A stretch of DNA of 64,000 bases, from the sequence record MT884006.2; one strand, given 5' to 3'. The notes under the pieces are model-generated. The model saw only the letters and a list, made by a program, of their open reading frames with translations, made no database searches and was not told the DNA's origin. How positions within the stretch are numbered: position 1 is the stretch's first letter; every line of letters begins with the position of its first letter. Below, piece after piece: positions 1 through 64,000 of this stretch. The position numbers and the translations under genes are program-made. This stretch comes from Escherichia phage vb_EcoM_bov9_1.

Positions 1-162
<162 letters not shown>

Positions 163-618
163 TTAAAAGAGGCTGTTCATTATTCGGTAAAGTGAAGGAC
201 CCATCACATATTGCCACTGAGTACGAGGAATAAGAGCAAAAGCATCCATCTCTGGAATCATAACGCCATCTTTATTTTCAAAATAAGACTCGCAATGGCA
301 ATTTCTAAACATCTCATGCTCTACTGGAATCGTATAATAAAATAACTGCAAGTCTTTATTACTAGAATATTTAAATACACCTAGGTCTTCTAGAAGATCT
401 GGATTATAATTGTTAAAACCAGTCTCTTCTAAACATTCTCTTCGTGCTGCATCTAGTGCGCTTAAATCAGAATTTTCTACGCGGCCCTTTGGAATATCCC
501 AGCGATGTGCCATCATTCCAGGCTTACGAGAACCAGTAACTCGTCCCATAAATAGGTCTTTATCTTCTGTCATAAAGATAATACCAGCTGATAATGTTTT
601 CATTTTAATTTCCTGCAT
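163..618 (-). CDS. nudE: Nudix hydrolase NudE
   Basis: Nudix box GRVENSDLSALDAARRECLEETG in 151 aa ORF; the second ATG at 603 (AGGAAA SD) may be the true start. Confidence 0.85.
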   Translation of the reverse strand: MQEIKMKTLSAGIIFMTEDKDLFMGRVTGSRKPGMMAHRWDIPKGRVENSDLSALDAARRECLEETGFNNYNPDLLEDLGVFKYSSNKDLQLFYYTIPVEHEMFRNCHCESYFENKDGVMIPEMDAFALIPRTQWQYVMGPSLYRIMNSLF

Positions 619-1088
619 TCAGTGATAAAGTTATTTAAATTTTGAGTATATTTCTTTTCATCAAAAATCTTTTGTTGTCTGCGTAAACGCCATGGCATTT
701 CAATGAACACACACCATATCCCAGATAATATTGCTGTTGTCAAAATATTAACAAATATAGTACAAAGAACCCAATCTCCTATTCTGTCCATTGGATTTTT
801 TCCAAAGAAGTAAAATACGAATGATGACACAGGAAGACTAATGATATACCACAGAAGCATATTCTTATCCGTAAACCATTCAGCGTTCGTTAACTTAGCA
901 CGACCGTTTTGAATACACACGAATTTATCGTCTGTTATAGTAGATGGCTTAGCTGCTTGATATCCCATTCTAAACTCCCTAATCAACAAATTTTTCATAT
1001 CTTCGGAACAACCATTCCAGTCAACTCTATCAACTGAAATGCCATCGTCCCCATCATCTAAATCATACCAGCGAGTTTTTAAAATCAT
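600..1088 (-). CDS. Hypothetical membrane protein (soluble N-terminal part plus two predicted TM helices)
   Basis: 162 aa ORF; hydrophobic segments LLWYIISLPVSSFVFYFF and ILTTAILSGIWCVFI; stop overlaps nudE start. Confidence 0.5.
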   Translation of the reverse strand: MILKTRWYDLDDGDDGISVDRVDWNGCSEDMKNLLIREFRMGYQAAKPSTITDDKFVCIQNGRAKLTNAEWFTDKNMLLWYIISLPVSSFVFYFFGKNPMDRIGDWVLCTIFVNILTTAILSGIWCVFIEMPWRLRRQQKIFDEKKYTQNLNNFITECRKLK

Positions 1089-1447
1089 TTGATTTTCCTA
1101 CAATTACTCACAAACTCTTCCATTGATTCTTTTTCAATATAAGACATGTAGCTATTATATTCTTTTAATTGTATTTTGTAATCTTTTTTTCTTTGCCAAT
1201 TTATTTTAAAATTATCATAATGAAAATATAACATAGTACCAAAGAATGAAAATAATGAAATCGCTATAGTATAACGAAGTTCACTCCAAACCTCTGTTAT
1301 AATTACTGTGCCGTCAATGTTTAAAATAAAACAGTCAATTAACAATCCAATAAGACTACCCGCAAGAGCTGCAAATACTGATACAGCAAGAATTAATAGT
1401 GCCTCAGGAAACGAATATTTGACTTTATTTAATTTTGGCTTTTGCAT
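1085..1447 (-). CDS. Hypothetical small membrane protein
   Basis: 120 aa ORF with two hydrophobic helices; ATGA stop/start overlap with downstream gene. Confidence 0.5.
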   Translation of the reverse strand: MQKPKLNKVKYSFPEALLILAVSVFAALAGSLIGLLIDCFILNIDGTVIITEVWSELRYTIAISLFSFFGTMLYFHYDNFKINWQRKKDYKIQLKEYNSYMSYIEKESMEEFVSNCRKIK

Positions 1448-1842
1448 CGTGATTCCTTAACAAATTTCATAATTTCATTAAATTCATACATATCAAGTTT
1501 AAGCTGATGTTCTTTTTTAATCTTTTTGCACTGGGCTTTCCAATCACGTACACGTTTACGATAGTGTCTTCCTTGATACCAGTATCCTACCCAATTTACA
1601 GGTATTAATAAAAGCGGAACTACCAATGGAAGAATTAGTGTTGCTCCAAATATTACACCAGATTCAATATCAGTCATAACGTCTATAACCATTCCAGCAA
1701 TCAGCAGAATCACAAATGATACAGCTACCACAGGACCTATTAATACATCAGTAGAAATTATCTGACGCTTTAATTCATACTTCAACGGTTTACTTGGAAG
1801 GTATAGTGATGGTTTTGACATATTCTCTACATTCCTTAACAA
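1429..1842 (-). CDS. Hypothetical small membrane protein
   Basis: 137 aa ORF with two hydrophobic helices; start uncertain (M1 or M8). Confidence 0.5.
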   Translation of the reverse strand: MLRNVENMSKPSLYLPSKPLKYELKRQIISTDVLIGPVVAVSFVILLIAGMVIDVMTDIESGVIFGATLILPLVVPLLLIPVNWVGYWYQGRHYRKRVRDWKAQCKKIKKEHQLKLDMYEFNEIMKFVKESRCKSQN

Positions 1843-2398
1843 ATTTTTCTAGTAATAAATCACTTTCAAAATTAGGATTTTCCACTAATTTATCAAAAAG
1901 ATCATCAACAATATTCAAGATATTTCTTTTACTAAGAATACGTTTATTTTCATGCTTCGTTTCAGAATCAACTATAAGAGTAAAGAAATATTTCTTTCCC
2001 TGAAATTTTACTGTAGTATCAATATAGAATAAATTTGACTTTTGTAAGTTACGTTTAAACCATGCGTCACTTAAACTATAAACACCGAGATAATCAAAAT
2101 CGTCGTTTAAATAACAAACTGTCCATTCAGGAGAAATGAAATCAGTAAATTCAACATCAAAATCGCATGTTAATAAATGAATTGATTCAATACTGTTAAT
2201 AAGTATTCCAGGACGTATTAAAGACTTTTTACCTCTAGAAAATCTTCCAGAAAGACTTTCATCAGTTTCATATGAAGAACCCCAATAATAATTACGTCCT
2301 TCTGCCATACGTTTAAGAGCATTTAATAATTGGTCTGGAACATCAACCTGTCTTTGAAACTCTTCAAACATTGAATTGAAATCACTTTGCATTTTCAT
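1790..2398 (-). CDS. Hypothetical protein
   Basis: 202 aa ORF, same strand and frame continuity as the early gene run; no recognisable motif. Confidence 0.5.
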   Translation of the reverse strand: MKMQSDFNSMFEEFQRQVDVPDQLLNALKRMAEGRNYYWGSSYETDESLSGRFSRGKKSLIRPGILINSIESIHLLTCDFDVEFTDFISPEWTVCYLNDDFDYLGVYSLSDAWFKRNLQKSNLFYIDTTVKFQGKKYFFTLIVDSETKHENKRILSKRNILNIVDDLFDKLVENPNFESDLLLEKFVKECREYVKTITIPSK

Positions 2399-2419
2399 TC
2401 CTATTTACTCCAAGTAATA

Positions 2420-2433
2420 GGGGCCGAAGCCCC
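2420..2433 (-). repeat. GGGGC-UUCG-GCCCC hairpin, copy 1 of 3
   Basis: Perfect 5 bp stem with UUCG tetraloop on the transcribed (minus) strand, 7 nt after stop of the 2440..3033 gene. Confidence 0.6.
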
Positions 2434-2439
2434 TTATCA

Positions 2440-3033
2440 TTATTTCAGAGAATTAATATATTCCTGAACATCGGCAGAGGTAGTTTCAACCCCAGAAATA
2501 TTACCATTAAAGGTTTCAACTCGAGCAAGAGTATCTTCAATATCAACCTTAGTCAGCGCTGCAATTTCAACTACATCATCAGCAGTACTAATTCCAAGTG
2601 CATTCGCTGCGCGAGTTTCACGGATATATTCCAATTTAACTGCAAGTTCTTGGCGAGCATCATCTAACTCAACTACTTTCTTAGCGATTTCAATTCGCAT
2701 TTCAGTATAACCATCAGCTTTAGTAGTCAGCTGTTCAGCTGTTCGACGATATAGCAAACCGAGTTTAGCATGCATTGTTACATCTTGACCTTCGGAAAGA
2801 AGCTTGCGAATTTCACGCTCTTTTGATTTAGCCTGTTTATTCTTTTCAACGATAAGTTCACGAATACGTTTTTCTTCATTAATAGATTTAACAGAAGCAG
2901 TTTTTAGATCTTTAATCTTATCAAGTAGTTTTGCTGCCGCAGCAGTATACTGTTCTTCAACAGATAGATTTTTAGCCATAGCAGAACCAAGTTTAGTGCG
3001 AATAAACTCAACAATTTTCTTCAGTGTGTTCAT
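2440..3033 (-). CDS. Hypothetical coiled-coil protein
   Basis: 197 aa ORF rich in heptad-like K/E/R/L/A stretches; loose PspA-like flavour only. Confidence 0.5.
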
Positions 3034-3090
3034 AGTATTTCCTTAGGTTGGTATAATTAGATAATATCACGTTTCTAATAGATTGTAAAC

Positions 3091-3426
3091 TTATTCTTCG
3101 TCTAGCTCGTCGATAAAGGCGTTGATGGCCTCGATAACGGCATCATTGATAGCTAATAAAATAAAATCATCGTCAGTACCTTTAGAAGATTCTAAAGCAT
3201 TGATATATGCTTGGTTGGCGAGTTCCCAAGCCTTTTTAAAATAAGGAGCTTCATCATCAGGACAAATATCCCGCACGCCTTCAAAGATACGTTTGGCATA
3301 ATCTAACACCCATTGTACAGGCATGTTTTGAGAGCGTTCGTTAAACTCTTTAAATTCCTTAGATTCAAAAAGCTCTTCAGGATAATAATTTCGATTACAA
3401 AAAGCTTTACTAAAGTTGCGTTTCAT
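3091..3426 (-). CDS. Hypothetical protein
   Basis: 111 aa ORF with acidic C-terminus. Confidence 0.45.
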   Translation of the reverse strand: MKRNFSKAFCNRNYYPEELFESKEFKEFNERSQNMPVQWVLDYAKRIFEGVRDICPDDEAPYFKKAWELANQAYINALESSKGTDDDFILLAINDAVIEAINAFIDELDEE

Positions 3427-3485
3427 AATGTTTTCCTCATGTTATTGATAGGCTCATAATATCTCAATCATGAGCCTATGTAAAC

Positions 3486-3761
3486 TTATTTCATATTATT
3501 GAAATATTCTTCTGCGATTTCGTCGTTATCATGGTAAACTTTAGAAGACAGTTTAACATAACTTTCAGCAGTGAACATGTTAATCACAACCTTTACAGTA
3601 TACCACTGACCGTCTTCATTGCCCATTACCGCATAAGTTTCAAACATCGGATGATCAGGACCGATAACTTTAATATCATTCACTGTACGACCGAAATCTT
3701 CTGAAACACATTTCATAAAGAAGTTGAACAGTTCGCCGTAATTATCCATTTCGTTCTCCAA
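3486..3761 (-). CDS. Hypothetical protein
   Basis: 91 aa ORF preceded by an early-type promoter and GGAGAA SD. Confidence 0.5.
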   Translation of the reverse strand: MENEMDNYGELFNFFMKCVSEDFGRTVNDIKVIGPDHPMFETYAVMGNEDGQWYTVKVVINMFTAESYVKLSSKVYHDNDEIAEEYFNNMK

Positions 3762-3792
3762 GTTGTTTTCTGTATCAGTAGTTGATAGTTGT

Positions 3793-3822
3793 ATAGTACC
3801 ATGGAAGAACAGGGATGTAAAC
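3793..3822 (-). promoter_or_regulatory. T4-type early promoter (GTTTAC -35, 18 bp spacer, TGGTACTAT extended -10)
   Basis: Minus-strand reading GTTTACA-N18-TGGTACTAT about 30 nt upstream of ATG at 3761. Confidence 0.55.
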
Positions 3823-3955
3823 AGTTTTGTGAAAAAATTTTTAAAAAGTTTTAGGGAATTCTAGGGTCAGGAGGGGCAATTAAAAGATAGGATAATATAT
3901 TATAAAGGGTAGAAACTAAATGATGCCTAGAGAGGCCCAGAAAGGCCTAGATACC

Positions 3956-3982
3956 AAAAAGTCCCAACCTTTCGGTTGGGGC
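3956..3982 (-). terminator. Intrinsic terminator (7 bp stem, GAAA loop, U-tract)
   Basis: Minus strand reads CCCAACC-GAAA-GGTTGGG followed by TTTTTGG; near-identical copy at 4512..4540. Confidence 0.65.
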
Positions 3983-3990
3983 TAAGAATG

Positions 3991-4464
3991 TTATTTGATT
4001 TGTTTAGCAGACCAAATGCGGTCTTTAATAATTTTTTGGATGTCTTCAACATACTCAAGAGAGTGAGCATGTGGGTTATCTTTGAAACTATGAGCTCGCG
4101 CAAGTTTCTGGCCTTCGGTCTTAATTATCAAAAGTTCTTTAAGAATTGCTTCATACCTAGAGATAATTCCTTTAGCAATATTTTTTTCTTGTGCTGCTTT
4201 AGGGTCAGCCTTAGGAGCAGGTTTACCTGAAGCCTTTGCAAAAGCAGCTCCAGTAGCAACTAAACTTTTCCAGGCCATACTAACTGCATTTCCCGTAAAT
4301 CCTTCCGCTTTCATGTCGCGTGCGAACTGGAATCGCGATTCATCAGAAGCATCTTTATAAGAATATTTACCCGCTGCAATGGCTGCTTTTGCGACAGCTT
4401 GAATTTCGGTGCTAGATGCTTCATTTAACACCGCTTCATTTAAAAATTGAGTATATGATTTCAT
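3991..4464 (-). CDS. Internal-protein-like (IPII/IPIII-like) with N-terminal capsid targeting sequence
   Basis: 158 aa product starts MKSYTQFLNEAVLNEA, resembling the T4 internal-protein CTS (MKTYQEFIAEA) with L-x-E prohead protease sites; basic Ala/Lys-rich body; AGGAAA SD before ATG at 4464. The ORF-track extension to 4641 would run through a terminator hairpin. Confidence 0.6.
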   Translation of the reverse strand: MKSYTQFLNEAVLNEASSTEIQAVAKAAIAAGKYSYKDASDESRFQFARDMKAEGFTGNAVSMAWKSLVATGAAFAKASGKPAPKADPKAAQEKNIAKGIISRYEAILKELLIIKTEGQKLARAHSFKDNPHAHSLEYVEDIQKIIKDRIWSAKQIK

Positions 4465-4511
4465 CTTATTTCCTGTTTTAATTTGTAGATTTAATATACT
4501 AATATTTATAC

Positions 4512-4540
4512 CAAAAAGCCCCAACCTTTCGGTCGGGGCT
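4512..4540 (-). terminator. Intrinsic terminator (10 bp stem with one G-U, GAAA loop, U-tract)
   Basis: Minus strand reads AGCCCCGACC-GAAA-GGTTGGGGCT followed by TTTTTGG; ends the tRNA transcription unit. Confidence 0.65.
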
Positions 4541-4591
4541 AAGCCTTGCGGCAACCTTGTCGGGGTTCCACCTGCTAAGGCAAGTGTTTGT

Positions 4592-4683
4592 ACGAAACGC
4601 CGGGATTCGAACCCGGTTATTAAGTAGTTGACGCTACTCAATATTTTTAAAAGGCCATATCTCGACCATATCCGAACGTTCCG
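4592..4683 (-). ncRNA. tRNA-like element or stable RNA candidate (non-canonical)
   Basis: Intact T-arm (CCGGG-TTCGAAT-CCCGG) and a 7 bp acceptor-like stem, but about 15 extra nt in the body, a 6-nt loop where the anticodon loop should be, and no encoded CCA. Confidence 0.25.
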
Positions 4684-4856
4684 TCAAAAACGCTACTCGG
4701 CTTATGGCAAAGATATTTCCTCGAATCGATAATTCGGTGCGCCGTTTCTGCTGTGATATAAGGGGACATTAACAAAACATAAAGATTTATTAATGCCAGT
4801 CCTTAAACAGGGAACATCAGTCCGACGACTTGCCGGTAGCGACCCGGCTTCTTGTC

Positions 4857-4932
4857 TGGTCGAGGCAGTAGGGATCGAACCTACGACCCAGGACTTAGAA
4901 GGTCCTTGCTCTTCCTTCTGAGCTATGCCTCG
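4857..4932 (-). tRNA. tRNA-Arg (anticodon UCU)
   Basis: Manual cloverleaf: acceptor CGAGGCA/TGCCTCG, T-loop, anticodon loop CUUCUAA, CCA encoded. Confidence 0.85.
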
Positions 4933-4936
4933 TATT

Positions 4937-5011
4937 TGGCGGACGTGATAGGATTCGAACCTATAACCAATCGCTTAACAGGCGATCGCTCTGCCATTGA
5001 GCTACACATCC
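4937..5011 (-). tRNA. tRNA-Asn (anticodon GUU)
   Basis: Manual cloverleaf with all four arms regular, T-loop TTCGAAT, anticodon loop CUGUUAA, CCA encoded. Confidence 0.75.
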
Positions 5012-5015
5012 AAAT

Positions 5016-5102
5016 TGGTGGGGAGTGGTGGAGTCGAACCACCCGAGTCGCAATGACAATGGATTTACAGTCCACACCGCTACCTCTACGGGATAACTCC
5101 CC
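5016..5102 (-). tRNA. Putative type II tRNA-Tyr (anticodon GUA) with a weak D-stem
   Basis: 7 bp acceptor, T-arm GGTGG-TTCGACT-CCACC, anticodon arm with loop CUGUAAA, 15-nt variable arm resembling bacterial tRNA-Tyr; D-stem has only 2 clean pairs. Confidence 0.55.
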
Positions 5103-5111
5103 AAATTAATT

Positions 5112-5186
5112 TGGTGGCCCTGGGTGGAATTGAACCACCATCTGGCGATTATGAGTCGCTTGCTTGAACCTTCCAGCTACAGGGCC
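5112..5186 (-). tRNA. tRNA-Ile (anticodon CAU, presumably lysidine-modified)
   Basis: Manual cloverleaf; anticodon loop CUCAUAA; CCA encoded. Confidence 0.8.
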
Positions 5187-5187
5187 T

Positions 5188-5264
5188 TGGTGCTGATTGA
5201 CGGAATCGAACCGCCGACCTTCTCATTACAAGTGAGTTGCTCTACCTACTGAGCTAAATCAGCA
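5188..5264 (-). tRNA. tRNA-Thr (anticodon UGU)
   Basis: Manual cloverleaf; anticodon loop CUUGUAA; T-loop TTCGATT. Confidence 0.8.
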
Positions 5265-5268
5265 AAAC

Positions 5269-5358
5269 TGGCGGAGGCGATAGGATTTGAACCTATGAGT
5301 CGCTCCGGCGACTGCCGGTTTTCAAGACCGGTGCATTAAACCACTCTGCCACGCCTCC
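5269..5358 (-). tRNA. tRNA-Ser (anticodon UGA), type II
   Basis: Reverse complement GGAGGCGTGGCAGAGTGG...CCGGTCTTGAAAACCGG...GGTTCAAATCCTATCGCCTCCGCCA matches the T4 tRNA-Ser architecture. Confidence 0.9.
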
Positions 5359-5364
5359 AAATAT

Positions 5365-6015
5365 TTATATATTGTTAATTTGATTTAGAATTCTTTTTGC
5401 TTGAGTATGACTTACGCCAATATGCTTAGCATATTTAGATAATTCACCACGTTTAGAAAAATCATATAATTTAGAAATTTCTATTCTTCTTTTTCTTTCA
5501 TCCGCAGAAACTTTTGCTTCGTTTGCTTTTGCTATTTTACGTTTAGCTTCTTGAGAATGAGTTTTACCAGCAAAGCCGTTCTTCATTAATCCATTTGAAG
5601 ACCATCCTTTTAATTTTCCGTTAGAATGTGCCTTTTTAACACCCAATGAAATTAATTCGCGTTGCTGATCTGTCATAGGATAATTATTTATATGATCCCA
5701 TCCACCTTCACCTCCAAGTTTTAAATTATACACATCTGGTCTATTTAAAAACTCTTCTGTGACAATATTTTTCTCGGCTTCAAGCATAGATTCTTTATCA
5801 TCAAAATACTCTAATATTTCTTTAGAAAAATTTTCTATACCATATTTATCTTGGGCTCTTTTTAATAATTTACCAGAACCCATATATCCATCATCTAAAT
5901 TTTCGGTAGAATGCACACCAATATAAATTTTATTATTAATTTTATTTGTTATTTTATAAAGATAAAAATGCATATCAGTCCCTAATAAAGAACTGAGCGT
6001 CTCACGACGAGTCAT
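5365..6015 (-). CDS. segB: GIY-YIG homing endonuclease (SegB-like) embedded in the tRNA cluster
   Basis: N-terminal motif YLYKITNKINNKIYIGVH...GYMGSG typical of GIY-YIG Seg/I-TevI enzymes plus a basic C-terminal domain; the internal ATG at 5973 is a likelier start than 6015, which lies 5 nt from tRNA-Gly. Confidence 0.8.
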   Translation of the reverse strand: MTRRETLSSLLGTDMHFYLYKITNKINNKIYIGVHSTENLDDGYMGSGKLLKRAQDKYGIENFSKEILEYFDDKESMLEAEKNIVTEEFLNRPDVYNLKLGGEGGWDHINNYPMTDQQRELISLGVKKAHSNGKLKGWSSNGLMKNGFAGKTHSQEAKRKIAKANEAKVSADERKRRIEISKLYDFSKRGELSKYAKHIGVSHTQAKRILNQINNI

Positions 6016-6019
6016 AAAT

Positions 6020-6093
<74 letters not shown>

Positions 6094-6098
6094 AAATT

Positions 6099-6185
6099 TG
6101 GTGCGAGAAGTGGGACTCGAACCCACAAGGAAATCATTCCGCAGCATTTTAAGTGCTGTGCCTTTACCAATTTGACCATTCTCGC
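6099..6185 (-). tRNA. tRNA-Leu (anticodon UAA), type II
   Basis: Acceptor GCGAGAA/TTCTCGC, long variable arm, anticodon loop CUUAAAA. Confidence 0.8.
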
Positions 6186-6187
6186 GC

Positions 6188-6259
6188 TGGGAATAAAGGA
6201 CTCGAACCTTTGCATCCTGGAATCAAAATCCAGTGCCTTACCAACTTGGCTAATTCCCA
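6188..6259 (-). tRNA. tRNA-Gln (anticodon UUG), CCA not encoded
   Basis: Acceptor TGGGAAT/ATTCCCA, T-arm AAAGG-ACTCGAA-CCTTT, anticodon loop UUUUGAU; abuts tRNA-Leu. Confidence 0.75.
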
Positions 6260-6328
6260 ATTATTAACAAAGGCTCTCAAATAAGAACCCTTGATGATAG
6301 AGGGTATTAATCAGTGCGGTATGAGTTA

Positions 6329-6355
6329 ATAATAACAAATAATTCTTAAAGCAAA
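6329..6355 (-). promoter_or_regulatory. T4-type middle promoter (MotA box TTTGCTTTA, 12 bp spacer, TATTAT -10) upstream of the tRNA cluster
   Basis: Minus-strand reading TTTGCTTTA-N12-TATTAT about 70 nt upstream of tRNA-Gln. Confidence 0.45.
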
Positions 6356-6870
6356 TTAAACATTTTAACGGTCGGCAAAACAATTTCTTCTTCTATATAA
6401 GAGTATTTAACACTCTCAACTACACGCAGAAAATCATAATCATAATATTCAGAAGCACTGCCTAAAATATTAATAAGTCCTTCAAGCACTTTATTACCAT
6501 TCACAAAGAATAAGTCAAATACACGTTCTTCGTCTTCTTCGGATTTATTACCAAGGTCAACTTCTATATCAAAGACCTTTTTAATGAATTCTGAACAAAG
6601 CTGGTCTGAGAACAGTCCTTCAACCAAGTATTCATAAATAAAAAGCGATTGCTCGCTGAACAAGCCATTACCACAATAACGTTCAGCTTTAGTACTAGAA
6701 TGTCTGCTTTTAAACTTCTTTAAAAGATATTGGAACTGTAAGATTTCATGCTCTTCTACGCCAAACAGTGTTTTAGTTTTATAGTTGTCACCATCATTTT
6801 CCCAGGTAGTGACATCAATTACGTAACCCTGCGGAATTGTAGTACCTAAACAAATATTCATTTTCACCAC
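6346..6870 (-). CDS. Hypothetical protein (variable locus between tRNAs and 57B)
   Basis: 174 aa ORF, acidic, no recognised motif. Confidence 0.45.
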   Translation of the reverse strand: MVKMNICLGTTIPQGYVIDVTTWENDGDNYKTKTLFGVEEHEILQFQYLLKKFKSRHSSTKAERYCGNGLFSEQSLFIYEYLVEGLFSDQLCSEFIKKVFDIEVDLGNKSEEDEERVFDLFFVNGNKVLEGLINILGSASEYYDYDFLRVVESVKYSYIEEEIVLPTVKMFNLL

Positions 6871-7160
6871 GCTGCATTAATATAAGTATATTTAATACAT
6901 TCAAGACTTAAAGGATTCTTGAAAATATCATATTCAAGAGGACCTTTTTCTGTTTCAATAAAGAAATCAAAATTTACTGTATTAAATTTACGGTCTTCCT
7001 TCACTAATTTAACCTGAGAAGATGAACGGTCAATGTAAACCTTTTCAACTTCAAAACATGTTAAAATGCCATAATCATCAATCAAGGCTTTAGCTGCTTC
7101 TTGATCATATTTATATCCATTTTCAATGGATGATACTTTAGCATAAAGAATCATTATCAA
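6864..7160 (-). CDS. Hypothetical protein
   Basis: 98 aa ORF with start/stop overlap to neighbours. Confidence 0.45.
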   Translation of the reverse strand: MIMILYAKVSSIENGYKYDQEAAKALIDDYGILTCFEVEKVYIDRSSSQVKLVKEDRKFNTVNFDFFIETEKGPLEYDIFKNPLSLECIKYTYINAAW

Positions 7161-7549
7161 CCTTCATCAACAATAGTATGAGTATGGGCATTTACAATTT
7201 GCCACCAATCAAAGCGATTAGAACCATACATCGGTTTGTTTTCATTTTCTTTGATAATATCACGAAGTTCATCTTCAGTAGCGGCTTTCGCGATTAAATC
7301 AGCATATCCACCACGAGGATAATAATTATCACCTGCAAAAAGTAAAAAGTTTGGTTTAATGTTATTGAACTCTTCAAGAGTAATAACTGTTCCTGATGGT
7401 AGTTGAACAATCTCTACATATTTATATCCTAATTTTTGAGCAGCATCTACTGCTTCAAGCAAAGTATCATGAGCCCATCCAATTTGGCAATCTGGCTTTT
7501 CAGATGGATTAGCCTGATAATCCGCGTACACTTTATACATTCTATTCAC
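7157..7549 (-). CDS. Hypothetical protein
   Basis: 130 aa ORF, translationally coupled to the upstream 61 aa ORF. Confidence 0.45.
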   Translation of the reverse strand: MNRMYKVYADYQANPSEKPDCQIGWAHDTLLEAVDAAQKLGYKYVEIVQLPSGTVITLEEFNNIKPNFLLFAGDNYYPRGGYADLIAKAATEDELRDIIKENENKPMYGSNRFDWWQIVNAHTHTIVDEG

Positions 7550-7727
7550 CTTTAGAAATTTTATCCATAACGATAGCGATTAAACCAATTAAAAATGCTA
7601 CTACAAGCGAAAACACATTTTCTGCTGTAGTTAATAATCCGCATATAAATCCAACAAACATTGAAAAACTAAAAGCGGAAGCAGAAATTGCAATAGCAAC
7701 ATTTCGAATTAATTCACAGCGTTTCAT
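7542..7727 (-). CDS. Hypothetical small membrane protein
   Basis: 61 aa ORF with two hydrophobic segments; early promoter and GAGGAG SD upstream. Confidence 0.45.
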   Translation of the reverse strand: MKRCELIRNVAIAISASAFSFSMFVGFICGLLTTAENVFSLVVAFLIGLIAIVMDKISKGE

Positions 7728-7755
7728 TTTATTCTCCTCAGTAGTTGATAGGGTA

Positions 7756-7785
7756 ATAGTATCACTACTAAAACCCTATGTAAAC
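7756..7785 (-). promoter_or_regulatory. T4-type early promoter (GTTTAC -35, 18 bp spacer, TGATACTAT extended -10)
   Basis: Minus-strand reading GTTTACA-N18-TGATACTAT about 30 nt upstream of ATG at 7727. Confidence 0.55.
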
Positions 7786-7797
7786 AACTTTGTGAAA

Positions 7798-8494
<697 letters not shown>

Positions 8495-8495
<1 letters not shown>

Positions 8496-9220
8496 TATAG
8501 TACCTTTAGTGTATTTTTAATTTTAGAAAAAAGTTCTTCAAGAGAACCATCGTTTGTAATTACTAAATCGCCATCACGAATTGGCAATCCAGCTTCTGTA
8601 ATATGTGTATCATTGGATTTTTGACCAGGACGAACTACATGAATTACTGTAGCACCCATCGCCCTAGCCGCATCCATTTCATGATCTTGACGAGTATCAG
8701 GAACGATATAATAATCATAACCTGAGTTAAATTTATCAAGATAATCTAAAGCAAATAATTTTACCCAGTACATGCGGTCGAAGTTATTAACAATCAAATC
8801 CGTACCTAGGGCTTGCATCAGACGACGGACTGACCATTGATCTTCAATATTATTTATAACGTCAATAATCTTGTTAAATGCTACGGAATTAACTGATTCT
8901 TGTCCTTCGTCATCAAAAACAAACACACCCTTAATTGGGCTTTTACCGTTAAGATAGCAAAATGCTTGTTCCATAATCGTGATTACTTCTGATTTAGTCA
9001 GATTTAAATTAGTCTCACGATCATAGTCAATTCCTTCAAACTCTTTACGAGTTAAGCAAGGATAGTCAGTGTTTTCTGCAAATACGCCCCATGCATAAGC
9101 CAATGCATCCTTAATAGGACCAGCAAGTTGGTATTTAACTGCAGAATAATTGCTCATGATAAAATCAGCAGTAGTATCTTTTCCACTACGCTTTACACCG
9201 CTTAAAAAGATTAGTTTCAT
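8495..9220 (-). CDS. 1: gp1 deoxynucleoside monophosphate kinase
   Basis: P-loop GVKRSGKDT near N-terminus; 241 aa from ATG at 9220 with GAGGAG SD (ORF track extends 13 codons further upstream). Confidence 0.85.
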
Positions 9221-9269
9221 GTGTTTCTCCTCAAATTTAATTAAGATTATAACACACAAAACTGAAGCA

Positions 9270-9800
9270 TTAAACTTCTGCTATAATTTTTCCATCTTTT
9301 TCTACTTGAAAATATGTGTAAGGAATCGTTGCAGTACATACTAAAGCCGGGTCTGAATCTTCTGTGTAGCTAAATTCTACTTCAGATAGGTCAGAAACCC
9401 AAGGCTTATAAAAATTTATTGACATCACGATTTCAGTTTTGCTATTATCTAAGATGTAAAGCGTAATGTACTCAGGACCTGTTTTTTGGGCAGTATTTTC
9501 ACCTGTAAGATAGTTGCTAGTTCCTAGCATCCATTCATACATTCCTATCCACGACTTAAGTTCTTCATCAACTATAAATCTCACAATGAGTGGATCATAC
9601 TCAAATGTAACACCTGGACGTTGTGCTCGGCCCAGTCCAAACGGCCCAGTCACGGTATCAGTAACAGGTATTCTAATTCCTGGAATAGGAACTGACTGAG
9701 CATTTAAAGTAAAAGCAGACGTAGTATTACTATGTGGTATTGATACTACAAAGTTAGTTGTATTTGCTTGGTTAAAAATTTGTTGCAGAGCTTGCGACAT
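9270..9800 (-). CDS. 3: gp3 tail completion / sheath stabiliser
   Basis: Conserved position between genes 1 and 2; 176 aa from internal ATG at 9800; ORF-track start at 9881 is probably an upstream extension. Confidence 0.7.
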   Translation of the reverse strand: MSQALQQIFNQANTTNFVVSIPHSNTTSAFTLNAQSVPIPGIRIPVTDTVTGPFGLGRAQRPGVTFEYDPLIVRFIVDEELKSWIGMYEWMLGTSNYLTGENTAQKTGPEYITLYILDNSKTEIVMSINFYKPWVSDLSEVEFSYTEDSDPALVCTATIPYTYFQVEKDGKIIAEV

Positions 9801-9906
9801 ATATTCCTCATAATGCTTTATAACTGTTGGTGGTATAATGGGTCTAAGTCCCTTCCATTCAATTCCATTTAGAACAAACAACAGAAAAGAATGGAAGATA
9901 ATAGAA

Positions 9907-10731
9907 TTAAATATTTGACCAGACTTTGTTTGCAGAGAAACGTTTTCCTTTTGAAACGAACTGCTGAAGTGGCATCAACACAACGTTCGCCCAGTCTTTC
10001 GGGGCGATTTCAACAAGGCTACCCATAATATTACCAGGTATATATGCCTTAATCATTTGGTCTGCACCCCTAAATCCTTTCACTTGACTCCAATCAATTT
10101 TTAATTTCGTTTTATTAGTAATAATAGGTGTATTTGCATATTGCTTTAAAAGCTCTTCTAGAAATTGCTGACGAGCTTTAGGTGGAATATAGTGCAAGTT
10201 TAATCCGTACATTAAATTATGCTTACCTAAACCAAGGTAAATTATCAAAGGAAATTTATCCCAGTAAGGAAGAGTTTCCTTGTGTTTAGCATCATAAGCA
10301 AAAGCATATATTCGTCCCGGCTGCGGGCGAACAACTTTATGTCCTTTTACTTGCTTAATAGTTTCAGCAAACCACTTTCTGGTTTTATTATTAATTGCTG
10401 CGCCTTCATTACGAATTTTATCACGCAATGTTTGTCTGAATGAATTTATCATAAGCAGTTGTCTTTCTTGCTTATTGAGTTTATTCATTGGTTTTGATTC
10501 AAGCTTTTGAATCTTTTCAGCCGTTTTAATTCCTGAAGCATATTTTGACATTGCCGAAGTAAACGTAGAGTATTTGATTCCTCTTTCTTCAGCAAATTGC
10601 TTTCCTGTCATTCCTTTTGCTTTGGCCTTTTTGTATTCAAGACCTATCTGAATCCATTTCTTTTCGTTTAATGATTGCTTAACCTTTGGAACTTGGGGAG
10701 TGCTTTCATTAATTATTTGAAAAATAGCCAT
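9907..10731 (-). CDS. 2: gp2 DNA end protector
   Basis: 274 aa basic protein in conserved position between genes 3 and 4. Confidence 0.8.
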
Positions 10732-11183
10732 TATGCCCCCTTAAAGCCAAGAGCTCGTAATCCATCTTCTGTTAGAATTCTAAATTTTATTCCACGCTTT
10801 TCAGCTAAAGATTGTGCTGCTTTCCATTTGTCAGTATTAACAGAATATGTATAAATTTCATTCATAAATCTTTTCTTCGCTGCAGTTGTTAGATGTGCTG
10901 GTTTAACTGGTGGTTGTGTTTCTTTTTTAGGTTTTATTTCAATAAAAAATTCTTGTCCAGAAGAATCTTTCATCCAAATATCCATGAAGTATCTACGTTT
11001 TTTCCCTTCTGCATTACAAAAATAAGGAATTACTGCTGTTTCACTACCCCATGCAATAATTTCTGGATTTTTATCTAACCATTCAAAAAAGAATTTTTCC
11101 CAATTTGATCTATACGTAATTTTTTTAGGGTCACCTCTATACTTTGATATATTTTTAGGAACCCATTTTCCAGAATATGCCAT
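10731..11183 (-). CDS. 4: gp4 head completion protein
   Basis: 150 aa ORF divergent from gene 53, with its own late promoter. Confidence 0.8.
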
Positions 11184-11194
11184 TGGATTCTCCT

Positions 11195-11202
11195 TATAAA
11201 TA
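11195..11202 (+). promoter_or_regulatory. Late promoter TATAAATA for gene 53
   Basis: Exact TATAAATA 29 nt upstream of ATG at 11231. Confidence 0.7.
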
Positions 11203-11209
11203 GATAATA

Positions 11210-11217
11210 TATTTATA
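11210..11217 (-). promoter_or_regulatory. Late promoter TATAAATA (minus strand) for gene 4
   Basis: Plus strand TATTTATA equals minus TATAAATA, 27 nt upstream of ATG at 11183; divergent from the gene 53 promoter. Confidence 0.65.
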
Positions 11218-11230
11218 AACAGGAGGGCCC

Positions 11231-11821
11231 ATGCTCTTTACATTTTTTGATCCGATTGAATATGCGGCCAAAACGGTGAATAAAAACGCGCCGACTATTC
11301 CTATGACAGATATTTTTAGAAACTATAAAGACTATTTTAAACGTGCTCTTGCGGGATACCGCTTACGTACTTATTATATTAAAGGTTCACCTCGTCCCGA
11401 AGAATTAGCAAATACTATATATGGAAATCCACAGTTGTATTGGGTTTTATTGATGTGTAATGATAATTATGACCCGTATTATGGATGGATTACTTCGCAA
11501 GAAGCTGCTTATCAAGCATCTATACAAAAATACAAAAATGTAGGTGGAGACCAAATAGTATATCATGTAAATGAGAATGGTGAAAAATTTTATAATTTAA
11601 TATCATACGATGATAATCCATATGTTTGGTATGATAAAGGCGATAAAGCTAGAAAATATCCTCAATACGAAGGAGCACTTGCTGCGGTCGATACGTATGA
11701 AGCTGCTGTTCTTGAAAATGAAAAACTTCGTCAAATAAAAATAATAGCAAAATCAGACATTAATTCATTTATGAACGACCTTATACGTATAATGGAGAAA
11801 TCTTATGGAAATGATAAGTAA
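11231..11821 (+). CDS. 53: gp53 baseplate wedge protein
   Basis: 196 aa ORF in conserved position immediately before gene 5. Confidence 0.85.
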   Translation: MLFTFFDPIEYAAKTVNKNAPTIPMTDIFRNYKDYFKRALAGYRLRTYYIKGSPRPEELANTIYGNPQLYWVLLMCNDNYDPYYGWITSQEAAYQASIQKYKNVGGDQIVYHVNENGEKFYNLISYDDNPYVWYDKGDKARKYPQYEGALAAVDTYEAAVLENEKLRQIKIIAKSDINSFMNDLIRIMEKSYGNDK

Positions 11822-13532
11822 TAACCTTAATTGGTTTGTTGGTGTTGTTGAAGATAGAATGGACCCATTAAAATTAGGTCGTGTTCGTGTTCGTGTTGTT
11901 GGTCTGCATCCACCTCAAAGAGCACAAGGTGATGTAATGGGTATTCCAACTGAAAAATTACCATGGATGTCAGTTATTCAACCTATAACTTCTGCAGCAA
12001 TGTCTGGAATTGGAGGCTCCGTTACTGGACCGGTAGAAGGAACTAGAGTTTATGGTCATTTTTTAGACAAATGGAAAACTAACGGAATTGTCCTTGGCAC
12101 GTATGGTGGAATAGTTCGCGAAAAACCGAATAGACTTGAAGGATTTTCTGACCCAACCGGGCAGTATCCTAGACGTTTAGGAAATGATACTAACGTACTA
12201 AACCAAGGCGGAGAAGTAGGATATGATTCCTCTTCTAACGTTATTCAAGATAGTAATCTAGACACCGCAATAAATCCCGATGATAGACCACTATCAGAGA
12301 TTCCAACCGATGATAATCCAAATATGTCAATGGCTGAAATGCTTCGCCGTGATGAAGGATTAAGACTAAAAGTTTATTGGGATACTGAAGGATATCCGAC
12401 AATTGGTATTGGTCATCTTATCATGAAGCAGCCAGTTCGTGATATGGTTCAAATTAATAAAGTTTTATCAAAACAAGTTGGTCGTGAAATTACTGGAAAC
12501 CCAGGTTCTATTACAATGGAAGAGGCGACAGCTTTATTTGAGCGTGATTTGGCTGATATGCAACGTGACATTAAATCACATTCTAAAGTAGGACCAGTCT
12601 GGAAAGCTGTCAACCGTTCTCGTCAAATGGCATTAGAAAATATGGCATTTCAAATGGGTGTTGGCGGTGTAGCTAAATTTAACACAATGTTAACTGCTAT
12701 GCTAGCCGGAGATTGGGAAAAAGCATATAAAGCCGGTCGTGATTCATTGTGGTATCAACAAACAAAAGGCCGTGCATCCCGTGTTACCATGATTATTCTT
12801 ACGGGGAATTTGGAATCATATGGTGTTGAAGTGAAAACCCCAGCTAGGTCTCTATCAGCAATGGCTGCTACTGTAGCGAAGTCTTCTGACCCTGCTGACC
12901 CTCCTATTCCAAATGACTCGAGAATTTTATTCAAAGAACCAGTTTCTTCATATAAAGGCGAATATCCTTATGTGCACACAATGGAAACTGAAAGCGGACA
13001 TATTCAGGAATTTGATGATACCCCTGGGCAAGAACGATACAGATTAGTTCATCCAACTGGAACTTATGAAGAAGTATCACCGTCAGGAAGAAGAACAAGA
13101 AAAACTGTTGATAATTTGTATGATATAACAAATGCTGATGGTAATTTTTTGGTAGCCGGCGATAAAAAGACTAACGTCGGTGGATCAGAAATTTATTACA
13201 ACATGGATAATCGTCTTCACCAAATAGATGGAAGCAATACGATATTTGTTCGAGGCGATGAAACTAAGACGGTTGAAGGTAATGGAACTATCCTAGTTAA
13301 AGGTAATGTTACTATTGTAGTTGAAGGTAATGCTGACATTACAGTTAAAGGAGATGCTACCACTTTAGTTGAAGGAAATCAGACTAATACAGTAAATGGA
13401 AATCTTTCTTGGAAAGTTGCTGGGACAGTTGATTGGGACGTTGGTGGTGATTGGACAGAAAAAATGGCATCTATGAGTTCTATTTCATCTGGTCAATACA
13501 CAATTGATGGATCGAGGATTGACATTGGCTAA
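11805..13532 (+). CDS. 5: gp5 baseplate central spike with lysozyme domain
   Basis: 575 aa; N-terminal OB domain, central T4-lysozyme-like domain (EGLRLKVYWDTEGYPTIGIGHL), C-terminal VxGxxxxxV beta-helix repeats. Confidence 0.95.
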   Translation: MEMISNNLNWFVGVVEDRMDPLKLGRVRVRVVGLHPPQRAQGDVMGIPTEKLPWMSVIQPITSAAMSGIGGSVTGPVEGTRVYGHFLDKWKTNGIVLGTYGGIVREKPNRLEGFSDPTGQYPRRLGNDTNVLNQGGEVGYDSSSNVIQDSNLDTAINPDDRPLSEIPTDDNPNMSMAEMLRRDEGLRLKVYWDTEGYPTIGIGHLIMKQPVRDMVQINKVLSKQVGREITGNPGSITMEEATALFERDLADMQRDIKSHSKVGPVWKAVNRSRQMALENMAFQMGVGGVAKFNTMLTAMLAGDWEKAYKAGRDSLWYQQTKGRASRVTMIILTGNLESYGVEVKTPARSLSAMAATVAKSSDPADPPIPNDSRILFKEPVSSYKGEYPYVHTMETESGHIQEFDDTPGQERYRLVHPTGTYEEVSPSGRRTRKTVDNLYDITNADGNFLVAGDKKTNVGGSEIYYNMDNRLHQIDGSNTIFVRGDETKTVEGNGTILVKGNVTIVVEGNADITVKGDATTLVEGNQTNTVNGNLSWKVAGTVDWDVGGDWTEKMASMSSISSGQYTIDGSRIDIG

Positions 13533-14061
13533 TATACTTCCAATGAGCGCTGATTTAGGAGAATCCATGGAAGGTTCTTCTATCGACGTCACCTTTACCG
13601 CTCAATTAGAAACAGGTGAAACGTTAGTATCTATAAATATAACTAGTTACGAAGAAACTCCTGGGGTTTTAGTAGAAGAAAATCGCTTATATGGAACATA
13701 TGAATCTGTATTTGGTTTCGGAAATGACGCGTTGAAATATCGTTTAGGCGATGAATTTAAAACTGCTGCTTCATGGGAAGAACTTCCTACTGATTCTGAT
13801 ACTCAGTTGTATTTGTGGAAAGCTCCTCAAAATCTCCAGAAGACATTCACTTACGAAGTAACATTAATATATGACTACCAAGAACAAAGTGAATCTGGAG
13901 GTTCTGGTAGTAATTCTAGGTCATCTTCTGATACTACTGAACCGACAGATCCTCCTGCTCCAGTAAGAAAAACTCTCGTTAAAAATTATACTAAAACTAT
14001 AGTTGGAAATTGGAGTCGTTGGGCTAATAAATTGAGAAGCTATGTGTATGAGAGGCCATAA
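13504..14061 (+). CDS. 5.1: gp5.1-like hypothetical protein
   Basis: 185 aa ORF overlapping the gene 5 stop; start uncertain (candidates at 13504 and 13543). Confidence 0.6.
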
Positions 14062-14355
14062 ATGTCAGGATTAAGTTATGATAAGTGTGTCACTGCTGGC
14101 CATGAAGCGTGGCCTCCAACAGTTGTGAATGCTACACAAAGTAAAGTATTCACTGGAGGAATTGCTGTTCTAGTAGCAGGCGATCCAATTACAGAACATA
14201 CAGAAATTAAAAAGCCATATGAAACACATGGCGGAGTGACACAACCCAGAACTTCTAAGGTATATGTCACTGGAAAGAAAGCTGTTCAAATGGCTGATCC
14301 AATATCATGCGGTGATACTGTGGCTCAGGCATCATCTAAAGTATTCATTAAATAG
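14062..14355 (+). CDS. 5.4: gp5.4 PAAR-repeat spike tip protein
   Basis: 97 aa, Gly/Val-rich beta-rich sequence matching T4 gp5.4. Confidence 0.8.
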
Positions 14356-14363
14356 GATTTAAA

Positions 14364-16346
14364 ATGGCAAATACCCCTGTAAATTATCAATTAACAAGAA
14401 CAGCAAATGCTATTCCCGAGATATTCGTCGGGGGTACGTTTGCTGAAATAAAACAAAACCTCATTGAATGGCTTAATGGCCAAAATGAATTTTTGGATTA
14501 TGATTTTGAAGGCTCAAGATTAAACGTTCTGTGTGACCTTTTGGCTTATAATACGCTGTACATTCAACAGTTTGGTAATGCTGCTGTGTATGAAAGCTTT
14601 ATGCGTACTGCTAACTTACGAAGTTCAGTTGTTCAAGCTGCACAAGATAACGGATATTTACCTACTTCAAAATCCGCTGCGCAGACCGAAATTATGTTAA
14701 CATGCACTGACGCATTGAATAGGAATTACATTACTATTCCTCGCGGAACTCGCTTTTTAGCATATGCAAAAGATACTTCTGTTAATCCATATAACTTCGT
14801 TTCTACCGAAGACGTTATTGCTATTCGTGATAAAAATAACCAATATTTTCCGCGTTTAAAATTGGCCCAGGGACGTATAGTAAGAACTGAAATCATTTAT
14901 GATAAATTAACACCTATTATCATTTATGATAAAAATATTGATAGAAACCAGGTTAAATTATATGTTGATGGAGCGGAATGGATTAACTGGACAAGAAAGT
15001 CAATGGTTCATGCTGGTTCAACATCAACGATTTACTATATGCGTGAAACTATTGATGGAAACACTGAATTCTATTTTGGTGAAGGTGAAATTTCTGTTAA
15101 TGCTTCTGAAGGAGCTTTGACCGCTAATTATATCGGAGGTCTTAAACCTACTCAGAACTCTACGATTGTCATTGAGTACATCAGTACTAATGGCGCTGAC
15201 GCAAACGGAGCAGTCGGATTTTCATACGCAGATACATTAACAAATATAACTGTCATCAATATTAATGAAAATCCAAACGATGACCCAGATTTTGTTGGGG
15301 CAGATGGTGGCGGTGATCCAGAAGATATTGAGCGTATTCGCGAATTGGGTACTATTAAACGCGAAACCCAGCAACGATGCGTAACTGCGACTGACTACGA
15401 TACATTCGTTTCAGAGAGATTCGGTTCTATTATTCAGGCAGTTCAAACTTTCACTGATTCTACTAAACCTGGGTATGCATTTATTGCTGCTAAACCTAAA
15501 TCAGGTCTGTATTTAACTACTGTACAACGTGAAGATATTAAAAATTATCTCAAAGACTATAATTTAGCTCCTATTACGCCATCAATTATTTCTCCTAATT
15601 ATCTTTTTATTAAGACTAATTTAAAAGTCACATATGCTTTAAATAAACTGCAAGAATCCGAGCAGTGGCTTGAAGGTCAAATAATTGATAAAATTGATCG
15701 CTATTATACCGAAGATGTAGAAATTTTTAACTCGTCTTTCGCTAAATCTAAGATGTTAACTTATGTAGATGATGCAGATCATTCTGTCATTGGTTCATCA
15801 GCGACTATTCAAATGGTTCGTGAAGTACAAAACTTCTATAAAACGCCTGAAGCAGGTATTAAATACAATAATCAAATAAAAGATCGTTCTATGGAATCTA
15901 ATACGTTTTCATTTAATTCTGGACGAAAGGTTGTAAATCCTGATACTGGTTTAGAAGAAGATGTATTATATGACGTTCGCATAGTATCAACAGACCGAGA
16001 TTCTAAAGGAATTGGTAAAGTTATTATTGGTCCATTTGCTTCTGGCGATGTTACAGAAAATGAAAACATTCAGCCGTATACAGGCAACGATTTTAACAAA
16101 TTAGCAAATTCTGATGGACGCGACAAATACTATGTTATCGGTGAAATAAATTATCCAGCTGACATGATTTATTGGAATATCGCTAAAATTAATTTAACAT
16201 CTGAAAAATTTGAAGTTCAGACTATTGAATTATATTCTGACCCAACTGATGATGTTATCTTTACTCGCGATGGTTCACTGATTGTATTTGAAAATGACTT
16301 ACGTCCACAATACTTAACTATCGATTTGGAGCCTATATCACAATGA
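14364..16346 (+). CDS. 6: gp6 baseplate wedge protein
   Basis: 660 aa ORF in conserved order. Confidence 0.9.
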   Translation: MANTPVNYQLTRTANAIPEIFVGGTFAEIKQNLIEWLNGQNEFLDYDFEGSRLNVLCDLLAYNTLYIQQFGNAAVYESFMRTANLRSSVVQAAQDNGYLPTSKSAAQTEIMLTCTDALNRNYITIPRGTRFLAYAKDTSVNPYNFVSTEDVIAIRDKNNQYFPRLKLAQGRIVRTEIIYDKLTPIIIYDKNIDRNQVKLYVDGAEWINWTRKSMVHAGSTSTIYYMRETIDGNTEFYFGEGEISVNASEGALTANYIGGLKPTQNSTIVIEYISTNGADANGAVGFSYADTLTNITVININENPNDDPDFVGADGGGDPEDIERIRELGTIKRETQQRCVTATDYDTFVSERFGSIIQAVQTFTDSTKPGYAFIAAKPKSGLYLTTVQREDIKNYLKDYNLAPITPSIISPNYLFIKTNLKVTYALNKLQESEQWLEGQIIDKIDRYYTEDVEIFNSSFAKSKMLTYVDDADHSVIGSSATIQMVREVQNFYKTPEAGIKYNNQIKDRSMESNTFSFNSGRKVVNPDTGLEEDVLYDVRIVSTDRDSKGIGKVIIGPFASGDVTENENIQPYTGNDFNKLANSDGRDKYYVIGEINYPADMIYWNIAKINLTSEKFEVQTIELYSDPTDDVIFTRDGSLIVFENDLRPQYLTIDLEPISQ

Positions 16347-19300
16347 CAGTAAAAGCACCTTCAGTCACTAGTCTCAGAATTTCCAAGTTATCCGCAAATC
16401 AGGTGCAAGTACGCTGGGATGACGTTGGTGCTAATTTCTACTATTTTGTAGAAATCGCTGAGACAAAAACAAACTCGGGGGAAAATCTCCCGAGTAATCA
16501 ATACAGATGGATTAACTTAGGATATACTGCAAATAACAGCTTCTTTTTTGATGATGCTGATCCACTAACATCATACATCATTAGAGTAGCTACGGCGGCG
16601 CAAGATTTTGAGCAGTCTGATTGGGTTTATACAGAAGAGTTTGAAACTTTTGCTACGAATGCTTATACATTTCAAAACATGATTGAAATGCAATTAGCCA
16701 ATAAATTCATTCAGGAAAAATTTACTCTTAATAATTCTGATTATGTTAATTTTAATAATGATACTATAATGGCTGCATTGATGAATGAATCGTTCCAATT
16801 CAGCCCATCATATGTTGATGTTTCATCAATCAGTAATTTTATTATTGGTGAAAATGAGTATCATGAAATACAAGGTTCCATTCAGCAAGTATGTAAGGAT
16901 ATTAACCGAGTTTATTTGATGGAATCAGAAGGGATTCTATATCTTTTTGAGCGCTATCAATCCGTAGTTAAAGTATCTAATGATAAAGGACAAACCTGGA
17001 AAGCTGTAAAGCTCTTCAATGACCGTGTAGGATATCCTTTATCTAAGACAGTATATTACCAATCTGCAAACACGACATACGTTCTAGGATACGACAAGAT
17101 TTTCTACGGCCGCAAATCTACTGATGTTAGATGGTCAGCTGATGATGTCAGATTTAGTTCACAGGATATAACATTTGCTAAACTTGGTGACCAATTGCAT
17201 CTAGGATTTGATGTAGAAATTTTTGCCACTTATGCGACTTTACCAGCTAATGTATACCGCATTGCAGAAGCTATTACTTGCACCGATGATTACATTTACG
17301 TTGTCGCCAGAGACAAAGTTAGATACATAAAAACGAGTAATGCACCTATAGATTCTGATCCATTATCTCCGACATATTCGGAAAGACTTTTTGAACCTGA
17401 TACAATGACTATAACTGGAAATCCTAAAGCAGTATGCTATAAAATGGATTCTATCGGTGATAAAGTTTTTGCTCTTATTATTGGAGAAGTTGAAACATTA
17501 AATGCCAATCCGAGAACATCAAAAATAATTGATTCTGTTGATAAAGGAATATATGTTTTAAATCATGATGAAAAAACATGGAAAAGAGTTTTCGGTAATA
17601 CCGAAGAAGAAAGAAGACGTATTCAACCCGGATATGCGAATATGTCAACTGACGGTAAATTAGTTTCTCTGTCTTCGAGTAATTTTAAATTTTTAAGTGA
17701 TAATGTTGTTAATGACCCTGAAACTGCAGCAAAATATCAGTTAATTGGCGCTGTTAAATATGAATTTCCTCGTGAATGGTTAGCTGATAAGCATTATCAT
17801 ATGATGGCATTTATAGCGGATGAAACATCTGATTGGGAGACTTTTACTCCTCAACCAATGAAATACTACGCAGAACCGTTCTTTAACTGGTCTAAAAAAT
17901 CTAACACACGTTGTTGGATAAACAACTCTGATAGAGCTGTAGTAGTTTATGCTGATTTAAAATACACTAAAGTTATAGAAAATATTCCGGAAACATCACC
18001 AGATAGATTAGTTCATGAATACTGGGATGATGGTGATTGCACTATAGTAATGCCAAATGTTAAATTCACTGGATTTAAAAAATATGCGTCTGGGATGCTT
18101 TTCTATAAAGCCTCCGGTGAAATAATTTCTTACTATGATTTTAACTATCGTGTGAGAGATACAGTAGAAATTATTTGGAAGCCAACTGAAGTATTTTTAA
18201 AAGCATTTTTACAAAACCAAGAGCACGAGACTCCTTGGTCACCAGAAGAAGAGCGTGGATTAGCTGACCCCGATTTAAGACCATTAATTGGCACAATGAT
18301 GCCTGATTCTTATTTGTTACAGGATTCGAATTTTGAAGCATTTTGCGAAGCATATATTCAATATCTTTCTGACGGATATGGAACTCAGTATAACAATTTA
18401 CGAAATTTAATTCGTAACCAATATCCGCGAGAAGAGCATGCGTGGGAATATTTATGGTCAGAAATATATAAAAGAAACATTTATTTAAATGCTGACAAAC
18501 GCGATGCTGTTGCAAGATTTTTTGAATCACGTAGCTATGATTTTTATTCTACTAAAGGAATTGAAGCATCATATAAATTTCTTTTTAAAGTTCTTTATAA
18601 TGAAGAAGTTGAAATTGAAATTGAATCGGGAGCGGGTACTGAATATGATGTAATCATTCAATCTGATTCTCTTACAGAAGATTTAGTAGGACAAACGATT
18701 TATACAGCTACAGGAAGATGTAATGTTACTTATATAGAAAGAAGCTATTCTAATGGTAAATTGCAATGGACCGTGACTATACATAATCTTTTGGGGCGTT
18801 TAATAGCAGGGCAAGAAGTTAAAGCAGAAAGACTTCCAGGTTTTGAAGGCGAAATTATTCGTGGGGTTAAAGGAAAGGATTTGCTTCAAAATAATATAGA
18901 CTATATTAATCGAAGTCGATCATATTATGTAATGAAAATTAAATCCAAATTACCTTCTTCTCGTTGGAAATCTGACGTTATTCGTTTTGTTCATCCAGTA
19001 GGATTTGGATTTATAGCAATTACACTTTTAACGATGTTTATTAATGTTGGTTTAACTCTTAAACACACAGAGACTATAATTAATAAATACAAAAACTATA
19101 AATGGGATTCTGGATTGCCTACTGAATATGCTGATAGAGTAGCTAAATTGACTCCAACTGGTGAAATTGAGCATGATTCGGTAACAGGCGAAGCAATTTA
19201 TGAGCCTGGCCCAATGGCTGGTGTAGAATATCCTCTTCCTGATGACTATAATGCTGAAAATAACAATTCAATATTTCAAGGTCAATTGCCGTCTGAACGA

Positions 19301-19441
19301 CGTAAATTAATGAGTCCTTTATTTGATGCATCTGGAACAACATTTGCGCAATTTAGAGATTTAGTTAATAAACGTCTAAAAGACAATATAGGAAATCCAA
19401 GAGACCCTGAAAATCCAACACAGGTTAAAATAGATGAATGA
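16343..19441 (+). CDS. 7: gp7 baseplate wedge initiator
   Basis: 1032 aa ORF in conserved order. Confidence 0.9.
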   Translation: MTVKAPSVTSLRISKLSANQVQVRWDDVGANFYYFVEIAETKTNSGENLPSNQYRWINLGYTANNSFFFDDADPLTSYIIRVATAAQDFEQSDWVYTEEFETFATNAYTFQNMIEMQLANKFIQEKFTLNNSDYVNFNNDTIMAALMNESFQFSPSYVDVSSISNFIIGENEYHEIQGSIQQVCKDINRVYLMESEGILYLFERYQSVVKVSNDKGQTWKAVKLFNDRVGYPLSKTVYYQSANTTYVLGYDKIFYGRKSTDVRWSADDVRFSSQDITFAKLGDQLHLGFDVEIFATYATLPANVYRIAEAITCTDDYIYVVARDKVRYIKTSNAPIDSDPLSPTYSERLFEPDTMTITGNPKAVCYKMDSIGDKVFALIIGEVETLNANPRTSKIIDSVDKGIYVLNHDEKTWKRVFGNTEEERRRIQPGYANMSTDGKLVSLSSSNFKFLSDNVVNDPETAAKYQLIGAVKYEFPREWLADKHYHMMAFIADETSDWETFTPQPMKYYAEPFFNWSKKSNTRCWINNSDRAVVVYADLKYTKVIENIPETSPDRLVHEYWDDGDCTIVMPNVKFTGFKKYASGMLFYKASGEIISYYDFNYRVRDTVEIIWKPTEVFLKAFLQNQEHETPWSPEEERGLADPDLRPLIGTMMPDSYLLQDSNFEAFCEAYIQYLSDGYGTQYNNLRNLIRNQYPREEHAWEYLWSEIYKRNIYLNADKRDAVARFFESRSYDFYSTKGIEASYKFLFKVLYNEEVEIEIESGAGTEYDVIIQSDSLTEDLVGQTIYTATGRCNVTYIERSYSNGKLQWTVTIHNLLGRLIAGQEVKAERLPGFEGEIIRGVKGKDLLQNNIDYINRSRSYYVMKIKSKLPSSRWKSDVIRFVHPVGFGFIAITLLTMFINVGLTLKHTETIINKYKNYKWDSGLPTEYADRVAKLTPTGEIEHDSVTGEAIYEPGPMAGVEYPLPDDYNAENNNSIFQGQLPSERRKLMSPLFDASGTTFAQFRDLVNKRLKDNIGNPRDPENPTQVKIDE

Positions 19442-20438
19442 TTCAAGTGTTATCTATCGTGCGATAGTTACTTCAAAATTTAGAACAGAAAAAATGTTGA
19501 ATTTTTATAATTCAATTGGAAGTGGTCCGGATAAAAACACTATCTTTATCACATTTGGAAGATCAGAACCGTGGTCATCAAATGAAAATGAGGTGGGCTT
19601 TGCCCCACCTTATCCTACCGATTCTGTATTAGGTGTAACTGACATGTGGACGCATATGATGGGAACAGTAAAAGTTCTTCCATCAATGCTTGATGCAGTT
19701 ATTCCTCGTCGAGATTGGGGAGATACTAGATATCCGGATCCATACACATTTAGAATTAACGATATTGTAGTGTGTAACTCAGCTCCTTACAACGCTACTG
19801 AATCAGGCGCGGGATGGTTAGTGTATCGCTGTTTAGATGTTCCTGATACTGGAATGTGCTCAATAGCATCTTTAACTAATAAGGATGAATGTCTTAAATT
19901 AGGTGGAAAATGGACTCCTTCTGCTAGGTCAATGACTCCTCCTGAAGGCCGAGGAGATGCTGAAGGAACAATTGAACCTGGGGACGGATATGTTTGGGAA
20001 TATTTATTTGAGATTCCGCCTGATGTATCTATAAATAGATGTACGAATGAATACATCGTGGTTCCTTGGCCTGAGGAATTAAAAGAAGACCCGACTAGAT
20101 GGGGATATGAAGATAATCTCACTTGGCAACAAGATGATTTTGGATTAATTTACCGTGTTAAGGCAAATACTATCCGTTTTAAAGCATATTTAGATTCAGT
20201 TTATTTTCCTGAAGCTGCATTGCCAGGAAATAAAGGATTTAGACAAATATCGATAATTACAAATCCTCTTGAAGCTAAAGTTCATCCAAATGATCCAAAC
20301 GTTAAAGCTGAAAAGGATTATTATGATCCTGAAGATTTAATGAGGCATTCGGGTGAAATGATTTATATGGAAAATAGGCCACCTATTATTATGGCAATGG
20401 ATCAGACAGAAGAAATCAATATTCTGTTTACATTTTAA
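19434..20438 (+). CDS. 8: gp8 baseplate wedge protein
   Basis: 334 aa ORF in conserved order. Confidence 0.9.
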   Translation: MNDSSVIYRAIVTSKFRTEKMLNFYNSIGSGPDKNTIFITFGRSEPWSSNENEVGFAPPYPTDSVLGVTDMWTHMMGTVKVLPSMLDAVIPRRDWGDTRYPDPYTFRINDIVVCNSAPYNATESGAGWLVYRCLDVPDTGMCSIASLTNKDECLKLGGKWTPSARSMTPPEGRGDAEGTIEPGDGYVWEYLFEIPPDVSINRCTNEYIVVPWPEELKEDPTRWGYEDNLTWQQDDFGLIYRVKANTIRFKAYLDSVYFPEAALPGNKGFRQISIITNPLEAKVHPNDPNVKAEKDYYDPEDLMRHSGEMIYMENRPPIIMAMDQTEEINILFTF

Positions 20439-20443
20439 ATTAA

Positions 20444-20470
20444 GGGAGCCCATGGGCTCCCTTTTTCTTT
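20444..20470 (+). terminator. Intrinsic terminator after gene 8
   Basis: GGGAGCCC-ATGG-GCTCCC hairpin followed by TTTTTCTTT. Confidence 0.65.
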
Positions 20471-20477
20471 ATAAATA
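20470..20477 (+). promoter_or_regulatory. Late promoter TATAAATA for gene 9
   Basis: Exact TATAAATA 25 nt upstream of ATG at 20502. Confidence 0.7.
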
Positions 20478-20501
20478 CTATAAACTCATAAGGAAACCGC
20501 T

Positions 20502-21368
20502 ATGTTCATTCAAGAACCAAAGAAATTGATTGATACCGGCGAAATTGGTAACGCTTCTACTGGTGATATCTTATTCGACGGTGGTAATAAAATTAATAGT
20601 GATTTTAACGCAATTTATAACGCGTTTGGCGATCAACGTAAAATGGCAGTAGCAAATGGCACTGGAGCTGATGGTCAAATTATCCATGCTACTGGATATT
20701 ATCAAAAACACTCTATCGCGGAGTACGCAACTCCAGTAAAAGTTGGCACTAGACATGATATTGATACTTCTACCGTAGGTGTTAAAGTTATCATTGAAAG
20801 AGGCGAACTTGGCGACTGCGTTGAATTTATTAACTCGAATGGATCAATATCAGTTACTAATCCTTTAACGATTCAAGCTATTGATTCAATTAAAGGCGTT
20901 TCAGGTAATTTAGTAGTAACTAGTCCATATAGTAAAGTTACTTTACGCTGCATTTCATCTGATAATTCTACGTCGGTTTGGAATTATTCTATTGAAAGTA
21001 TGTTTGGGCAAAAGGAATCACCAGCTGAAGGTACATGGAATATTTCTACATCTGGATCAGTTGACATTCCACTATTTCATCGCACTGAATACAATATGGC
21101 TAAATTGCTAGTTACGTGCCAATCAGTAGATGGAAGAAAAATTAAAACAGCAGAAATAAATATTCTTGTGGATATTGTTAATTCAGAGGTCATTTCTTCT
21201 GAATATGCTGTCATGCGAGTTGGGAATGAAACCGAAGAAGACGAAATCGCTAATATTGCATTTAGTATTAAAGAAAATTACGTAACGGCGACTATAAGTT
21301 CTTCAACTGTCGGTATGAGAGCAGCAGTTAAAGTTATCGCTACGCAGAAAATCGGGGTGGCTCAATAA
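20502..21368 (+). CDS. 9: gp9 baseplate protein, long tail fibre socket
   Basis: 288 aa ORF in conserved order. Confidence 0.9.
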   Translation: MFIQEPKKLIDTGEIGNASTGDILFDGGNKINSDFNAIYNAFGDQRKMAVANGTGADGQIIHATGYYQKHSIAEYATPVKVGTRHDIDTSTVGVKVIIERGELGDCVEFINSNGSISVTNPLTIQAIDSIKGVSGNLVVTSPYSKVTLRCISSDNSTSVWNYSIESMFGQKESPAEGTWNISTSGSVDIPLFHRTEYNMAKLLVTCQSVDGRKIKTAEINILVDIVNSEVISSEYAVMRVGNETEEDEIANIAFSIKENYVTATISSSTVGMRAAVKVIATQKIGVAQ

Positions 21369-23173
21369 TGAAACAAAATATTAATATCGGTAATGTTGTA
21401 GATGATGGTACCGGTGACTACCTGCGTAAAGGTGGTATAAAAATAAATGAAAACTTTGATGAGCTTTATTATGAACTCGGTGATGGTAATGTTCCATATT
21501 CAGCCGGTGCTTGGAAAACTTATAATGCTTCATCTGGGCAAACATTAAAAGCTGAATGGGGAAAATCATACGCTATTAATACTTCGTCTGGAAGAGTAAC
21601 ACTGCAACTTCCTAAAGGAACTGTTAATGATTATAATAAAGTAATTAGAGCTAGGGATGTATTTGCAACATGGAATGTTAATCCAGTTACTTTAGTAGCC
21701 GCTTCTGGTGATACTATCAAAGGATCATCGTCATCGGTTGAAATTAACGTTCAATTTAGTGATTTAGAGCTAGTTTATTGCGCTCCTGGCCGTTGGGAAT
21801 ATGTCAAAAATAAACAAATTGACAAAATTATTAGTTCAGACATTAGCAATGTAGCTCGTAAAGAATTTTTAGTCGAAGTTCAAGGACAAACAGACTTTTT
21901 AGATATTTTCCGTGGAACTAGTTATAATGTTAATAACATCAGAGTAAAACACCGCGGTAATGAATTGTATTACGGCGATGTTTTTAGCGAAAATAGCGAC
22001 TTTGGTTCTCCTGGAGAAAATGAAGGCGAATTAGTTCCTCTTGATGGATTTAATATTCGATTAAGACAGCCTTGTAATATTGGTGACACTGTTCAAATTG
22101 AAACATTTATGGATGGTGTATCACAATGGAGAAGTTCATATACAAGACGCCAAATAAAAGTATTAGATTCAAAATTAACGTCAAAAACTTCTTTAGAAGG
22201 AAGTATTTACGTTACTGATTTATCAACAATGAAATCAATTCCATTCTCTGCATTTGGATTAATTCCTGGAGAACCTATTAATCCTAATTCTCTTGAAGTT
22301 CGTTTTAATGGAATTTTACAACAACAAGCTGGAACAGCTGGATATCCTCTGTTTTTGTGTGAAGGCGCTAGTTCAGATACGCAAGAAGGATGTATATCTC
22401 TTGGTGGTGAATGGAAAGAATCAAACACAGATTATTCTATAGAATATGAAGATGGAAAACCTACCAGTCTTTTATTTGATAGAAAATTTGAATCAGGCGA
22501 TATAATCGTTATAACGTGGTTCAATAATGATTTAGGAACTCTTTTAGAAAAAGATGACATCATTGAATTGACTGATGACCGTTATGTTAGCAAAGGATCA
22601 TCTACCGAAGTTACTGGTGATGTAGCCTTAACAGATTTTGATAAAATCGGTTGGCCAAATGTTGAAAAAGTTGATTCTTATACTAGAACGTATAATTCAA
22701 TATCATCTATTTTCGATAGCATTTATCCTGTAGGTTCAATTTATGAAAATGCTATAAATCCAAATAATCCGGTGACTTATATGGGATTTGGTTCATGGAA
22801 ATTATTTGGTAAAGGACAAGTTTTAGTAGGATGGAATGATGATGTTACGGATCCAAACTTTGCTTTAAACAATAATGATTTAGATTCTAGCGGAAATCCT
22901 TCACATACTGCCGGTGGAACAGTTGGAACAACATCAGTAACGCTTGAAAACGCAAATCTTCCTGCAACTAAAACCGACGAAAGAGTTTTAATTGAAGACG
23001 AAAATGGATCGGTTATTATTGGAGGTTGCCAATATGACCCAGATGAAACTGGTCCTATATATACAAAATATCGTGAAGACTACGCAACAACAAACTCTTC
23101 ACATACTCCTCCTGCTAATATTAGTAATATTCAACCGTCTATTACTGTATACCGTTGGATAAGGATTGCATAA
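21368..23173 (+). CDS. 10: gp10 baseplate wedge / short tail fibre attachment
   Basis: 601 aa ORF in conserved order. Confidence 0.9.
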
Positions 23174-23832
23174 TGAGTTTACTTAATAATAAAGCGGGAG
23201 TTATTTCCCGCTTAGCAGATTTTCTTGGTTTTAGAACTAAGAAAAATGATATTTCGGTTATGAATAATCAGCCAGTAGGTGCTGTAACAATTTCACAAAT
23301 AGCAAAAGGTTTTTATGACCCAAATGTAGAATCTGCTATTAATGATGTTAGAAATATGGCAGAGCAACAGGTTGGAGCTGTATTAGTTAATATAAGCGGC
23401 GTATCTCCTACTGGAGTGCAACAAACAGACTACTGGTCATTTGAAGGAACTGTCAATGATACTTCAGCCAAACCGGGTGACACAGTTATTGTTAACATGT
23501 TTGGTATTCCAGTTAAAGCTACTAATGGAATGACTTCAATCGAATTTACCAGTGCCGTTAGAACAGCTCTACAGGAAATGGTTGCAAAATTTATTGCAAT
23601 TGATTCATTTGAAGACCATCCTACCATAGGAAATAAAATACAAGTTAAGTATTTAGATAACCAAGAACATATCTTAGAACAATACTCTGATAAAGGAATT
23701 ACTTTCAAACAAGAAATAATTTCTCCTTCTAAACCTGGATACGGAACTTGGCAATTATTAGGTGCGCAAACTGTCACGCTAGATAGTCACACACAACCTA
23801 CGGTATTTTATTATTTTGAGAGAATAGCATGA
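23155..23832 (+). CDS. 11: gp11 baseplate wedge / short tail fibre connector
   Basis: 225 aa ORF in conserved order. Confidence 0.85.
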
Positions 23833-25379
23833 GTAACAATACATATCAGCACGTATCAAATGAATCAAAATACGTTAAATTCGATCCTGTAGGATCGAAT
23901 TTTCCTGACACTGTCACGACAGTGCAGTCTGCATTATCAAAAATAAGTAATATCGGCGTAAATGGTATTCCTGATGCAACTATGGAAGTTAAAGGAATAG
24001 CAATGATTGCGTCAGAGCAAGAGGTTTTAGATGGAACTAATAATTCTAAAATCGTTACACCAGCTACATTAGCAACAAGATTATTGTATCCAAATGCTAC
24101 TGAAACTAAGTATGGTTTAACGCGCTATTCAACAAATGAAGAAACATTAGAAGGCTCAGATAATAATTCATCAATAACGCCGCAAAAACTGAAATACCAT
24201 ACTGACGATGTGTTCCAAAATAGATATTCGTCTGAGTCATCAAACGGGGTTATTAAAATATCATCTACACCTGCAGCTTTAGCTGGAGTAGATGATACTA
24301 CGGCAATGACTCCGCTAAAAACACAAAAACTTGCAATAAAATTAATTTCGCAAATAGCTCCTTCAGAAGACACAGCATCAGAATCTGTTAGAGGCGTAGT
24401 TCAGTTATCAACTGTCGCTCAAACTCGTCAAGGAACTCTCCGCGAAGGATATGCAATTTCTCCGTATACCTTTATGAATTCTGTTGCAACACAAGAATAT
24501 AAGGGTGTTATACGTTTAGGAACACAATCGGAAATTAACAGTAATTTGGGAGATGTTGCTGTAACAGGTGAAACATTAAATGGTCGAGGAGCTACCGGTT
24601 CTATGCGTGGGGTAGTAAAATTAACGACGCAAGCCGGTATTGCCCCTGAAGGTGATAGCTCTGGTGCATTAGCATGGAACGCAGATGTAATTAATACTCG
24701 TGGTGGACAAACTATTAATGGTTCTTTAAATTTAGACCATCTTACAGCAAACGGAATTTGGTCGCGCGGCGGAATGTGGAAAAATGGCGATCAACCTGTT
24801 GCCACTGAAAGATATGCGTCCGAAAGGGTTCCAGTTGGAACTATTATGATGTTTGCTGGAGATTCAGCTCCTCCTGGTTGGATTATGTGCCATGGTGGAA
24901 CTGTGTCAGGAGATCAATATCCTGATTATAGAAACACTGTTGGAACAAGATTTGGTGGGGATTGGAATAATCCAGGGATTCCTGATATGCGAGGTCTTTT
25001 TGTTAGAGGAGCGGGCACCGGTGGTCATATTTTAAATCAACGAGGACAAGATGGTTATGGGAAGGATAGACTTGGTGTAGGATGTGATGGAATGCATGTT
25101 GGCGGTGTTCAAGCACAACAAATGTCATACCATAAACATGCTGGTGGTTGGGGAGAATATAACAGAAGTGAAGGTCCATTTGGCGCGTCTGTTTATCAAG
25201 GATATCTTGGAACTAGAAAATATGCCGACTGGGATAACGCTTCATACTTCACCAATGATGGATTTGAATTAGGTGGACCGAGAGATGCCCTTGGTACACT
25301 TAATCGTGAAGGATTAATTGGTTATGAAACTAGACCATGGAATATATCATTAAACTATATTATTAAAATTCATTACTAA
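23829..25379 (+). CDS. 12: gp12 short tail fibre
   Basis: 516 aa, N-terminal repeat-rich fibre shaft and C-terminal receptor-binding region. Confidence 0.9.
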
Positions 25380-25388
25380 GGATTACAA

Positions 25389-26846
25389 ATGATTGAATTA
25401 AAAGATTTACCTTTTGTTGATAGCGTTCCTGGCGAAGGTCAGGAACGTATTTCATGGATTAAAAATGGTGAAGAAATACTAGGAGCTAGTACTAAGTATG
25501 GAAACGATGGATCAATGAATAGACCAACTGTTTCCGTGTTTAAAAATGTCGAAGTTCTTGATGAAAATGTGGGAATTCTTAAAACTGCCGTTGAAACATC
25601 ACAGGAAGATATTAAAACAATTCAAGGCATTTTAGATGTATCAGGAGATATAGAAGCACTATCGCAGATCAGCGTTAATAAAAATGATATATCAAATTTA
25701 AAGACACTCACAAATGAACATACTGATATATTAAATGGTACAAATACCACAGTTGACCGCATTCTTTCTGATATAGGTCCATTTAATGAGCAAGCAAATT
25801 CAGTTTATAGAACGATTAGAAATGATTTGCTGTGGATTAAAAGGGAATTAGGACAATATGCTGGACAAGATATTAATGGTCTTCCTGTTGTAGGAAATAA
25901 CAGCACAGGAATGAAGCACCGCATCATTAATAATACAGATGCTATAACTTCGCAAGGAATACGTCTAAGTGATTTAGAAGAAAAATTTATTGAATCTGAT
26001 GTAGGTTCGCTTACAATCGAAGTAGGAAATCTTAGACAGGAATTAGGACAAAGACCATCTTCATTTAGTGAAAGCATATATTCGCGTGTGCATAATTTAG
26101 ACCAAGCACAAATTGATCTAAATTCTGAAATTAAATTTATAAAAACTTCTATTGGATATCCAGGAAATACTTCTATAATCACAGATGTCAATGTCAATAG
26201 TCAAGAAATTTCAGCTTTAAATGATGAACTAAATAAAAGCGGAGGTGTTAAACAACGATTAACTATTATCGAAACATCGATTGGTTCAGATGATATTCCT
26301 TCTAGTATTAAAGGTCGAATTAAAGATAATACTACTTCTATTGAATCTTTAAATGGAATTGTAGGTGAAAACACCTCGTCTGGTTTAAGAGCCAATGTTT
26401 CATGGTTAAACCAAATTGTTGGAACTGATTCTAGCGGTGGACAACCTTCTCCTCCTGGGTCTCTTTTAAATAGAGTTTCAACTGTTGAAACCTCTGTTAA
26501 TAGACTTAACAATGATGTTCAAAACTTACAGGTTGAAATTGGTAATAACAATTCCGGAATTAAAGGGCAAGTTGTAACACTAAATAAATTAGTAAATGGA
26601 ACAAATCCGAATGGTTCAACTGTCGAAGAACGCGGATTGACTAATTCAATAAAAGCTAATGAGACTAACATTTCTTCAATTAATCAAGAGATTCGTAGTA
26701 TTAAAGGTAATGTGTCCTCATTGCAGAGGGATGTCCAGACTTTACAAGAAGCTGGTTATATTCCTGAAGCTCCAAAAGATGGTCAAGCTTACGTTCGTAA
26801 AGACGGCGAATGGGTATTGCTTTCTACCTTTTTATCACCAGCATAA
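25389..26846 (+). CDS. wac: Fibritin (whisker) with C-terminal foldon
   Basis: 485 aa coiled-coil protein ending [30 protein letters not shown] (foldon). Confidence 0.95.
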
Positions 26847-26877
26847 CATGGGGCCGCAAGGCCCTAAAGGATTTTAA

Positions 26878-28579
<1,702 letters not shown>

Positions 28580-28620
28580 TAAATATTATAAACTAATTAA
28601 AGCCCAGATTAGGAGAAATC

Positions 28621-31758
<3,138 letters not shown>

Positions 31759-31789
31759 ATATATTAAAGCATATTAAAGAGGATTAAAA

Positions 31790-33769
31790 ATGACTTTATT
31801 ATCTCCGGGCATTGAGCTCAAAGAAACTACGGTTCAAAGCACCGTGGTTAATAACTCTACTGGTACAGCAGCTTTGGCCGGTAAATTCCAGTGGGGTCCT
31901 GCTTTTCAGATTAAACAGGTTACAAATGAAGTAGATTTAGTTAATACTTTTGGTCAACCAACCGCTGAAACTGCTGACTATTTTATGTCTGCGATGAATT
32001 TCTTGCAGTACGGAAATGACTTACGAGTTGTTCGTGCTGTTGATAGAGATACCGCTAAAAACTCATCGCCAATTGCTGGTAATATTGAATACACAATTTC
32101 TACACCAGGTAGTAACTATGCAGTTGGAGATAAAATCACGGTCAAATATGTTTCAGATGATATTGAAACTGAAGGTAAAATTACCGAAGTAGACGCAGAT
32201 GGAAAAATTAAGAAAATTAATATTCCTACTGCAAAAATTATCGCTAAAGCGAAAGAAGTCGGTGAATATCCAGCACTAGGTTCTAACTGGACTGCAGAAA
32301 TTTCTTCGTCTTCCTCTGGTTTAGCTGCAGTAATAACTCTTGGAAAAATTATTACTGATTCTGGTATTTTATTAGCTGAAATTGAAAATGCTGAAGCTGC
32401 TATGACAGCTGTTGACTTTCAAGCAAGTCTCGAAAAATATGGAATTCCAGGAGTAGTAGCTCTTTATCCAGGCGAATTAGGCGATAAAATTGAAATTGAA
32501 ATCGTATCTAAAGCTGACTATGCAAAAGGAGCTTCTGCATTACTCCCAATTTATCCAGGTGGTGGTACTCGTGCATCTACTGCCAAAGCAGTGTTTGGAT
32601 ATGGGCCGCAGACTGACTCACAGTACGCTATTATAGTTCGTCGAAATGATGCTATTGTTCAAAGCGTTGTTCTTTCAACTAAGCGTGGTGAAAAAGATAT
32701 TTACGATAGTAACATCTATATCGATGACTTTTTCGCAAAAGGCGGCTCAGAATATATTTTTGCAACTGCACAAAACTGGCCAGAAGGCTTCTCTGGAATT
32801 TTAACTCTGTCTGGTGGATTATCATCAAATGCTGAAGTAACAGCAGGAGATTTGATGGAAGCTTGGGACTTCTTTGCTGACCGTGAATCTGTTGATGTTC
32901 AACTGTTTATTGCGGGTTCTTGTGCCGGTGAATCTTTGGAAACAGCATCTACTGTCCAAAAACACGTCGTTTCAATTGGTGATGCTCGCCAGGATTGCTT
33001 AGTATTGTGCTCACCACCGCGTGAAACTGTAGTTGGAATTCCTGTAACCCGTGCTGTTGACAACTTAGTCAATTGGAGAACTGCCGCAGGTTCATATACT
33101 GATAATAACTTTAATATTAGTTCAACCTACGCAGCAATTGATGGTAACTACAAATATCAGTATGACAAATATAATGATGTGAATCGTTGGGTTCCATTAG
33201 CAGCTGATATTGCTGGTTTATGCGCAAGAACTGATAACGTATCTCAGACTTGGATGTCACCAGCTGGTTATAATCGTGGCCAGATTCTTAACGTTATTAA
33301 ACTTGCTATTGAAACTCGCCAGGCACAACGTGACCGCTTATATCAAGAAGCTATCAACCCAGTAACTGGTACAGGTGGTGATGGTTACGTATTGTATGGT
33401 GATAAAACAGCTACTTCTGTTCCTTCTCCATTTGATCGTATTAACGTTCGTCGTCTGTTTAATATGTTGAAAACGAATATCGGACGTAGTTCAAAATATC
33501 GTTTGTTTGAATTAAACAACGCGTTTACTCGTTCTTCATTCCGTACAGAAACTGCTCAGTACTTGCAAGGAATTAAAGCTCTCGGTGGAATTTATGAATA
33601 TCGTGTAGTTTGCGATACAACAAATAACACTCCGTCAGTAATTGATAGAAATGAGTTTGTTGCAACATTCTACATCCAACCGGCGCGCAGTATAAATTAT
33701 ATCCAGCTTAACTTCGTTGCGACTGCTACTGGTGCAGATTTCGATGAGTTAACTGGTCTTGCTGGTTAA
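31790..33769 (+). CDS. 18: gp18 tail sheath protein
   Basis: 659 aa ORF in conserved order. Confidence 0.95.
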   Translation: MTLLSPGIELKETTVQSTVVNNSTGTAALAGKFQWGPAFQIKQVTNEVDLVNTFGQPTAETADYFMSAMNFLQYGNDLRVVRAVDRDTAKNSSPIAGNIEYTISTPGSNYAVGDKITVKYVSDDIETEGKITEVDADGKIKKINIPTAKIIAKAKEVGEYPALGSNWTAEISSSSSGLAAVITLGKIITDSGILLAEIENAEAAMTAVDFQASLEKYGIPGVVALYPGELGDKIEIEIVSKADYAKGASALLPIYPGGGTRASTAKAVFGYGPQTDSQYAIIVRRNDAIVQSVVLSTKRGEKDIYDSNIYIDDFFAKGGSEYIFATAQNWPEGFSGILTLSGGLSSNAEVTAGDLMEAWDFFADRESVDVQLFIAGSCAGESLETASTVQKHVVSIGDARQDCLVLCSPPRETVVGIPVTRAVDNLVNWRTAAGSYTDNNFNISSTYAAIDGNYKYQYDKYNDVNRWVPLAADIAGLCARTDNVSQTWMSPAGYNRGQILNVIKLAIETRQAQRDRLYQEAINPVTGTGGDGYVLYGDKTATSVPSPFDRINVRRLFNMLKTNIGRSSKYRLFELNNAFTRSSFRTETAQYLQGIKALGGIYEYRVVCDTTNNTPSVIDRNEFVATFYIQPARSINYIQLNFVATATGADFDELTGLAG

Positions 33770-33804
33770 TACGGTGCATTCTAAAGGCCTGTTTCGACAG
33801 GCCA

Positions 33805-33812
33805 TATAAATA
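33805..33812 (+). promoter_or_regulatory. Late promoter TATAAATA (distal) for gene 19
   Basis: Exact TATAAATA immediately after the GGCCTGT-TTCG-ACAGGCC hairpin at 33786..33803. Confidence 0.6.
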
Positions 33813-33863
33813 CACTATATCCTTAATTCTTTAATTCTATATGCCCTAGGTTAAACATAGGGA

Positions 33864-33871
33864 TATAAATA
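33864..33871 (+). promoter_or_regulatory. Late promoter TATAAATA (proximal) for gene 19
   Basis: Exact TATAAATA 15 nt upstream of ATG at 33886. Confidence 0.65.
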
Positions 33872-33885
33872 CTACAGAGGCTAAT

Positions 33886-34377
33886 ATGTTTGTAGATGAT
33901 GTAACACGAGCGTTTGAATCTGGTGATTTTGCTCGACCTAACTTATTCCAAGTAGAAATTTCTTATCTTGGACAAAATTTTACGTTCCAATGTAAAGCCA
34001 CTGCTTTACCAGCTGGTATTGTAGAAAAAATTCCAGTCGGATTTATGAACCGTAAAATTAACGTGGCAGGCGATCGTACATTCGATGACTGGACTGTTAC
34101 AGTAATGAACGATGAAGCTCATGATGCTCGCCAGAAGTTTGTTGATTGGCAAAGCATTGCCGCAGGACAAGGAAACGAAATTACTGGTGGAAAACCTGCA
34201 GAGTATAAAAAGAGCGCTATTGTTCGTCAATATGCTCGTGATGCTAAAACAGTAACAAAAGAAATTGAAATTAAAGGTCTGTGGCCTACTAACGTGGGTG
34301 AACTTCAATTAGATTGGGATTCAAACAATGAAATCCAAACCTTTGAAGTAACTCTTGCTCTCGATTATTGGGAATAA
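33886..34377 (+). CDS. 19: gp19 tail tube protein
   Basis: 163 aa ORF in conserved order. Confidence 0.95.
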   Translation: MFVDDVTRAFESGDFARPNLFQVEISYLGQNFTFQCKATALPAGIVEKIPVGFMNRKINVAGDRTFDDWTVTVMNDEAHDARQKFVDWQSIAAGQGNEITGGKPAEYKKSAIVRQYARDAKTVTKEIEIKGLWPTNVGELQLDWDSNNEIQTFEVTLALDYWE

Positions 34378-34409
34378 AATGAATGGGGAGAAATCCCCAT
34401 CCTGCTTAA

Positions 34410-36034
<1,625 letters not shown>

Positions 36035-36035
<1 letters not shown>

Positions 36036-36274
36036 TGGAAGGTTTAATTGAAGCTATTAAATCAAACGACCTCGTAGCCGCTCGTAAATTATTTGCTGAA
36101 GCCATGGCTGCAAGAACGACTGATTTAATCAAAGAAGAAAAAATCACTATCGCTCGTAATTTCTTAATCGAGGGTGAAGAACCTGATGACGAGGATGAAG
36201 ATGACGACGACGATAATGATGATAAAGACGACAAAAAAGACAAAGACTCTGACGAAGACGAGGATGATGAATAA
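36035..36274 (+). CDS. 67: gp67 prohead core protein
   Basis: 79 aa with strongly acidic D/E-rich C-terminus. Confidence 0.85.
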
Positions 36275-36699
36275 TGATTCTAATCCCTGAAACTCATGAA
36301 TTAGTTCTCGAGAATGTCGAAGCACTTATTCCTGAAGCACAGGGTCGCTTTGACGAGTTGTCTTCTGCTTTAAATAAAGACGATATAAATAAAATTATCG
36401 AGAATATGCTTGATGATGAAACTGATTTAGCGGTTGCATTAGCTTCTATTAATGAAAATATGCCGTTAAATGAATTCATCGTTAAACATGTTTCTGCCCG
36501 TGGTGAAATTACTCGCACTAAAGATCGCAAAACCCGCGAACGTAATGCATTTCAAACTACCGGGTTGTCTAAAGCAAAACGTAGACAAATTGCTCGTAAA
36601 GCTACCAAAACGAAGATTGCCAATCCAGCAGGTCAATCTCGTGCTCAGCGTAAGCGTAAAAAAGCTCTTAAACGCCGTAAAGCATTAGGATTAAGCTAA
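36274..36699 (+). CDS. 68: gp68 prohead core protein
   Basis: 141 aa with basic C-terminus, in conserved order. Confidence 0.85.
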
Positions 36700-37337
36700 T
36701 GAATGAACCCCAATTACTAATTGAAACTTGGGGTCAACCTGGCGAAATTATTGATGGCGTACCAATGCTTGAATCTCATGATGGAAAAGACTTAGGTTTA
36801 AAACCTGGTTTATACATCGAAGGAATATTTATGCAAGCGGAAGTCGTCAATAGAAATAAACGTCTTTATCCAAAACGTATATTAGAAAAAGCGGTAAAAG
36901 ACTATATCAATGAGCAAGTTTTAACTAAACAAGCTCTCGGAGAATTAAATCATCCTCCACGCGCTAATGTTGACCCAATGCAAGCCGCTATCATTATAGA
37001 AGATATGTGGTGGAAAGGAAATGACGTATACGGACGAGCTCGTGTTATTGAAGGTGACCACGGTCCTGGAGATAAATTAGCAGCTAATATTCGTGCCGGA
37101 TGGATTCCAGGAGTTTCTTCTCGTGGATTAGGTTCATTGACTGACACAAATGAAGGTTATCGTATCGTAAACGAAGGATTCAAATTAACTGTAGGTGTTG
37201 ATGCAGTATGGGGTCCAAGTGCTCCAGATGCATGGGTAACTCCTAAGGAAATTACCGAATCACAGACGGCGGAAGCCGATACAAGTGCCGATGACGCCTA
37301 TATGGCTCTCGCAGAGGCCATGAAAAAAGCGTTATAA
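36699..37337 (+). CDS. 21: gp21 prohead core protein / maturation protease
   Basis: 212 aa ORF in conserved order. Confidence 0.9.
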   Translation: MNEPQLLIETWGQPGEIIDGVPMLESHDGKDLGLKPGLYIEGIFMQAEVVNRNKRLYPKRILEKAVKDYINEQVLTKQALGELNHPPRANVDPMQAAIIIEDMWWKGNDVYGRARVIEGDHGPGDKLAANIRAGWIPGVSSRGLGSLTDTNEGYRIVNEGFKLTVGVDAVWGPSAPDAWVTPKEITESQTAEADTSADDAYMALAEAMKKAL

Positions 37338-37367
37338 ATATTATTATCTAAACAACAGGACTACAAA

Positions 37368-38177
37368 ATGCTTAAAGAACAACTGATTGCCGAAGCGCAG
37401 AAAATTGATGCTTCCGTTGCTCTTGATAGTATTTTCGAATCAGTTAATATTTCTCCGGAAGCAAAAGAAACTTTCGGCACTGTATTCGAAGCTACCGTCA
37501 AGCAGCACGCCGTTAAATTAGCTGAATCTCATATCGCTAAAATTGCTGAAAAAGCAGAAGAAGAAGTAGAAAAAAATAAAGAAGAAGCAGAAGAAAAAGC
37601 TGAGAAGAAAATCGCTGAGCAAGCTTCTAAATTCCTTGACCATCTTGCAAAAGAATGGCTCACTGAAAATAAATTAGCAGTAGATAAAGGTATCAAAGCC
37701 GAACTGTTTGAATCCATGCTTGGTGGATTGAAAGAGCTCTTCGTTGAACACAACGTTGTTGTTCCAGAAGAATCAGTTGATGTTGTAGCTGAAATGGAAG
37801 AAGAGCTGCAAGAACATAAAGAAGAATCAGCTCGTCTGTTCGAAGAACTCAATAAGCGTGACGCATATATCAATTATGTGCAGCGTGAAGTGGCATTGAG
37901 CGAAAGTACTAAAGATCTGACTGAGTCTCAAAAAGAAAAAGTCTCTGCTCTGGTCGAAGGTATGGATTATTCAGATGCATTCTCAAGTAAATTGAGTGCA
38001 ATCGTAGAAATGGTGAAGAAGTCTAATAAAGATGAAAGCACTATTGCTGAGGGTATAAATACTCCTGATACTGAAGCAGCCGGACTAAATTTCGTCACTG
38101 AAGCTGTAGAAGATAAATCTGCACAAGGTGCAGAAGATATTGTAAGTGTATATGCGAAAGTCGCATCTCGTTTCTAA
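37368..38177 (+). CDS. 22: gp22 prohead core scaffold protein
   Basis: 269 aa coiled-coil E/K-rich protein in conserved order. Confidence 0.9.
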   Translation: MLKEQLIAEAQKIDASVALDSIFESVNISPEAKETFGTVFEATVKQHAVKLAESHIAKIAEKAEEEVEKNKEEAEEKAEKKIAEQASKFLDHLAKEWLTENKLAVDKGIKAELFESMLGGLKELFVEHNVVVPEESVDVVAEMEEELQEHKEESARLFEELNKRDAYINYVQREVALSESTKDLTESQKEKVSALVEGMDYSDAFSSKLSAIVEMVKKSNKDESTIAEGINTPDTEAAGLNFVTEAVEDKSAQGAEDIVSVYAKVASRF

Positions 38178-38195
38178 TTTTAAAGGTTAACACAA

Positions 38196-39761
38196 ATGAC
38201 TATCAAAACTAAAGCTGAACTTTTGAACAAATGGAAGCCATTACTGGAAGGTGAAGGTTTACCGGAAATTGCTAATAGCAAACAAGCGATTATCGCTAAA
38301 ATCTTTGAAAACCAGGAAAAAGATTTCCAGACAGCTCCGGAATATAAAGACGAAAAAATTGCTCAGGCATTCGGTTCTTTCTTAACAGAAGCTGAAATCG
38401 GTGGTGACCACGGTTACAATGCTACCAACATCGCCGCAGGTCAGACTTCTGGCGCAGTAACTCAGATTGGCCCAGCTGTTATGGGTATGGTACGTCGTGC
38501 TATTCCTAACCTGATTGCTTTCGATATTTGCGGTGTTCAGCCGATGAACAGCCCGACTGGTCAGGTATTCGCACTGCGCGCAGTATATGGTAAAGACCCA
38601 ATCGCTTCCGGCGCTAAAGAAGCATTCCACCCAATGTATGGTCCAGATGCAATGTTCTCTGGTCAGGGTGCTGCTAAGAAATTCGCTGCTTTGAAAGCAA
38701 GTGATACTCTTGAAGTCGGAACTATTTACACCCACTTCTTCCAGGACACTGGTACTGTGTATCTGCAAGCTACAGCAGCTAAACAAATTGATTCAGGTGC
38801 ATCTGACGCAGACAAATTAGATGCTGAAATTAAGAAACAAATGGAAGCTGGTGTACTGGTAGAAATCGCTGAAGGTATGGCTACTTCTATCGCTGAACTT
38901 CAAGAAGGTTTTAACGGTTCTACCGATAACCCGTGGAATGAAATGGGCTTCCGTATCGATAAACAAGTTATCGAAGCTAAATCTCGTCAGCTGAAAGCTG
39001 CTTACTCTATTGAATTAGCACAAGACCTCCGCGCTGTTCACGGTATGGATGCTGATGCTGAACTGTCTGGTATTCTGGCTACAGAAATTATGCTGGAAAT
39101 TAACCGTGAAGTTGTTGATTGGATTAACTACTCAGCTCAGGTTGGTAAATCTGGTATGACCCTGACTCCGGGTTCTAAAGCTGGTGTATTTGACTTCCAG
39201 GACCCAATCGATATTCGTGGTGCTCGCTGGGCAGGTGAATCCTTTAAAGCTCTGTTGTTCCAGATTGACAAAGAAGCAGTTGAAATTGCTCGTCAGACCG
39301 GTCGTGGTGAAGGTAACTTCATTATCGCTTCCCGTAACGTAGTTAACGTTCTGGCTTCAGTTGATACCGGCATTTCTTATGCTGCACAGGGTCTGGCTAC
39401 CGGCTTTAACACTGATACTACCAAGTCAGTATTTGCTGGTGTTCTGGGTGGTAAATACCGCGTATATATCGACCAGTATGCTAAACAGGATTATTTCACT
39501 GTAGGTTATAAAGGTCCGAACGAAATGGATGCTGGTATTTACTATGCTCCATATGTAGCTCTGACTCCGCTGCGTGGTTCCGATCCGAAGAACTTCCAAC
39601 CTGTAATGGGATTCAAAACTCGTTACGGTATCGGTATCAACCCATTTGCAGAATCCGCTGCTCAGGCTCCGGCTTCTCGCATCCAGAGCGGTATGCCTTC
39701 TATTCTGAATAGCCTTGGTAAAAACGCTTACTTCCGCCGTGTATATGTTAAAGGTATCTAA
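38196..39761 (+). CDS. 23: gp23 major capsid protein
   Basis: 521 aa starting MTIKTKAELLNKWKPLLEGEGLPEIANSKQAIIAKIFENQEKDFQTAPEYKDEKIAQAFGSFLTEAEIGG. Confidence 0.97.
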   Translation: MTIKTKAELLNKWKPLLEGEGLPEIANSKQAIIAKIFENQEKDFQTAPEYKDEKIAQAFGSFLTEAEIGGDHGYNATNIAAGQTSGAVTQIGPAVMGMVRRAIPNLIAFDICGVQPMNSPTGQVFALRAVYGKDPIASGAKEAFHPMYGPDAMFSGQGAAKKFAALKASDTLEVGTIYTHFFQDTGTVYLQATAAKQIDSGASDADKLDAEIKKQMEAGVLVEIAEGMATSIAELQEGFNGSTDNPWNEMGFRIDKQVIEAKSRQLKAAYSIELAQDLRAVHGMDADAELSGILATEIMLEINREVVDWINYSAQVGKSGMTLTPGSKAGVFDFQDPIDIRGARWAGESFKALLFQIDKEAVEIARQTGRGEGNFIIASRNVVNVLASVDTGISYAAQGLATGFNTDTTKSVFAGVLGGKYRVYIDQYAKQDYFTVGYKGPNEMDAGIYYAPYVALTPLRGSDPKNFQPVMGFKTRYGIGINPFAESAAQAPASRIQSGMPSILNSLGKNAYFRRVYVKGI

Positions 39762-39776
39762 TCTTTGACGATTTAA

Positions 39777-39805
39777 GGGACCTTCGGGTCCCTTTAGTTG
39801 TTTTT
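39777..39805 (+). terminator. Intrinsic terminator after gene 23
   Basis: GGGACC-TTCG-GGTCCC hairpin followed by a T-rich tract. Confidence 0.65.
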
Positions 39806-39809
39806 ATGG

Positions 39810-39817
39810 TATAAATA
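39810..39817 (+). promoter_or_regulatory. Late promoter TATAAATA for gene 24
   Basis: Exact TATAAATA 28 nt upstream of ATG at 39845. Confidence 0.7.
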
Positions 39818-39844
39818 AATCATATAAACCAAAAGGAAAGCGCA

Positions 39845-41128
39845 ATGGCTAAAATCAACGAACTTCTGCGCGAATCAACCACAACGAATAGCAACTCAAT
39901 CGGTCGCCCAAATCTCGTTGCTTTGACTCGCGCTACCACTAAATTAATATATTCTGACATTGTAGCAACGCAAAGAACTAATCAACCTGTTGCTGCTTTT
40001 TATGGTATCAAATACCTTAACCCAGACAATGAATTTACATTTAAAACTGGTGCTACTTACGCTGGCGAAGCTGGATATGTAGACCGAGAACAAATCACAG
40101 AATTAACAGAAGAGTCTAAATTAACTCTCAATAAAGGCGATTTATTCAAATATAATAACATCGTTTATAAAGTATTAGAAGATACTCCATTCGCTGATAT
40201 TGAAGAAAGCGACTTAGAGTTAGCTCTTCAGATTGCAATTGTTCTTTTAAAGGTTCGTCTATTTTCTGACGCAGCGTCAACAAGCAAATTTGAAAGCTCT
40301 GATAGTGAAATTGCGGATGCTAGATTTCAGATTAATAAATGGCAAACCGCGGTTAAATCTCGTAAACTTAAAACTGGTATCACAGTTGAATTAGCGCAAG
40401 ATTTAGAAGCAAATGGATTCGATGCTCCTAATTTCTTGGAAGATTTGCTTGCAACTGAAATGGCAGATGAAATCAATAAAGATATTCTGCAGTCTTTGAT
40501 TACAGTGTCAAAACGCTATAAAGTTACAGGAATTACTGATAGTGGATTCATCGATTTGAGTTATGCATCTGCACCTGAAGCGGGTCGTTCATTATATCGA
40601 ATGGTATGTGAAATGGTTTCGCATATCCAAAAAGAATCAACTTATACAGCAACGTTCTGTGTTGCTTCAGCTCGTGCCGCTGCGATTCTTGCTGCATCAG
40701 GTTGGTTAAAACATAAACCAGAAGATGATAAATATCTTTCACAAAATGCCTACGGGTTCTTAGCTAATGGTTTACCGCTTTATTGCGATACTAACAGCCC
40801 ATTAGATTATGTAATCGTTGGTGTAGTAGAAAATATCGGTGAAAAAGAAATTGTTGGATCAATTTTCTATGCTCCGTATACAGAAGGTCTTGACTTAGAT
40901 GACCCTGAACATGTAGGTGCATTTAAAGTTGTTGTTGATCCAGAAAGCTTACAACCGTCTATCGGTTTATTAGTTAGATATGCTTTATCAGCAAATCCTT
41001 ATACCGTAGCAAAAGATGAAAAAGAAGCAAGAATAATTGATGGTGGAGACATGGATAAAATGGCGGGTCGTTCAGATTTGTCTGTTTTATTAGGTGTTAA
41101 ATTACCAAAAATTATTATTGATGAATAA
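39845..41128 (+). CDS. 24: gp24 capsid vertex protein
   Basis: 427 aa gp23 paralogue in conserved order. Confidence 0.95.
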   Translation: MAKINELLRESTTTNSNSIGRPNLVALTRATTKLIYSDIVATQRTNQPVAAFYGIKYLNPDNEFTFKTGATYAGEAGYVDREQITELTEESKLTLNKGDLFKYNNIVYKVLEDTPFADIEESDLELALQIAIVLLKVRLFSDAASTSKFESSDSEIADARFQINKWQTAVKSRKLKTGITVELAQDLEANGFDAPNFLEDLLATEMADEINKDILQSLITVSKRYKVTGITDSGFIDLSYASAPEAGRSLYRMVCEMVSHIQKESTYTATFCVASARAAAILAASGWLKHKPEDDKYLSQNAYGFLANGLPLYCDTNSPLDYVIVGVVENIGEKEIVGSIFYAPYTEGLDLDDPEHVGAFKVVVDPESLQPSIGLLVRYALSANPYTVAKDEKEARIIDGGDMDKMAGRSDLSVLLGVKLPKIIIDE

Positions 41129-41134
41129 AACAAA

Positions 41135-41160
41135 GGGACCGAAAGGTCCCTTTTTATTTA
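41135..41160. terminator. Bidirectional intrinsic terminator between convergent genes 24 and rnlB
   Basis: GGGACC-GAAA-GGTCCC hairpin flanked by A-run upstream and T-run downstream. Confidence 0.65.
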
Positions 41161-42165
41161 GCTCACCAACTCAATCCAAGCTGGACGAAGTACATCTTGT
41201 ACCATTTTAACTAATTCCTTTTTAATCAAAGAAGGATTATCTGCTTGAGTTAGAGTAATACCTTCACGAGAAGTTTCTTCCAAAATATCTTGAACAGTTA
41301 GCCCCATCACCTTTCCAAAATCCTTTGGACCAATTTCGCCAATTTTAGAAATAACGTTATTTACGCGGTTTAGTGTAACGTAACAAGCTAAAATTCCAAC
41401 CAATTTGTTATCAGCTTCTGATAGTTCAACTTTAGCTTTAATAGGCTTATCAGACTTTTTCTTTTCACTAAATTTAGAGTTCTTGCATTTAATCGCTACA
41501 CGAGCACCGTTTGGCAGCCATTTAGGGAAACAAGGCTTCAGAACATAACCTTCTGCAGTATTATCACCAATAACATTAGCATCAAATACACAATTATTTG
41601 CTTCGACAAGGTCTTCCGATGCCGTAACGTTATAAGCGGCTAAGACGGAATCAAGGTCGTTTGGAATCATGATAAGAGCATCAAATGTTCCACGTCCAAG
41701 CATTGGTGCCATTTTAAAACCAAACGTATTACAGAAATCTTGCATTTCGTAATCACTCATGTAATAAGTATCACCGCTTTCCGTGTTTATGATGATATCG
41801 AATACATAGAAATCTTTTTCACCGTAGTCAACACCTTTCTGAATTCCACCACCAGCGAATTCACCAAAGACTTGATATGTCACCGGCACTGAAGTTGAAA
41901 TACTGTCCATGACTTCTTGAACGCCTTTAATAGCTTTATCATACTTTTTGAGTACTATTTCATAGCCATAAAAATCTTCAGCAGGAAGAATAGGACCAGT
42001 ACGTTTAGCGCAAGTCACTTTATCACGCTCAATAATCAACGAGAAATTTGTGCCGTGAATCTTTTCACGAGCTACCCATTCGCCGCCAGTCAATCCCAAG
42101 CTGTAAAGTTTTTCAATAAATTTAGAGTTGTAATGATTTTCAAGACTGCTATACTTTTTAAACAT
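41158..42165 (-). CDS. rnlB: RNA ligase 2
   Basis: 335 aa; nucleotidyltransferase motif I KIHGTN with the catalytic lysine, C-terminus closely matching T4 Rnl2. Confidence 0.9.
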
Positions 42166-42174
42166 AATTAATCC

Positions 42175-42453
42175 TCAAAATGTAATTTCTAACCAATCAC
42201 CATCACGCTGATCACTATTGACTTTAAAGCTAAATCCTTCTTTTCTAAGCCAATCACCAATTTCTTCAGTAATCAATTTATCGCGAGCAGTACAATAATA
42301 ACTAAAATGTGTTTTACCTTGTTCAGCTGCTTTATTAGCAAGTTCCGAAAAATCTTTAATAAAACACTCTAGCTTAAACTGTTTACTTTTAAGTGCTTTT
42401 TCGCGTAATTGATTAGCAAAAGATTCATTTTCATAAAGATCATACTGTTCCAT
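42175..42453 (-). CDS. Hypothetical protein
   Basis: 92 aa ORF upstream of rnlB, overlapping the preceding HTH ORF by 14 nt. Confidence 0.5.
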   Translation of the reverse strand: MEQYDLYENESFANQLREKALKSKQFKLECFIKDFSELANKAAEQGKTHFSYYCTARDKLITEEIGDWLRKEGFSFKVNSDQRDGDWLEITF

Positions 42454-42655
42454 TTTTCACCTTTTTATTGATATGTCTTTTTCTATAGACAACTTTTTCT
42501 CGAGTTTCAAATTTATTCTTAGCAGTCATAGCTCGAGCCCATAATACAGCCACTTCTTTTGCCTGTAAGTTTAATTCACGAGCAATTTCAATGAATGACT
42601 TTCCAGACTCATGAAGAGTAAACACCACAACCTCAGTTCTCATAATCAATCTCAT
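42440..42655 (-). CDS. Small helix-turn-helix protein
   Basis: 71 aa; segment HESGKSFIEIARELNLQAKEVAVLWARA resembles a sigma-70 region 4 / LuxR-type HTH; basic C-terminus. Confidence 0.45.
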   Translation of the reverse strand: MRLIMRTEVVVFTLHESGKSFIEIARELNLQAKEVAVLWARAMTAKNKFETREKVVYRKRHINKKVKNGTV

Positions 42656-42724
42656 GTTATCGAGTTGGTGCCATTATATACATCATTTTCTGATTGTGTT
42701 TTGTGTGCTTTCAAAATGAAGAAA

Positions 42725-42738
42725 GGGGCCGAAGCCCC
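42725..42738 (-). repeat. GGGGC-UUCG-GCCCC hairpin, copy 2 of 3
   Basis: Identical 14-mer, 7 nt after the hoc stop codon. Confidence 0.6.
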
Positions 42739-42744
42739 TTATGA

Positions 42745-43875
42745 TTATGGATAGGTATAGATGATACCAGTTTCTAAAGCAGTTTTATGAATGATATATC
42801 CATTACGCGATTCTTGGACATCAACTTCTGGATAGTCTTTCATCATCTTCTGAAGAGTGTAACGATGCAGGTAGTATTTACTATCTGGATCTTCAGTTTT
42901 CCAATCTTTACCTTCTTCAGTCATTTTTTGAATTTCATCCATAACCCACCAACCGCACCAGATGTAAGCTGAGCTACGGTGTGGAAGAGGATGAACATAA
43001 GGTAATTCACCTTCTGGTTCTGGAGCAACTTTATCAGTTACCTGAACTTGACCTTCTGCCGTAATAGTTTTGCTATCATAATCAGCAGCAGTAACAGTTG
43101 CAGTAACTTCAATAGTTTGACTTCCAATAGATGAGGTATCAACGGTATATACATTAGTTGACCCTTCTACAGGAGAAGAATCTTTCTTCCATGAATACTC
43201 AATTTGCGCTTCTTCTGGAGCATCAGTGACATTAGCAGTAAATGTAGCCGAAGCATCTTGTTGAACGTTAATAGAAGGAGGAGTCAATGTAACCTGTGGA
43301 TTCATTGTTTTCTTATTAACCGTTAATGATACTTCATTGGAAGTAACTTCCTTTTCATTGTAATTTTCAGCAGTTACTTGGGCTACGCATTTAATTCTTT
43401 TTACTCCACTTGTAGTTGGAGTATAGCTAAATGTAGAGTTAGTTTCTCCACCAACTTGTGAATCATCTACATACCACTGATACGTAGCAGATGCTCCATC
43501 AGGTTGAGAAACTAAGGCAGCGGTAAATTCAACAGCTGTTCCGATTACTCCAGCGTCAGGGCTATTAGGAGTTACAGCTAAGGTAGTCGTTTGTGTCTTA
43601 TTTTGAACTGTGATAGTTGTAGTAGCTTCTGCTGTTTCAGCATCAGTATCTGGAACTGTATTTGTTGCAACTACTTTAATAGTCTTTTGCCCAGCAGGTC
43701 CTTTTAATACATAATCAAAAGTTGCTTCAGCTCCATCTTGTGGAGCATCATCTACAGTCCAAGCATATGTAATAGTTCCGCCTCCAGTTTCACCACTGGG
43801 TGTAGCAGTAAACTGCTGAGTCTGATCTATAACTCCAGTAGGTGTTTTAGGAGTTATATCAACTGTAAAAGCCAT
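42745..43875 (-). CDS. hoc: Hoc, highly immunogenic outer capsid protein
   Basis: 376 aa with tandem Ig-like T/V-rich repeats and a conserved C-terminal capsid-binding region. Confidence 0.85.
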   Translation of the reverse strand: MAFTVDITPKTPTGVIDQTQQFTATPSGETGGGTITYAWTVDDAPQDGAEATFDYVLKGPAGQKTIKVVATNTVPDTDAETAEATTTITVQNKTQTTTLAVTPNSPDAGVIGTAVEFTAALVSQPDGASATYQWYVDDSQVGGETNSTFSYTPTTSGVKRIKCVAQVTAENYNEKEVTSNEVSLTVNKKTMNPQVTLTPPSINVQQDASATFTANVTDAPEEAQIEYSWKKDSSPVEGSTNVYTVDTSSIGSQTIEVTATVTAADYDSKTITAEGQVQVTDKVAPEPEGELPYVHPLPHRSSAYIWCGWWVMDEIQKMTEEGKDWKTEDPDSKYYLHRYTLQKMMKDYPEVDVQESRNGYIIHKTALETGIIYTYP

Positions 43876-43884
43876 AAGTTATCC

Positions 43885-44565
43885 TTATTTTAATGTTACG
43901 AAAGAAGAATTGCGTGTTTCACGAATTAAAACTGATCCATCACGATTAATGTAATAAATTAAGCTAAATAAAGTTTGGTGTGCTGACGCGTGCTCAAAAC
44001 TTGTTGGGTGAGATTTCCAATCCGGAGTTTCAGCAATCCATTGATAAATCCACCAAGGAACAGTGCAGAATCCTGGATTTTTTCCAATCAACTGAAGATT
44101 CGGACTAAAGTTTTCCGGAAGAGTAAATACAGACGGCCTTTCAGATTCAATAATCTCAGCTACAGCCTGTTCGAATTTTTCTTCAACAAAAGGAGTATCT
44201 TCAATCAAAACATCGGTATTTTCAGGAATTTTATCCGTTTCTACTACTTCAATTTTAATGTCAGATTTAACCGGAGAATCAATCAGAAGTGCTGCTTCTG
44301 GATTGACTTCTTCATCGTCATATTTTAACCCCTCTGCAGCATCAGCAGCATCAATTAAGTCTTTAATAGATAACCCATCAGTCTCCGGCATAGGTTCACT
44401 AGCGAGCTTCTGGAGGGCTTCTTCAATATCAACAACGATATTATCAAAAGATTTATTCTTTTTGACCTTTATACCAAACTGTTCAGCATATTCAGCTAAT
44501 TTAGCTTTAGCTTCTTTATTATCATCAAGAGCCTTCAGCTCTGCAATATAATCTTTATCTATCAT
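43885..44565 (-). CDS. inh: Inh-like, inhibitor of prohead protease
   Basis: 226 aa acidic protein immediately upstream of hoc. Confidence 0.55.
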   Translation of the reverse strand: MIDKDYIAELKALDDNKEAKAKLAEYAEQFGIKVKKNKSFDNIVVDIEEALQKLASEPMPETDGLSIKDLIDAADAAEGLKYDDEEVNPEAALLIDSPVKSDIKIEVVETDKIPENTDVLIEDTPFVEEKFEQAVAEIIESERPSVFTLPENFSPNLQLIGKNPGFCTVPWWIYQWIAETPDWKSHPTSFEHASAHQTLFSLIYYINRDGSVLIRETRNSSFVTLK

Positions 44566-44578
44566 AATATTTCCTCAG

Positions 44579-44586
44579 TATAAATA
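44579..44586 (+). promoter_or_regulatory. Late promoter TATAAATA for uvsW
   Basis: Exact TATAAATA 30 nt upstream of ATG at 44616. Confidence 0.6.
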
Positions 44587-44615
44587 TAGATATATTTATT
44601 ACATGGTATTTAGAC

Positions 44616-46127
44616 ATGACTGACATTAAAGTACATTTTTATGATTTTAGTCACGTGAGAATTGATTGTGAAGAAAGTACATTTCATGAACTCCGTGATT
44701 TCTTTAGCTTTGAAGCTGATGGGTATCGTTTTAATCCGAAATACAAATATGGCCACTGGGATGGACGAATCCGTCTTTTAGATTATAATCGTCTTCTTCC
44801 ATTCGGCTTAGTCGGGCAAATTAAAAAGTTCTGTGATAATTTTGGCTATAAAGCCTGGATTGACCCGCAAATTAACGAAAAAGAAGAATTATCAAGAAAA
44901 GATTTTGATGAATGGCTTTCTAAATTAGAAATCTATTCAGGAAATAAAAGAATTGAACCGCACTGGTATCAAAAAGATGCAGTGTTCGAAGGATTAGTTA
45001 ATCGTCGTAGAATTCTTAATCTTCCAACATCTGCAGGTAAATCTTTAATTCAAGCTTTGCTTGCGCGATATTATTTGGAAAATTATGAAGGTAAAATTCT
45101 TATCATTGTTCCAACAACTGCTCTGACAACTCAGATGGCTGATGACTTTGTTGATTATCGTTTATTCAGTCATGCAATGATAAAGAAAATCGGTGGCGGA
45201 GCATCAAAAGATGATAAATATAAAAATGATGCACCAGTCGTCGTTGGTACATGGCAAACTGTAGTTAAACAACCAAAAGAATGGTTCTCACAGTTTGGAA
45301 TGATGATGAATGATGAATGCCATCTTGCTACAGGAAAAAGTATTTCATCTATCATATCAGGTTTAAATAACTGTATGTTTAAATTTGGTCTATCTGGTTC
45401 ATTACGTGATGGCAAAGCCAATATCATGCAGTATGTTGGAATGTTTGGTGAAATATTTAAGCCAGTAACGACTTCTAAGTTAATGGAAGATGGACAAGTA
45501 ACTGAGCTAAAAATTAATAGTATTTTTCTTCGCTATCCCGATGAGTTCACTACTAAATTAAAGGGAAAAACTTATCAAGAAGAAATAAAAATTATTACTG
45601 GGCTTAGTAAAAGAAATAAATGGATCGCTAAATTAGCTATTAAGCTTGCGCAAAAAGATGAAAACGCTTTTGTCATGTTTAAACATGTATCACATGGTAA
45701 AGCTATTTTCGATTTAATTAAAAATGAATACGATAAAGTTTATTACGTATCAGGGGAAGTTGATACCGAAACCCGCAATATAATGAAAACCTTAGCTGAA
45801 AATGGTAAAGGAATAATTATAGTAGCTAGTTATGGTGTATTTTCTACTGGTATTTCAGTTAAAAATCTGCATCACGTTGTTTTAGCGCACGGTGTTAAAT
45901 CAAAAATCATTGTATTACAAACAATCGGTCGTGTATTACGTAAGCATGGTTCTAAGACAATAGCAACCGTCTGGGACCTCATAGATGATTGTGGCGTTAA
46001 GCCAAAATCTGCTAATACGAAAAAGAAATATGTTCATTTGAACTATCTTTTAAAACACGGCATTGATCGTATTCAGCGCTACGCAGATGAAAAATTTAAT
46101 TACGTAATGAAAACAGTTAATTTATAA
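44616..46127 (+). CDS. uvsW: UvsW SF2 helicase
   Basis: 503 aa; Walker A TSAGKS and DEAH-like MNDECH motifs. Confidence 0.9.
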   Translation: MTDIKVHFYDFSHVRIDCEESTFHELRDFFSFEADGYRFNPKYKYGHWDGRIRLLDYNRLLPFGLVGQIKKFCDNFGYKAWIDPQINEKEELSRKDFDEWLSKLEIYSGNKRIEPHWYQKDAVFEGLVNRRRILNLPTSAGKSLIQALLARYYLENYEGKILIIVPTTALTTQMADDFVDYRLFSHAMIKKIGGGASKDDKYKNDAPVVVGTWQTVVKQPKEWFSQFGMMMNDECHLATGKSISSIISGLNNCMFKFGLSGSLRDGKANIMQYVGMFGEIFKPVTTSKLMEDGQVTELKINSIFLRYPDEFTTKLKGKTYQEEIKIITGLSKRNKWIAKLAIKLAQKDENAFVMFKHVSHGKAIFDLIKNEYDKVYYVSGEVDTETRNIMKTLAENGKGIIIVASYGVFSTGISVKNLHHVVLAHGVKSKIIVLQTIGRVLRKHGSKTIATVWDLIDDCGVKPKSANTKKKYVHLNYLLKHGIDRIQRYADEKFNYVMKTVNL

Positions 46128-46140
46128 GGGCTTCGGCCCT

Positions 46141-46383
46141 TTGGAGAAAAAGATGTTACTAGAATTTAAACAATTTCTTTATGAAGCTTCTATTGATGAA
46201 TTTATGGGTAAAATTGCCTCTTGTCAAACATTAGAAGGTTTAGAAGAACTTGAAGCTTATTATAAGAAAAGAGTTAAAGAAACTGAATTAAAAGATACTG
46301 ATGACATCTCTGTGAGAGATGCTTTGGCAGGAAAAAGAGCTGAATTAGAAGATTCAGATGATGAAGTAGAAGAAAGCTTTTAA
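46141..46383 (+). CDS. uvsW.1: UvsW.1 small acidic protein
   Basis: 80 aa ORF immediately after uvsW. Confidence 0.7.
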   Translation: MEKKMLLEFKQFLYEASIDEFMGKIASCQTLEGLEELEAYYKKRVKETELKDTDDISVRDALAGKRAELEDSDDEVEESF

Positions 46384-46438
46384 ATTAAAAAAGGCCCAAC
46401 CAAAAAGGAAGGGCCAAAACTATAGACTAAAGGTCACA

Positions 46439-46606
46439 CTATAGCAAAAGTTGTGTTTCATTTAATTGTTCTTCCGAACTTTCTGAAACTGGTAGTTCTT
46501 TAATGTAATTATAGCAAGGCCCAGGATGTACAGGACCTTTGTCTGTTTCAACAACCAATGCAGAATCGATTGGAGTTTTACAGACAACACAAATCTTATC
46601 TGACAT
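46439..46606 (-). CDS. Small Cys-containing hypothetical protein, not in the ORF track
   Basis: 55 aa ORF MSDKICVVCKTPIDSALVVETDKGPVHPGPCYNY... with GGAGACAATC upstream of the ATG; Cys at 6, 9 and 31. Confidence 0.4.
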   Translation of the reverse strand: MSDKICVVCKTPIDSALVVETDKGPVHPGPCYNYIKELPVSESSEEQLNETQLLL

Positions 46607-46634
46607 GATTGTCTCCTCTGAATTATATATCTAT

Positions 46635-46859
46635 TTATACAACTCTCATATGCATATCAATGCCCATATCTTTAGAATAAAAATATTCATCAAGATATCC
46701 AGCAAATTTTCCTTTAATATAAAGGACATCTTCACCACACGGGTGGTCGGCCAGGATACGAATATCCTGACGCTTAAGATTATACTTTTTCATTAAGAAT
46801 TGAATCTCAGTTTCAAATTCTTCTTCATAATTAAAAGCATCATCAATGCTATATCTCAT
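46635..46859 (-). CDS. Hypothetical protein downstream of uvsY
   Basis: 74 aa ORF, start overlapping the uvsY stop. Confidence 0.55.
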   Translation of the reverse strand: MRYSIDDAFNYEEEFETEIQFLMKKYNLKRQDIRILADHPCGEDVLYIKGKFAGYLDEYFYSKDMGIDMHMRVV

Positions 46860-47272
46860 TATTTTCCAGCCTCAAATGCTCGCATGTCTTGAATGTGCTT
46901 AATAGCAAATCCACGTGATTTAATAGCATCAAGAGCTCCGCTACAGAAATCTAATAAAATCCCCCAATACTGTAACGAGGTATCAACCTTTAAAACATCC
47001 TTATCAGCTGATAGAACTGTCTTCATTTCTGATTTCTCGTAACGATCCATACTAAATTCATCACCATCTCCTCGTCCCGAGTAGTAGTCTAATTTAGCTT
47101 TAAGAGCAACTTTCTTTTGCGCGTCAATTCTAAGCATTTCCTTTTTAATACTTGAATGCTTATTAAGCCATTTACTATATAACATCACATTATTAGCTGC
47201 TTCATACTGTAATTTAGTCGAATCTATAAACACATCTTTCTTCAATTCTTCTTGAAGATCTTCTAATCTCAT
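46859..47272 (-). CDS. uvsY: UvsY recombination mediator
   Basis: 137 aa ORF in conserved position upstream of gene 25. Confidence 0.85.
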   Translation of the reverse strand: MRLEDLQEELKKDVFIDSTKLQYEAANNVMLYSKWLNKHSSIKKEMLRIDAQKKVALKAKLDYYSGRGDGDEFSMDRYEKSEMKTVLSADKDVLKVDTSLQYWGILLDFCSGALDAIKSRGFAIKHIQDMRAFEAGK

Positions 47273-47338
47273 ATTGTTCTCTATTCAATTGTTATTGGAT
47301 GGACTTAGATTCATTATACCACGTTTTAACGTGAAGCA

Positions 47339-47737
47339 TTATACTCTATTACTAGAAGCCAGTTGCAGTTTTATCTGCTCAATATCATCAGGGTTATCGA
47401 TGACCGAAAAACGTATTTCTACTATCAGAGTATAATCATCATAAACGGGTATCACATTAACTGCTAATTTATCAATACGTGGCTCATAGTTTCTTACTGC
47501 GCTTTCGATATTACGCTCAACTGTGTCAGCAGTAAGAGGAGTCATATTTTCAAAAAGCTGGTCTGATAAATCACATCCAAATTCAGGGTCAAACGGTCTT
47601 GAACCTTTTCTTGTTGTAATAATTCCCAAAAGACTGTTTTTAATTGACCTTAATCCAAGTGATCTGGAAACGTCTTTGTTCCAATCCATTTTCATTTCCG
47701 GGTCAATGTCAGAATAAAGCTTATTAATATTTGACAT
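47339..47737 (-). CDS. 25: gp25 baseplate wedge protein
   Basis: 132 aa ORF in conserved order. Confidence 0.9.
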   Translation of the reverse strand: MSNINKLYSDIDPEMKMDWNKDVSRSLGLRSIKNSLLGIITTRKGSRPFDPEFGCDLSDQLFENMTPLTADTVERNIESAVRNYEPRIDKLAVNVIPVYDDYTLIVEIRFSVIDNPDDIEQIKLQLASSNRV

Positions 47738-48363
47738 TATAGTAACTCAAAGAACTCTTTGAGGCCTCTTATTACGTGAGCATGGGTTTTTCCACACTCT
47801 GGACACTTAATTGGAACAGCCAAATAAACAGTAGGCTTTAAAAGCATATCTTTTATAGCTACAATATCTGACTCTGTGATGATAGAATATAAATCTTCTA
47901 GTTCCTTTTCATTTAAGTCTTCAACTGGAATGCTTTCCCCGTTAGCATGAATCGTTTCTATGCATGATACTATCATGTGGGCTATATTTTTATCATCAAA
48001 AATTTTAGGGTATCGGAATTTAATTTTAATGTCACCCAGTGTATACCAGAGGTCTTCTGGCGCATCTATTTGTGTATGTAATAGATTTATATGGGTTGGT
48101 ATTTCAGTTCCACAGGTGCACTTCCAGGAGTTTTCGTGATTAACTTCGCCGAGAGAATGTGCCCATAAATGAATCAACAATAGTTCTGATTCTTGGCGGT
48201 TTAAATCTTTTGCATTTGTGCAGTCTTTGATTAGCTTTTTAACAATTACTTCTACGGAACCATTATTTTTGGCAGTAATAAGTTCTAGATATTCTTTAAG
48301 AGTAAATGCGCGACAATTGATTATTTTAGAACCAACTCTCACATCAAATTTGTATTCATACAT
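47737..48363 (-). CDS. 26: gp26 baseplate hub protein
   Basis: 208 aa ORF divergent from gene 51. Confidence 0.85.
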
Positions 48364-48385
48364 ATTTTAGCTCCTTTATTTATCA

Positions 48386-48393
48386 TATTTATA
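48386..48393 (-). promoter_or_regulatory. Late promoter TATAAATA (minus strand) for gene 26
   Basis: Plus TATTTATA equals minus TATAAATA, about 25 nt upstream of ATG at 48363; overlaps the divergent gene 51 promoter. Confidence 0.6.
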
Positions 48394-48397
48394 AATA
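48390..48397 (+). promoter_or_regulatory. Late promoter TATAAATA for gene 51
   Basis: Exact TATAAATA 18 nt upstream of ATG at 48415. Confidence 0.65.
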
Positions 48398-48414
48398 GAA
48401 TAAAAGGAGCATCT

Positions 48415-49164
48415 ATGGCAAACATTATTCGTTGTAAATTACCAGATGGTGTTCATCGTTTTAAACCATTTACGGTAGAAGATTATCGAGATTTTTTGTT
48501 AGTTCGAAACGATATAGAACATCGGTCACCACAAGAACAAAAAGAAATAATTACTGATTTAATTGATGATTATTTTGGAGACTATCCGAAGACTTGGCAA
48601 CCATTTATATTTTTGCAGGTATTTGTAGGGTCAATAGGTAAAACTAAAGTACCGGTCACATTTGTATGTCCAAAATGTAAAAAAGAAAAGACAGTTCCAT
48701 TTGAAATATATCAAAAAGAATTAAAGGAACCTGTTTTTGATGTAGCTAATGTTAAAATTAAATTAAAGTTTCCTTCTGAGTTTTATGAAAATAAAGCAAA
48801 GATGATTACTGAAAATATTCATTCTGTTCAAGTAGATGAAATATGGTATGATTGGAAGGAAATTAGTGAATCAAGCCAAATAGAACTTGTTGATGCCATC
48901 GAGATAGAAACATTAGAAAAAATTCTCGATGCAATGAATCCTATTAATTTAACTCTACATATGTCATGCTGTAATAAGTACATTAAAAAATACACTGATA
49001 TAGTAGACGTGTTTAAGCTATTAGTTAACCCAGATGAGATATTTACTTTTTATCAAATTAATCACACACTCGTAAAAAGTAATTATAGCTTAAATTCAAT
49101 AATGAAAATGATTCCTGCCGAGCGCGGATTCGTATTAAAACTGATTGAGAAGGATAAACAATAA
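48415..49164 (+). CDS. 51: gp51 baseplate hub assembly catalyst
   Basis: 249 aa ORF in conserved order. Confidence 0.85.
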
Positions 49165-50339
49165 TGAGTATGTTGCAACGCCCCGGATATCCAAATCTCA
49201 GCGTTAAATTATTTGATAGCTACGACGCTTGGAGTAATAATAGATTTGTTGAATTAGCTGCTACTATTACCACATTAACTATGCGGGATTCTCTTTATGG
49301 CCGAAATGAAGGAATGCTGCAGTTTTATGATTCTAAAAACATCCATACAAAAATGGATGGAAATGAAATAATTCAGATTTCTGTAGCTAATGCAAATGAT
49401 ATTAATAATGTTAAAACACGAATTTATGGATGTAAGCATTTTTCCGTGTCAGTAGATTCAAAAGGTGATAACATCATTGCTATTGAATTGGGAACTATTC
49501 ATTCTATAGAAAATCTTAAATTTGGTAGACCATTTTTCCCTGATGCGGGTGAATCTATAAAAGAAATGCTTGGCGTCATTTATCAAGACCGTACATTATT
49601 AACTCCAGCGATAAATGCTATAAATGCTTATGTTCCTGATATTCCATGGACTAGCACATTTGAAAACTATTTGTCATATGTCAGAGAAGTTGCTCTAGCT
49701 GTAGGAAGCGACAAATTTGTATTTGTGTGGCAAGACATCATGGGAGTTAACATGATGGACTATGATATGATGATAAATCAAGAACCATATCCAATGATTG
49801 TCGGTGAGCCATCTTTAATAGGTCAATTTGTCCAAGAATTAAAATATCCATTAGCATATGATTTCGTTTGGTTGACTAAATCGAATCCTCACAAACGTGA
49901 CCCAATGAAAAACGCTACTATCTATGCGCATTCGTTTTTGGATTCTTCATTGCCAATGATTACTACAGGAAAAGGAGAAAACTCTATTGTAGTGTCAAGG
50001 TCAGGTGCTTATTCTGAAATGACTTATAGGAATGGATATGAAGAAGCTATTCGTCTTCAAACTATGGCACAATATGACGGCTATGCTAAATGTTCTACTG
50101 TCGGTAATTTTAACTTGACTCCTGGTGTTAAAATTATTTTTAATGATAGTAAAAACCAATTTAAAACAGAATTTTACGTTGATGAAGTTATCCATGAATT
50201 ATCAAATAATAATTCAGTAACTCATCTTTATATGTTCACTAATGCAACGAAACTGGAAACAATAGACCCAGTTAAGGTTAAAAATGAATTTAAATCTGAT
50301 ACTACCACTGAAGAAAGTAGTTCTTCCAATAAGCAATAA
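49164..50339 (+). CDS. 27: gp27 baseplate hub protein
   Basis: 391 aa ORF in conserved order. Confidence 0.9.
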
Positions 50340-50817
50340 AGAAGTTTCTATTCCTAAAATGGGTCTTAAACATTATAACATTTTAAAGGATGTTAAAGGT
50401 CCTGATGAAAATTTAAAACTTCTTATTGATTCTATTTGTCCGAATTTATCACCGGCAGAAGTTGATTTCGTTTCTATTCATTTATTGGAATTTAATGGAA
50501 AGATTAAATCTCGTAAAGAAATAGATGGCTATACTTATGACATTAATGATGTCTATGTATGCCAAAGATTGGAATTTCAATACCAAGGAAATACATTTTA
50601 TTTTAGACCTCCTGGAAAATTTGAACAATTTTTAACGGTGAGCGATATGTTATCTAAATGCTTGCTTAAGGTCAACGATGAAGTTAAAGAAATTAATTTT
50701 CTTGAGATGCCAGCATTCGTTTTAAAATGGGCAAATGATATTTTTACAACTTTAGCAATTCCTGGCCCTAATGGTCCAATAACTGGAATTGGCAATATTA
50801 TTGGATTATTTGAATGA
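50284..50817 (+). CDS. 28: gp28 baseplate hub distal subunit
   Basis: 177 aa ORF overlapping the 3' end of gene 27. Confidence 0.8.
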
Positions 50818-52586
50818 AAAAGCCACAAGAAATGCAAACGATGCGTAGAAAAGTTATTTCAGATAATAAACCAACACAGGAAGCGGCTAAATCCGCTTCC
50901 AACACTTTATCTGGACTTAATGATATATCTACGAAATTGGATGATGCTCAAGCTGCTTCTGAATTAATAGCTCAAACTGTCGAAGAAAAATCGAATGAAA
51001 TAGTTGGAGCAATTGGTAACGTAGAAAGCGCAGTGAGTGATACTACTGCCGGTTCTGAGTTAATTGCTGAAACTGTCGAAATTGGCAACAATATTAATAA
51101 AGAAATCGGTGAATCACTCGGAAGCAAATTAGATAAATTAACAAGTTTACTAGAGCAAAAAATCCAGACAGCTGGAATTCAACAGACTGGAACTAGTTTA
51201 GCCACTGTTGAAAGCGCTATTCCTGTTAAAGTCGTTGAGGATGATACTGCCGAATCTGTGGGTCCTTTATTACCAGCTCCCGAAGCAGTTAATAATGATC
51301 CTGACGCTGATTTTTTCCCTACCCCTCAACCAGTTGAACCCAAACAAGAATCGTCAGAAGAAAAACAGAAAAAAGAAGCATTTAACTTAAAATTATCTCA
51401 AGCTTTAGATAAATTAACAAAGACTGTTGATTTTGGATTTAAGAAATCCATTTCAATTAGTGATAAAATATCAAGCATGTTATTTAAGTACACCATAAGT
51501 GCTGCTATTGAAGCTGCTAAAATGACTGCAATGATATTGGCTGTTGTTGTTGGAATAGACCTTTTGATGGTTCATTTTAAATACTGGTCAGATAAATTTT
51601 CAAAAGCCTGGGATTTATTTAATACTGACTTTACTAAATTCTCTAGCGAAACCGGAACATGGGGTCCTTTATTACAGAGCATCTTTGGTTCTATTGATAA
51701 AATTAGACAACTTTGGGAAAAGGGAGATTGGGGTGGATTGACAGTAGCTATTATAGAAGGGCTTGGAAAGGTTCTTTTTAATTTAGGAGAGCTTATTCAA
51801 TTAGGTATGGCTAAATTATCTGCTGCAATTCTTCGAGTTATTCCTGGCATGAAGGATACTGCTGATGAAGTAGAAGGAAGAGCACTGGAAAATTTCCAAA
51901 ATACTACAAATGCTTCTCTTAGCAAAGAAGATCAAGAAAAAGTTGCAAATTATCAATATAAAAGAATGAACGGAGATCTTGGTCCAATAGCAAAAGGATT
52001 AGACAAAATTGCGAACTGGAAAACTCGTGCTTCTAACTGGATTCGTGGTGTTGATAATAAAGAAGCACTAACGACTGATGAAGAGAGAGCAGAGGAAGAA
52101 GAAAAATTAAAGCAACTTTCTCCGGAAGAAGCTAAAATTGCTTTAATGAAAGCTAATGAAGCTCGTGCTGCTATGAATCGTTTTGAACAATATGCCGATT
52201 CAGCTGATATGAGTAAAGACTCAACGGTTAAATCAGTTGAAGCTGCCTATGAAGACCTTAAAAAACGGATGGATGACCCGGATTTAAATAATTCACCGGC
52301 AGTTAAAAAAGAACTTGCTGCTAGATTTTCTAAAATTGATGCTACTTATCAAGAGCTCAAGAAAAATCAGCCTAATGCCAAACCTGAAACTTCTGCTAAA
52401 TCACCAGAAGCAAAACAAGTCCAGGTAATAGAAAAGAACAAAGCACAGCAAGCTCCTGTTCAACAAGCATCTCCTTCAATCAATAATACTAATAATGTTA
52501 TTAAGAAAAATACTGTCGTTCATAATATGACACCTGTAACGAGCACGACTGCTCCTGGTGTATTTGGCGCGACTGGAGTTAATTAA
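50814..52586 (+). CDS. 29: gp29 tail tape measure / hub protein
   Basis: 590 aa ORF in conserved order. Confidence 0.9.
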   Translation: MKKPQEMQTMRRKVISDNKPTQEAAKSASNTLSGLNDISTKLDDAQAASELIAQTVEEKSNEIVGAIGNVESAVSDTTAGSELIAETVEIGNNINKEIGESLGSKLDKLTSLLEQKIQTAGIQQTGTSLATVESAIPVKVVEDDTAESVGPLLPAPEAVNNDPDADFFPTPQPVEPKQESSEEKQKKEAFNLKLSQALDKLTKTVDFGFKKSISISDKISSMLFKYTISAAIEAAKMTAMILAVVVGIDLLMVHFKYWSDKFSKAWDLFNTDFTKFSSETGTWGPLLQSIFGSIDKIRQLWEKGDWGGLTVAIIEGLGKVLFNLGELIQLGMAKLSAAILRVIPGMKDTADEVEGRALENFQNTTNASLSKEDQEKVANYQYKRMNGDLGPIAKGLDKIANWKTRASNWIRGVDNKEALTTDEERAEEEEKLKQLSPEEAKIALMKANEARAAMNRFEQYADSADMSKDSTVKSVEAAYEDLKKRMDDPDLNNSPAVKKELAARFSKIDATYQELKKNQPNAKPETSAKSPEAKQVQVIEKNKAQQAPVQQASPSINNTNNVIKKNTVVHNMTPVTSTTAPGVFGATGVN

Positions 52587-52594
52587 GGAATAAT

Positions 52595-53689
52595 ATGGCA
52601 ATTGTTAAAGAAATAACTGCTGATTTAATTAAAAAGTCCGGTGAGAAAATTTCAGCCGGACAGAGTACTAAATCAGAAGTAGGAACTAAAACATACACTG
52701 CCCAGTTTCCAACTGGGCGTGCTAGTGGTAATGACACTACAGGGGACTTCCAGGTAACAGATCTATATAAGAATGGATTATTATTTACTGCATACAATAT
52801 GTCATCTAGGGATTCTGGAAGTCTTAGATCGATGAGATCTAACTACTCTTCTTCATCTTCGAGTATTTTACGTACAGCAAGAAACACTATTAGTAGTACA
52901 GTATCAAAACTATCAAATGGATTAATATCAAATAATAATTCAGGAACAATAAGTAAATCTCCTATCGCAAACATTCTTTTACCGAGATCTAAATCTGATG
53001 TTGATACATCATCACATAGATTTAATGATGTTCAAGAAAGCCTTATTAGTAGAGGCGGAGGTACTGCTACTGGAGTGCTAAGTAATATTGCTTCAACCGC
53101 AGTATTTGGGGCGTTGGAAAGTATAACACAAGGTATAATGGCTGATAATAATGAACAGATTTATACGACAGCCAGAAGTATGTATGGTGGTGCTGAAAAT
53201 AGAACTAAAGTGTTTACATGGGATTTGACTCCACGTTCAACGGAAGATTTGATGGCTATTATTAATATCTATCAATATTTTAACTATTTTTCTTATGGTG
53301 AAACGGGTAAATCTCAATATGCTGCTGAAATAAAGGGGTATTTAGATGATTGGTATCGTTCTACGTTAATTGAACCTTTATCTCCGGAAGACGCAGCTAA
53401 AAATAAAACACTATTTGAGAAAATGACATCGAGTTTAACTAACGTTCTAGTGGTTTCAAACCCGACAATTTGGATGGTGAAAAACTTTGGTGCAACATCT
53501 AAGTTTGATGGAAAAACGGAAATATTTGGCCCATGCCAAATACAGAGCATCAGATTTGATAAAACACCCAATGGTAACTTTAACGGATTAGCTATTGCTC
53601 CAAACCTCCCTAGTACATTTACTCTCGAGATTACTATGAGAGAAATTATCACGTTAAACCGTGCTTCTTTATATGCGGGGACTTTTTAA
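52595..53689 (+). CDS. 48: gp48 baseplate-tail tube junction protein
   Basis: 364 aa ORF in conserved order. Confidence 0.9.
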   Translation: MAIVKEITADLIKKSGEKISAGQSTKSEVGTKTYTAQFPTGRASGNDTTGDFQVTDLYKNGLLFTAYNMSSRDSGSLRSMRSNYSSSSSSILRTARNTISSTVSKLSNGLISNNNSGTISKSPIANILLPRSKSDVDTSSHRFNDVQESLISRGGGTATGVLSNIASTAVFGALESITQGIMADNNEQIYTTARSMYGGAENRTKVFTWDLTPRSTEDLMAIINIYQYFNYFSYGETGKSQYAAEIKGYLDDWYRSTLIEPLSPEDAAKNKTLFEKMTSSLTNVLVVSNPTIWMVKNFGATSKFDGKTEIFGPCQIQSIRFDKTPNGNFNGLAIAPNLPSTFTLEITMREIITLNRASLYAGTF

Positions 53690-54654
53690 TGTATTCTTTA
53701 GAGGAATTTAATAATCAAGCAATAAACGCAGATTTCCAACGTAATAATATGTTTAGCTGCGTTTTTGCAACAACTCCATCAACTAAAAGCTCTTCGTTGA
53801 TAAGTTCAATTAGCAACTTTTCTTATAATAACTTGGGCCTAAATTCAGATTGGTTAGGATTAACTCAAGGCGATATTAATCAGGGAATTACCACGCTAAT
53901 TACAGCTGGCACACAAAAACTGATAAGAAAATCAGGTGTTAGTAAATATCTTATTGGTGCCATGAGTCAACGTACAGTTCAAAGTTTATTAGGCTCATTT
54001 ACAGTTGGTACATATTTAATTGACTTCTTTAACATGGCATATAACTCATCTGGATTGATGATATACTCTGTAAAAATGCCAGAGAATAGATTATCCTATG
54101 AAACTGACTGGAACTATAATTCTCCTAATATTCGTATAACTGGGAGAGAATTAGACCCTTTGGTTATTTCATTTAGAATGGATTCAGAAGCTTGTAACTA
54201 TCGTGCAATGCAAGACTGGGTTAACTCTGTTCAAGACCCAGTAACTGGATTGCGTGCTTTGCCGCAAGATGTCGAGGCAGATATTCAGGTTAATCTTCAT
54301 TCTCGCAATGGATTACCTCATACTGCGGTGATGTTCACCGGATGCATTCCAATATCAGTGAGCGCTCCTGAGTTATCATATGATGGAGATAACCAAATAA
54401 CTACATTTGATGTTACTTTTGCGTACAGAGTGATGCAGGCTGGAGCAGTTGATAGGCAAGCTGCGCTTGAATGGCTTGAATCTGCTGCTATAAATGGTAT
54501 TCAAAGCGTTCTCGGAAATAGTGGAGGTGTTACTGGACTATCTAATTCGCTTTCACGACTCAGTAGATTAGGGGGAACTGCAGGAAGCATTTCAAACATT
54601 AATACTATGACAGGAATTGTCAATTCGCAGAGTAAAATATTAGGAGCAATATAA
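53689..54654 (+). CDS. 54: gp54 baseplate-tail tube initiator
   Basis: 321 aa ORF in conserved order. Confidence 0.9.
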   Translation: MYSLEEFNNQAINADFQRNNMFSCVFATTPSTKSSSLISSISNFSYNNLGLNSDWLGLTQGDINQGITTLITAGTQKLIRKSGVSKYLIGAMSQRTVQSLLGSFTVGTYLIDFFNMAYNSSGLMIYSVKMPENRLSYETDWNYNSPNIRITGRELDPLVISFRMDSEACNYRAMQDWVNSVQDPVTGLRALPQDVEADIQVNLHSRNGLPHTAVMFTGCIPISVSAPELSYDGDNQITTFDVTFAYRVMQAGAVDRQAALEWLESAAINGIQSVLGNSGGVTGLSNSLSRLSRLGGTAGSISNINTMTGIVNSQSKILGAI

Positions 54655-54658
54655 CAAT

Positions 54659-54690
54659 GGGGACCTTTCGGTCCCCATATTTTTATTTAC
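54659..54690 (+). terminator. Intrinsic terminator after gene 54
   Basis: GGGGACC-TTTC-GGTCCCC hairpin followed by ATATTTTTATTT. Confidence 0.65.
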
Positions 54691-54973
54691 GGAATGAAAT
54701 GAAAGCAGAAACTGAAGCAACTAAACTGTCTTCAATATAAACTTCAATTTTTACCGGAGCTTCTGACTCAAATTTACCTGTTACTACACCCTGAAAAATG
54801 CTTTCAGTCTGTTCTGGCTTTGAAAAATTTTCAGAAGGGAAAATTCCGAACTTTTTATCTGTTCCAAAAATTTTAATAAATTCATCGTAAACTGCTTCAT
54901 TAAAAGCGTTATCAGCAGGAATAACGCCTTCAACTACAAGTTCTTGACCTAAAAAGCGCAAAGAAGATTTCAT
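54683..54973 (-). CDS. Hypothetical early protein
   Basis: 96 aa ORF with its own early-type promoter, between late genes 54 and the alt paralogue. Confidence 0.5.
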   Translation of the reverse strand: MKSSLRFLGQELVVEGVIPADNAFNEAVYDEFIKIFGTDKKFGIFPSENFSKPEQTESIFQGVVTGKFESEAPVKIEVYIEDSLVASVSAFISFRK

Positions 54974-55004
54974 TTTGTGTTCCTCATGTTATGTCAGTAA
55001 GACT

Positions 55005-55034
55005 ACTATAACACAACATAAGGAACTTGTAAAC
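55005..55034 (-). promoter_or_regulatory. T4-type early promoter (GTTTAC -35, 18 bp spacer, TGTTATAGT extended -10)
   Basis: Minus-strand reading GTTTAC-N18-TGTTATAGT about 30 nt upstream of ATG at 54973; -35 overlaps the alt paralogue stop codon. Confidence 0.55.
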
Positions 55035-57091
55035 TACATTTTGAACTTTTTAGACATTCCGTTGATGTTAACCAAAGAAGCTAAGATTTGAGAAACTTCG
55101 TTTTCCTCTTCTTTTGATTCTTCTACAAGGAATTGATTAAATCCAGCCATTGGACGAACTTCACCAGTTTCCATCAGATGGTCGCCATCATATACTGATT
55201 CTTCTAATTGTTCAGAAGGAGGAACGATTGTACCTTCGATTAGATACTTGTTATAAGCAGTTTCTTTCATCATGTACGTACTTACTTTATTAATCTTCAG
55301 TAAAATTCCACGCGGCAAAATAACTTCAGCTTCGGATGGAAATCCTGATAAATGACCTGGAACGATAACTTTAACTCGTTCAGCTCCTTTAATTACCATA
55401 CCTACATTAGTTTCAGCGTCTTCATTCGCATATGTAGAATGACTACCCATATGCATTAAATCTTCAGCATCAACTGAACCTTCTCCTTCACCAGAAAATA
55501 CTGCTCCGGAATCATCTAAGGCCATATAATTTTTACCATATTCACCGAAGATATTTGGCTTGAGTGAAGTAGATACAAAGTTCTTGAAATAGAACATTTT
55601 ATTTTCTATATTATGACGTAAAGTTTTAAAGGTAACTTCTTGCCCACGATAAAGAGTAGTTCCTGGAGGAAGAACTGAACCTTTAGAAAATGCAGAATCC
55701 AGCGTCTCAATATGTTTAATAGCTCGTTCCATATATTCTTCACGGGTAGAATCAGGTTTACCTAGAAGGAACGAGTTCATTTCAACATATGAATCTGCGC
55801 AATAATCTTCAATTACATCAGACTCAGCCTGAGTTAATCCTTTTGGAGTTACTTCAGTGCTTGCATATTCATATGCCTGAGCAGCAGATTCATCAATTAA
55901 TTTATAAATTCCATTCATTACAAATTGAATAATAGCTGTCTTTTCATCTGGTGTAGCTTTAGAACCTTTAACTAAATCATTGACAATTTTCTTAATAACA
56001 TCAAAGCTATTAGAAATATTAATGTCAGCAAGATCGCTTAAAATTTTATCAGTTTTATAATCAAAGAATTCTTTATTCTTTAAATATTCTTGAGAACCTT
56101 GATATGTTATATCGCTCTGCAGCTTGATAGATGGATCGCGTAAACGTGCATGGGCCAATGCAATATGATTTCGGAAGCTTTCGAGTTCATAATCACTAGA
56201 TTTAAAACGAGAAGCACTTCTCATACCACCGATAGCTCCTTTGCTAAAGTTTGAACCAACCTGAATAACGCCAGAGTTCATTGGTCCTTCTGCTTTATAT
56301 ACCGGAACTTTAGATTCAAACTCTTGATATTTCTTAGCAGCGAAGCTATCACCCTGAAGTGAAGCATCAACAGTAGAATATTGAGCTTGTGCTGCTAATC
56401 GACGACTAATTTTAGTTTTCTGAATAACAGCTTGATCCGTGCGCTTATCATTTTCTAAAGCAATAGAAGCAGCAACAGCAACAGCTTTAGGAACAGCATT
56501 ACCTGTTTTAACGTCTACATAAACATCACCAACCTTTGATTCAACTTTTGTGAATAACTCGGTTGAAATAGGAGGTACACCTGGAATGTCTTCTAAATTG
56601 GCATTTTTACGGTAAACCATAATATATGCGTACTTTTTATCATAATCCCAGATTTCCTTTAAAAGAACATATCGACCTGCTCCTTTAGTACGTACTAAAC
56701 GGTCAGCAATAACTTGCATTTGCCGAGCAGCGCCATTTGTTTTACTTTTTAGTACGCGGAATAAGCATGCATCAATTTTATACTGTTTCATTGTTTGAAG
56801 AGCAGTATCAAAAACAGCATTAATGACGCCAATTGGATTTCCACCCAAGTTTTTAAGCTTAACTAATGATAGTTTCTCATTAACACCTATCATTACGATA
56901 TGCATCATTTTGTCGCCTGGCTTAACGTTTTTATTCGTATCACCGCCAGAGGTGTATGTACAAAATCTAAATCCAGGAAGCACGCTTTCTTCACCTGCTT
57001 GAATAGCAAAAATTTGAGGTATTTTATGCTTAGGATTTAAGTTAACAACCGGCGCCGAAGCGCCGTCAAATAATTCTGTAATAAGTTCCAT
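55034..57091 (-). CDS. Alt-family ADP-ribosyltransferase, paralogue 2
   Basis: 685 aa; N-terminal about 230 aa highly similar to the adjacent alt (MELITELFD...), diverged middle region, C-terminal ART motifs LYR, FVSTSL and SEAEVILPRG. Confidence 0.8.
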   Translation of the reverse strand: MELITELFDGASAPVVNLNPKHKIPQIFAIQAGEESVLPGFRFCTYTSGGDTNKNVKPGDKMMHIVMIGVNEKLSLVKLKNLGGNPIGVINAVFDTALQTMKQYKIDACLFRVLKSKTNGAARQMQVIADRLVRTKGAGRYVLLKEIWDYDKKYAYIMVYRKNANLEDIPGVPPISTELFTKVESKVGDVYVDVKTGNAVPKAVAVAASIALENDKRTDQAVIQKTKISRRLAAQAQYSTVDASLQGDSFAAKKYQEFESKVPVYKAEGPMNSGVIQVGSNFSKGAIGGMRSASRFKSSDYELESFRNHIALAHARLRDPSIKLQSDITYQGSQEYLKNKEFFDYKTDKILSDLADINISNSFDVIKKIVNDLVKGSKATPDEKTAIIQFVMNGIYKLIDESAAQAYEYASTEVTPKGLTQAESDVIEDYCADSYVEMNSFLLGKPDSTREEYMERAIKHIETLDSAFSKGSVLPPGTTLYRGQEVTFKTLRHNIENKMFYFKNFVSTSLKPNIFGEYGKNYMALDDSGAVFSGEGEGSVDAEDLMHMGSHSTYANEDAETNVGMVIKGAERVKVIVPGHLSGFPSEAEVILPRGILLKINKVSTYMMKETAYNKYLIEGTIVPPSEQLEESVYDGDHLMETGEVRPMAGFNQFLVEESKEEENEVSQILASLVNINGMSKKFKM

Positions 57092-57094
57092 GAT

Positions 57095-59188
57095 TTATCC
57101 TTGAACGAACTTGTAAGGCATGTTTGTAATATCTATGCAAGACGCAATAATTCCAAGAGATGATTCTACTTTCTGTTTAATATTTGATGAAACAAATGAT
57201 GCAAAGTCAACTCTGTCTTCTATTTCAATATCACCTGTCATTGCAGCCAATTCACCAGTTTCCATTAAATGGTCTCCATCATAGATTACCGATTCGGTGA
57301 GCTCTTCCGTGGTCATAACTTCAGCTTGAATGAGTTTTGTATTATTAGATGTTGTTCCGTCATTATTAGAAGCATCGGTTATTTTATTAACTTTGACCAT
57401 CAATCCACGCGGTAGAATAACTTCAGCTTCTGTTGCTATTCCGAGACTTCCTGGATATACAACATTAACTTTATGAGCTCCATCAATTGCCCATCCTATT
57501 TGAACTTTAACATATTCAGGATTTTCTTTATACGCTCTTATTTCGTTTGGATTAATAGTTATTCCTTCTTCATTTTTATCAACTGTTAATTCATTGCGAG
57601 CTTCTGGTTCTAAAAGACCAATACCAGCATGTGTGATTCCAAAACGTCCAAAAATGATAGGAGTTAAAGAAGTAGATACAAAATTTCTGAAGTAGAACAC
57701 TTTATTTTTAACTAACGCTTCATATATAGGAGCAGTCATACTTTGAGCACGATAAACTGTAATGCCTTCTGGTATACGGTCACCATTTTCAAAAGCTGAA
57801 TCTAAGTTATTTATAGCAGATTCAATTTCTTTTTCACTCATTACATCGTATCGTTCTGGATTGTAACGACCTAAAAGAAGATTATTGATGTCAGTATATC
57901 CTGATCCACAATACTCTCTAATGCCGCGCTTTTGCGATGGAGTATATTTAGAACCATCACGTGCAATGGTAATATCAATCATTGGACCTGCACCAATTCC
58001 AGAAAAGCTATAAATCATTCGTTTGAGGAATTTAGTTTTTGCTGCGTTCCAGGAATTTTTAGTTATTTCTTCCCAGACTTCATCTGGCTGCCCTTTACGA
58101 GTTTTATTATGTTTATCAAGCCAATTATCTTTATATTCTTCAAATAATTGATTAACAGCTGCTGCGTATTTCTCTAAACATTTTATTGAAGTAGTTGGTT
58201 CATTTTTAATCGCATTAAGAATTACATCTTTAATTTTTTCAGAAACTTCATTAACCTCACTTTTTAAAAAGAATTTATAGTCATAGTGAAGTTCATCTGC
58301 GGTTCCTTCGGCAATAATTTTTGCTGCCTTAGTTTTAGAAGCTAATGAATTAATTCCAAGCTTCATTTCTTCTGCTTCGGGAATTAAAGGAGCTGTAGCA
58401 GGTTTATTGAAATTAGCTGCGGTAGATTCATATTTCTGGAATAATTCGCTTTCAAATCTAGAAGATTCTAATGACTGACTTTGTGCAATTGCTCTACGGG
58501 AAATTTTAACTTTAACGATAACAGCTTGGTCAGAGCGTTTATCATTTTCTTGTGCAATAGATGCTGCAATTGCCTCATTTTTAGTTACTTGAGCTCCAGT
58601 ATCTTTATTGATATAAACATCGCCGACTTTCGATTCAACCTTAGTAAAGAGCTCGGTACTAATTTCAGGAACTCCTGGAATGTCTTCTAGTGATACATTT
58701 TTGCGATGTATAAGAATATATGCGTACTTTTTATCATAATCCCAGAGTTCCTTAAGAAGGACGTATCTGCCACCTGAACGACTACGGATAAGTCTATCAG
58801 CAATAACTTGAATTTGTCGAGCTTGACCAGCAGTTTTAGACTTAAGAATACGAAGCATACAGGCATCAATTTTATACTGACGCATCGTCTGCATTGCAAC
58901 AGTAAAAACTGAATTGATGTAATTAATTGGGCTTGGACCGAGACCTTTTAATTTAGCAATTGAACCTTTAGCAGTTAATGTAAAAGGAACAATATGCATC
59001 ATTTTATCGCCCATTTTTAAATCGCGATTAGTATCACCTCCAGATGTATAGGTACATAAACGAAAGCCTGGTTGTTCAATTGCATCATCAACATGAACTG
59101 AAAAAATTTGTGGTATTTTCTTCTTTGGATTTAAGTTTGTAATCGGAAGAGTAGTATCTTCGTCAAATAATTCTGTAATAAGTTCCAT
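57095..59188 (-). CDS. alt: Alt ADP-ribosyltransferase (packaged, injected)
   Basis: 697 aa matching T4 Alt at N- and C-termini; ART motifs VYR, FVSTSL and EAEVILPRG; late promoter upstream. Confidence 0.9.
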   Translation of the reverse strand: MELITELFDEDTTLPITNLNPKKKIPQIFSVHVDDAIEQPGFRLCTYTSGGDTNRDLKMGDKMMHIVPFTLTAKGSIAKLKGLGPSPINYINSVFTVAMQTMRQYKIDACMLRILKSKTAGQARQIQVIADRLIRSRSGGRYVLLKELWDYDKKYAYILIHRKNVSLEDIPGVPEISTELFTKVESKVGDVYINKDTGAQVTKNEAIAASIAQENDKRSDQAVIVKVKISRRAIAQSQSLESSRFESELFQKYESTAANFNKPATAPLIPEAEEMKLGINSLASKTKAAKIIAEGTADELHYDYKFFLKSEVNEVSEKIKDVILNAIKNEPTTSIKCLEKYAAAVNQLFEEYKDNWLDKHNKTRKGQPDEVWEEITKNSWNAAKTKFLKRMIYSFSGIGAGPMIDITIARDGSKYTPSQKRGIREYCGSGYTDINNLLLGRYNPERYDVMSEKEIESAINNLDSAFENGDRIPEGITVYRAQSMTAPIYEALVKNKVFYFRNFVSTSLTPIIFGRFGITHAGIGLLEPEARNELTVDKNEEGITINPNEIRAYKENPEYVKVQIGWAIDGAHKVNVVYPGSLGIATEAEVILPRGLMVKVNKITDASNNDGTTSNNTKLIQAEVMTTEELTESVIYDGDHLMETGELAAMTGDIEIEDRVDFASFVSSNIKQKVESSLGIIASCIDITNMPYKFVQG

Positions 59189-59207
59189 GTTATCCTCTCT
59201 AGTGTTT

Positions 59208-59215
59208 ATTCTATT
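59208..59215 (-). promoter_or_regulatory. Late promoter TATAAATA (minus strand) for alt
   Basis: Plus TATTTATA equals minus TATAAATA, 20 nt upstream of ATG at 59188, with GAGAGGA SD between. Confidence 0.65.
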
Positions 59216-59244
59216 TATAAAATTAAAGGCCCGAAGGCCTTTAA

Positions 59245-59430
59245 TTAATAGAGAGCTAAAAGAGTACGATATACTTCAAACTTTGGACCTTTTTCATATG
59301 GATCAAATCTTTCCGTGAATTCATCATATGCTAGTTTATCTGGGAATTCAAGAATAACCTGCGATACCGCAGTGGAAACATCTCCACCTTCTTTTTGAGC
59401 CACGACAATTGTTTCTAAGTAAGCTTTCAT
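59245..59430 (-). CDS. Hypothetical protein
   Basis: 61 aa ORF overlapping the gene 30 stop. Confidence 0.45.
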   Translation of the reverse strand: MKAYLETIVVAQKEGGDVSTAVSQVILEFPDKLAYDEFTERFDPYEKGPKFEVYRTLLALY

Positions 59431-60890
59431 AAACCAGTTACCTCATGAAAATCGCCAAATACATCTTCGAACGTATTAGCTTTAGTTTTATCTTCACGTA
59501 AACGAATTGCAATTGGAAGAAATAGCTTAACGTAATCAGTACGTCCATCTAATTTTACCCAGCCGTTGCATTCGCACTCTAGAATTTTTCCAATATAATA
59601 ATTTTGGTTTTCCATAATGCGAGTACGGTCAAGTTCATGCGATTTTACGCCGGCTTTATCTTTTAAGCCTGAACCAGCATTTACTTTAATTTTTCCACAC
59701 TCTGATTCAAGAATGAAACCACCTGCTTTAGTAGGGTCTTTACGGTGAGGATAAATTCCTACAATTTTTAAATCAACATCAATTACTTCTTTAAATTTAT
59801 AAAGATTTTTTGAACGAGCATTTTCCCATAATCCATCGATATTTTTGAGAATAATACCTTCAAGACCTTGGTCAATATACTTTTTGTAAATTACCTTAGC
59901 TTCATCTAGGTTATTTACTACTTGGTTTTCAATTAAAATTACTTTATCATAGCCTGATGTCATTTGTTCTAGTTTAGAAAAACGTACATCATATTTTAAA
60001 CGAAACGCCGGAAGACCGTATATTTCTACCAACGGAACATAATCCCAGACCTGAAACTTCATGCATTGAGCTTCTTTTTCTGAAATAGTTCCCTTTAAAG
60101 ATTTATTAGCGATTCCATTAGAAGTAGTACGTGATTCAGCTACTTCGGCGAATTCTTTAGCTTTACTAATTTCAGGATAAGCATCAAAAAGAAAATCTAG
60201 GCCTTCTGGCTCCTTTTCAACTTGCTCATGGTATACCAATTCGCCATCAATTAACACACCTTCTGGATGAATCTGGCGAGCTTCTGCAGTCATTTTGATT
60301 AACTCTTCTTTGAGAAGATCTAATCCTAGATATTCATTACCAGCTCGTGATAAAAGACGAACATCATCTAATTCATCACCTCTGACTTCAGCAAAGCACC
60401 GAGCTCCATCAGCTTTTAATTGGGCAAAGGCTGGAAATTTAATATTCTTGCTAATGCCTTTTTCATCATAAGAACTTGCCAGCATTTGAGGTTGTTCAGG
60501 AATTAAACCTGGCCAAACTTTGTTTGCAATAGATACTGATGCACCGCATTCAAGGTCTCGCATCATCACCCGACGCAAAACTTCAACATCATCTTTTTTA
60601 CCGTCAGTAATATATCCAGTTAATTCCTCAATTGCCGCATTTCCAGTCAATTTCCGAGTAGCTAATGTGAATTCAATGAAGTCAAGCATATCGGTAAGAG
60701 TCAACATTCCAAAACTCTGGGTAGCAATACCAGGTTTAGGCCATTTCTTGATATAATACTGTAACCCACGAGAATAAGTCAGACGATATACTCGTTTGAG
60801 CAATTCATTATCTTTATTCTTTTCAAGAATTGCTTGCTTTTGCTTAGTTGAACCAATAGATGCTATTTCATTCAGAATTTTAAGAATCAT
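59427..60890 (-). CDS. 30: gp30 ATP-dependent DNA ligase
   Basis: 487 aa starting MILKILNEIASIGSTKQKQAILEKNKDNELLKRVYRLTYSRGLQYYIKKWPKPG; adenylation motif KADGAR. Confidence 0.97.
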   Translation of the reverse strand: MILKILNEIASIGSTKQKQAILEKNKDNELLKRVYRLTYSRGLQYYIKKWPKPGIATQSFGMLTLTDMLDFIEFTLATRKLTGNAAIEELTGYITDGKKDDVEVLRRVMMRDLECGASVSIANKVWPGLIPEQPQMLASSYDEKGISKNIKFPAFAQLKADGARCFAEVRGDELDDVRLLSRAGNEYLGLDLLKEELIKMTAEARQIHPEGVLIDGELVYHEQVEKEPEGLDFLFDAYPEISKAKEFAEVAESRTTSNGIANKSLKGTISEKEAQCMKFQVWDYVPLVEIYGLPAFRLKYDVRFSKLEQMTSGYDKVILIENQVVNNLDEAKVIYKKYIDQGLEGIILKNIDGLWENARSKNLYKFKEVIDVDLKIVGIYPHRKDPTKAGGFILESECGKIKVNAGSGLKDKAGVKSHELDRTRIMENQNYYIGKILECECNGWVKLDGRTDYVKLFLPIAIRLREDKTKANTFEDVFGDFHEVTGL

Positions 60891-61156
60891 TGTTCATCCT
60901 TTAGAGTTTGGTTTACAGCTCTATTATAAATCAATTCATCATTAAGCTCAGTCAAAGACCTGTGGTACGTGGTTCTAACTTTATTTCCTTGCATCCAGTG
61001 CTTGACGTAAATGAAACCTTGCTCTACACATTTTTTAAAAATTCGTTCGTCTTTTTGAGCTCGGAATTCTGGATTGCATCTAAAAAATTGATTTACGTGA
61101 CCGTAATCACGTGTAGTATTACCTTCATTTTCATAAATAGTGTAAACGACAAACAT
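60887..61156 (-). CDS. Hypothetical protein (30.1 position)
   Basis: 89 aa ORF immediately upstream of gene 30. Confidence 0.5.
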   Translation of the reverse strand: MFVVYTIYENEGNTTRDYGHVNQFFRCNPEFRAQKDERIFKKCVEQGFIYVKHWMQGNKVRTTYHRSLTELNDELIYNRAVNQTLKDEQ

Positions 61157-61992
61157 TAGAATGCTCCTTGGAAAATATTATCACCACTAGTAGGTCTATT
61201 ATACAAATACTCTATGCCACCGGGTTTAATATAGTTCCATGTCTGAAACGGATGCGTCTGATATGGATGATATAGATTATAAGGATTAAATCCAGGAGTT
61301 CTCCAGGTAGTGTTCCAAGGAAAAGAATCATTTTTAATCATCTTTTCAATTACATCTTTTATAGCTTTTTCACTATCAAAACTTTCTTTATTTTCATTCG
61401 ATGGAAAAAGCTTATTCTCTACATCATTCCATGTATAAACTCGCTGTGCAGTTTTTGGAATACTGTCACGCTCCCCTCGAGCCATCCAATAAACAGGAAC
61501 ATTTAATATTTCACTCGCATGATCGCAGTGGTGAGCGAGATCGTCAATATAACAAATTACGTTATATTTCTCTTTTGCCTTTTTGAACAACTCTTCTTTT
61601 GAAGAATCATGACCACACATCAATACTTCTGAGAAGGCACCAGGAAAAAGAGCATTCAAATTAAATTGACGATTCAGCAGAGCGTCAATAGAATCACCCA
61701 GTGCTGTAACAGCTACAAAATTATAATCTTCTTTTAATTTGTTAATTACACACAGGGCATCTTTATATGGAGACAAATAGCGAATAAAATCTGAACGATT
61801 ATACTTTTCGATTAATTTAACACCAAGTTCTTCATCGCAATTAAAGAGCTTACCAGGAGAAATAAATTTTTCGTCCTGAATCATTTTTAAAATATGTTCC
61901 AACGGAAGATTATATTTTTGGGCAAAATAAGGAAGGCCCGATTGCCAGCTTAAACACACCCCGTCAATATCAGTCAAAATAGTAGGCTTCAT
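61156..61992 (-). CDS. HAD-superfamily hydrolase-like protein (30.2 position)
   Basis: 278 aa; N-terminal motif I ILTDIDGV (hhhDxDGx), later VAVTAL and CYIDDLAHH resembling HAD motifs II-IV, plus a C-terminal extension of about 100 aa. Confidence 0.55.
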   Translation of the reverse strand: MKPTILTDIDGVCLSWQSGLPYFAQKYNLPLEHILKMIQDEKFISPGKLFNCDEELGVKLIEKYNRSDFIRYLSPYKDALCVINKLKEDYNFVAVTALGDSIDALLNRQFNLNALFPGAFSEVLMCGHDSSKEELFKKAKEKYNVICYIDDLAHHCDHASEILNVPVYWMARGERDSIPKTAQRVYTWNDVENKLFPSNENKESFDSEKAIKDVIEKMIKNDSFPWNTTWRTPGFNPYNLYHPYQTHPFQTWNYIKPGGIEYLYNRPTSGDNIFQGAF

Positions 61993-62453
61993 AGAGAGTC
62001 TCTTAATAGGTTTAACACATCAATAAATTCAGCTTCGGTTAGTATTGTATCATCTTTTGTTAGACCACTAGCCATGCTATGCTTCAAAATTTTTCCTTTA
62101 GAGGCTTGTAAGGCATCACGAAACCCCTTGTTTTGAATCGCTGCTTCAAAATATGCATTTGTATACAACTCTTTCCATGCTGCAGAGTATCTTGAAAAGG
62201 GAATTCCAAGCCAGAAAAGCGTCCCACGGTCCGCAGCTCTTGCATAAGCTCTTCCACTTTGCTGGGCGGCCAAGCCGGAGAGCCCAAATATACGTTTTTG
62301 TTGTTCAACATTTTTCACCTTGCATCCTTGGAGGAATCCTTCAAGACCTCCGAATTGAATACCATCCATGACGAAAGGCCATTGGGCGAAATTACTTAAT
62401 GCACACGATGGCCATCTAAAATTGCTTCTAATCTCTAACTCAGACATTTTCAA
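61989..62453 (-). CDS. NADAR / YbiA (DUF1768)-like protein (30.3 position)
   Basis: 154 aa; ALSNFAQWPF...DGIQF...E.FLQ..K pattern parallels the E. coli YbiA GDFSNFAAWPI...DGKTW...EHYFQAQK core. Confidence 0.6.
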   Translation of the reverse strand: MKMSELEIRSNFRWPSCALSNFAQWPFVMDGIQFGGLEGFLQGCKVKNVEQQKRIFGLSGLAAQQSGRAYARAADRGTLFWLGIPFSRYSAAWKELYTNAYFEAAIQNKGFRDALQASKGKILKHSMASGLTKDDTILTEAEFIDVLNLLRDSL

Positions 62454-62646
62454 TACTTATAATTTCAACATCAGCCCAATGACCATAGCAAGGAAGACGA
62501 AATTCAACTGGCCAGTTAGGGTCCTTTTCTAATATAATAGACTCAACTTGTGGTTCTTCATGTTCATCAGTATATGGATTTTTATCTGTTACTTTATATG
62601 TGACCTTAATGTACTGAATTCCAAAAATCTTATTAATTATATTCAT
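62440..62646 (-). CDS. Hypothetical protein
   Basis: 68 aa ORF in the translationally coupled early gene run. Confidence 0.45.
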   Translation of the reverse strand: MNIINKIFGIQYIKVTYKVTDKNPYTDEHEEPQVESIILEKDPNWPVEFRLPCYGHWADVEIISIENV

Positions 62647-62840
62647 ACTAATTCCTTTAATCCGTAAATAGGAGACAATTCATCACCCATACGAAGGTCT
62701 TCATTTCCATCTACCCAGGAAACAATATAAGCCTCTTTTATTTGAACACCACTCCATTTAAATGGAGGTAGAACCTTAGAAATTAATCCAGGTATACCAA
62801 CTCCCTTTAATTCAACAGTTTGACCTAAAAAGAATTTCAT
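62643..62840 (-). CDS. Hypothetical protein
   Basis: 65 aa ORF in the translationally coupled early gene run. Confidence 0.45.
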   Translation of the reverse strand: MKFFLGQTVELKGVGIPGLISKVLPPFKWSGVQIKEAYIVSWVDGNEDLRMGDELSPIYGLKELV

Positions 62841-63127
62841 TAGAACCTCATCTGAAAACCATGCGATTTAACATTACCGCCGCCAATATCAGAAATATTA
62901 ATTTCACGCGCAATTGAAGGGTCAATGTCAATTTCACGATTAAGTTTAGCGATAGCTAAAGTATCACGCCCATTTACTGTACGGAATTCTAAAGGACAAA
63001 CCACATCAACGTAATTTTTAATCGATTCACTGGTAAGCTGCAAATGAGCAGGAAGGTCTTTAGGTGCCTTTGAGAAAACCACTTCACAAAAATTTTTGCG
63101 GGTGTCAAAATAAGTAGTCATAAACAT
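62840..63127 (-). CDS. Hypothetical protein
   Basis: 95 aa ORF. Confidence 0.45.
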   Translation of the reverse strand: MFMTTYFDTRKNFCEVVFSKAPKDLPAHLQLTSESIKNYVDVVCPLEFRTVNGRDTLAIAKLNREIDIDPSIAREINISDIGGGNVKSHGFQMRF

Positions 63128-63144
63128 AATATTTTCCTCAGTAA

Positions 63145-63158
63145 GGGGCCGAAGCCCC
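63145..63158 (-). repeat. GGGGC-UUCG-GCCCC hairpin, copy 3 of 3
   Basis: Identical 14-mer, 11 nt after the stop of the 63169..63534 gene. Confidence 0.6.
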
Positions 63159-63168
63159 TCATTTTATT

Positions 63169-63534
63169 TTAAATATCAAATTCGTTAAGAACTACATCAA
63201 AGATTGCTTCAAGATGCTCAGGTTTAGCTCTGTTACTCAGAATATGACGAATCCAAGTTTTAACCAAAAGCTTGCGATTATCACCATTCCAGCAAGGATG
63301 AGTCCCTAAATCGCGTTGACGAAAATCATCATCTAAAGCGATTTTAAAATTTGAACCTTCCATTGTGATTGAAACCGTGATGCCATTTTCAAATCGCATA
63401 TAAACGTAGTTAGGAGTCATATACTGTTCAATTTCGCATACTGATCCATTTTGATGTTTCCAAAGGCAAATAGTATCAATAGAACCTGCAATACCATTAG
63501 AAACATATTTACGTTCAAAGTTGATGTAGTTCAT
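63169..63534 (-). CDS. Hypothetical protein
   Basis: 121 aa ORF with an early promoter upstream. Confidence 0.5.
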   Translation of the reverse strand: MNYINFERKYVSNGIAGSIDTICLWKHQNGSVCEIEQYMTPNYVYMRFENGITVSITMEGSNFKIALDDDFRQRDLGTHPCWNGDNRKLLVKTWIRHILSNRAKPEHLEAIFDVVLNEFDI

Positions 63535-63571
63535 TTTTGTTCTCCGAGATGTTTAATTGCGGTACAGGTAT

Positions 63572-63600
63572 ATAATATCATATCCTGTACCAAAGTAAAC
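63572..63600 (-). promoter_or_regulatory. T4-type early promoter (GTTTAC -35, 17 bp spacer, TGATATTAT extended -10)
   Basis: Minus-strand reading GTTTAC-N17-TGATATTAT about 40 nt upstream of ATG at 63534. Confidence 0.5.
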
Positions 63601-63602
63601 AA

Positions 63603-63935
63603 TTATTTTACTACTTTCCAGTGCTTCATGTCAAGTTTACCGACTTTTTTCATCTTCTCAATTAAGCGTTCGGCACGTTGGCGAGCTGTAACATAATACC
63701 ATTCACCTAATTCATTTTGTTCAATTTTTCCAACGATTACTGTATTCAATTCATAAATCCAACCAGTAAAGAAATTATGAACTTGAATTGTAAAGGTGAA
63801 ATCTGTTCCCATACCTTCTGTTGTTTCTACTTCAATAATATCACCTTCAACTGCCATTAAGAACCACATAGTTTCGTTATATTCACCATTGAAGCATTTA
63901 GCTTTAACTGCAGCGTTCAGATTAATCGTTTTCAT
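63603..63935 (-). CDS. Hypothetical protein
   Basis: 110 aa ORF with early promoter and AAGGAG SD upstream. Confidence 0.5.
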   Translation of the reverse strand: MKTINLNAAVKAKCFNGEYNETMWFLMAVEGDIIEVETTEGMGTDFTFTIQVHNFFTGWIYELNTVIVGKIEQNELGEWYYVTARQRAERLIEKMKKVGKLDMKHWKVVK

Positions 63936-63962
63936 TTTATTCTCCTTTGTTTGTGTAAGATA

Positions 63963-63992
63963 ATACTATCACAAAGGAACCATACTGTAAAC
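63963..63992 (-). promoter_or_regulatory. T4-type early promoter (GTTTAC -35, 18 bp spacer, TGATAGTAT extended -10)
   Basis: Minus-strand reading GTTTACA-N18-TGATAGTAT about 30 nt upstream of ATG at 63935. Confidence 0.55.
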
Positions 63993-64000
63993 AACTTTAT

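Follow-up and report, generated by a model that had tools for sequence, protein, structure and literature searches.

The window analysed here, 64,000 nucleotides of Escherichia phage vb_EcoM_bov9_1, matches Escherichia phage vb_EcoM_bov10K1 (Tequatrovirus) at 100% identity and contains two intact, neighbouring genes of the Alt family of ADP-ribosyltransferases, an arrangement that is real but ordinary for the group. The pair is flanked by gene 30/alt.1 on one side and alt.-3/gene 54 on the other, and a late promoter precedes it, as expected for Alt (Table 1). Both open reading frames have the boundaries and lengths given in a preliminary description of this DNA, each opening with MELITELFD, and they are separated by only 3 nt, the junction reading TAA-atc-ATG.

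Table 1. Features of the alt-alt2 locus, in order of transcription (window coordinates; propeptides and promoter are predicted).
Feature	Residues	Coordinates	Strand	Remark
UUCG-loop hairpin		59221..59246	-	directly after alt.1 (Phage_blade) stop codon
Late promoter box TATAAATA		59212..59219	-	23 nt upstream of alt ATG; T4-type
alt Shine-Dalgarno GAGAGGA		59193..59199	-	same in T4, T2
alt (upstream copy)		57095..59188	-	697 aa; T4 Alt ortholog
alt N-propeptide	1-6	59171..59188	-	
alt N-domain	7-238	58475..59170	-	
alt helical centre	239-416	57941..58474	-	
alt ART domain	417-632	57293..57940	-	
alt catalytic R (VYR)	R480	57749..57751	-	
alt catalytic S-T-S	S505-T-S507	57668..57676	-	
alt catalytic E-A-E	E587-A-E589	57422..57430	-	
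alt C-propeptide	633-697	57098..57292	-	
alt2 Shine-Dalgarno AAGGA		57098..57102	-	within last alt codons, 6 nt before alt2 ATG
alt2 (downstream copy)		55034..57091	-	685 aa; intact form of T4 alt.-1/alt.-2 remnant
alt2 N-propeptide	1-6	57074..57091	-	
alt2 N-domain	7-238	56378..57073	-	
A5-run base lost in T4 (A4)		56932..56932	-	
9-bp direct repeat CTAAAAAGT, left copy		56753..56761	-	
alt2 helical centre	239-416	55844..56377	-	
alt2 ART domain	417-631	55199..55843	-	
alt2 catalytic R (LYR)	R482	55646..55648	-	
alt2 catalytic S-T-S	S507-T-S509	55565..55573	-	
alt2 catalytic E-A-E	E587-A-E589	55325..55333	-	
alt2 C-propeptide	632-685	55037..55198	-	
9-bp direct repeat CTAAAAAGT, right copy		55054..55062	-	
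alt.-3 homolog (DUF5498)		54683..54973	-	96 aa; next same-strand gene after alt2; context only
GC-rich bidirectional hairpin		54657..54678	.	between alt.-3 and gene 54

The Alt-like RNA polymerase ADP-ribosyltransferase profile phrog_802 matches both copies end to end (upstream, residues 1-696 of 697, E 4.9e-272; downstream, residues 1-685, E 4.5e-257), and with their motifs intact both genes qualify as full-length members of the family, as had been claimed. Pfam PF03496 (ADPrib_exo_Tox), with a gathering score of 23.4 bits, scores 130 bits in the upstream and 73.5 bits in the downstream protein. The ART signature (Y-R, S-T-S, E-x-E) is present in both copies as originally quoted, its residues do not vary across a family alignment of 15 sequences, and alignment shows the catalytic residues of the second gene intact, free of inactivating substitutions at the NAD site. 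Profile searching against the PDB aligns the R and E-x-E motifs of the window proteins with those of C3 (QYE) and CPILE-a (EYE). Structures predicted with moderate confidence (pLDDT 74.5 and 71.1, from input alignments of 15 sequences) have a C3/VIP2-like ART fold, the upstream model returning Vis, Certhrax, CDTa, C3 and VIP2 as Foldseek matches. The N-domain corresponds to PF26846 (Tevenvirinae_ADPRT), which is recorded on a homolog, P0001, that has the N-domain of the downstream copy at 100% identity, and on all full-length homologs listed, only the truncated P0008 and P0010 having no record of it. Residues 1-238, queried against the whole sequence library, retrieved 69 representatives, nearly all of 600-712 aa; six of the ten N-domain representatives scanned contain PF03496 (these six being 563-786 aa long).

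The two window proteins are 42% identical overall (BLASTP, E 1e-160). Residues 1-238 are 68% identical in pairwise comparison with a single 1-aa indel, in agreement with the roughly 230 collinear N-terminal residues described earlier, while the ART domains are about 36% identical and the centres (about residues 239-416) about 14%. The centres are indeed unrelated by sequence, giving no BLAST match to each other and an hhalign probability of 0.7%; despite this, both are predicted to be all-helical with a similar helix pattern. The preliminary description also spoke of conserved ends, which is true of the N-terminus but not of the C-terminus, where the paralogs share just the first ~13 residues of the C-propeptide and the last few (43% identity over the tail, with the motif SV(I)YDGDHLMETGE common to both).

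The box upstream of alt is a putative late promoter by its agreement with the known T4 late-promoter consensus. T4 and T2 share the box, which in JS98 and RB69 is CATAAATA, and boxes of the TATAAATA type number 27 in the window against 10.2 expected, a count that no shuffle reached. One late promoter before the pair had been proposed, and the conserved box bears this out, although it lies 4 nt from the position first given for it (59208..59215). The UUCG hairpin (-14.4 kcal/mol, z = -3.6; none of 200 shuffles folds as well) is kept upstream of alt in T4, T2, JS98 and RB69; absent from the terminator scan output, it is probably either a terminator or an RNA-stability element that sets the alt promoter apart from the unit upstream. 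We found no terminator between alt and alt2. Because the alt2 Shine-Dalgarno sequence sits in the last alt codons, translational coupling from alt to alt2 is plausible. A second TATAAATA occurs inside alt (57808..57815), from which alt2 could have its own transcript. The GC-rich hairpin beyond alt.-3 is the probable 3' end of a putative alt-alt2-alt.-3 transcript.

Cleavage of T4 Alt by the gp21 prohead protease has been mapped at ITE-6 and LTE-619 (PMC5694885). Alignment places ITE-6 of both window proteins on the first site, and LTE-632 of alt and LEE-631 of alt2 on the second. As sequence motifs, both copies thus have an ITE ending at residue 6 and, roughly 55-65 residues short of the C-terminus, an L-x-E; none of 15 homologs departs from E6 or E631/E632. 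Since both proteins keep the two mapped sites, our best inference is that both would be packaged and injected. Our searches found no proteomic data for Alt2 in virions, nor any direct evidence of its expression, packaging, cleavage or activity. T4 Alt is present at about 40 copies per capsid and injected with the DNA. ADP-ribosylation of Arg265 on one alpha subunit of RNA polymerase, and of other host proteins, is a biochemical property known only for T4 Alt.

The upstream gene is the positional and sequence ortholog of T4 Alt (gpAlt, NP_049811; a head-packaged NAD+--arginine ADP-ribosyltransferase), with which it has in common the ITE-6/LTE sites, the R/S-T-S/E-x-E motifs, the late promoter and the upstream hairpin. 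The two are 70% identical overall (N-domain about 100%, C-propeptide 93%, ART 64%, centre 32%), and by its diverged centre and ART domain the window alt is a different allele class. Its type of centre occurs in 318 records, and the T4-type centre is about 30% identical to it. Such allelic differences have functional consequences, and one Alt allele cannot simply replace another against Mokosh type I: in a Mokosh type I host, growth was restored by T4 Alt and not by the Alt of phage Bas37 (bioRxiv 10.1101/2025.11.20.689424).

At the second position T4 has only the short open reading frames alt.-1 and alt.-2 (NP_049810, NP_049809), as the preliminary description had it. Their DNA is about 96% identical to the first 347 nt and last 14 nt of alt2, from which T4 differs by a 1-bp deletion and by a 1,699-bp deletion between the 9-bp repeats CTAAAAAGT (the deleted span is window 55054..56752); loss of a base from the A5 run causes a frameshift that splits the remnant into alt.-1 and alt.-2. 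The window keeps all 1,699 bp as well as the intact A5 run and is not in this remnant state. A note in the T4 GenBank record describes it as a duplicate of the first part of alt, whereas the comparison shows the leftover of a full-length paralog instead. The 61- and 67-position families phrog_23015 and phrog_15247, which we infer to be those of alt.-1 and alt.-2, score 138 and 131 bits with the downstream copy versus 78 and 70 with the upstream one. It is laboratory T4 that is the exception, having lost most of the second gene.

The second gene is found in 401 of ~499 related phage records (about four in five), counted as those with an alt2-type centre at least 90% identical; the carriers include T2, RB7, RB14, RB18 and RB51, and alt2 is 95-99% conserved in 371 records. 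The T4-type deletion occurs in 91 of the 499 and a single Alt/Alt2 hybrid in three, the one gene of ECML-134 and of SCS4 joining an Alt N-terminus to an Alt2 body. Because each body is missing from some phages in nature (T4-type phages lack Alt2; ECML-134 and SCS4 have the hybrid only), neither enzyme is essential, and the two may be partly redundant. Purifying selection on alt2 is strong, with 94 synonymous versus 14 non-synonymous differences from its T2 ortholog (dS 0.248, dN 0.0087, dN/dS 0.035), and its 685-codon frame shows no decay, as expected of the intact gene first described. Since the pair is common to JS98 of the genus Dhakavirus, in the same tandem arrangement (EpJS98_gp194/gp193), the duplication is old: the first JS98 gene is nearest alt (centre 33%, ART 61%) and the second nearest alt2 (centre 43%, ART 58%). 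N-domain identity is 68% within the window and 65% within JS98, versus 42-47% between orthologs, which indicates concerted evolution of the N-domain.

We consider it probable that the window holds the alt locus of Tevenvirinae in its ancestral state, with two genes that are old paralogs, are co-transcribed, and have products that are packaged and injected, with targets most likely different or only partly overlapping. alt and alt2 would share one transcript from the late promoter, with separate ribosome-binding sites. The two products have one layout: a predicted 6-residue N-propeptide ending in ITE, a basic alpha/beta N-domain (Tevenvirinae_ADPRT), the all-helical middle, a C3/Vis-like arginine-specific ART domain with R, S-T-S and E-x-E, and, after the L-x-E site, an acidic predicted C-propeptide. 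Both proteins would leave the capsid together with the phage DNA and, at the very start of infection, would ADP-ribosylate proteins of the host. That Alt and Alt2 would differ in their targets, at least in part, is most likely because their middles have no detectable similarity and their ART domains are only 36% identical.

The preliminary description presumed that the centre recognizes the target, a role that it may have, and the 36%-identical ART domains could equally carry specificity. It may well be, though we lean somewhat the other way, that specificity resides in the ART domain, in variable loops between S-T-S and E-x-E comparable to the ARTT loop of C3-like toxins, and that the centre serves for linking, auto-inhibition or packing; this competes only with the presumed role of the centre. 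The stretch from FVSTSL to E-A-E varies greatly among alt, alt2 and T4 Alt, both in sequence and in length, and is modelled with pLDDT <50 (residues 530-557 of alt2, 514-541 of alt). In C3, iota and other toxins of the R-S-E type it is the catalytic domain that recognizes the substrate, an analogy that favours the same here. Against this, no segment is more diverged than the centre, whether the two paralogs or different Alt alleles are compared (32% versus T4 Alt, with flanks at 93-100%), and divergence concentrated there fits a host-facing surface under diversification.

Rivals to the pair as a whole seem to us less probable. Alt2 might be packaged and injected like Alt to modify essentially the same targets (RNA polymerase alpha and others), as a higher dose or a backup. 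Architecture, catalytic motifs and processing sites are common to both copies, either of which is lost in some natural phages, and T4 Alt is itself non-essential (PMC9026906); this nevertheless appears unlikely, as the duplicates are old enough to be common to Dhakavirus and so diverged in centre and ART domain, and the purifying selection and conservation of alt2 imply a long retention of diverged copies that simple redundancy does not predict. Still more doubtful is an Alt2 that is not injected, being made late and acting in the producing cell or serving as a non-enzymatic component of the head core. The lack of proteomic evidence for virion Alt2 in our searches is consistent with it, but its N-propeptide MELITE is the same as that of Alt, in which cleavage at ITE-6 has been mapped, conservation extends to the L-x-E site and to the SV(I)YDGDHLMETGE motif after it, alt2 lies behind the same late promoter as alt, and the invariant catalytic residues argue against a purely structural role. 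That only remnants persist in T4 and 90 other records could suggest a duplicate decaying towards the T4 state; we see next to no chance of this, and for the window it is refuted by the intact reading frame, the invariant catalytic residues and the dN/dS of 0.035, alt2 moreover being retained in about 80% of related records.

The old, co-injected paralog pair that we favour shares its catalytic fold and motifs with the R-S-E mono-ADP-ribosyltransferase toxins C3, Vis, iota-Ia and VIP2 (Pfam PF03496). The phage proteins differ in having a family-specific N-domain, a helical middle and two propeptides that would be removed by protease, and whereas the toxins are secreted, the phage proteins would be delivered from the capsid. 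ModA and ModB of T4, which also target host proteins, are R-S-E ADP-ribosyltransferases from the same group of phages. They are about 200 aa long, early, unpackaged and encoded elsewhere; assignment of the window proteins to this single-domain type without the Alt N-domain can be rejected, given their 685-697 aa and full Alt architecture. A search of the searchable literature library returned no publication on 'Alt2' paired with an Alt-type ADP-ribosyltransferase; both the observation and the speculation about the pair already appear in a paper of 2026. The pair is in any case already known, since GenBank records carry 'Alt' and 'Alt2' annotation, although in the bov10K1 record (MT884007.2) both genes are labelled just 'hypothetical protein'. 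The 'ADP-ribosyltransferase Alt2' of BASEL phages Bas38, Bas39, Bas41 and Bas43 is the same gene at the same position, 95-100% identical, and T2 EcT2_00208 and the 'alt.-2' of RB14 and RB51 are likewise alt2, at the same position, 95-100% identical and with no substantive difference.

The tandem pair described earlier from the sequence is confirmed in the ORF list at exactly the coordinates proposed (table): alt and the downstream alt2 are both minus-strand ORFs that begin with MELITELFD, and the stop codon of alt is separated from the start of alt2 by three bases (TAA atc ATG). The neighboring genes match those of the T4 alt locus: alt is preceded by DNA ligase (gene 30) and alt.1, and alt2 is followed by alt.-3 and genes 54 and 48. 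Over these 4.9 kb, Escherichia phage vb_EcoM_bov10K1 (MT884007.2, Tequatrovirus) has the same sequence (100% identity), and its record labels alt and alt2 alike 'hypothetical protein'. A pairwise alignment, which had been suggested as a check, matches the two products over their full length (BLASTP, 42% identity, E 1e-160), and phrog_802, 'Alt-like RNA polymerase ADP-ribosyltransferase', covers each of them end to end, as expected of two full-length family members. Both are also far over threshold for Pfam ADPrib_exo_Tox; a search of NCBIfam gave no match for Alt or Alt2. At the level of sequence, the interpretation as an Alt-family pair is supported.

Per-region identities of Alt and Alt2, taken from a three-way alignment and the domain table, are 68% across the N-terminal aa 1-238, with one 1-aa indel (in agreement with the approximately 230 nearly collinear residues noted before), about 14% in the centre (about aa 239-416), where a BLAST hit is absent, about 36% in the ART domain, and 43% in the C-terminal tail, which includes the common motif SV(I)YDGDHLMETGE. 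The preliminary description called the centres unrelated; this holds insofar as they have no BLAST or profile-level similarity (hhalign probability 0.7%, E 0.08), and they may be either diverged homologs or replaced modules. The ART catalytic motifs quoted there occur in both proteins, and the R, S-x-S and E-x-E columns are invariant in a 15-sequence family alignment. Of the differences between alt2 and its T2 ortholog, 94 are synonymous and 14 non-synonymous (dS 0.248, dN 0.0087, ratio 0.035), and every segment is constrained, including the centre (ratio 0.07-0.12). With its full ORF, invariant motifs and this constraint, alt2 is intact, as had been proposed, and is not a decaying gene.

At the second position T4 carries only the short ORFs alt.-1 and alt.-2, as the earlier description correctly stated. 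The T4 remnant DNA is ~96% identical to the first 347 nt plus the last 14 nt of window alt2. T4 has lost one A of an A5 run, the resulting frameshift giving two small ORFs, and has a clean 1,699-bp deletion between two copies of the 9-bp direct repeat CTAAAAAGT. In GenBank, a note in the T4 record explains alt.-1/alt.-2 by an old duplication that took in the first part of alt; the alignment shows that they are remnants of a full-length paralog, lost via deletion at the 9-bp repeat. A contiguous T4-type deletion junction is present in 91 of 499 related records. The upstream gene, in turn, is a mosaic ortholog of T4 Alt, with about 100% identity in the N-domain, 32% in the centre, 64% in the ART domain and 93% in the C-propeptide.

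The tandem pair of the window is also found in JS98 (Dhakavirus), whereas RB69 (Mosigvirus) has one gene. In the centre and ART domain, window alt2 is closest to the second JS98 gene (43% and 58%, respectively) and alt to the first (33% and 61%), so the duplication is older than the Tequatrovirus-Dhakavirus split. In their N-domains, paralogs within a genome are 68% (window) and 65% (JS98, L007) identical, above the 42-47% of orthologs between genera, a pattern that is the signature of concerted evolution. Exchange is also directly evident. Four database proteins with an alt2-type centre and ART domain have N-domains that are 76% (P0003), 85% (P0004), 93% (P0005) and 98% (P0007) identical to that of alt; the first three show the Alt2 N-domain partly converted to the Alt type, to a graded extent. 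In ECML-134 (NC_025449.1, L006 3602..5662) a hybrid gene is alt-type to ~450 nt and alt2-type thereafter, and in the P0007 gene (L005 5001..7061, on a metagenomic contig) the crossover is near nt 660. Both hybrid genes directly follow alt.1, and they represent independent unequal crossovers between paralogous N-domain segments; unequal crossing-over of these segments thus removes the Alt body. The paralog N-domains act as recombination sites yielding single hybrids such as that of ECML-134, the junction of which occurs in only 3/499 records. The records with a single gene likewise number three, two deposits of ECML-134 and one of SCS4. Centres of Alt group into discrete allele classes, namely the window type (at least 90% identity, 318 records), a second class at ~65% (60-80%, 38 records) and the T4 type at about 30%. 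The Alt2 centre is nearly uniform (95-99% in 371 records), and phage G9062 is one example in which a T4-type Alt allele stands beside an intact alt2.

AlphaFold2 models (pLDDT 74.5 for Alt2, 71.1 for Alt) predict a common plan of an alpha/beta N-domain (about aa 15-216), an all-helical middle, an ART domain and a poorly ordered C-terminal tail. The helices of the middle region follow a similar order in both models, and the Alt2 model aligns over its full length with the distant Alt of SP18 (Foldseek, TMq 0.57); these similarities are only suggestive of homology between the two centres. The modeled ART domains match Vis, C3, Certhrax, CPILE-a, CDTa and VIP2, and in a profile search of PDB sequences the 'YR' and 'E-A-E-V-I-L-P-R-G' of the family align with the arginine and Q/E-x-E of C3 and CPILE-a. 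A sequence search of the PDB found no solved Alt structure; the NAD-binding stretch of Alt weakly matched CdtA and iota toxin, and Alt2 had no matches. Fold matches to the N-domain are weak. It is present in 69 of 1.84 billion representative proteins, nearly all of them Alt-sized, and most scanned members among its relatives also have the ART domain. We considered a general capsid-delivery module with varied cargo and rejected it, the domain being almost confined to Alt-like ART proteins; it is specific to this family (Pfam PF26846 Tevenvirinae_ADPRT).

Some distant N-domain relatives differ in composition. P0184 (541 aa) has the N-domain and a middle domain without ART, and its close kin P0187 (786 aa), with a similar tail, has the ART domain; in P0183 the YR, STS and E-x-E motifs are degenerate (LYK, TSCS and N-S-E). 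BFVD entries from Acinetobacter phages ZZ1 and Henu6 are titled 'split RNA polymerase ADP-ribosylase', and two short entries (392 and 315 aa) from Citrobacter phage CF1 bear the name 'RNA polymerase ADP-ribosylase'. In these three phages two ORFs appear to share the Alt architecture between them.

Features of the alt/alt2 locus (window positions)
Feature	Position	Strand	Details
alt	57095..59188	-	697 aa
alt N-domain	58475..59188	-
Alt centre	57941..58474	-
alt2	55034..57091	-	685 aa
alt2 N-domain	56378..57091	-
A5 run, one A lost in T4	56932
Segment deleted in T4	55054..56752
Stretch preceding alt, compared with T4 and T2	59189..59250
Late promoter box TATAAATA	59212..59219	-	upstream of alt
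Second exact TATAAATA	57808..57815	-	inside alt, codons A-I-N-N, aa 458-461
Sigma-70-like promoter	55005..55033	-	TTTACA-17 nt-TATAGT + TG extension; 10/12 matches; 60-nt alt2/alt.-3 spacer
GC-rich hairpin after alt.-3	54657..54678		perfect 9-bp stem, T-runs both sides; between convergent alt.-3 and gene 54

A conserved UUCG hairpin and then a late promoter precede alt; the T4-type box, placed before at 59208..59215, has to be corrected to the position in the table. Compared with the window and T2, T4 (L001 6504..6560) has five additional bases, which lie in a repetitive stretch immediately 3' of the box. A terminator scan found none between alt and alt2, and the alt2 ribosome-binding site, AAGGA, sits within the last codons of alt. 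Exact TATAAATA boxes number 27 in the window against 10.2 expected, a count that no shuffle attains and that fits a late-gene region of the T4 type. The box inside alt could be an internal late promoter for a separate alt2 transcript, or it may be a mere by-product of coding sequence. A scan for sigma-70 promoters returned 20 sites versus 19.7 expected and so is uninformative. The promoter-like sequence after alt2 is also kept in the T4 remnant region, and a separate early or middle start may therefore exist for alt.-3 as well. The hairpin beyond alt.-3 looks like a bidirectional terminator.

Mature T4 Alt is ejected together with the DNA. It is a head-core protein of about 40 copies (PMC9026906), and cleavage by the gp21 protease at ITE-6 and LTE-619 produces the 68.2-kDa mature enzyme (PMC5694885). 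MELITE is kept at the N terminus of Alt and Alt2, and the L-x-E aligned to T4 E619 is LTE-632 in Alt and LEE-631 in Alt2, followed in each by the conserved SV(I)YDGDHLMETGE. The predicted mature sizes, 70.1 kDa for Alt and 69.1 kDa for Alt2, are near enough that the two would co-migrate on gels. The best-supported reading is that alt and alt2 share one late transcript, and that both products would be packaged, processed and injected as arginine-specific ADP-ribosyltransferases, probably modifying different targets. A preprint shows a functional difference between Alt alleles: T4 Alt, unlike Bas37 Alt, helps phages overcome the host defence Mokosh type I (bioRxiv 10.1101/2025.11.20.689424). Divergence of the locus therefore makes itself felt in the phenotype. 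A broader proposal, which we hold only tentatively and consider rather doubtful, is that Alt2 acts as an additional injected effector on a host target set of its own (e.g. in a counter-defence role unlike that of Alt), overlooked because T4 lost the gene by microhomology deletion and because mature Alt2 would co-migrate with Alt in T2-like virions, with gene conversion keeping N-domains similar within genomes as the effector parts diverge. If so, the locus would work as a cassette system with two slots, each for an injected ADP-ribosyltransferase.

The pair itself is the normal state of this locus in Tequatrovirus and Dhakavirus, and is already known. By tblastn the alt2-specific centre is present at 90% identity or more in 401 phage records, including T2, RB7, RB14, RB18 and RB51. 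RefSeq names both genes 'Alt-like RNA polymerase ADP-ribosyltransferase', and the BASEL-collection records of Bas38, Bas39, Bas41 and Bas43 have 'ADP-ribosyltransferase Alt' and 'Alt2'. Nolan et al. 2006 (PMC1524935) listed paralogs of alt among T4-like phages, one of them a full-length duplicate in phage 44RR, and a 2026 paper (PMC13600099) reported 'two paralogous Alt-like proteins' at 43.29% identity and speculated on an expanded target range. Finding and interpretation are thus both public, through GenBank/RefSeq annotation and these two papers, and the discovery value of an ordinary, annotated and previously described pair is slight. Our literature search found no experimental work on Alt2, nor a report of Alt2 in virions. 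There is a blind spot here, in that Alt biochemistry is known wholly from T4, which is among the minority of phages without Alt2; phage T2 has the same pair as the window, at 95-100% identity.

Follow-up and report, generated by a model that had tools for sequence, protein, structure and literature searches.

The resistance of T-even phages to DarTG1 has been mapped by the LeRoux group to gene 30.3, whose T4 product, gp30.3, was renamed AdfN in 2024 (PMC11257639). T4 AdfN is both necessary and sufficient against DarTG1; the purified protein strips ADP-ribose from DNA, and the substitutions E36A and K43A abolish its function (PMC11257639). In the DarTG1-sensitive phage RB69 the last helix is lost through a frameshift; without its final 15 residues the allele is inactive, and plasmid-expressed AdfN alone fully restores the plating of RB69 on DarTG1 (PMC11257639). 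In vitro, T4 gp30.3 removes ADP-ribose from guanosine, not thymidine, in DNA, and work from the Schuller group has named a clade of "gp30.3 NADARs" whose mark is a histidine in the last strand (PMC11125620). The T4 protein is reported to function where phage DNA is hydroxymethylated, and it fails to relieve the toxicity of DarT1 on host DNA (PMC11257639; PMC11125620). An independent transposon screen of T4 agrees with these assignments, the 30.3 insertions being lost on DarTG1 with a log2 fold change of -7.25 (10.1101/2025.11.20.689424). The DarG1-type NADARs and YbiA (PF08719; PDB 8bat, 8bau and 2b3w) are the nearest relatives of AdfN by fold, and have guanine-ADP-ribose glycohydrolase chemistry in common with it (PMC11125620).

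For gene 30.2, which adjoins 30.3, our literature search returned no papers on the product gp30.2 and none that treat 30.1, 30.2 and 30.3 together. Here we describe both genes in the window, by which we mean the whole 64,000-nucleotide stretch analysed from Escherichia phage vb_EcoM_bov9_1 (record MT884006.2). We propose, with considerable confidence, that they are two consecutive early genes acting independently of each other, adfN encoding an anti-DarTG1 NADAR and 30.2 a predicted HAD phosphatase, and that they do not form a two-gene module.

Gene order and genome context

The window comes from a T4-like Tequatrovirus (a T4-like myovirus). Escherichia phage vb_EcoM_bov10K1 shares positions 60800-63200 at 100% identity, and 730 phage records were matched in the nucleotide comparison. 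Genes 30.4, 30.3, 30.2, 30.1, 30 (DNA ligase), alt.1 and alt follow each other without gaps on the minus strand, in the T4 order. The two ORFs that an earlier note had placed here, of 154 and 278 aa, are indeed present on that strand, at 61989-62453 and 61156-61992. The genes of the run that concern us are as follows.

62440-62646, minus strand: gene 30.4, 68 aa, upstream of adfN (phrog_2042, E 4e-35; T4 synteny; 8 nt shared with the adfN start)
61989-62447, minus strand: adfN, orthologue of T4 gene 30.3, 152 aa (PF08010, 95% identity to T4 gp30.3, AlphaFold2 model and Foldseek)
62084-62311, minus strand: 30.3', an ORF of 75 aa within adfN, in a different frame (from the ORF list; an internal translation product in the T4 annotation)
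61156-61992, minus strand: orthologue of T4 gene 30.2, 278 aa, predicted HAD phosphatase with a C-terminal tail (97% identity to T4 gp30.2)
60887-61156, minus strand: gene 30.1 (DUF3045), downstream of 30.2 (PF11243, E 2.9e-63; 1-nt overlap with the 30.2 stop)
59427-60890, minus strand: gene 30, ATP-dependent DNA ligase (T4 synteny; the most constant neighbour of 30.2)

Stop and start codons overlap at all of the junctions 30.4/30.3, 30.3/30.2 (as ATGA), 30.2/30.1 and 30.1/30. When 59-64 kb was scanned for promoters and terminators, the 23 candidates did not exceed the shuffled expectation of 18.9 +/- 4.5, and nothing in the scan speaks for the 30.3/30.2 pair forming a transcription unit of its own.

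The genome context that the earlier note had listed was found in full, including the DNA ligase adjacent to this run. Two full-length Alt-type ADP-ribosyltransferases are encoded at 55034-57091 and 57095-59188, with 70% and 41% identity to T4 Alt, and a Nudix protein (NudE) at 163-618; the "2H phosphodiesterase" at 7798-8253 is Acb1 (gene 57B), a known anti-CBASS protein.

The 30.3 product is AdfN

The 154-aa ORF begins mechanically at a TTG at 62453. Its true coding sequence is most likely 61989-62447, read from an ATG at 62447. This start is favoured by the sequence on three grounds: it makes the product colinear with its T4 counterpart, it overlaps the 30.4 stop by 8 nt as in T4, and it alone fits the published residue numbers (E36, K43). 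The TTG was rejected as a real start on the same colinearity and numbering. The parts of the gene to which the following analysis refers are these.

62448-62453, minus strand: TTG and AAA, extra codons of the mechanical ORF, probably untranslated (the 459-nt T4 coding sequence begins at the equivalent ATG)
62388-62399, minus strand: LSNF motif, AdfN residues 17-20 (invariant in 46 homologues; aligned with FSNF of YbiA)
62319-62342, minus strand: predicted catalytic segment E36-G-F-L-Q40-G-C-K43 (codons read directly; conserved in homologues)
62079-62081, minus strand: H123, the last-strand His by which the phage (gp30.3) clade of NADARs is recognised (invariant; just past model strand 120-122)

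Of the motifs quoted for this ORF in the earlier note, LSNF-x-x-WP-F is present, within ALSNFAQWPF, and DG...E..FQ..K differs in one letter, where the sequence has LQ: the segment reads DGIQFGGLEGFLQGCK, that is DG-x6-E-x2-LQ-x2-K.

The protein matches PF08010 (Phage_30_3) over model positions 1-138 of 138 with an E-value of 3.6e-67 (224.9 bits against a cut-off of 36). No direct match to PF08719 (NADAR) was obtained in the Pfam search, PF08010 being the only family at E<=1. A distant homologue (P0194) carries both domains. Since PF08719 is not matched directly, the relation of AdfN to that family is visible only through profile and fold. In keeping with this, a search of PDB sequences with AdfN alone gave nothing at E<=10, and YbiA was reached only with the family profile: the profile of 46 homologues matches E. 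coli YbiA (2b3w) at E 0.0057 across the LSNF...E..Q..K region, and lines up E36 and K43 with the E..Q..K of YbiA. All 46 homologues share L17, S18, N19, F20, E36, Q40 and H123, and at least 90% of them share K43; the window protein retains E36, K43 and H123.

The AlphaFold2 model of AdfN has a mean pLDDT of 93.6. Foldseek gave confident PDB matches only to YbiA (E 5.9e-5, TM-score 0.68), to an ADP-ribose-bound NADAR of P. nicotianae (Phytophthora) and to the DarG1-type NADAR of Geobacter lovleyi, every further match having a probability of 0.06 or less. AdfN shares with the DarG1-type NADARs and YbiA the fold (Foldseek probability 0.99-1.0) and the LSNF and E-x3-Q-x2-K motifs at only 15-18% identity. 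It differs from them in its last-strand catalytic residue, which is His in AdfN and Asp or Glu in the others, and, unlike them, in having neither the fold extension nor a linked DarT.

The likeness to T4 AdfN (PMC11257639; PF08010) is far closer. The window protein and T4 gp30.3 are 95% identical over 152 residues, gap-free through residue 152, with the same length, the same C-terminus, the same E36/K43/H123 and the same neighbours, 30.4 and 30.2; eight substitutions, none at conserved positions, are the only difference. The protein is full length, with a terminal helix at 138-151 in the model and no frameshift of the RB69 type. Judged by its sequence, the window protein is AdfN, a protein of NADAR fold, an identity on which fold, catalytic residues and literature agree. 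Most GenBank records of this phage group label the gene "hypothetical protein"; the label should be adfN (anti-DarTG1 DNA ADP-ribosylglycohydrolase).

According to the mechanism that follows from the T4 work, the host DarT1 toxin would ADP-ribosylate guanines in replicating phage DNA. AdfN, as a small N-glycosidase of NADAR fold, would hydrolyse the bond between ribose and guanine, releasing ADP-ribose and restoring a replicable template, and a phage with AdfN would escape DarTG1. AdfN would act as an "orphan antitoxin" that need not bind the toxin. This mechanism is experimental for the T4 protein, and we infer it here from the 95% identity, the full length and the retention of E36, K43 and H123; a change of specificity through the 5% of residues that differ from T4 AdfN is conceivable. 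Given the identity of adfN, the phage is predicted to be DarTG1-resistant. Reversal of DarT guanine ADP-ribosylation, which the earlier note had raised, is an experimentally established activity of T4 AdfN, a 95% identical protein (PMC11257639; PMC11125620), so the anti-DarT role of the NADAR protein is already known from published work and is not new. That note's description of the substrate as unknown no longer holds for this protein, the substrate published for T4 AdfN being ADP-ribosyl-guanine in DNA.

It has also been suggested, from context and before experiments, that phage NADARs have as their main substrates soluble derivatives of ADP-ribose, for instance immune signals (PMC9503650), or, like YbiA, intermediates of the riboflavin pathway, and not DNA adducts. 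YbiA is the closest solved fold to AdfN, which fits such a substrate, but the biochemistry and genetics of the T4 orthologue concern ADP-ribosylated DNA and DarTG1. This reading of the window protein is very improbable, and a soluble ADP-ribose or riboflavin substrate is largely refuted as the main role of AdfN; a second activity besides that on DNA may exist.

Gene 30.2 encodes a predicted HAD-superfamily phosphatase

The product of 30.2 falls into two parts.

61408-61992, minus strand: predicted HAD catalytic domain (residues 1-195), whose C1 cap at about 16-72 is all-helical
61159-61407, minus strand: variable C-terminal tail, residues 196-278, largely predicted disordered, with a GGIEYLYNRPT motif (from pLDDT and homologue lengths)

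The protein starts MKPTILTDIDGV and contains TDIDGV, so that the DxDGV-type HAD motif I reported in the earlier note occupies residues 8-12. Over 278 residues the protein is 97% identical to T4 gp30.2, and it matches phrog_420, a PHROG of unknown function, at E 4.3e-93. In an alignment of 36 homologues from many T4-like genera, D8, D10, G11 and K132 are invariant, and T96, D150 and D151 are kept in at least 90%.

The AlphaFold2 model has pLDDT above 90 over residues 1-195 and below 50 over residues 225-278. It shows a Rossmann-like HAD core fold with the motifs at the expected strand ends: motif I (D8-I-D10-G-V12) follows strand 4-7, T96 of motif II ends strand 91-96, K132 of motif III precedes helix 133-142, and D150-D151 of motif IV end the modelled strand 145-150. 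A five-helix insertion of 57 residues (16-72) occupies the C1-cap position in the model. In established HAD classification the second Asp of motif I marks phosphotransferases and separates phosphatases from dehalogenases, and its presence in gp30.2 favours a phosphatase. Taken with the conservation of motifs I-IV among homologues, the model supports a HAD-superfamily phosphatase.

Curated models were less informative. None of the HAD HMMs PF00702, PF13419 and PF06941 matched gp30.2 at E<=0.1, and NCBIfam gave no HAD match either. The HAD identity that the earlier note had suggested therefore stands on the family alignment and the fold, and a Pfam or NCBIfam match is missing; the Pfam search it had called for identified the 30.3 product, through the PF08010 match given above, and gave no hit for 30.2. 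Among the 36 relatives, sub-threshold Pfam matches were found to PF00702 in nine and to NT5C in five. Sub-threshold Pfam and NCBIfam matches of gp30.2 to thiamine pyrophosphokinase were rejected as spurious, arising by chance.

As to the substrate, a single-sequence PDB search with gp30.2 had a best E-value of only about 1. The family profile matched mouse cdN (2jao), nucleophile aligned, at E 0.017, and a further three cdN chains lay just above E 1; 5'(3')-deoxyribonucleotidases are the only recurring specific match at the sequence level. By TM-score and rmsd, cdN and mdN are among the best Foldseek matches, although the fold does not discriminate them from other C1-capped HADs. Depositors have labelled some of the homologues "phosphatase", "HAD" or "5'-3' deoxyribonucleotidase". 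Compared with cdN, mdN and the bacterial NT5C-like proteins (PF06941; PDB 2jao, 2i7d, 1q92 and 3bwv), gp30.2 has 14-20% identity and no match to PF06941 at threshold, and unlike cdN and mdN it has an extra disordered tail of 80 residues and an invariant block of its own, LNRxFNLNALFPGAF. We suggest that gp30.2 is most likely nucleotidase-like and acts on a small phosphomonoester. It would be a Mg-dependent phosphomonoesterase working through an aspartyl-phosphate under a helical C1 cap, most like the 5'(3')-(deoxy)nucleotidases, with a small phosphorylated metabolite, for example a (deoxy)nucleoside monophosphate, as its likeliest class of substrate.

The surroundings of 30.2 raise two further possibilities. 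Of 78 IMG/VR loci that carry a 30.2 homologue, 72 have DNA ligase within 6 kb of it, and in a distant contig (L080) the homologue is again near the ligase in another gene order. With a weak match of gp30.2 to phrog_415 ("polynucleotide kinase", E 0.0045), this linkage would suit a 3'-phosphatase that heals nucleic-acid ends, like the phosphatase domain of T4 Pnk, and readies nicks for the adjacent ligase. In the model, however, the 57-residue helical cap covers the active site. By the established classification of HADs (Burroughs et al. 2006) a C1 cap goes with small-molecule substrates, and DNA phosphatases of the Pnk type have no cap. T4-like phages, moreover, already encode Pnk, and their gene order is broadly conserved, which makes linkage to a core gene weak evidence. 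We therefore consider an end-healing role unlikely.

The second possibility gives the tail a part. Many homologues of gp30.2 are only about 200 aa long and tail-less, and the tail motif (GGIEYLYNRPT here) recurs in 15 of 100 cluster representatives. An exhaustive search of representatives returned 1481 relatives, mostly stand-alone, about 200 aa long and unannotated, and Pfam found no informative partner domains on the fusions and long members. Speculatively, gp30.2 might be a phosphatase associated with the ligase or replisome, recruited through the conserved peptide GxGIEYLxxQPT in its disordered tail and clearing a specific phosphorylated by-product at sites of phage replication or repair; in one version this by-product would stem from the removal of ADP-ribose, in defence settings that no screen has yet covered. 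We give such recruitment little credence, and prefer for gp30.2 the nucleotidase-like enzyme acting on a small metabolite.

Genes 30.3 and 30.2 are neighbours without support for a shared pathway

The earlier note had read the two genes as a pair for counter-defence or ADP-ribose salvage, with the HAD enzyme as a phosphatase for a nucleotide-derived product. In such a pair the NADAR protein would free ADP-ribose, or else a related nucleotide, and its neighbour would dephosphorylate a product, for example ribose-5-phosphate or AMP after Nudix cleavage. The genes do adjoin, the stop of one overlapping the start of the next as ATGA, every close T-even relative has them side by side, NudE and the two Alt ADP-ribosyltransferases are encoded in the same genome, and both genes are near-universal in Straboviridae (1439 and 1509 phage records). 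Overlaps are, however, the rule along the whole run from 30.4 through 30.3, 30.2 and 30.1 to 30, and the ATGA junction is thus not specific to this pair. Beyond the close T-even relatives, gp30.3/NADAR lies within 6 kb of the 30.2 homologue in only 37 of the full set of 78 IMG/VR loci, against 72 for the ligase, and is absent from the neighbourhood in the remaining 41, while in Enterobacter phage PG7 genes 30.3 and 30.2 are about 58 kb apart.

The genetic evidence points the same way. AdfN alone, supplied from a plasmid, suffices for RB69 to plate on DarTG1 (PMC11257639). In the transposon screen data, T4 30.2 insertions were unchanged on DarTG1 (log2 fold change -0.12, p 0.61), under the same selection by which 30.3 insertions were lost. 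Gene 30.2 is also non-essential in T4, insertions having been recovered at 72 of its 72 TA sites. A functional module of 30.3 and 30.2 is not supported by these observations, and the stepwise release and dephosphorylation of ADP-ribose products by the pair is quite improbable; a shared role may still exist under conditions not yet screened.

Under our preferred reading of two independently acting genes, gp30.2 would be dispensable in the laboratory and stand outside the anti-DarT1 function, and its adjacency to adfN would follow from a preserved order of genes within a compact early transcription unit. Beyond annotation the locus has little significance. The predicted enzyme gp30.2 is carried by about 1400 sequenced Straboviridae genomes with every catalytic residue conserved, and was phenotype-less in the screens examined here. 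Insertions in gene 30.4 of T4 showed a moderate drop on DarTG1 in the transposon screen data, which is probably a polar effect on 30.3.

adfN and its neighbours

The stop codon of gene 30.4 overlaps the start of adfN by 8 nt, and gene 30.4, like gene 30.3, falls in the T4 transposon screen on DarTG1 (log2FC -1.79, adjusted p 0.014; 10.1101/2025.11.20.689424). The likeliest explanation of the drop in 30.4 insertions is a polar effect on adfN.

62440-62646, minus strand: gene 30.4, its stop overlapping the adfN start by 8 nt

Nested within adfN in a second frame is a 75-aa ORF (62084-62311, minus strand), the counterpart of 30.3', for which the T4 annotation gives internal translation as the origin. 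Certain T4-like phages carry only N-terminal pieces of gp30.3, joined to other small T4 early-gene families; these fusions are the proteins P0114, P0115, P0116, P0144 and P0199, with the partner families PF11097, PF06919, PF06019 and PF26911. Because such fragments are fused to other early-gene families, recurrent deletions in the 30.3-30.8 region are suggested for some T4-like phages, by which AdfN would be inactivated.

The T4 NADAR construct in the methods of PMC11125620 is given as "gp30.3; residues 1-208", whereas gp30.3 comprises 152 aa both in T4 and in the window; the construct may therefore derive from another phage or carry extra sequence.

The adjoining phosphatase gp30.2 ends in a variable tail, largely predicted to be disordered, in which a short stretch, G-[TG]-G-I-E-Y-L-x-[RNQ]-Q-P-T, is conserved some 15-20 residues before the C-terminus. 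This motif, which may be a docking peptide, recurs across several phage genera, being present in 15 of 100 cluster representatives.

61159-61407, minus strand: gp30.2 residues 196-278, variable tail, largely predicted disordered

Other genes in the window

The two Alt ADP-ribosyltransferases claimed in the earlier note are both present as full-length paralogues in tandem, whereas T4 has a single alt and the remnants alt.-1 and alt.-2.

55034-57091, minus strand: full-length Alt-type ADP-ribosyltransferase paralogue
57095-59188, minus strand: full-length Alt-type ADP-ribosyltransferase paralogue, ligase-proximal

The ligase-proximal copy is a mosaic relative to T4 Alt (70% identity overall), being nearly identical in residues 1-245 and the last ~110 and strongly divergent in the central and catalytic part; the other copy shows 41% identity to T4 Alt.

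The "2H phosphodiesterase" of the same note proved to be the anti-CBASS protein Acb1, the product of an already known counter-defence gene (T4 gene 57B). A 150-aa ORF matches a TnsA-like endonuclease N-terminal domain; its position presumably corresponds to that of gene 4 (head completion protein) in the T4 gene order.

7798-8253, minus strand: Acb1, anti-CBASS (PF23474, E 2.6e-60)
10731-11183, minus strand: 150-aa ORF, TnsA-like endonuclease N-terminal domain (PF08722, E 2.8e-21)
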